Below, piece by piece: positions 1 through 32,000 of a DNA stretch of 32,000 nucleotides (position 1 is the first letter of the stretch; each line of letters opens with the position of its first letter). This DNA is from an uncultured archaeon. Its GTDB lineage: Archaea; Asgardarchaeota; Thorarchaeia; Thorarchaeales; CAZPUN01. The notes under the pieces were generated by a model. The model was not told the DNA's origin and did no database searches. It was given only the letters and a program-made list of their open reading frames with translations. Position numbers and translations under genes: made by a program. Location: contig CAZPUN010000023.1 in assembly GCA_964589775.1 (NCBI GenBank), forward strand, positions 1 through 32,000, in the 5' to 3' direction.

Positions 1-846
1 CAACTAAATCATCTGACAATTGTTTAAAGCCCAATGATCTATATAGATGTTCAGCAGGTGCATTTTTTCGTGTTACAAATAGTATTAACTCATTTTCATC
101 TTTGGATATCTTGTTTATTGCGAGTTTTAGAAGGCTTTTTCCTAATCCTTTTCCTTGATATGCTTTCTTAACCGCAATTTCAAGTATTGTGGGTATTTCA
201 TTGTATTTATCAATTAAGATCACTGCGACTGGTTGTTCTCTATGCATTACTATAAGGGAACATTTTAGCAAAATTGAGTCATCGCTTTTCAAGAATTCAT
301 TGATTAAACCTCTTATGCTTTCTTCGTTTTGAACTCCTAAGATCCTCTCGTCTATTGTGCCTTTATATGCATCTTCAAGAACCTCTGCTATTTGTGAGAT
401 TTGTTCTAAATTAATTGTGGATATATTATACTCTTCTGGAAGTTTTGGGTTATCGAATTCAATTAACGGTTTTAGTATCATACAATATCTTTGATGATCT
501 ATTTTGAATCCCATATCCAAGAAGATCTTTAGCGTTCTTTTGTGAAAACAAATTTTTTAGACACTTCGATCATATCGATTATTTTCTTTACAACTTGATA
601 TTTGTCGTCAAATGGCTCATCGATGAAAAAATATGATATTGTTTTTGCTAATCTAAATCCCCCAATAAAATTGTCATTAGTATCGAATATGCCGTAGTAT
701 TTCGCTTTACTTTTATTTATCTCTTGAGATACAAATTCTAAGAAATCATTTAGGTCTTCCATTTCATATCGTGGCCTGAATGATTCAGATAATTTTTCCC
801 AGAATTGGACTATTTTTTCAATTGGTAGTTCTTTAATTTTATACAT
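1..846 (-). pseudogene. Tandem-domain GNAT family N-acetyltransferase, split by a frameshift near 530-558; the 3' end runs off the window
   Basis: ORF 529..846 stops at TAA (529-531). The -1 frame continues LKIFLDMGFKIDHQRYCMILKPL... and stays open to position 1, with GNAT motif A (IAVKKAYQGKGLGKSLL) and motif B (NAPAEHLYRSLGF). It could be a sequencing indel or two separate genes. Confidence 0.7.
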
Positions 847-1131
847 TTAATCCACTCGCATTATGCTATTTGTATAATACTAAAAAACAAACATTAGTTT
901 TTATTTCAGTTATGATTCTCATGATTTATTTATTTTTTATTTTTAAATTAATTTATGTATTTTCAAAGCGAAAAATTGACCTATAATGAAATTTTTTGAT
1001 TTTAATTACATTCTATGATGTTTCATAATTATAGCTTACAATTTGTGCATTATGATTGAATAATATTCAAAAACTTTAAGAAAGATGTTTTAATGTCATA
1101 TAATAAATAAAAAAGCAAGGCTGTTTCTAAA

Positions 1132-2355
1132 ATGACCGGGACTTCATTTGCTATTGGAATTGTAGGCAAGCCCTCTGCAGGAAAAACCTCATTTACAAAT
1201 GCAGCGTGCTTTACAGATTTCAAGGTTGGTTCATATCCATTTACTACAATTGATCCTAATTTTGGTGTTGCATATGTACGCCATGAATGTGTATGTAAGG
1301 AATTCGGTGTAAAGGATGACCCCCAAAATTCCATTTGTATCGATGGTATTCGCCATATTCCTGTTAAGATAATTGATGTTGCAGGTCTTGTTCCTGATGC
1401 TTGGCAAGGACGCGGTTTAGGAAATAAATTTTTGAACGATCTTAGTACTGCTGATGTTCTTATACATGTTGTTGATATTTCTGGCTCATTAGATGAAGAA
1501 GGGCGTCCAGTATCTCCCGGCAGTCACGACCCTATTGAAGATGTTTTATTCTTAGAGCGCGAGATAAATCAATGGATGTTAGATATTGTAAAACGAGATT
1601 GGCGGAAGATAACGGGCCGCATGCGTGCTGAGCATGCGAAATTTGAAGTCCTACTTGCTGAGAAATTTGCGGGTTTGGCAATAAATAAAACACATATCCT
1701 AAAAGCACTACGGCTTGCAAACCTGAATTCGGATGTAGCTGATAAATGGTCTGATGAAGAACTTGAAAAATTCATAGATGCACTTAGACGGGTATCAAAG
1801 CAAATCATAATTGCAGCAAATAAAATTGATATGCATACTTCAGAAGAGAATTTAAAGAGATTAAAAGAACGTTTTCCGGATTTAACTATTATACCTACAT
1901 GTTCATTATGTGAGTATATTCTGAAAGATTTTGATAAAAAGGGTATTATATCTTATATTCCCGGAGATAATGACTTCAAAATTTTAAAACCCGAGAAATT
2001 AAGCGAAAAGGAACTTGGAGCCCTTGAAAAAATACGAACTAACATATTACAAAAATATGGGTCTACAGGCGTTCAGAAAATTCTTGAAACTGCGGTATTT
2101 GATGTATTAGATATGATTACAGTCTATCCTGTAAATGATCCCACATCACTTACGGATTCAAAAGGTCGTGTTCTTCCTGATGTTTATTTGGTAAAAAATG
2201 GAACAACAACGCGGGAATTTGCTGGGCTTATTCATACAGATCTAGCAAAAAGTTTTCTATATGCAATAGATGTACGAACTAAGATGCGATTAGGTGAAAA
2301 GCATGTTCTGAAAGATCGTGATGTTATTAAGATTGTTTCTACTAAAGGCACGTAA
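1132..2355 (+). CDS. ychF: YchF/OLA1 (Obg family) translation-associated NTPase, archaeal type, with C-terminal TGS domain
   Basis: GKPSAGKT P-loop, YPFTTIDPN switch I, DVAGLVP, GLGNKFL, NKID, and a C-terminal IHTDL...LKDRDVIKIV TGS domain. Confidence 0.93.
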   Translation: MTGTSFAIGIVGKPSAGKTSFTNAACFTDFKVGSYPFTTIDPNFGVAYVRHECVCKEFGVKDDPQNSICIDGIRHIPVKIIDVAGLVPDAWQGRGLGNKFLNDLSTADVLIHVVDISGSLDEEGRPVSPGSHDPIEDVLFLEREINQWMLDIVKRDWRKITGRMRAEHAKFEVLLAEKFAGLAINKTHILKALRLANLNSDVADKWSDEELEKFIDALRRVSKQIIIAANKIDMHTSEENLKRLKERFPDLTIIPTCSLCEYILKDFDKKGIISYIPGDNDFKILKPEKLSEKELGALEKIRTNILQKYGSTGVQKILETAVFDVLDMITVYPVNDPTSLTDSKGRVLPDVYLVKNGTTTREFAGLIHTDLAKSFLYAIDVRTKMRLGEKHVLKDRDVIKIVSTKGT

Positions 2356-2370
2356 CATCACGTCTTAATT

Positions 2371-2667
2371 TTGTCTCTGGTGATTTCATTGCGTCAATTC
2401 TCCCAAAAGTTAGAAACAATATTTGCAAGTAAGGCACATGTTCGCGTAATCGAATTTTTTTTGTTAAATTCTGGTGAGATAATCAATCTGTCATCAATTG
2501 CACGCCTTACTAAACTATCTACGTCTACTGTTCACAGAGTTGTTTCTAAATTAGTTGATCTTGGCATTTTAAAAGAAATACGAATCGGAACACAAGTTAG
2601 AGCATTTTATTTGAATAGTGGAAGCAAAATAGTAAAAGCGCTCAAAGAATTTTATGACCAAATTTAG
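2371..2667 (+). CDS. Small winged helix-turn-helix protein (ArsR/MarR-like); exact start uncertain
   Basis: NLSSIARLTKLSTSTVHRVVSKLVDLGILKE is a typical wHTH followed by a beta wing. Confidence 0.78.
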   Translation: MSLVISLRQFSQKLETIFASKAHVRVIEFFLLNSGEIINLSSIARLTKLSTSTVHRVVSKLVDLGILKEIRIGTQVRAFYLNSGSKIVKALKEFYDQI

Positions 2668-2782
2668 TGGTGCGGAGGGCGAGATTTGAACTCGCGAACG
2701 CCTACGCGAGCAGATCTTGAGTCTGCCACCTATAGTCGACCCCATTAATTAGGCGTCCTTGACCGGGCTTGGTTACCTCCGC
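2668..2782 (-). tRNA. tRNA-Leu(CAA) with a 27-nt intron at position 21/22 (intron 2732..2758); CCA encoded
   Basis: Reverse complement: acceptor stem GCGGAGG/CCTCCGC, anticodon arm GCAGA-CT-CAA-GA-TCTGC (anticodon at 2717-2719), long variable arm, TTCAAAT T-loop, ACCA end. Removing the intron restores GGTCAAAGGTGG. Confidence 0.95.
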
Positions 2783-2836
2783 ATTGTTTTAATGTTTTAT
2801 TTTTTCAAATATAAAATTAATGGGAATGGCATATGT

Positions 2837-3520
2837 TTATGCATGTATGATTGTACCAATTTTTTCTCCATTTATTATTTTCAATATATTATCCGGATAC
2901 TTTCCATCAAATATGATCGTTTTTATATGTGACCGTCTAATGATTTCTACGGCGACCATATCAAATAGTTCATAGCTCCCAGCTTTTGAGCCTGAGTGTT
3001 CCATTAGTTTTTGAAATTCTTCTCCGGATATTTCTTCTAATTTTCTGGCGCCGTTTTCATCAGGGGGTCTATCATAAACGCCATCTACATTTGTTGCATT
3101 AATCAATAAGTCTGCTTTTAATGTTTCTGCCATGATTGCAGCAACGGCGTTTGTTGAATGCCCTGGAGTTAATCCACCCATTAAAACAATTTTTCCAGAT
3201 GCAGCAAACTGCTCAAGTTCTTCGACAGTAGTTGCGATTTTTGGGTATGCAAGTTCACCCAGTGCTTCAGCTAATATCTTTGCGTTAAGGCGCGCTGCCT
3301 GAATGCCAAACTCATCGCAAATTGATTCAGGAGCCCCTAATGTTCTAGCTGCTTTTATGAACATACGTGCCGTTTTTCCGCCGCCTACGACAATTCCAAT
3401 TCTATTACCTGTATCTATGATTTTTTTTATTACATTAACGTATGTCTGAATTATTTCTGTGGAAATCGAGCCGTCATCATTATATAAAATCGAGCCTCCA
3501 ATCTTAAGTACAATTCTCAT
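2837..3520 (-). CDS. pyrH: UMP kinase (archaeal type)
   Basis: VLKIGGS, VVGGGKTAR, GGLTPGHSTNAVAA and TNVDGVYD motifs; 227 aa. Confidence 0.95.
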   Translation of the reverse strand: MRIVLKIGGSILYNDDGSISTEIIQTYVNVIKKIIDTGNRIGIVVGGGKTARMFIKAARTLGAPESICDEFGIQAARLNAKILAEALGELAYPKIATTVEELEQFAASGKIVLMGGLTPGHSTNAVAAIMAETLKADLLINATNVDGVYDRPPDENGARKLEEISGEEFQKLMEHSGSKAGSYELFDMVAVEIIRRSHIKTIIFDGKYPDNILKIINGEKIGTIIHA

Positions 3521-3552
3521 AATTGTTCTACCTTGTAAAATCTTTGAAGGAA

Positions 3553-3649
3553 TGGTGGACCGTCCGGGGTTTGAACCCGGGGCTTACGGTCATTTTTGAA
3601 ATGATCTCCGCCTTGCGAAGGCGGCGTGATGCCACTTCACCAACGGCCC
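3553..3649 (-). tRNA. tRNA-Ala(CGC) with a 22-nt intron at position 45/46 (intron 3584..3605); CCA encoded
   Basis: Acceptor stem GGGCCGT/ACGGTCC with the G3.U70 alanine identity pair, anticodon arm CCGCC-TT-CGC-AA-GGCGG (anticodon at 3615-3617), T arm CCGGG-TTCAAAC-CCCGG. Removing the intron gives an AGGCC variable loop. Confidence 0.95.
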
Positions 3650-3731
3650 ACTGATATTATCTGGTATCTAAAAAGTATTAAAAATTTTGTGAAGCGCCTT
3701 ATTTTAAAAAAATGGAAGGGGACGTTGGAAC

Positions 3732-4106
3732 TTAAATTATTCCATATCTCCATTTTCTAATGGATACGAGTGCATAGGCAAGTCCCAAGGTTACAATTCC
3801 TAAGAATCCGCCTACAATTGCTAAAACGCCGAAATCAAGTCTGTATTGAAAGACCATCCATGAGCCCAAGAAAAGAGTAATGACATCCATTATAGCAAAA
3901 AGGATTGCGTAAATGTAATATTGATAATCAAATTGTATATGTGATGTGCCTATCGGGACTTCTCCACATTCGTATGTATCATATTTTGCTTCAGATGGGA
4001 CTCCTTTTGCTCTAGTGAGCTTAGAAGCTGTAAGCATAAGAATAGCAAATAAGGTTCCTGAACCCAACAATAGAATTACAGGCAGGAATTGTTCAAATAA
4101 TGTCAT
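3732..4106 (-). CDS. nuoA: Complex I-like subunit A (3 TM); divergent from the rest of the operon
   Basis: KYDTYECGE loop, FDYQYYIYAILFAIMD and three hydrophobic segments. ATG at 4106 preferred over TTG at 4124. Confidence 0.9.
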   Translation of the reverse strand: MTLFEQFLPVILLLGSGTLFAILMLTASKLTRAKGVPSEAKYDTYECGEVPIGTSHIQFDYQYYIYAILFAIMDVITLFLGSWMVFQYRLDFGVLAIVGGFLGIVTLGLAYALVSIRKWRYGII

Positions 4107-4124
4107 TGCTATCACTATCCACAA

Positions 4125-4286
4125 TAAAATATACTTTCAATTTTAAATATTTTGTCTGATACATTTCCATAAAAATACATATTTTTAAGTCTTTAGTTTC
4201 ATTTTTGTAAATTACATGTGGTAATGTTTATAAGATTGATAACAAATTTTCTAGCACGCTACTAAAGATAATTTAGGTGAGAAATT
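4125..4286. promoter_or_regulatory. Divergent promoter region between nuoA and nuoJ
   Basis: AT-rich gap between head-to-head genes; TATA-like TTTATAAG near 4227; AGGTGA ribosome-binding site just before the nuoJ ATG. Confidence 0.5.
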
Positions 4287-4817
4287 ATGGCTTGGTCCTT
4301 GGAATTCATCGAATTCATTATTTTAGCAGGACTAGCTATTGCTTCTGCTATACTTACATTAGAAACCCGCGAAATTATCTATGGTCTATTCTATTTTGGA
4401 ATTTTCACGATCGCTGTTGGCGGTCTTTACATATTGCTTAACGCGGGTTATCTAGCTATGTTTCAAATGGCTATTTATGCAGGGGCAGTGGTTGTTCTTG
4501 TTTTCTTCGCAATTATGCTAGTCCGAAGAAAAGAAGGAGTTCCAATGTGTTCATATCCCAGTATAAAAACAAAAGTTGGTAGTGCAATACTTAGTATTCT
4601 TCTAATTGTATTTGTGCTTTACTTTGTATTGCAATATCCATGGGTACAAGCAGTAACACTACCTGTTGTAGATCCCGGTGATATATTCTATGTTCTAATG
4701 AGTAATCAACTTCTATCCTTTGAACTAATAGCTGTATTATCTACAGCTACAATCATTGGTGGTGTTGCTTTGGTACGAAATGATATCGAAATTGAAGAAT
4801 CTGAGGAGGGTCAATAA
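4287..4817 (+). CDS. nuoJ: Complex I-like subunit J
   Basis: LNAGYLAMFQMAIYAGAVVVLVFFAIML and FELIAVL motifs; five TM segments. Confidence 0.92.
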   Translation: MAWSLEFIEFIILAGLAIASAILTLETREIIYGLFYFGIFTIAVGGLYILLNAGYLAMFQMAIYAGAVVVLVFFAIMLVRRKEGVPMCSYPSIKTKVGSAILSILLIVFVLYFVLQYPWVQAVTLPVVDPGDIFYVLMSNQLLSFELIAVLSTATIIGGVALVRNDIEIEESEEGQ

Positions 4818-5128
4818 TGGACATACCTCTTGATTATTTCATTATGCTGTCGGTAATGCTCTTTGGTGTTGGTGTATACGGAGTCCTAACCAGACGAAGT
4901 ATCATCCGTATGCTTATGGGCGTTGAAATTATGATGAATGCAGCTAATATCAACTTGATTGCGTTTTCAATTTACTCATCGCCATTCAATTTGAGCGGTC
5001 AGGTACTAGCTTTATTCTCAATAGCAATTGCGGCTGCTGAAGTTGCAGTAGGTCTTGCAATACTGATTCTTGTATATCGCAATCATTCGACAATTGATGT
5101 TAGCGAGTTAAAATCTCTTAATGGGTGA
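4817..5128 (+). CDS. nuoK: Complex I-like subunit K
   Basis: RMLMGVEIMMNAANIN, GQVLALF, AAAEVAVGLA. Confidence 0.95.
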   Translation: MDIPLDYFIMLSVMLFGVGVYGVLTRRSIIRMLMGVEIMMNAANINLIAFSIYSSPFNLSGQVLALFSIAIAAAEVAVGLAILILVYRNHSTIDVSELKSLNG

Positions 5129-5133
5129 TTACT

Positions 5134-5583
5134 ATGGGATTAAAAAGTTGGGCAAGAAAATCATCATTATGGCCAGTCCGTTTTTGTATAGCTTGTTGTT
5201 CTACTGAAATGGCCGCTGCAATGGCATCTAGGTTTGATATGGAGCGATTCGGAGTTATGCCAATTTGGGGACCGCGCCAAGGAGATTTCCTTATGATTGC
5301 AGGATATGTCTCTAAAAAGATGGCAAAAAGATTAGTCCAAATTTATGAACAAATGCCCGAACCTCGATATGTTTTGGCACTTGGCGATTGTACGATGTCT
5401 GGTGGTCCTTATTGGGACAGTTACAATGTAATCGAAAATGTTGGTGATTTAGTCCCCATTGATGTATTTGTACCTGGATGTCCACCTAGGCCTGAAGCAA
5501 TCCTGAAGGGCATTGAACTAATTCAACAAATGATCGAAAAGGGCGAACGACCTAAAGATAAAAAGCCCGTTGTTGTTCAATAG
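5134..5583 (+). CDS. nuoB: Complex I-like subunit B (proximal [4Fe-4S] subunit)
   Basis: CIACCSTE, RFDMERFG, YEQMPEPRYV, GDC, PGCPPRPEA. ATG at 5134 follows GGGTGA. Confidence 0.93.
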   Translation: MGLKSWARKSSLWPVRFCIACCSTEMAAAMASRFDMERFGVMPIWGPRQGDFLMIAGYVSKKMAKRLVQIYEQMPEPRYVLALGDCTMSGGPYWDSYNVIENVGDLVPIDVFVPGCPPRPEAILKGIELIQQMIEKGERPKDKKPVVVQ

Positions 5584-5594
5584 GAGGGTTATCA

Positions 5595-6053
5595 GTGGCA
5601 ACAAATGACGAAATTGTTCAGGTCTTAAAGGATAAATTTGGAGATAACATAAAAGAAGTTGTAACTGATGATTTCAAACATACTTATGTTACAATTTCGA
5701 GAGATATTCTAAAGGATGCTGCAAAAACAATTGCAGAAAACATGGAGAAGCCCCTTGCGGAAATGGTTGCTGTTTCTGATTTTGCGGAAAAACAAGAGTT
5801 CGAGCTTGTATATACCTTCTGGGATTATGTAGGCAAAAATCTAATTCACTTGAAGGTATATGTTCCATATTCAGATCCAGTTGTTCCATCTCTTGCATTA
5901 GACTTTCCTGCTTTAGATTGGTATGAGCGTGAAGGGCACGAGATGTTCGGTGTAAACTTTGAAGGTCATCCAAATCTTGCGCCATTATTACTTGAGGGCT
6001 TCGAAGGTGAATATCCGATGCGAAAGAGCTTTAAGTTAGAACGAAACAGGTAG
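5595..6053 (+). CDS. nuoC: Complex I-like subunit C
   Basis: WYEREGHEMFGVNFEGHPNL...YPMRKSF. Confidence 0.92.
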   Translation: MATNDEIVQVLKDKFGDNIKEVVTDDFKHTYVTISRDILKDAAKTIAENMEKPLAEMVAVSDFAEKQEFELVYTFWDYVGKNLIHLKVYVPYSDPVVPSLALDFPALDWYEREGHEMFGVNFEGHPNLAPLLLEGFEGEYPMRKSFKLERNR

Positions 6054-6061
6054 GTGAAAAT

Positions 6062-7150
6062 ATGAAACAGCAAGTCGAAGTTTATTATGGTCCTCAGCAT
6101 CCTGGAACGCATCCGTTTTCAATTCTTCTCAAGCTTGATGGTGATATCATAATTGATGCAGAGCCCAAAATAGGCTATGTTCATCGTGCTATAGAAAAAT
6201 TAGCCGAGTATCGCGATTTCTATCAGAACATCCCCATTATGGAACGTGCATGTTTTCTCGAAGATCTGATTCATGAACATGGATATATGATCGCTGCAGA
6301 GAAGCTTCTGGGTGTTGAAATTCCAGAGCGCGCAGAATATTTGCGTGTTATTACTGCCGAACTAAGCCGTATTATTAGTCTTTTAATGTGGTTCAGTATG
6401 TTCGGTGGTGAAACAGGTCTTAGCACGACATTCATGTGGGGCTTTACAGACAGAGAAAAATTACTTGATATTATGACTGAAATTACAGGTGCGCGTGTTG
6501 CATTTGCATACTTCCTACCTGGTGGTGTGCGATGGGACTTTCCTGAAGGTATTGAGGATAAGCTTAGAAAATATCTTGACTATCAAGAAGAACAACTAGA
6601 TGTCTATAAAGGACTATTAATGGATAATTCAATCTTTATAGACCGTACCAAGGGTGTGGGCGTTGCAGATCCAGATACGCTCATAAAGCTTGGAGCATCC
6701 GGTCCCGTTCTTCGTGCAAGTGGATTCAAATACGATCTTCGTGTTGATGCACCCTATGGTGTATATGATCATTTCAAGATCGATACCCCTGTTCTTCATA
6801 ATGGCGACTCATATGACCGTACTATGATTCGTCTTATGGATATTAAAACAAGTATTGACATTGTCCGCCAAGCGTTAGACCAATTACCTTCAGGAGATGT
6901 ACGTGTTAAAGTGCGTTCCAAGAAGAAAGCTGCACCTGGCGCAGTATATTCTCGCGTAGAATCTGCAAGAGGTATTTTGGGCTACTATATAATTTCTAAT
7001 GGAACAAACAAGCCATATCGAATTAAGATTCGTGGGCCTTCGTTCTCTCATATGTATGTATTTCCACACTTAATTCGCGGTCTTCATCTGGCTGATGTTC
7101 CTATGGTATTGGGCACATTAGACGTATGCCCTGCAGATCTGGATAGGTGA
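6062..7150 (+). CDS. nuoD: Complex I subunit D / MBS(MBX) large-subunit-like catalytic subunit; no complete NiFe motifs
   Basis: GPQHP, GYVHRAIEKLAE, TGAR, PGGV, SGPVLRASG, ESARG, and C-terminal DVCPADLDR. Confidence 0.9.
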   Translation: MKQQVEVYYGPQHPGTHPFSILLKLDGDIIIDAEPKIGYVHRAIEKLAEYRDFYQNIPIMERACFLEDLIHEHGYMIAAEKLLGVEIPERAEYLRVITAELSRIISLLMWFSMFGGETGLSTTFMWGFTDREKLLDIMTEITGARVAFAYFLPGGVRWDFPEGIEDKLRKYLDYQEEQLDVYKGLLMDNSIFIDRTKGVGVADPDTLIKLGASGPVLRASGFKYDLRVDAPYGVYDHFKIDTPVLHNGDSYDRTMIRLMDIKTSIDIVRQALDQLPSGDVRVKVRSKKKAAPGAVYSRVESARGILGYYIISNGTNKPYRIKIRGPSFSHMYVFPHLIRGLHLADVPMVLGTLDVCPADLDR

Positions 7151-7155
7151 TAGCT

Positions 7156-8130
7156 ATGGATTTCCTGATGACATTTATCCAACTGTTCCTGTTTCCAGGC
7201 TTTACATTTGTATTGATCTCCGCATTAATGCTTATGTACCTGGAGCGTAAAATCATTGCAAGAATGCACATGAGACGTGGTCCCTACTACGTTGGAAAGG
7301 CTGGTATCTTGCAGACACTTGCAGACTTATTGAAATTACTCTATAAAGAAGTAATTGTTCCTAAGACTGCATCAAAATGGGTGCTGTTGGGTGTTCCAAC
7401 ATTAATGTTAATTCTATCATGGGCACCTCTGGCTGTAATCCCATATGATAGCTGGTATTACTTGTCCAGATTCAATGTAAGTCTCCTATTCGTATTTGCA
7501 GCATTATCAGTGTTTCCATTCTTAGGCATGTTATTGGGTTGGGGCTCTGGAAGTAAATATTCATTAATCGGTGGTTATCGTGGAGCGTCACAGCAAATCG
7601 CTTATGAATTGCCATTGTTCCTGTCTGCATTAATTCCTGCATTCTTCGCTGGCAGTTTAGATCTATGGGAGATTGCAGCAGCTCAATCGAAAATCTGGTT
7701 TGGCTTCCTGCATCCAATTGCAATGATCTTGTTCTTCATATCAATGTTAGCTGAACTTGAAAGAATACCATTCGATATTCCTGAGGCTGAAAGCGAACTT
7801 GTTTTCGGTTGGAAGACTGACCTTAGTGGTATTTACTTCGGGTTCTCAATATTTGCAGGTTATACTTTATTGTTTGCAGAATCTGCATTCTTTGTCACAC
7901 TATTCTTAGGCGGATGGAATGGGCCATTCTTACCCGGTTGGCTATGGTTCTTCATTAAGACATTCATTGTACTATACATAATGTTCTGGATTCGAGCTGC
8001 ACAGCCCCGATACCGAATGGACCAATTACTATCAATTAGTTGGAAGAAATTTGTACCGATTGCAATATTCAACATAATCTTGGGAGTCTTCATAATGCTA
8101 TACATAGTTCCCATAATTGGAGGAATATAA
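7156..8130 (+). CDS. nuoH: Complex I-like subunit H
   Basis: ERKIIARMHMRRGP, QTLADLLKLLYKE, SKYSLIGGYR, RIPFDIPEAESEL, PRYRMDQL. ATG at 7156 follows AGGTGA (GTG at 7147 is the alternative). Confidence 0.95.
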   Translation: MDFLMTFIQLFLFPGFTFVLISALMLMYLERKIIARMHMRRGPYYVGKAGILQTLADLLKLLYKEVIVPKTASKWVLLGVPTLMLILSWAPLAVIPYDSWYYLSRFNVSLLFVFAALSVFPFLGMLLGWGSGSKYSLIGGYRGASQQIAYELPLFLSALIPAFFAGSLDLWEIAAAQSKIWFGFLHPIAMILFFISMLAELERIPFDIPEAESELVFGWKTDLSGIYFGFSIFAGYTLLFAESAFFVTLFLGGWNGPFLPGWLWFFIKTFIVLYIMFWIRAAQPRYRMDQLLSISWKKFVPIAIFNIILGVFIMLYIVPIIGGI

Positions 8131-8131
8131 A

Positions 8132-8569
8132 ATGGGCAGACTTGGATTTCTAAAAAGTATGTATCTGACATTTAAGCAGTTTTTCAGAAAGCCAGTCACA
8201 GTGTTATATCCTGAAGAGCGAATTCCCGATTTCTCACGATACCGTGGAATTCACTTATTAAATATGCAAAAATGCAAGGGTTGTAACCTATGTGGTATGG
8301 CTTGTCCTAACTTTGCCATTAAAATGGTTGAGCGACTAAATCCAAAAACTGGTAAAATGTCCAAATATCCCGAGATCAATATGGCACGTTGTATGTTCTG
8401 TGGATTATGCGAAGATGCATGTCCATTAGATTGTTTGAAGCTCGGGGGAATATATGACTTTGCAACTGATTCATTTGAAGAATTAATATTTCCCCCTGAA
8501 AAACTAGCGGAGTTATGGGAACAAAGATTCGGTACTCCCGCATTATTAGAATCAAAATCAAATGAGTAA
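8132..8569 (+). CDS. nuoI: Complex I-like subunit I (2x[4Fe-4S])
   Basis: TVLYPEE, RYRGIH, CKGCNLCGMACP and CMFCGLCEDACP. ATG at 8132 follows GGAGG. Confidence 0.95.
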   Translation: MGRLGFLKSMYLTFKQFFRKPVTVLYPEERIPDFSRYRGIHLLNMQKCKGCNLCGMACPNFAIKMVERLNPKTGKMSKYPEINMARCMFCGLCEDACPLDCLKLGGIYDFATDSFEELIFPPEKLAELWEQRFGTPALLESKSNE

Positions 8570-16989: not shown

Positions 16990-19881
16990 ATGTATGATTT
17001 TCAATCAATAGAAGAAAAATGGCAAAAACGCTGGGAAGAATCCAAAATATTTGAAGTTGAACATATAAAGAATCGAAAAAAGTGGTTCATTACGGTACCA
17101 TATCCTTATACTAATGCTCCGCTTCATATTGGGCATGGTCGTACTTATACAATTGGAGACATCGCTGCACGTTTTCGTCGTATGCAAGGATATCACGTAT
17201 TATTTCCAATGGCGTTTCACATGACAGGTACGCCAGTCCTTGGAGTAAGTAGCCGAATAAAAGAAGGTGACAAAGAGACTATTTCCCTGTATAAGCGATA
17301 TGTGCGTCAGTATATAACGGATGAAAAAGAGATCGAAAAAATAGTAAAGTCATTTGAGGATCCCTGGACCACTGCGAAATTCTTTGCTGACCATATTTCT
17401 GCTGACTTTAAGTCATTAGGTTATAGTATTGACTGGCGGCGTCGCTTTACAACTGGTGATAAAATTTACAATCAATTTGTAACATGGCAGTTTCTAAAAA
17501 TGAATGAGCGCGGCTACATAGTTAATGGAACATATCCAATTCTATACTGTCCGCATTGTAAGAATGCTGTTGGTGAAGATGACTTATTAGAGGGTGAAGA
17601 TGCTTCTGTTCGTGCATTTACAACGATTAAATTTCCTTTTGATGATAAATTCCTGGTAGCCGCAACCCTTCGGCCTGAAACTATATTTGGTGCAACAAAT
17701 CTTTGGATAAATCCTGATGTGGAATATGCTGAAGTGGATGTAAATGGTGAGATTTGGATTATTTCAAAGCGTGCGTATGAAAAATTAACATATCAAAAGA
17801 AGGGTATTAAGCTTCTTCGTACCTTTAAAGGTAATGAACTTATTGGAAAATCTTGCAAGTCTCCTATATCTGATATCAATTTACCAATATTACCTGCATC
17901 ATTTGTAGATCCGGATAATGCCACAGGTGTTGTATATTCTGTACCTGCACATGCACCTTATGATTATATTGCTCTTAGAGACTTGTGGGAAAATGAGAGT
18001 GAAAAAGCGAAGATTGGCAAAGAAATAGTAGATTCAATTAAGTTGATATCGATTATTTCGATAGAGGGCTATGGTGAGTACCCCGCGAAAGAAATTGTTG
18101 AAAAGATGAAAATCAAAAATCAGAATGAGCATAAGAAATTAGAAGAAGCCACACAAACAATCTACAAAGCAGAATTCTATCATGGAGTAATGAAAGATAA
18201 TTGTGGCCCATTTAAAGGCAAATTAATTCGAGACGTTAAAGAAGACGTTATCGACTGGCTTAAAAAAGATAATATCTCTGATGACTTTTATGAGCCTGAC
18301 AAAAAGCCAGTTACTTGTCGATGTGGCACTCCCGTATTAGTTGCAGTTTTAGCAAATCAATGGTTCATAGATTATAATGCGAAAGGTTGGAAGGATCTTG
18401 CATATAAAGAACTGCATGAAATGGAAATTGTCCCATCTGTATATCGTACATTGTTTGAAAACACATTTGAATGGCTAGATCGTCGTCCATGTGCTCGTAG
18501 ACGTGGTATTGGAACGAAACTTCCATTTGACAAGGATTGGATAATTGAATCGCTCTCAGATTCTACGATCTATATGGCGTTTTATACAATTGCCCATATT
18601 ATTCATCGAAACAATATTCCTCCTGAAAAACTAACTCCAGAATTATTCGATTATGTATTTCTAGGTCGTGGATCATCATCAAAATTGTCAAAGAGTCTTG
18701 ACTTGCCTAAACAAGTAATTGAAGAAATGCGACAAGAATTTGACTATTGGTACCCATTGGATCAACGTCATACAGCAATCAGTCATATTACAAACCATCT
18801 GAGCTTCTTCATTTTCCATCATGTAGCGATATTTCCAGAAGAAAAATGGCCACGCGCAATTACACTTAATGAGCATGTAATTCGTGAAGGTCGCAAAATG
18901 AGTAAAAGTAAAGGTAATGTCATTCCACTTGTGGATATTCCAAAGAAATATGGGGTTGATCTATATCGCCTTTATGTTGCAGTATTTGCGGATCTTGCAA
19001 CAATTATCGATTGGAAAGAGAAAGACGTTCCATCTGTCCGAAGCAAACTTACACAGTTCTGGAATTTATCTAATCAAATTCTTGAAATGAATCACGACGG
19101 AAATCTAACGACGAACTACACACCTACAAAATGGTTACTCTCTACAATTAATACGATTATTAAAGAAGCAACCAATGACCTTGAGCGCTACAGATTTCGA
19201 GACTATGCACTAAAAGTCGCTTATGAAATGCCAAAAATTATTTCAAAATACCTTAAGCGAACTGAGGTTGATATATCTGAAAAAGGTAATGCGCTGTGGT
19301 ATACATTAGATCGCTGGGTCCGATTGATGGCTCCAATAACGCCTCATATATGTGAAGAAATCTGGGAGAAGATGGGTAACTCTGAGTTTGTATCTTTAGC
19401 AAAATGGCCTACTCCTGATGAATCACTAATTGATAAAAATGCAGAACTCGGGCAGATTATAGTCGACAACTTAGTCAATGATATTCGTGAGATCCTTAAG
19501 CTAATTAAGGATAAAGCACCTAAAAAGGCGCACATCTATATAGCGCCGGAATGGAAATACGATGTGCTTAGACGCCTATCCCAGTATGATGGACCACTTA
19601 CAATAAAAGAAATGATGCCATATCTTCTTAAAAATGCGGAATTGAAGAGATATAGTAAGCAATTATCGCCAATAGTGCAGAAAATAGCAAAAGAAAACAG
19701 TATATGGACATTCTTGCCTTCTGCAGATGAAGAGTATAAAGTATTTCTCGGTGCAAAAGATTACATTAGCGCCGAAACTGGCATGGAAATTGAAGTTTAC
19801 TCCCCAGAAAATATTTCGTATGATCCCGCAAAGAAGTCTAAGCATGCATTACCTGGGCGCCCCTCCATATTACTTGAATAG
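16990..19881 (+). CDS. leuS: Leucine--tRNA ligase (archaeal/eukaryal type)
   Basis: PYPYTNAPLHIGH, TLRPET, SVPAHAPYDY editing domain, IESLSDSTIYMAFYT, KMSKSKGN, and C-terminal ALPGRPSI. Confidence 0.97.
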   Translation: MYDFQSIEEKWQKRWEESKIFEVEHIKNRKKWFITVPYPYTNAPLHIGHGRTYTIGDIAARFRRMQGYHVLFPMAFHMTGTPVLGVSSRIKEGDKETISLYKRYVRQYITDEKEIEKIVKSFEDPWTTAKFFADHISADFKSLGYSIDWRRRFTTGDKIYNQFVTWQFLKMNERGYIVNGTYPILYCPHCKNAVGEDDLLEGEDASVRAFTTIKFPFDDKFLVAATLRPETIFGATNLWINPDVEYAEVDVNGEIWIISKRAYEKLTYQKKGIKLLRTFKGNELIGKSCKSPISDINLPILPASFVDPDNATGVVYSVPAHAPYDYIALRDLWENESEKAKIGKEIVDSIKLISIISIEGYGEYPAKEIVEKMKIKNQNEHKKLEEATQTIYKAEFYHGVMKDNCGPFKGKLIRDVKEDVIDWLKKDNISDDFYEPDKKPVTCRCGTPVLVAVLANQWFIDYNAKGWKDLAYKELHEMEIVPSVYRTLFENTFEWLDRRPCARRRGIGTKLPFDKDWIIESLSDSTIYMAFYTIAHIIHRNNIPPEKLTPELFDYVFLGRGSSSKLSKSLDLPKQVIEEMRQEFDYWYPLDQRHTAISHITNHLSFFIFHHVAIFPEEKWPRAITLNEHVIREGRKMSKSKGNVIPLVDIPKKYGVDLYRLYVAVFADLATIIDWKEKDVPSVRSKLTQFWNLSNQILEMNHDGNLTTNYTPTKWLLSTINTIIKEATNDLERYRFRDYALKVAYEMPKIISKYLKRTEVDISEKGNALWYTLDRWVRLMAPITPHICEEIWEKMGNSEFVSLAKWPTPDESLIDKNAELGQIIVDNLVNDIREILKLIKDKAPKKAHIYIAPEWKYDVLRRLSQYDGPLTIKEMMPYLLKNAELKRYSKQLSPIVQKIAKENSIWTFLPSADEEYKVFLGAKDYISAETGMEIEVYSPENISYDPAKKSKHALPGRPSILLE

Positions 19882-20087
19882 TGCGCCCTTTATCCTATTT
19901 TTCTTAAAATATATTACTTTTACAAATACCAAGTTCTTAATTGACGAACTCTTCGATTTTTATTGAATTTTATAATATTTATTTTACAAACATCGCTCTA
20001 ATGTGCCCTTCAAACAGTCTGCGTTCATTAAAAAGCGCCTATCATATCAATTGGCATATTTTGCCAAAAAATTATTTCTGTCATTAC

Positions 20088-20106
20088 AGAAAGGTTTTTA
20101 TTATAA
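20088..20106 (+). promoter_or_regulatory. Putative BRE/TATA promoter of the 16S rRNA transcript
   Basis: AGAAAGG-TTTTTATTATAA, about 25-30 nt before the shift to GC-richer structured sequence near 20133. Confidence 0.55.
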
Positions 20107-20132
20107 CTGTAATTGATGATAATTGCTTATTA

Positions 20133-20551
20133 TCCGTGGCGGCGGATAAATGCGCTAAGTGTGCAGGCGCAAAGAGCACGAAACGAAGAGTTTAAGTGCA
20201 AATGTTGTGCCTGTTCTGTATGCAAATTATGTCCGCTTCGGATATGTATATGCAAATATAATGAAAACGCCACGAGTTCGGCAAGATGTGCCGAATACGT
20301 AGGTCCGGACGTGGGCTGCATAGCCTGGGATGATGGACTGAATTCCAAGCGTGGCGATAATAGATGCGGACTCAAGAAAACGGGTATGAAAAATACTCGG
20401 AACCTTGAGATCTAAGATACGCTCAAAGATGTACATTGAAGGGTCAATGTGCCCGTCAATTCCCTAAATTGACATGAAAGGGCCAGTACTTCAAGTAAAC
20501 ATCCTGTGCAGGTGCTGCACGATATCCTCCCTTGCCAGGAGCGTGCAGCGA
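20133..20551 (+). other. Structured 5' external transcribed spacer of pre-16S rRNA, including the 5' arm of the processing stem (20420-20454)
   Basis: Many hairpins; CGCTCAAAGATGTACA (20420-20435) is the exact reverse complement of 22109-22124. Confidence 0.75.
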
Positions 20552-22053
<1,502 letters not shown>

Positions 22054-22150
22054 TTGAGTATTGATGAGGAGTAAATCTCCTCAGCCCTAATGTCAGGGCA
22101 CAAACCCTTGTACATCTTTGAGCGGCCTGATTTACTTTTTGATTTTTATG
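22054..22150 (+). other. 16S 3' trailer: hairpin, 3' arm of the processing stem (22096-22124) and T-rich terminator
   Basis: TGAGGAG-TAAAT-CTCCTCA hairpin; complementarity to 20420-20454; TTTACTTTTTGATTTTT. Confidence 0.7.
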
Positions 22151-22282
22151 AAATTTGGACTTAATGTGATGACTATGTTCTTGAGTAGATTTCGCTATTT
22201 TTGTTGTATTACACTAGTTTATTTCATAAAGTGTACATGTTAATAATGTCAATCAGTCAGTAGTAGATTAAGGTGAATATCT

Positions 22283-23212
22283 TTGGTCAAGGCAAAAGTA
22301 CATGAGATTGAGATTGATATACGAAGTAATACATTGATCGGAATGTATCAATATGGTGAGACGCCCTCGCGATTACTCATAATTAGTGGGTTACGCGGTG
22401 ATGAGGGTAGTAGCATATTTGCGTCCTATCACTTGATGAAGTTACTTGATGCTGTTGATACATTAAATGGAACTGTTTCGATTATACCTGTTGCAAATCC
22501 TTTGGCGTTTCGTCTAGGTCTTCCTGCATCACCTATAGATCATCTATTATTGGACAAAGAGTTTCCCGGACGGAAAGATGGAAGTATTACGGAACGATTA
22601 GCATGGGAATTATGGAATATTGCAAAAGAATACGATTATGTTATTACATTACATTCAAGTTTGAGTAATAGCGTTTTGTTTGGCAGGTGCATGTATGAAG
22701 ATAATCCATCTATGCGTGATATTTTTGCAAGCATGAACCTACCATATATTGTACATGATGCTGGTGAGCCGGGCAAACTATTTGTTGAGGTTTCTCGATA
22801 TGGTATTCCTGCAATTGATATTGTGATACCCGGCAATGGCTCAATAATTGATCCTCGTGCATCAATGAAAGTCGTTGATATATTACTTGAATTTTTAAGT
22901 ACTAATGGCTGGTTGACAAAATCCGAAGTCACATATTCTCCCTCATTTCTAGGGCGTACTACTAAAATTATTGCTCCTGCTGAGGGCTTTTTCTTACCTG
23001 CAAAAGAGCCTGGCGAAAAGATATTAAAAGGTGAATCCATTGGTGCCATTGAAGGTGCAGGAGAACTTACAGTGCCAATATCTGGCCTGATATTATCTGT
23101 AAATTACAGCCGATATGTATTCAAAGGAGATTTCATCGCAGAGATTGCAATGCATGATTCGCAACAACCTGCCGTAAGACGACAACCAATTCGCATTAAG
23201 GAAGGTTTGTAG
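22283..23212 (+). CDS. Succinylglutamate desuccinylase/aspartoacylase (M14-like) family protein with degenerate catalytic motifs
   Basis: SGLRGDE, GTVSIIPVANPLAF, FPGRKDGSITERLA, DYVITLHS, and a C-terminal APAEG...PGE.I.KGE.IG hybrid domain. Confidence 0.82.
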   Translation: MVKAKVHEIEIDIRSNTLIGMYQYGETPSRLLIISGLRGDEGSSIFASYHLMKLLDAVDTLNGTVSIIPVANPLAFRLGLPASPIDHLLLDKEFPGRKDGSITERLAWELWNIAKEYDYVITLHSSLSNSVLFGRCMYEDNPSMRDIFASMNLPYIVHDAGEPGKLFVEVSRYGIPAIDIVIPGNGSIIDPRASMKVVDILLEFLSTNGWLTKSEVTYSPSFLGRTTKIIAPAEGFFLPAKEPGEKILKGESIGAIEGAGELTVPISGLILSVNYSRYVFKGDFIAEIAMHDSQQPAVRRQPIRIKEGL

Positions 23213-23213
23213 T

Positions 23214-23639
23214 ATGGTCGGCAAATATGATCTTATGCGTTCGAACGTAGGTAATCGTGAAGCCAGAAAGAAAAAAGGAGTCATCGTCTATGGGAGTTGT
23301 GTTCCTACACAATTTCCTGATTTGTTTAATGAAGTCTTTGAGCAATACAAATATCCAGCATTTGATGTATGTTTAGAAACTGTACATATGAATATGGCGG
23401 GCTACAAGCTAGCTTCGCTCATCTCATATTCTCATGTAGAAAATGTAATTGTTTTAACTGTTGATGGGTCTCCACATTGTATTCAATTGCACTATTTAGT
23501 TGAAGACATAAAGAAGCATTTTCTACATAATATCAACACAAAACATCTAGTAATTGAAAAAGGTGTATTGTATGAAGTCTCTGAACGCGCAGTAAGAAAA
23601 TCCAGACATCTTAAGGCACTTGAAAAAATGGATTCATAA
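23214..23639 (+). CDS. Conserved hypothetical protein, possibly Fe-S or metal binding
   Basis: Three spaced Cys motifs (GSC, VCLE, DGSPHC) plus several His; starts 1 bp after the upstream gene. Confidence 0.6.
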   Translation: MVGKYDLMRSNVGNREARKKKGVIVYGSCVPTQFPDLFNEVFEQYKYPAFDVCLETVHMNMAGYKLASLISYSHVENVIVLTVDGSPHCIQLHYLVEDIKKHFLHNINTKHLVIEKGVLYEVSERAVRKSRHLKALEKMDS

Positions 23640-23641
23640 AA

Positions 23642-24580
23642 TTATGGTTTTATTGTTATATTTAATTTTGTCGCGAGATCCTTGTACCTATTTCGTACGG
23701 TCACTTCAGTCACATGAGCTGCTTCTGCAATTTCACGTTGTGTTCTGCGTTCATACTGAATTATTCCCGCAATATATATTGATGCGGCAGCTAGTCCTCC
23801 CGGATCTTTTCCCGCAGTAATGCCTTTCTGTTTTGCTTGTTTTATTATATCAATTGCTGTGTATATAGTTTTTCCACTGAGTCCTAATGAATTTCCAATT
23901 TTAGGTATATAATCCATGGCGGAAGGAACTGGTGGGTGTATATCTATTTCTTTTAAAATAAGGCGTACACTCTGACCTAATTCTTTTCTATTCGTCCTTG
24001 CCTGAATGACGATTTCGTCTAAAGGTCGCGGAATTTTGTGAATTCTACATGCTAAATATAGTGATGCAGCAACAATCCCCTCAATGCTTCGGCCTCTCAC
24101 TAATCGTTTATTTAATGTCTTTCGATATATTAATGCTGCAGTTTCTTTTGCCTCTTTTGGAATACCTAATTGTGAAGATAATCTTTCGAGTTCGCTCATA
24201 GCAATAGTTAGATTTCTGCTCTGGGCACTATATACAATTGACCGAATTTGCCATTTTCTCATTCTATATAATTCCGCACGTTTTCTAACGCTGATTTCTT
24301 TTCCGTTCGCATCTTGATTTTTCCAATCTATTGTGGTTGAAAGCCCCTTATCATGTATTGTTAGACTAAGTGGACTACCTGTTCGTGCGCGATTATTATT
24401 TTCCTCAGAATTAAATGCTCGCCATTCTGGACCTTTATCTATTAGTTTTTCATCAATAATTAGACCACATGTGCCGCAGATTAATTCTCCCCTATTTAGG
24501 TCTTGAAAAACATTTGTTGAGCCACATTCGGGGCAGCGATATAAAATTTTTGTTTCCTTTTTTGAGGGAGTTGTTGTCAT
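23642..24580 (-). CDS. tfb: Transcription initiation factor IIB (TFB)
   Basis: Zn ribbon CPECG...CGTCG, GPEWRAF, HDKGLST, two cyclin repeats, TQREIA...VTEVTVRNRYK. Confidence 0.97.
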   Translation of the reverse strand: MTTTPSKKETKILYRCPECGSTNVFQDLNRGELICGTCGLIIDEKLIDKGPEWRAFNSEENNNRARTGSPLSLTIHDKGLSTTIDWKNQDANGKEISVRKRAELYRMRKWQIRSIVYSAQSRNLTIAMSELERLSSQLGIPKEAKETAALIYRKTLNKRLVRGRSIEGIVAASLYLACRIHKIPRPLDEIVIQARTNRKELGQSVRLILKEIDIHPPVPSAMDYIPKIGNSLGLSGKTIYTAIDIIKQAKQKGITAGKDPGGLAAASIYIAGIIQYERRTQREIAEAAHVTEVTVRNRYKDLATKLNITIKP

Positions 24581-24673
24581 TATTGAACCACCTAGTAGGC
24601 TCTTACATTTTGTAACTTCTCGGACTGGTTGTTTTTTAAGGTTTTTTATATATTGAAAAAGAAAAAGCAGATG

Positions 24674-25306
24674 CTATGCAGTTTTTAATTCATCAATTAT
24701 TTTACTTGCTTCTTTTTTCCATTGCTTGCTTTTTACCATAAGATCCTTTAAGTACTGTTCTGGGATTTCTGAATTCAAATACTCGCGAAGTTTCGTTAAC
24801 CACCCGCTGATTTCTAAAGTTATTGGATGAAATGTTGTCACTGATTTAATCATCATTTCTCTTGCATGTGCTAAGTTATATTGTAGATTTGTTAAATTCT
24901 CATTTTTTATGACATCTGATATTAATTTATCTAATGCAATTTCGCCAATTATCGCCATTCTGATCCTATTTGATTTATCTTCATCATAGGTTTTGTAATC
25001 CTCAATACTTTCGGCTATTTGTTGTGCTATATTATCTTCAATATCTTTTATTCTCTGTTCATTTTCGCCTTTTAGTTTTAAAATGAGTTTATCTTCTCCA
25101 GTTTCAAGAGACATTATTATTTTCTTGTCTCCATCTATTAATACAAAAATTGCATGTCTATTTAACGAATGTTCATCGGAGTATTTTCCCAAATAACTAT
25201 GTTCAATGTTTGTAAGAATATGCCATGCGAGTCTAAATGCAATGTCTAAGTCGATATTTTCGATTGGGATCTCCTTCATATATACGTTTTCTGAATCTCC
25301 GGACAT
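24674..25306 (-). CDS. Hypothetical soluble protein
   Basis: Long ORF with host-like composition. ATG at 25306 follows GGAGG (the ORF is open up to 25339). No family recognised. Confidence 0.7.
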   Translation of the reverse strand: MSGDSENVYMKEIPIENIDLDIAFRLAWHILTNIEHSYLGKYSDEHSLNRHAIFVLIDGDKKIIMSLETGEDKLILKLKGENEQRIKDIEDNIAQQIAESIEDYKTYDEDKSNRIRMAIIGEIALDKLISDVIKNENLTNLQYNLAHAREMMIKSVTTFHPITLEISGWLTKLREYLNSEIPEQYLKDLMVKSKQWKKEASKIIDELKTA

Positions 25307-25421
25307 TAATGTTCCTCCAAATGTATGACTTAATCTCATTTTTCTATGTATTTTTATTATTAAATAGTTTTTTGCGTTCTATTTATAGGTAAAAATTATT
25401 ATAAAATATTTGGAGATTAAA

Positions 25422-25820
25422 ATGCCAAGTCAATCAATTGAAAAAATGTTTATTCTTGTTCTATCATTAACCATGGTCTCTATAATTGTCGTTCCTACAA
25501 TTGGGCAAACAATTCAATATTTATTGATCGGTGATAAATTAGCAACCCTCGACTCTATTACCGGTTCTCTAAACACATATCTTGCAAAAGTTGAAAATAA
25601 TCAGAGTGTTGAAGATATAGTAATTAATATTCCTCAAAATTATACAATCACTGCAGAATCAAATATTATATATATCAAATTATTAACCTACAATGCAACC
25701 CGTAAAATTATTCTTGATCATAGTGTTAATATATATGGTTTTAATGGATATGGTGATTATCGTATTCATGCTTTGATTGAAGATAGTATATTAAAAGTAT
25801 ATTTTAACAAAATAAGATAA
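25422..25820 (+). CDS. Hypothetical protein with a single N-terminal TM segment (possibly pilin-like)
   Basis: MPSQSIEKMFILVLSLTMVSIIVVP followed by a beta-rich domain. ATG follows GGAG. Confidence 0.6.
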   Translation: MPSQSIEKMFILVLSLTMVSIIVVPTIGQTIQYLLIGDKLATLDSITGSLNTYLAKVENNQSVEDIVINIPQNYTITAESNIIYIKLLTYNATRKIILDHSVNIYGFNGYGDYRIHALIEDSILKVYFNKIR

Positions 25821-25827
25821 AAGAGAC

Positions 25828-27021
25828 TTATAGTATTAAGTCTCGTTGTAATTTCTCAGAAAGTACTTCTATTTTATTTTTATCGACGTAGACATCGTCT
25901 TCTGTTCGTACTCCACCATACTTACGAAGGTATATTCCCGGCTCGATTGCCATTGTTACGTGTGCTGGTAGAATTCTATCATATTCTCGTAGCGATGGAT
26001 ATTCATGTATATCCAATCCTATTCCATGCCCTAAGGTGTGTATGAAACCTTCTTTTGCATCTGGATCGCTTTTAATTGTTTGAAATCCTGCTTGCTCAAT
26101 TACTTTGCATGCTTTATCTACAAAAATCCCGATTGGCTCTCCAGCTTTTATCGAATCAATTGCGGATTCTATCGCTAAATTTACGGTTTCATACATTTTT
26201 CTCACATCTTTATTTGGTGTTCCTTTGATTATTGTTCGTGTAATATCTGCATAATATCTGTTGAATTTATGGCGCGGGAAAATATCTACTATGATCGGTT
26301 CGTGTGCTCGAATGATATCTTCTGGACTCCCAAGGTAGTGGAAATCATATCCTGCTTGTCCAGAAACAACGATTGATTCTTCAGTATTTTCAGAATCATT
26401 ATCTAAAAGCGTATGTTCTATAACGCGCTTTATATATCCTACGGTGAGTTTCTTATTTTCGTAGTACAATATATTATTATCGCCAATTTCTGAATTATTT
26501 ATAATGTCAATGACTTTTTCAAATGTCTTAATGTCTGCATCTACGGCTTCACGTATTTTATTTATCTCATCTATTGATTTTGTTTCTCTCAATATATTGA
26601 AAAAGTTTGGGACTGCTTTTACATTATATCCAAACTTTTGAAGAATCAACAATTTCGTTGCTGGGAAATCGTCAGGGACTCCTATGGTTGAACCTTCGGG
26701 AATTTCTTTGGGTACCCAGCTCTTTAGTATCATCTCTATATTCTCGCGGATATTTATGCCCTCAGACATCATTTTTACATAAATCTCAGTAATATCCTTA
26801 ACATTCTTGATTTCTGTTTGCTTTTTAACGCGCTCACAGGTATTGAATGCTGTAACCACCATTGGTTCTGAATCCTTATGCTTTACATATGTGATTTCAT
26901 CTGGTGATAAAAATCCAGTAAGATAGTAGATTGTTGGGCTAATGAAACCACTGCCCGAATGTAAAATTACATCTAAATCAAATAGATCCATTAATTTATC
27001 AATGTCTTGTTTCATATCCAA
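25828..27021 (-). CDS. Xaa-Pro aminopeptidase/prolidase (M24B)
   Basis: LRETKS.DEI, VDIFP, YYADITRT, HTLGHGIGLDIHEYP, IEPGIY, GGVRTEDDV. Confidence 0.93.
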   Translation of the reverse strand: MDMKQDIDKLMDLFDLDVILHSGSGFISPTIYYLTGFLSPDEITYVKHKDSEPMVVTAFNTCERVKKQTEIKNVKDITEIYVKMMSEGINIRENIEMILKSWVPKEIPEGSTIGVPDDFPATKLLILQKFGYNVKAVPNFFNILRETKSIDEINKIREAVDADIKTFEKVIDIINNSEIGDNNILYYENKKLTVGYIKRVIEHTLLDNDSENTEESIVVSGQAGYDFHYLGSPEDIIRAHEPIIVDIFPRHKFNRYYADITRTIIKGTPNKDVRKMYETVNLAIESAIDSIKAGEPIGIFVDKACKVIEQAGFQTIKSDPDAKEGFIHTLGHGIGLDIHEYPSLREYDRILPAHVTMAIEPGIYLRKYGGVRTEDDVYVDKNKIEVLSEKLQRDLIL

Positions 27022-27024
27022 CCC

Positions 27025-27948
27025 TCATATTTCTGAAGCCTTACTTGTATTTATCCATTTGCCTGTTTGCATTCGTTTTTTTACGCTTTTTCTAGACGGG
27101 AATCCTGTAGGCCCCTTTGTTTCTATATTATATGATGCTACTGCTGAAGCAAAATGTCCTGCTTTTTTAATACTTTTTGTTTTTAAGAATTCGACGATAA
27201 ATCCCATCATATATGTATCTCCTGCACCTGTTGTATCTACGATTTTCTCAGGCAAATATGCTGGAATCTTATATTCTTTATTGTTAGTAAATATTATAGA
27301 ACCTCGTTCAGAGCGAGTTACAATTACAACTCTTGTTCCCAAATCTATGATGGCTTTAGCAGCTGTTCCTATATCCTCAGTACCTGTTAATTCTACAATT
27401 TCACGTTCATCACATTTTAAAAGAAAAATTCTCTCAAGTACTCTATTTGCATCTTTCCATTTTTGTGGAACTATTCTGCCATCATTTAATCGTTTTCTTA
27501 AAAAGCCTTGAGGATCTATCGAAATTGTAAATCCGTTTCTTTCAAGTTGTAATATTGTTTTAGTATCTATTTCGTTCAAAATTGGACCTATATGAATCCA
27601 TTTTGCATTTTGATATTCCTCGGGTATGTCTTGAAGCTCTATCTTCTGAGCAACGTGTTCCACAATTTGTATTCTGTTTCCTTCTTTATCGTATATGTTT
27701 GTAAATGACGTACTATGTTCACCTTTAACATGTATTCCTCTTAGATCTATGCCAGATGCTCTCAAGCTCTTCCAGAACGCATCTGGGAAATCTGTACCCA
27801 CAATTGATACAACACCAACAGTTTCACCGAGTTTTGGTATGACTTGTGAATATGCAGGTACGCCTCCTAATGCCTGCCATTTCTCGTTATCAATGATAAT
27901 CGTGTCTATACTAAAATGTCCAATTATGACAATATTTACCATTTTCAT
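27025..27948 (-). CDS. PfkB/ribokinase family carbohydrate or nucleoside kinase
   Basis: LGG...VGTDF, IDPQG, VTRSERGS, VDTTGAGDTY. Confidence 0.92.
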   Translation of the reverse strand: MKMVNIVIIGHFSIDTIIIDNEKWQALGGVPAYSQVIPKLGETVGVVSIVGTDFPDAFWKSLRASGIDLRGIHVKGEHSTSFTNIYDKEGNRIQIVEHVAQKIELQDIPEEYQNAKWIHIGPILNEIDTKTILQLERNGFTISIDPQGFLRKRLNDGRIVPQKWKDANRVLERIFLLKCDEREIVELTGTEDIGTAAKAIIDLGTRVVIVTRSERGSIIFTNNKEYKIPAYLPEKIVDTTGAGDTYMMGFIVEFLKTKSIKKAGHFASAVASYNIETKGPTGFPSRKSVKKRMQTGKWINTSKASEI

Positions 27949-28227
27949 CTACAAGTCCTATTGATTTTTGTACCCATTTAAATTGCTGACTATTACGATT
28001 ATATTAGAATTTTGAATGTTATTCTCAAATTTGAAGTTTTATACCAAATAGCCATGTTCAGAATCAATCTTTTTTGATATTGATTAATCATAGTTTGCGC
28101 TTTCTATGTCAAATATTGAAAATTTATGTGCTCAATAACTAAACATTTAAGTTTCTTATTCCACTTAATTTAAATAGGAATAAATTTGATTAAACACTGG
28201 AATATATCGCGAATGGGTGGCTAGGCA

Positions 28228-28560
28228 ATGATGGAATTAAGTATGTTACTGCAGGTAAATATTATAATACTTGCAGCACTATGTTTCATTGGGGTATTAT
28301 ACTTACTAGCGCGTAAAATGGCGCCTCCACCAAGAACTTCTGGTGCTGCAGTTGAGCCGTATGGCTCAGGTGAAAAAGTAAAAATTGGAAAGCTAAAGTT
28401 CAGGGCACAAATGCTGAATTTTGTATTCATGTTTATTGTATTTGAGTCGTTGATATTATCAATTCTTGCATGGCAAGTAAATCCACTTGCTGTTAGTGTA
28501 TATCTAATTGTGACCCTGTTCGCATTGCTTGCTACAAAGCAATGTACTACAGTTTGTTAG
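28228..28560 (+). CDS. Second, divergent NuoA-like membrane subunit
   Basis: Three TM segments, EPYGSGE loop (equivalent to PYECG), FIVFE motif; first gene of the B-C-H-I cluster. Confidence 0.75.
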   Translation: MMELSMLLQVNIIILAALCFIGVLYLLARKMAPPPRTSGAAVEPYGSGEKVKIGKLKFRAQMLNFVFMFIVFESLILSILAWQVNPLAVSVYLIVTLFALLATKQCTTVC

Positions 28561-28563
28561 GAG

Positions 28564-29016
28564 TTGATATTAGTGGTTCTTGCAAAAATTGCAAAATGGG
28601 CTAGGTTAAAGTCACCTTGGGTTATCCACATGAATAGTGGTAGCTGTAATGGGTGTGATATTGAAATAGTAGCGGCATTGACTCCTCGTTATGATCTTGA
28701 ACGCTTTGGTGTCAAATTAATGGGTAGTCCTAGGCACGCAGATATTATGCTTCTTACTGGTACTATGACTGCACAGGCTAGAGAACGAGCAATTCGTGTT
28801 TATGAGCAGATGGCCGAGCCAAAGTTTGTTGTTGCAATTGGAAGTTGCGCTTTAAGTGGCGGTGTTTTTGCAGGTAGTTACAATACATTAAAAGGAGCCG
28901 ATAAAGCTTTACCAATTGCTGCGTATGTGCCTGGTTGTCCACCTAAGCCTGAAGCAATTATTCAAGCCGTAGCAGCCCTATTAGAAAAGCTCGAAAAAGG
29001 TGAAAGCAATGAGTGA
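28564..29016 (+). CDS. Group 4 [NiFe]-hydrogenase small subunit / NuoB-like protein
   Basis: SPWVIH, SCNGCDIE, YDLERFG, SPRHAD, GSCALSGG, PGCPPKPEA; start may be GTG at 28573. Confidence 0.9.
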   Translation: MILVVLAKIAKWARLKSPWVIHMNSGSCNGCDIEIVAALTPRYDLERFGVKLMGSPRHADIMLLTGTMTAQARERAIRVYEQMAEPKFVVAIGSCALSGGVFAGSYNTLKGADKALPIAAYVPGCPPKPEAIIQAVAALLEKLEKGESNE

Positions 29017-29488
29017 TCAAAATTTAGCAGCTGAAAATGAAATAGTATCCATGCTGAAGAAATATTTGGGTGACGACTTAAAGGACATTAATATTCAGCG
29101 TCGCCATAGAGTGTGGGCTGAGATTCCCGTTTCAAAACTAAGAGATACACTCCAATTCTTAATTGATAATCGCAACTTGTACTATTTATCCACGATAAGT
29201 GGAGTTGACATGAAAGATCATTTTGAAATGCTATATCATTTGTTCTTGCATGAAGATAAGATTGAGTTGACCCTTACAGTAAAATTACCCCATGATAACC
29301 CTTCAGTCCCCACGATTATTGATCTATTCCCTGGTGCTGATATGGCTGAACGTGAAGCACATGAAATGTTTGGTATTAATATTGAGGGTCGTGATGAAGA
29401 ACTAAAGCATGTGGAACTTCCAGATACGTGGCCCGAAGGTCAATATCCACTCAGAAAGGATTGGAGTGGAAATAATGAGGAAGCCTGA
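29009..29488 (+). CDS. NuoC-like subunit (MbhK/EchD-like)
   Basis: LSTISGVD, VPTIIDLFPGADMAEREAHEMFGI, LPDTWPEGQYPLRKD. Confidence 0.9.
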   Translation: MSDQNLAAENEIVSMLKKYLGDDLKDINIQRRHRVWAEIPVSKLRDTLQFLIDNRNLYYLSTISGVDMKDHFEMLYHLFLHEDKIELTLTVKLPHDNPSVPTIIDLFPGADMAEREAHEMFGINIEGRDEELKHVELPDTWPEGQYPLRKDWSGNNEEA

Positions 29489-29498
29489 GGTGAAGTAA

Positions 29499-30551
29499 AT
29501 GGAGATTATTATGGAATCCCTTATGTTTTTCTTGCAAGTATTGATATTTCCCGGAATATTCTTCCTGACATTTGTTGCTCTATTGTGGGAATGGGTAGAC
29601 CGTAAATTTTACGCTAAATTACAGAATAGAGTAGGGCCTTATTTCACAGGTAAGAAAGGGTTCCTACAGCCTCTTGCCGATTTCTTAAAATTATTGTCTA
29701 AGGAAGATCTAACTCCTGAACAGAGTAACAAGCGTGGGTTCAAAGCAGCTCCAATTGTAATCGCAATTACAATTCTATTCTTATTGATGTTTATACCCAT
29801 CACTGGTGCAAAAGGAATTATTTCATTTGAAGGCGACCTTCTATTTGTTTTGTTTGGGTCTTCATTGATCATGGCTGTAATTATGCTTTCTGGATGGTTT
29901 TCATCAAGTCCTTTTGCTATTGCGGGTGGTACTCGTACCGGATTGCTTATGATTGCTTATGAATTGCCATTAATTATTTCCTTACTAACTCCTGCAGTTA
30001 TCGTCGGCAGTCTAAATATATCCACAATTATCACGTATCAACTAACTCACGGCTTACCATTTATTGCAATATTTCCAATAATGTTTGGATTTATAATTTA
30101 TGTCATCGCATTAGAAGCAGAACTAGAACGAGTGCCATTCGATGTTTCACATGCTGAAACTGAAATTGTTGCAGGTTGGAAAGTAGAATATTCTGGTAAA
30201 AAACTGGCATTGCTCTCGATGGTTTCAGATCTCGAACTAGTGTTTGGCGCAGGTATTGCAACAGCTATATTCTTAGGCGGCCCCTTCTTGTTTGAATTTA
30301 TTCCACTTGATTGGGCTCAGTCTATTGCTACTCTTGCGGCTACCACATACTTTGGATTACTGTATTATCCTCTAGTATTCCTGTTCAAGTCTTTCTTGAT
30401 AATATTAATACTAAGCTTGTTTAGAGCTCTAATGGCTCGTCTAAGAATTGACCAAATTATAAATGCGTCATGGAAAATTTTACTTCCTCTGGCAATTTTG
30501 GTGCTATTACTAGTACATTTGCCGAGTGTATTAGCATTATGGGGGCTATAA
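29499..30551 (+). CDS. NuoH-like membrane subunit (MbhM/EchB-like)
   Basis: DRKFYAKLQNRVGP, QPLADFLKLLSKE, ERVPFDVSHAETEIVAG, ARLRIDQ. Confidence 0.92.
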   Translation: MEIIMESLMFFLQVLIFPGIFFLTFVALLWEWVDRKFYAKLQNRVGPYFTGKKGFLQPLADFLKLLSKEDLTPEQSNKRGFKAAPIVIAITILFLLMFIPITGAKGIISFEGDLLFVLFGSSLIMAVIMLSGWFSSSPFAIAGGTRTGLLMIAYELPLIISLLTPAVIVGSLNISTIITYQLTHGLPFIAIFPIMFGFIIYVIALEAELERVPFDVSHAETEIVAGWKVEYSGKKLALLSMVSDLELVFGAGIATAIFLGGPFLFEFIPLDWAQSIATLAATTYFGLLYYPLVFLFKSFLIILILSLFRALMARLRIDQIINASWKILLPLAILVLLLVHLPSVLALWGL

Positions 30552-30552
30552 T

Positions 30553-30921
30553 ATGTGTCCAGTTCCTGGTAAGATGATTGGTGAATTGCTAAGGCATGCT
30601 TTCAAGAAGAGCGCAACAACTTCATATCCTTTGTCAAAGGATGAAGTCAATATTCCCCAAGATTTACGTGGCAAATGGGAATTGTATTTGGACAAATGTA
30701 TTGGATGTAGTCTGTGTGAGCGCGTATGTCCATCATTTGCCATAGTCATGGTTGAATGCCGTGAGGGTGAAACTACAAAGACAGGAAAGCGTCCAATTTG
30801 CCACATTGATAAATGTGTATTTTGCGCTCAATGTGAAGAGACATGTCCAACAAAAGCAATAAAATTAACACAAAACTTTGAGCTCGCGTTATTCAATCGT
30901 GAGAATGGCGTAATTGAGTAA
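30553..30921 (+). CDS. NuoI-like 2x[4Fe-4S] subunit (MbhN/EchF-like)
   Basis: ATTSYP, LRGK, CIGCSLCERVCP and CVFCAQCEETCP. Confidence 0.92.
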   Translation: MCPVPGKMIGELLRHAFKKSATTSYPLSKDEVNIPQDLRGKWELYLDKCIGCSLCERVCPSFAIVMVECREGETTKTGKRPICHIDKCVFCAQCEETCPTKAIKLTQNFELALFNRENGVIE

Positions 30922-30955
30922 TAATCTTCTTTTTATTCTTTTTTTACATTTTTTA
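30922..30955 (+). terminator. Oligo-T terminator of the second respiratory-module operon
   Basis: TCTTCTTTTTATTCTTTTTTTACATTTTTT directly after the stop codon. Confidence 0.55.
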
Positions 30956-31112
30956 AAAATATCTGTTATTTTTATTTCAAATTTTGTAGATTATTCATTC
31001 TTTTTACACGCGCTGTTTATATAGGTGTATTTCTCTAAATAAATAAAAAGACTTTAATTGTACCTATGCTCATTAAAATCAAAATTACTAATAATGATGA
31101 AGGTATGTGACT

Positions 31113-31871
31113 ATGGGTAAGGTTTGGAACTATATCACGGAAAAGCTCGAAAAAGACAAAGTATTACACTTTACATTATTAGATCCGGATCCTCTAGATA
31201 GATCAATTGAAGATACAGTAAAAATGGCAGTACTTGCAGAAAAAGCCGGTACTGATGCGATCATGATCGGTGGTAGTACAGCTTTTGGTATAATTAATCA
31301 GTCAGTTAAAGCAATAACTGAATCTGTAGATGTTCCGACCATATTGTTTCCTGGAAATATAACTGGAATATCTCCTTATGCTGATGCGATTTTCTTTATG
31401 AGCTTATTGAATTCATCAAATCCATATTGGATCATCGGTGCCCAAGCATTAGCTTCGGTTCCTGTAAAGCAGTCCGGTATTGAGCCTATATCACTTGCAT
31501 ACTTACTTATTGAACCCGGAAAAACCGCAGGATGGGTTGGAGAAGCTCGTCTGTTTCCACGCGATAAACCTAAACTTGTATTAGCATATTCATTGGCTGC
31601 AGAATTACTTGGTTTTAAGATGGTTTATCTTGAAGCTGGAAGTGGCTCGGATATAGGTGGTGTTCCTCCTGCAATCATAAAGGCGGTTTCATCGTATACC
31701 TCAATCCCTATAGTTGTAGGTGGTGGCTTAACTACAAAAGAAGATTTGATCACTGCAGCCAAGAGTGGCGCAAGTATTGTTGTGCAAGGAACCTTTGTTG
31801 AGCGGACTGTACTAAAAGATGGCGGAAAGGCGCTAAAAGAGCAAATTTCTGCACTAAAGAGTTCAATTTAA
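31113..31871 (+). CDS. Geranylgeranylglyceryl phosphate synthase (GGGPS, group II)
   Basis: HFTLLDPD, GTDAIMIGGS, ILFPGN, ADAIFFMSLLNS, YLEAGSG, VVGGG. ATG at 31113 (GTG at 31107 is the alternative). Confidence 0.94.
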   Translation: MGKVWNYITEKLEKDKVLHFTLLDPDPLDRSIEDTVKMAVLAEKAGTDAIMIGGSTAFGIINQSVKAITESVDVPTILFPGNITGISPYADAIFFMSLLNSSNPYWIIGAQALASVPVKQSGIEPISLAYLLIEPGKTAGWVGEARLFPRDKPKLVLAYSLAAELLGFKMVYLEAGSGSDIGGVPPAIIKAVSSYTSIPIVVGGGLTTKEDLITAAKSGASIVVQGTFVERTVLKDGGKALKEQISALKSSI

Positions 31872-32000
31872 ATCATAGAATGTAATGAAAAAATTAAATA
31901 GGTGTTATGCACTAAATTACTTTAATAATAAACTGGTGATTGGCTATTGTCAACGAGAAATGAAATACTCTTAAATATACTCAAGGAACTTGAAAAAAGC

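What the first reader, a model, noticed from the sequence alone, without database searches (positions are those of the whole stretch)
6062..7150. NuoD-like subunit keeps exactly two of the four NiFe cysteines (MbsL-like) and lacks the quinone-binding Tyr
Seen: the L1 region is ERAC64FLED (CxxE, codon at 6251) and the C-terminus is DVC356PADLDR (CxxD, codon at 7127). Established: hydrogenases have RxCxxC and DPCxxC; NuoD typically has RxDY and DxVxGE(V/I)DR without these Cys; the MBS/MBX large subunit keeps only the first Cys of each pair (from memory, RICxxE and DNCPPDIDR). The N-terminal GPQHPGTH still has both NuoD-like His residues, followed by an MBS-like FSILLKLDG. Inference: the protein is a mosaic that is neither a hydrogenase nor a standard quinone reductase.
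Basis: partly seen in the sequence, partly recalled or inferred. Interest (0 to 1): 0.8.

Follow-up and report, generated by a model that had tools for sequence, protein, structure and literature searches.

The report
Asgard NuoD with leftover hydrogenase cysteines
This gene encodes the substrate-pocket subunit of a rare complex-I-like ion pump of Asgard archaea that still holds two of the four nickel-binding cysteines of its hydrogenase ancestor, as the sulfur-reducing MBS enzyme does; what it reduces is unknown, and no recognisable quinone-using partner enzyme was found in the two genomes that carry it.

Summary
ORF 6062-7150(+) encodes a 362-aa NuoD-family protein. C64 and C356 sit at the first Cys of the hydrogenase L1 and L2 motifs. 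E67 and D359 replace the second Cys of each pair, the same C-E-C-D state as P. furiosus MbsL. F65 replaces the quinone Tyr. The His equivalent to T. thermophilus Nqo4 H38 (H17) and its acidic partner (E117) are kept.

These residues are invariant in a small Asgard clade (about 50% identity). That clade also shares the operon order J-K-B-C-D-H-I-M'-L-M-N and a NuoB motif CxxCC.

The two-Cys state itself is common: about 35 of 190 representative homologues have it, on both sides of the tree. It is best read as an ancestral relic. MBS mutagenesis showed the same two Cys are not needed there.

The unusual part is the combination. NuoB and NuoD resemble MBS subunits, but the N2-cluster ligands and NuoH are complex-I type, the arm has four antiporter-like subunits, and neither host genome has a detectable oxidase or quinol-oxidising enzyme.

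The clade lies outside core canonical NuoD, but its deep placement is unresolved (AU p = 0.168).

The scan noted the same design before in another Heimdall-group genome. Verdict: a new variant of a known kind, of moderate interest.

The parts
6062..7150 (+). NuoD/MbsL-type subunit (P0001, 362 aa). It has a vestigial NiFe site (C64, E67, C356, D359), F65 in place of the quinone Tyr, H13/H17 in the beta1-beta2 loop, and E117.
5125..5583 (+). NuoB/MbsJ-type subunit (P0122, 152 aa). Its proximal-cluster motif is FC21IAC24C25STEM (MBS-type CxxC plus complex-I tandem CC), with GDC89 and GC119PP.
5595..6053 (+). NuoC (30 kDa) subunit
4287..5128 (+). NuoJ (4287-4817) and NuoK (4817-5128), which lead the operon
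7147..8130 (+). NuoH membrane anchor. Its best solved relatives are ND1/NuoH of complex I, and no MBS anchor chain (MbsM) appears at the 1e-45 threshold.
8117..8569 (+). NuoI, a 2x[4Fe-4S] subunit and the likely docking side for the electron donor
8562..10073 (+). Extra antiporter-like subunit M' (503 aa). Its best solved relative is MbhH (6cfw_H), scoring about the same as NuoM.
10087..15042 (+). NuoL (690 aa, long C-terminal part), NuoM (12160-13611) and NuoN (13615-15042)
3732..4124 (-). NuoA, transcribed divergently from the operon

Best explanation
P0001 is the substrate-pocket subunit of a NuoEFG-less, probably ferredoxin-fed, ion-pumping enzyme of the complex I / MBS / MBH superfamily. 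The enzyme has four antiporter-like subunits (a '2M' architecture). It is not a hydrogenase. C64 and C356 are inherited relics of the ancestral NiFe site: they are the first Cys of each motif, which I recall as the terminal Ni ligands of standard hydrogenases. The second (from memory, bridging) Cys of each pair have become Glu and Asp. I infer that the two Cys line the pocket next to the proximal [4Fe-4S] cluster without doing the chemistry, as was shown by mutagenesis for the same two residues of MbsL. I also infer that electrons run from NuoI through NuoB (cluster N2) to a substrate held in the NuoB/D/H cavity, and that protons come from the retained H17-E117 pair. NuoB keeps the complex-I tandem Cys pair, so N2 is probably fully ligated, and catalysis at an open iron as in MBS is unlikely. 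The acceptor is not identified. Neither genome carrying the complex has a detectable quinol-oxidising enzyme or oxidase. I therefore think the acceptor is a non-standard one: sulfane sulfur, an unknown lipophilic carrier, or a partner protein. Shown here: the motif states, their conservation, operon synteny, family placement outside core NuoD, and the missing quinone-linked genes. Inferred: the donor, the electron path, the non-catalytic role of the Cys and the acceptor.
For: - Motif positions were checked against an in-genome four-Cys paralogue, complex I and MbsL.
- The key residues are invariant across nine clade members.
- The same operon order and the NuoB CxxCC motif occur in Ca. Heimdallarchaeum aukensis and in a metagenome contig.
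- NuoB's best solved relative is MbsJ (164.6 bits against about 154 for PSST). C24 and C25 align to Nqo6 C45 and C46, whereas MbsJ has Gly at the second position.
- NuoH is ND1-like.
- The AF2 model has pLDDT 94.3. It fits the complex I 49-kDa subunit and MbsL equally well (TMq 0.95). MbsL has the highest identity (37%) and the same size.
- NuoF is absent from the genome.
- COX1, cyt bd, NarI/HdrE, NrfD, cytochrome b and Sdh_cyt were found neither in G000 (96.75% complete) nor in the single-contig genome G027. Asgard genomes with Tyr-bearing NuoD do have oxidases.
- The only two UbiA-family genes look like lipid and envelope enzymes.
- The MbsL C85A/C385A mutant stays active (PMC7684303).
Against: - No biochemistry exists for this clade.
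- Strict conservation of all four former ligand positions (C, D/E, C, D) could mean that they still bind something.
- H17, E117, the tandem CC and an ND1-like NuoH are what a quinone reductase would have. Y144F/W/H complex I mutants still reduce Q1 and Q2 (PMC9120487), so a quinone-like acceptor is not excluded.
- Absence of quinone genes rests on family searches. MqnA/D was absent even from the oxidase-bearing Asgard controls, so that marker says nothing.
- Four pump modules need more free energy than ferredoxin-to-polysulfide would give (MBS has two; PMC8165549).
- Deep phylogenetic placement is unresolved (AU p = 0.168).
Confidence: 0.6

Rival explanations
1. It is an MBS-type sulfane-sulfur (polysulfide) reductase built on a complex-I-type membrane arm. 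Polysulfide enters the cavity and is reduced there as a terminal acceptor, so no quinol oxidase is needed.
For: The C-E-C-D state matches MbsL exactly, and the FSILLKLDG loop resembles MbsL's. NuoB's best solved relative is MbsJ. The clade falls in a superclade with MbsL-like sequences (81/95). No quinol-oxidising enzymes were found in either host genome. The named relative, Ca. Heimdallarchaeum aukensis, comes from hydrothermal sediment (from memory).
Against: The defining MBS feature, a three-Cys proximal cluster with an open iron, is not expected here, because NuoB has the second Cys of the tandem pair where MbsJ has Gly. There is no Mrp-type Na+ module. NuoH is ND1-like rather than MbsM-like. 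Four antiporter-like subunits exceed what the small ferredoxin-to-polysulfide energy span supports (PMC8165549). H17 is kept, whereas MbsL lacks it (PMC7684303).
Confidence: 0.2
2. It is a working quinone-type (or other lipophilic carrier) reductase, in other words a ferredoxin:carrier oxidoreductase like Fpo, NDH-1 or the thaumarchaeal complex I. Phe simply replaces Tyr, and the carrier and its re-oxidising enzyme are unrecognised.
For: The protein passes the NCBIfam NuoD equivalog cut-off (424 against 360 bits). H17, E117, the tandem CC and an ND1-like NuoH are present. Thaumarchaeal-type NuoD also lacks the Tyr. Y144F/W/H mutants keep Q1/Q2 activity (PMC9120487). A four-pump arm needs a large redox span.
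Against: No oxidase, cytochrome b, NrfD, NarI/HdrE or Sdh anchor was found. No quinone-type prenyltransferase was recognised. MqnA/D was also not found in G000 or in single-contig G027, but that marker is uninformative, since it was absent from the oxidase-bearing controls too.
Confidence: 0.15
3. The four former ligand positions (Cys, Glu/Asp, Cys, Asp) bind a new mononuclear metal, or form a redox-active Cys pair, and this site carries out or gates the chemistry.
For: All four positions are invariant or conservatively kept in the clade. The C-[DE]-C-[DE] pattern recurs in about 30 representative clusters. Hydrogenase maturation genes exist in the genome (scan note, not checked here).
Against: The MbsL paper (PMC7684303) describes the same quartet as unable to hold a NiFe cluster, and the C85A/C385A enzyme is fully active. 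The sister lineage inside the 99/97 clade has lost both Cys (S and Y). Position 359 is acidic in nearly all family members, whatever the Cys state.
Confidence: 0.05

Closest known systems
[quoted passage not shown] 2020, PMC7684303)
   Same: It keeps the same two of four NiFe cysteines, with Glu and Asp at the other two positions. The C-terminal motif is similar (xCPxDxDR), as is the FSI(I/L)LK(M/L)DG strand. It has the same size, without the canonical NuoD insertion. Among listed structures it has the highest sequence identity (37%), with TMq 0.95. NuoB's best solved relative is MbsJ. There is no NADH module.
   Different: MbsL lacks the H38 equivalent, which is kept here as H17. MbsJ has a three-Cys proximal cluster, whereas NuoB here has the complex-I tandem CC. 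MBS has two antiporter-like subunits plus an Mrp-type module. Here NuoA/J/K, an ND1-like NuoH and four antiporter-like subunits are present. The clade is not nested in the MbsL-like clade (99/96).
Canonical NuoD / Nqo4 / 49-kDa subunit of respiratory complex I
   Same: The fold is the same (TMq 0.95). The protein passes the NCBIfam NuoD equivalog cut-off. It has the HxxxH loop with the H38 equivalent, an acidic partner (E117 for D139), a partner NuoB with tandem Cys, and NuoH/A/J/K/L/M/N subunits.
   Different: Tyr87 is replaced by Phe and Asp86 by Cys. A Cys is kept at the C-terminal motif. The roughly 30-residue insertion near residue 285 is missing. NuoEFG is absent. The protein lies outside the core canonical clade (92/96).
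2M-type, NuoEFG-less complex I homologues with a fourth antiporter-like subunit (Chadwick et al. 2018, ISME J; cited by Appler et al., the paper itself not held in the library)
   Same: An extra M-type gene lies between nuoI and nuoL. NuoL is long (690 aa). There is no NADH module. Thaumarchaeal-type NuoD falls in the same superclade (81/95).
   Different: As far as I could read, those complexes are described as quinone reductases in quinone-bearing organisms. Thaumarchaeal-type NuoD has mostly lost both Cys. The hosts here show no quinone-linked enzymes.
Asgard 'complex-I-like' group 4 [NiFe]-hydrogenases 4j-4q (Appler et al. preprint, 10.1101/2024.07.04.601786)
   Same: They come from the same phylum, are NuoBCDI-type with no NuoEFG, and are proposed to be ferredoxin-fed.
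   Different: Those were selected for two CxxC motifs (four Cys) and are described with shorter membrane arms. This protein has two Cys and a longer arm. The same genome also has a separate four-Cys large subunit (P0121).

Membership tests
[NiFe]-hydrogenase large subunit (group 4) | L1 RxCGxC and L2 DPCxxC motifs, giving four Ni/Fe-ligating cysteines | tested here: not met
   Only the first Cys of each pair is present (C64, C356). E67 and D359 replace the second. This was checked against the in-genome four-Cys paralogue P0121.
[NiFe]-hydrogenase large subunit (group 4) | Clusters with four-Cys sequences in a tree | tested here: not met
   The four-Cys sequences form a separate 100/100 clade.
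Canonical quinone-reducing NuoD/Nqo4 | Quinone-ligating Tyr (Nqo4 Y87 / Y. lipolytica Y144) | tested here: not met
   F65 aligns to Y144. Phe is invariant in the clade.
Canonical quinone-reducing NuoD/Nqo4 | His of the beta1-beta2 loop (Nqo4 H38) and its acidic partner (D139) | tested here: met
   H17 aligns to Y. lipolytica H95 and has HxxxH spacing. E117 aligns to D196. Both are invariant.
Canonical quinone-reducing NuoD/Nqo4 | Score above the curated NuoD model cut-off | tested here: met
   NF004739 scores 424.1 bits against a cut-off of 360. TIGR01962 (358 against 459) and FpoD NF040602 (338 against 600) are not reached.
Canonical quinone-reducing NuoD/Nqo4 | Placement inside the canonical NuoD clade | tested here: inconclusive
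   The protein lies outside the core clade (92/96). The free tree puts it with MbsL-like and thaumarchaeal types (81/95). The AU test does not reject the canonical side (p = 0.168).
Canonical quinone-reducing NuoD/Nqo4 | A quinone pool and quinol-oxidising enzymes in the host | tested here: not met
   No COX1, cyt bd, NarI/HdrE, NrfD, cytochrome b or Sdh_cyt was found in G000 or in single-contig G027. The two UbiA-family genes are not MenA/UbiA-like. Unknown carriers cannot be excluded.
MBS (MbsL/MbsJ) | Two retained NiFe cysteines (C85, C385) | tested here: met
   C64 and C356 are at the same columns, with the same Glu and Asp at the other two positions.
MBS (MbsL/MbsJ) | Proximal [4Fe-4S] cluster with only three Cys ligands (no tandem Cys in MbsJ) | tested here: not met
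   NuoB has C24-C25 where MbsJ has C28-G29. This is conserved in three clade members. Actual ligation cannot be tested with these tools.
MBS (MbsL/MbsJ) | Absence of both quinone-site residues (H38 and Y87 equivalents) | tested here: not met
   The Tyr is absent, but the His is present (H17) (PMC7684303).
MBS (MbsL/MbsJ) | Mrp-type membrane module with two antiporter-like subunits | tested here: not met
   The operon has NuoA/J/K/H and four antiporter-like subunits. NuoH is ND1-like.
2M-type complex I homologue | A fourth antiporter-like subunit encoded between nuoI and nuoL, with a lengthened NuoL | tested here: met
   The extra subunit (503 aa) is at 8562-10073. NuoL is 690 aa, with about 86 residues beyond the part aligned to NdhF, against 46 in that chain. 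The helix insertion itself was not mapped.

The most novel reading that the evidence does not exclude
This rare Asgard enzyme may be a living intermediate between MBS and complex I: a four-pump, complex-I-type machine whose pocket (vestigial NiFe site, His-Glu pair, CxxCC-ligated N2) reduces something other than a quinone, such as sulfane sulfur or an unknown carrier. Alternatively it may run in reverse to make reduced ferredoxin. Either way it would show how the quinone site was assembled step by step.
Probability: 0.25. Interest if true: 0.8.

Novelty: new variant of a known kind. Interest (0 to 1): 0.5.

Why it matters
The step from hydrogenase-like enzymes to quinone-reducing complex I is usually illustrated with three solved enzymes: MBH, MBS and complex I. 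This clade combines features of the last two in one operon. It has an MBS-like relic site and MbsJ-like NuoB, together with complex-I-type N2 ligands, the proton-donor His and acid, an ND1-like anchor and an extended pump arm. It occurs in anaerobic Asgard archaea without recognisable quinone partners. A survey of homologues shows that the two-Cys state is a broad ancestral grade, not a peculiarity of Thermococcales. Database pipelines name all of these proteins 'NADH-quinone oxidoreductase subunit D', which probably misstates both donor and acceptor. That matters for metabolic reconstructions of the archaea closest to eukaryotes.

Tried and rejected
1. Measuring the C64-C356 distance and the cavity shape was not possible. 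The AF2 model (pLDDT 94.3) is not delivered as coordinates.
2. Fold search does not separate the candidates. Complex I 49-kDa subunits and MbsL both give TMq 0.95.
3. The hydrogenase reading is rejected because only two of the four ligands are present.
4. 'Unique mosaic' is rejected because the two-Cys state occurs in about 35 of 190 representative homologues.
5. The AU test meant to settle the MbsL-side against canonical-side placement was inconclusive (p = 0.168).
6. MqnA/D as a quinone marker is uninformative. It was also absent from oxidase-bearing Asgard controls.
The metagenome scan gave only one full and one partial extra locus.
8. The listing of cluster members gave no taxon names.
9. 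The Chadwick et al. 2018 paper is not held, so statements about 2M complexes rest on citing papers and on memory.
10. HydDB classification is not available.
11. Same-order genomes were not motif-checked. Only their identity (36-42%) was seen.

Full report
**What is in the sequence**

ORF 6062-7150(+) translates to a 362-aa protein (P0001) with no internal stop.
- It reads ERAC64-F65-L-E67-D and ends DVC356-P-A-D359-LDR.
- Pfam assigns it to Complex1_49kDa (2e-83).
- NCBIfam's NuoD equivalog NF004739 is passed (424 bits, cut-off 360). TIGR01962 and the FpoD model are not reached.

**Do the cysteines sit at the NiFe positions?**

Yes, by three separate comparisons.
- The genome has a second family member, P0121 (contig C8, 15807-16997). 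It is a true four-Cys group-4 hydrogenase large subunit reading ERVCGICSHS and DPCFSCCDR. Aligned to it, C64 and C356 fall on the first Cys of L1 and L2. E67 and D359 fall on the second.
- HMMER alignment to Y. lipolytica NUCM puts C64 on D143, F65 on the quinone Tyr Y144, H17 on H95 (Nqo4 H38) and E117 on D196 (Nqo4 D139).
- MbsL of the solved MBS complex reads RIC85VPE88 and NC385PPD388IDR, the identical C-E-C-D state. It also carries NFSIILKMDG, close to FSILLKLDG here.
- The published MBS work reports that C85 and C385 are the two survivors of the four NiFe ligands. It reports that MbsL lacks the H38 and Y87 equivalents, and that a C85A/C385A enzyme is as active as wild type (PMC7684303; PMC8165549).

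**Operon and organism**

- The gene lies in nuoJ-K-B-C-D-H-I-M'-L-M-N, with nuoA divergent upstream.
- There are four antiporter-like subunits and a 690-aa NuoL.
- NuoEFG is not in the operon, and no NuoF was found in the genome.
- The window is archaeal, since it encodes TFIIB.
- The nearest homologues (48-56% identity) are from Asgard archaea, named by NCBI as Asgardarchaeia and Heimdallarchaeaceae.
- The same gene order occurs in the genome of Ca. Heimdallarchaeum aukensis (L011) and in one metagenome contig (L067).

**Conservation and rarity**

- In nine clade members, H13, H17, P18, C64, F65, E117 and the full DVCPADLDR tail are invariant.
- The clade is rare. Each 90% cluster has one to four members among about 15 billion proteins.
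- P0001 is its own 50% representative. The next cluster is at 46% identity.
- Only 2 of 201 sampled Asgard genomes carry it: G000 and G027 (H. aukensis).
- A congener of G027 (G075) and the 44 sampled genomes of G000's own order have nothing closer than 36-43% identity. That is the level of the four-Cys paralogue.

**The two-Cys state is not special in itself**

- Among 190 homologues, mostly 50%-identity representatives, about 35 keep both first cysteines. These include CDCD (20), CECD (6) and CECE (3).
- They include MbsL-like forms with Val after the Cys (Thermoplasmatota, Peptococcaceae), forms with Phe, and forms that keep the quinone Tyr as well (DRxCY...).
- Asgard genomes alone show a range of states:
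  - four-Cys hydrogenases;
  - fused two-Cys forms;
  - two-Cys-plus-Tyr forms;
  - one-Cys thaumarchaeal-like forms;
  - a no-Cys form.

**Phylogeny**

- Three trees were built: FastTree on 190 rows, and IQ-TREE (LG+C20 PMSF) on 78 rows, first a quick search and then the careful one. Columns 64-67 and 356-359 were removed from the two IQ-TREE runs only.
- The Asgard clade plus a Cys-less sister lineage is well supported (UFBoot 99 / SH-aLRT 97).
- This group sits with other two-Cys-Phe forms, thaumarchaeal-type NuoD and MbsL-like sequences (81/95).
- It is separate from the canonical side (59/83), whose core is firm (92/96).
- Two-Cys forms lie at the base of both sides. The simplest reading is that two Cys is the ancestral state of all non-hydrogenase members, lost many times.
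- The deep placement is not settled. Forcing the Asgard clade onto the canonical side costs 13 log-likelihood units, with AU p = 0.168.

**The partner subunits are also mixed**

- NuoB (P0122) matches MbsJ best among solved chains: 164.6 bits, against about 154 for mitochondrial PSST and 106.6 for MbhJ.
- Its motif FC21IAC24C25STEM aligns C21 and C24 with MbsJ C25 and C28. C25 stands where MbsJ has Gly and where, by my own reading of the motif (no Nqo6 alignment was printed), complex I has the second Cys of its tandem pair (Nqo6 C46).
- In MBS the missing ligand leaves an open iron, which is the proposed catalytic site (PMC7684303). Here a complete four-Cys N2 is expected.
- The CxxCC motif is conserved in G000, H. 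aukensis and L067. Thermoplasmatota MbsJ-like proteins read YCTGCG, and an Asgard Tyr-bearing complex reads KCCAIEM.
- NuoH's best solved relatives are ND1/NuoH of complex I, and no MBS anchor chain (MbsM) appears at the 1e-45 threshold.
- The extra M' is about equally close to MbhH and NuoM.

**Structure**

- AF2 with a 70-sequence alignment gives pLDDT 94.3 and pTM 0.94. Confidence is lower only in the beta1-beta2 loop and at the last residues.
- Foldseek finds complex I 49-kDa subunits and MbsL equally well (TMq 0.95).
- MbsL has the highest identity (37%) and the best coverage of the target (TMt 0.92). P0001, like MbsL and MbhL, lacks the roughly 30-residue insertion of canonical NuoD.

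**What could it reduce?**

- G000 (96.75% complete) and the single-contig G027 both lack COX1, cytochrome bd, NarI/HdrE/DsrM-type cytochrome b, NrfD/PsrC, bc-type cytochrome b and the succinate dehydrogenase anchor.
- G000 has two UbiA-family genes. One is DGGGP-synthase-like and one is decaprenyl-phosphate phosphoribosyltransferase-like. Neither is MenA- or UbiA-like.
- As a control, Asgard genomes whose NuoD keeps the Tyr carry COX1 (2 of 4) and cytochrome bd (3 of 4).
- MqnA/D was absent everywhere, so it says nothing.
- A conventional quinone loop is therefore not supported.
- The pocket still keeps complex-I-like proton-donor residues. Loss of the Tyr hydroxyl does not abolish quinone reduction in Y. 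lipolytica Y144F/W/H mutants (PMC9120487).
- A polysulfide-type terminal acceptor would explain the missing partners. It fits poorly with a fully ligated N2 and with four pump modules, given the small energy span (PMC8165549).
- I therefore commit only to this much: a ferredoxin-fed pump whose two cysteines are non-catalytic relics. The acceptor is unknown and probably non-standard.

**Literature and earlier scan notes**

- I found no paper that describes this two-Cys, Phe, CxxCC, 2M combination in Asgard archaea.
- Appler et al. selected four-Cys forms and describe shorter arms.
- An earlier scan note (e1-548473) reports the same operon design, with 'leftovers of a hydrogenase' in the pocket, in another Heimdall-group genome. 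The scan has therefore seen this before on other DNA.

**Verdict**

This is a new variant of a known kind, of moderate interest.

Noticed in passing
G000 contig C8:15807-16997 (L010:9808-10998, P0121); window 28228-30921: An orphan four-Cys group-4 [NiFe]-hydrogenase large subunit (RVCGICSHSH / DPCFSCCDR, 396 aa) sits among folate, purine and glycolysis genes. It has no small subunit or membrane genes nearby. It is a candidate for the large subunit missing from the D-less NuoA-B-C-H-I module at 28228-30921 of this window, a gap that an earlier scan note left unresolved.
   Followed up: partly
window 5185-5199 (NuoB residues 21-25); L011:8993-9508; L067:1358-1879: The NuoB motif C-x-x-C-C combines the MBS-type CxxC with the complex-I tandem CC. 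It is conserved in all three clade operons examined. Thermoplasmatota MbsJ-like proteins have YCTGCG, and an Asgard Tyr-bearing complex has KCCAIEM.
   Followed up: partly
L052, L055, L061, L063-L066 (Asgard family code f22): These Asgard NuoD forms keep both relic cysteines and also the quinone Tyr (DRLCY... / DLCMGEIDR). Their genomes carry COX1 and/or cytochrome bd. They show that the relic Cys pair coexists with a likely quinone-reducing site.
   Followed up: partly
L039-L050, L053, L058 (Asgard family codes f10, f12, f16): These are thaumarchaeal-like NuoD forms in Asgard genomes. They keep only the first relic Cys (ER[VQ]CL[PS]D) and have DYWP..DADR at the C-terminus.
   Followed up: no
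G027 versus G075 (same genus code g37, both single-contig genomes): The two-Cys-Phe complex is present in G027 (Ca. Heimdallarchaeum aukensis) but was not found in its congener G075, whose best hit has 43% identity. It was also not found in 44 genomes of G000's own order. This patchy distribution suggests transfer or repeated loss.
   Followed up: partly
L012-L017, L021, L022, L028, L029 (Thermoplasmatota MAGs): These are close MbsL look-alikes (PRICVPDPD / VCPPDIDR) with MbsJ-like small subunits and an MBS/MBX-like gene order, so MBS-type complexes occur well outside Thermococcales.
   Followed up: no
window 8562-10073: The extra antiporter-like subunit M' scores slightly better against MbhH (6cfw_H, 210 bits) than against NuoM (203 bits). 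Its origin (Mrp/Mbh type or NuoM duplication) is open.
   Followed up: no
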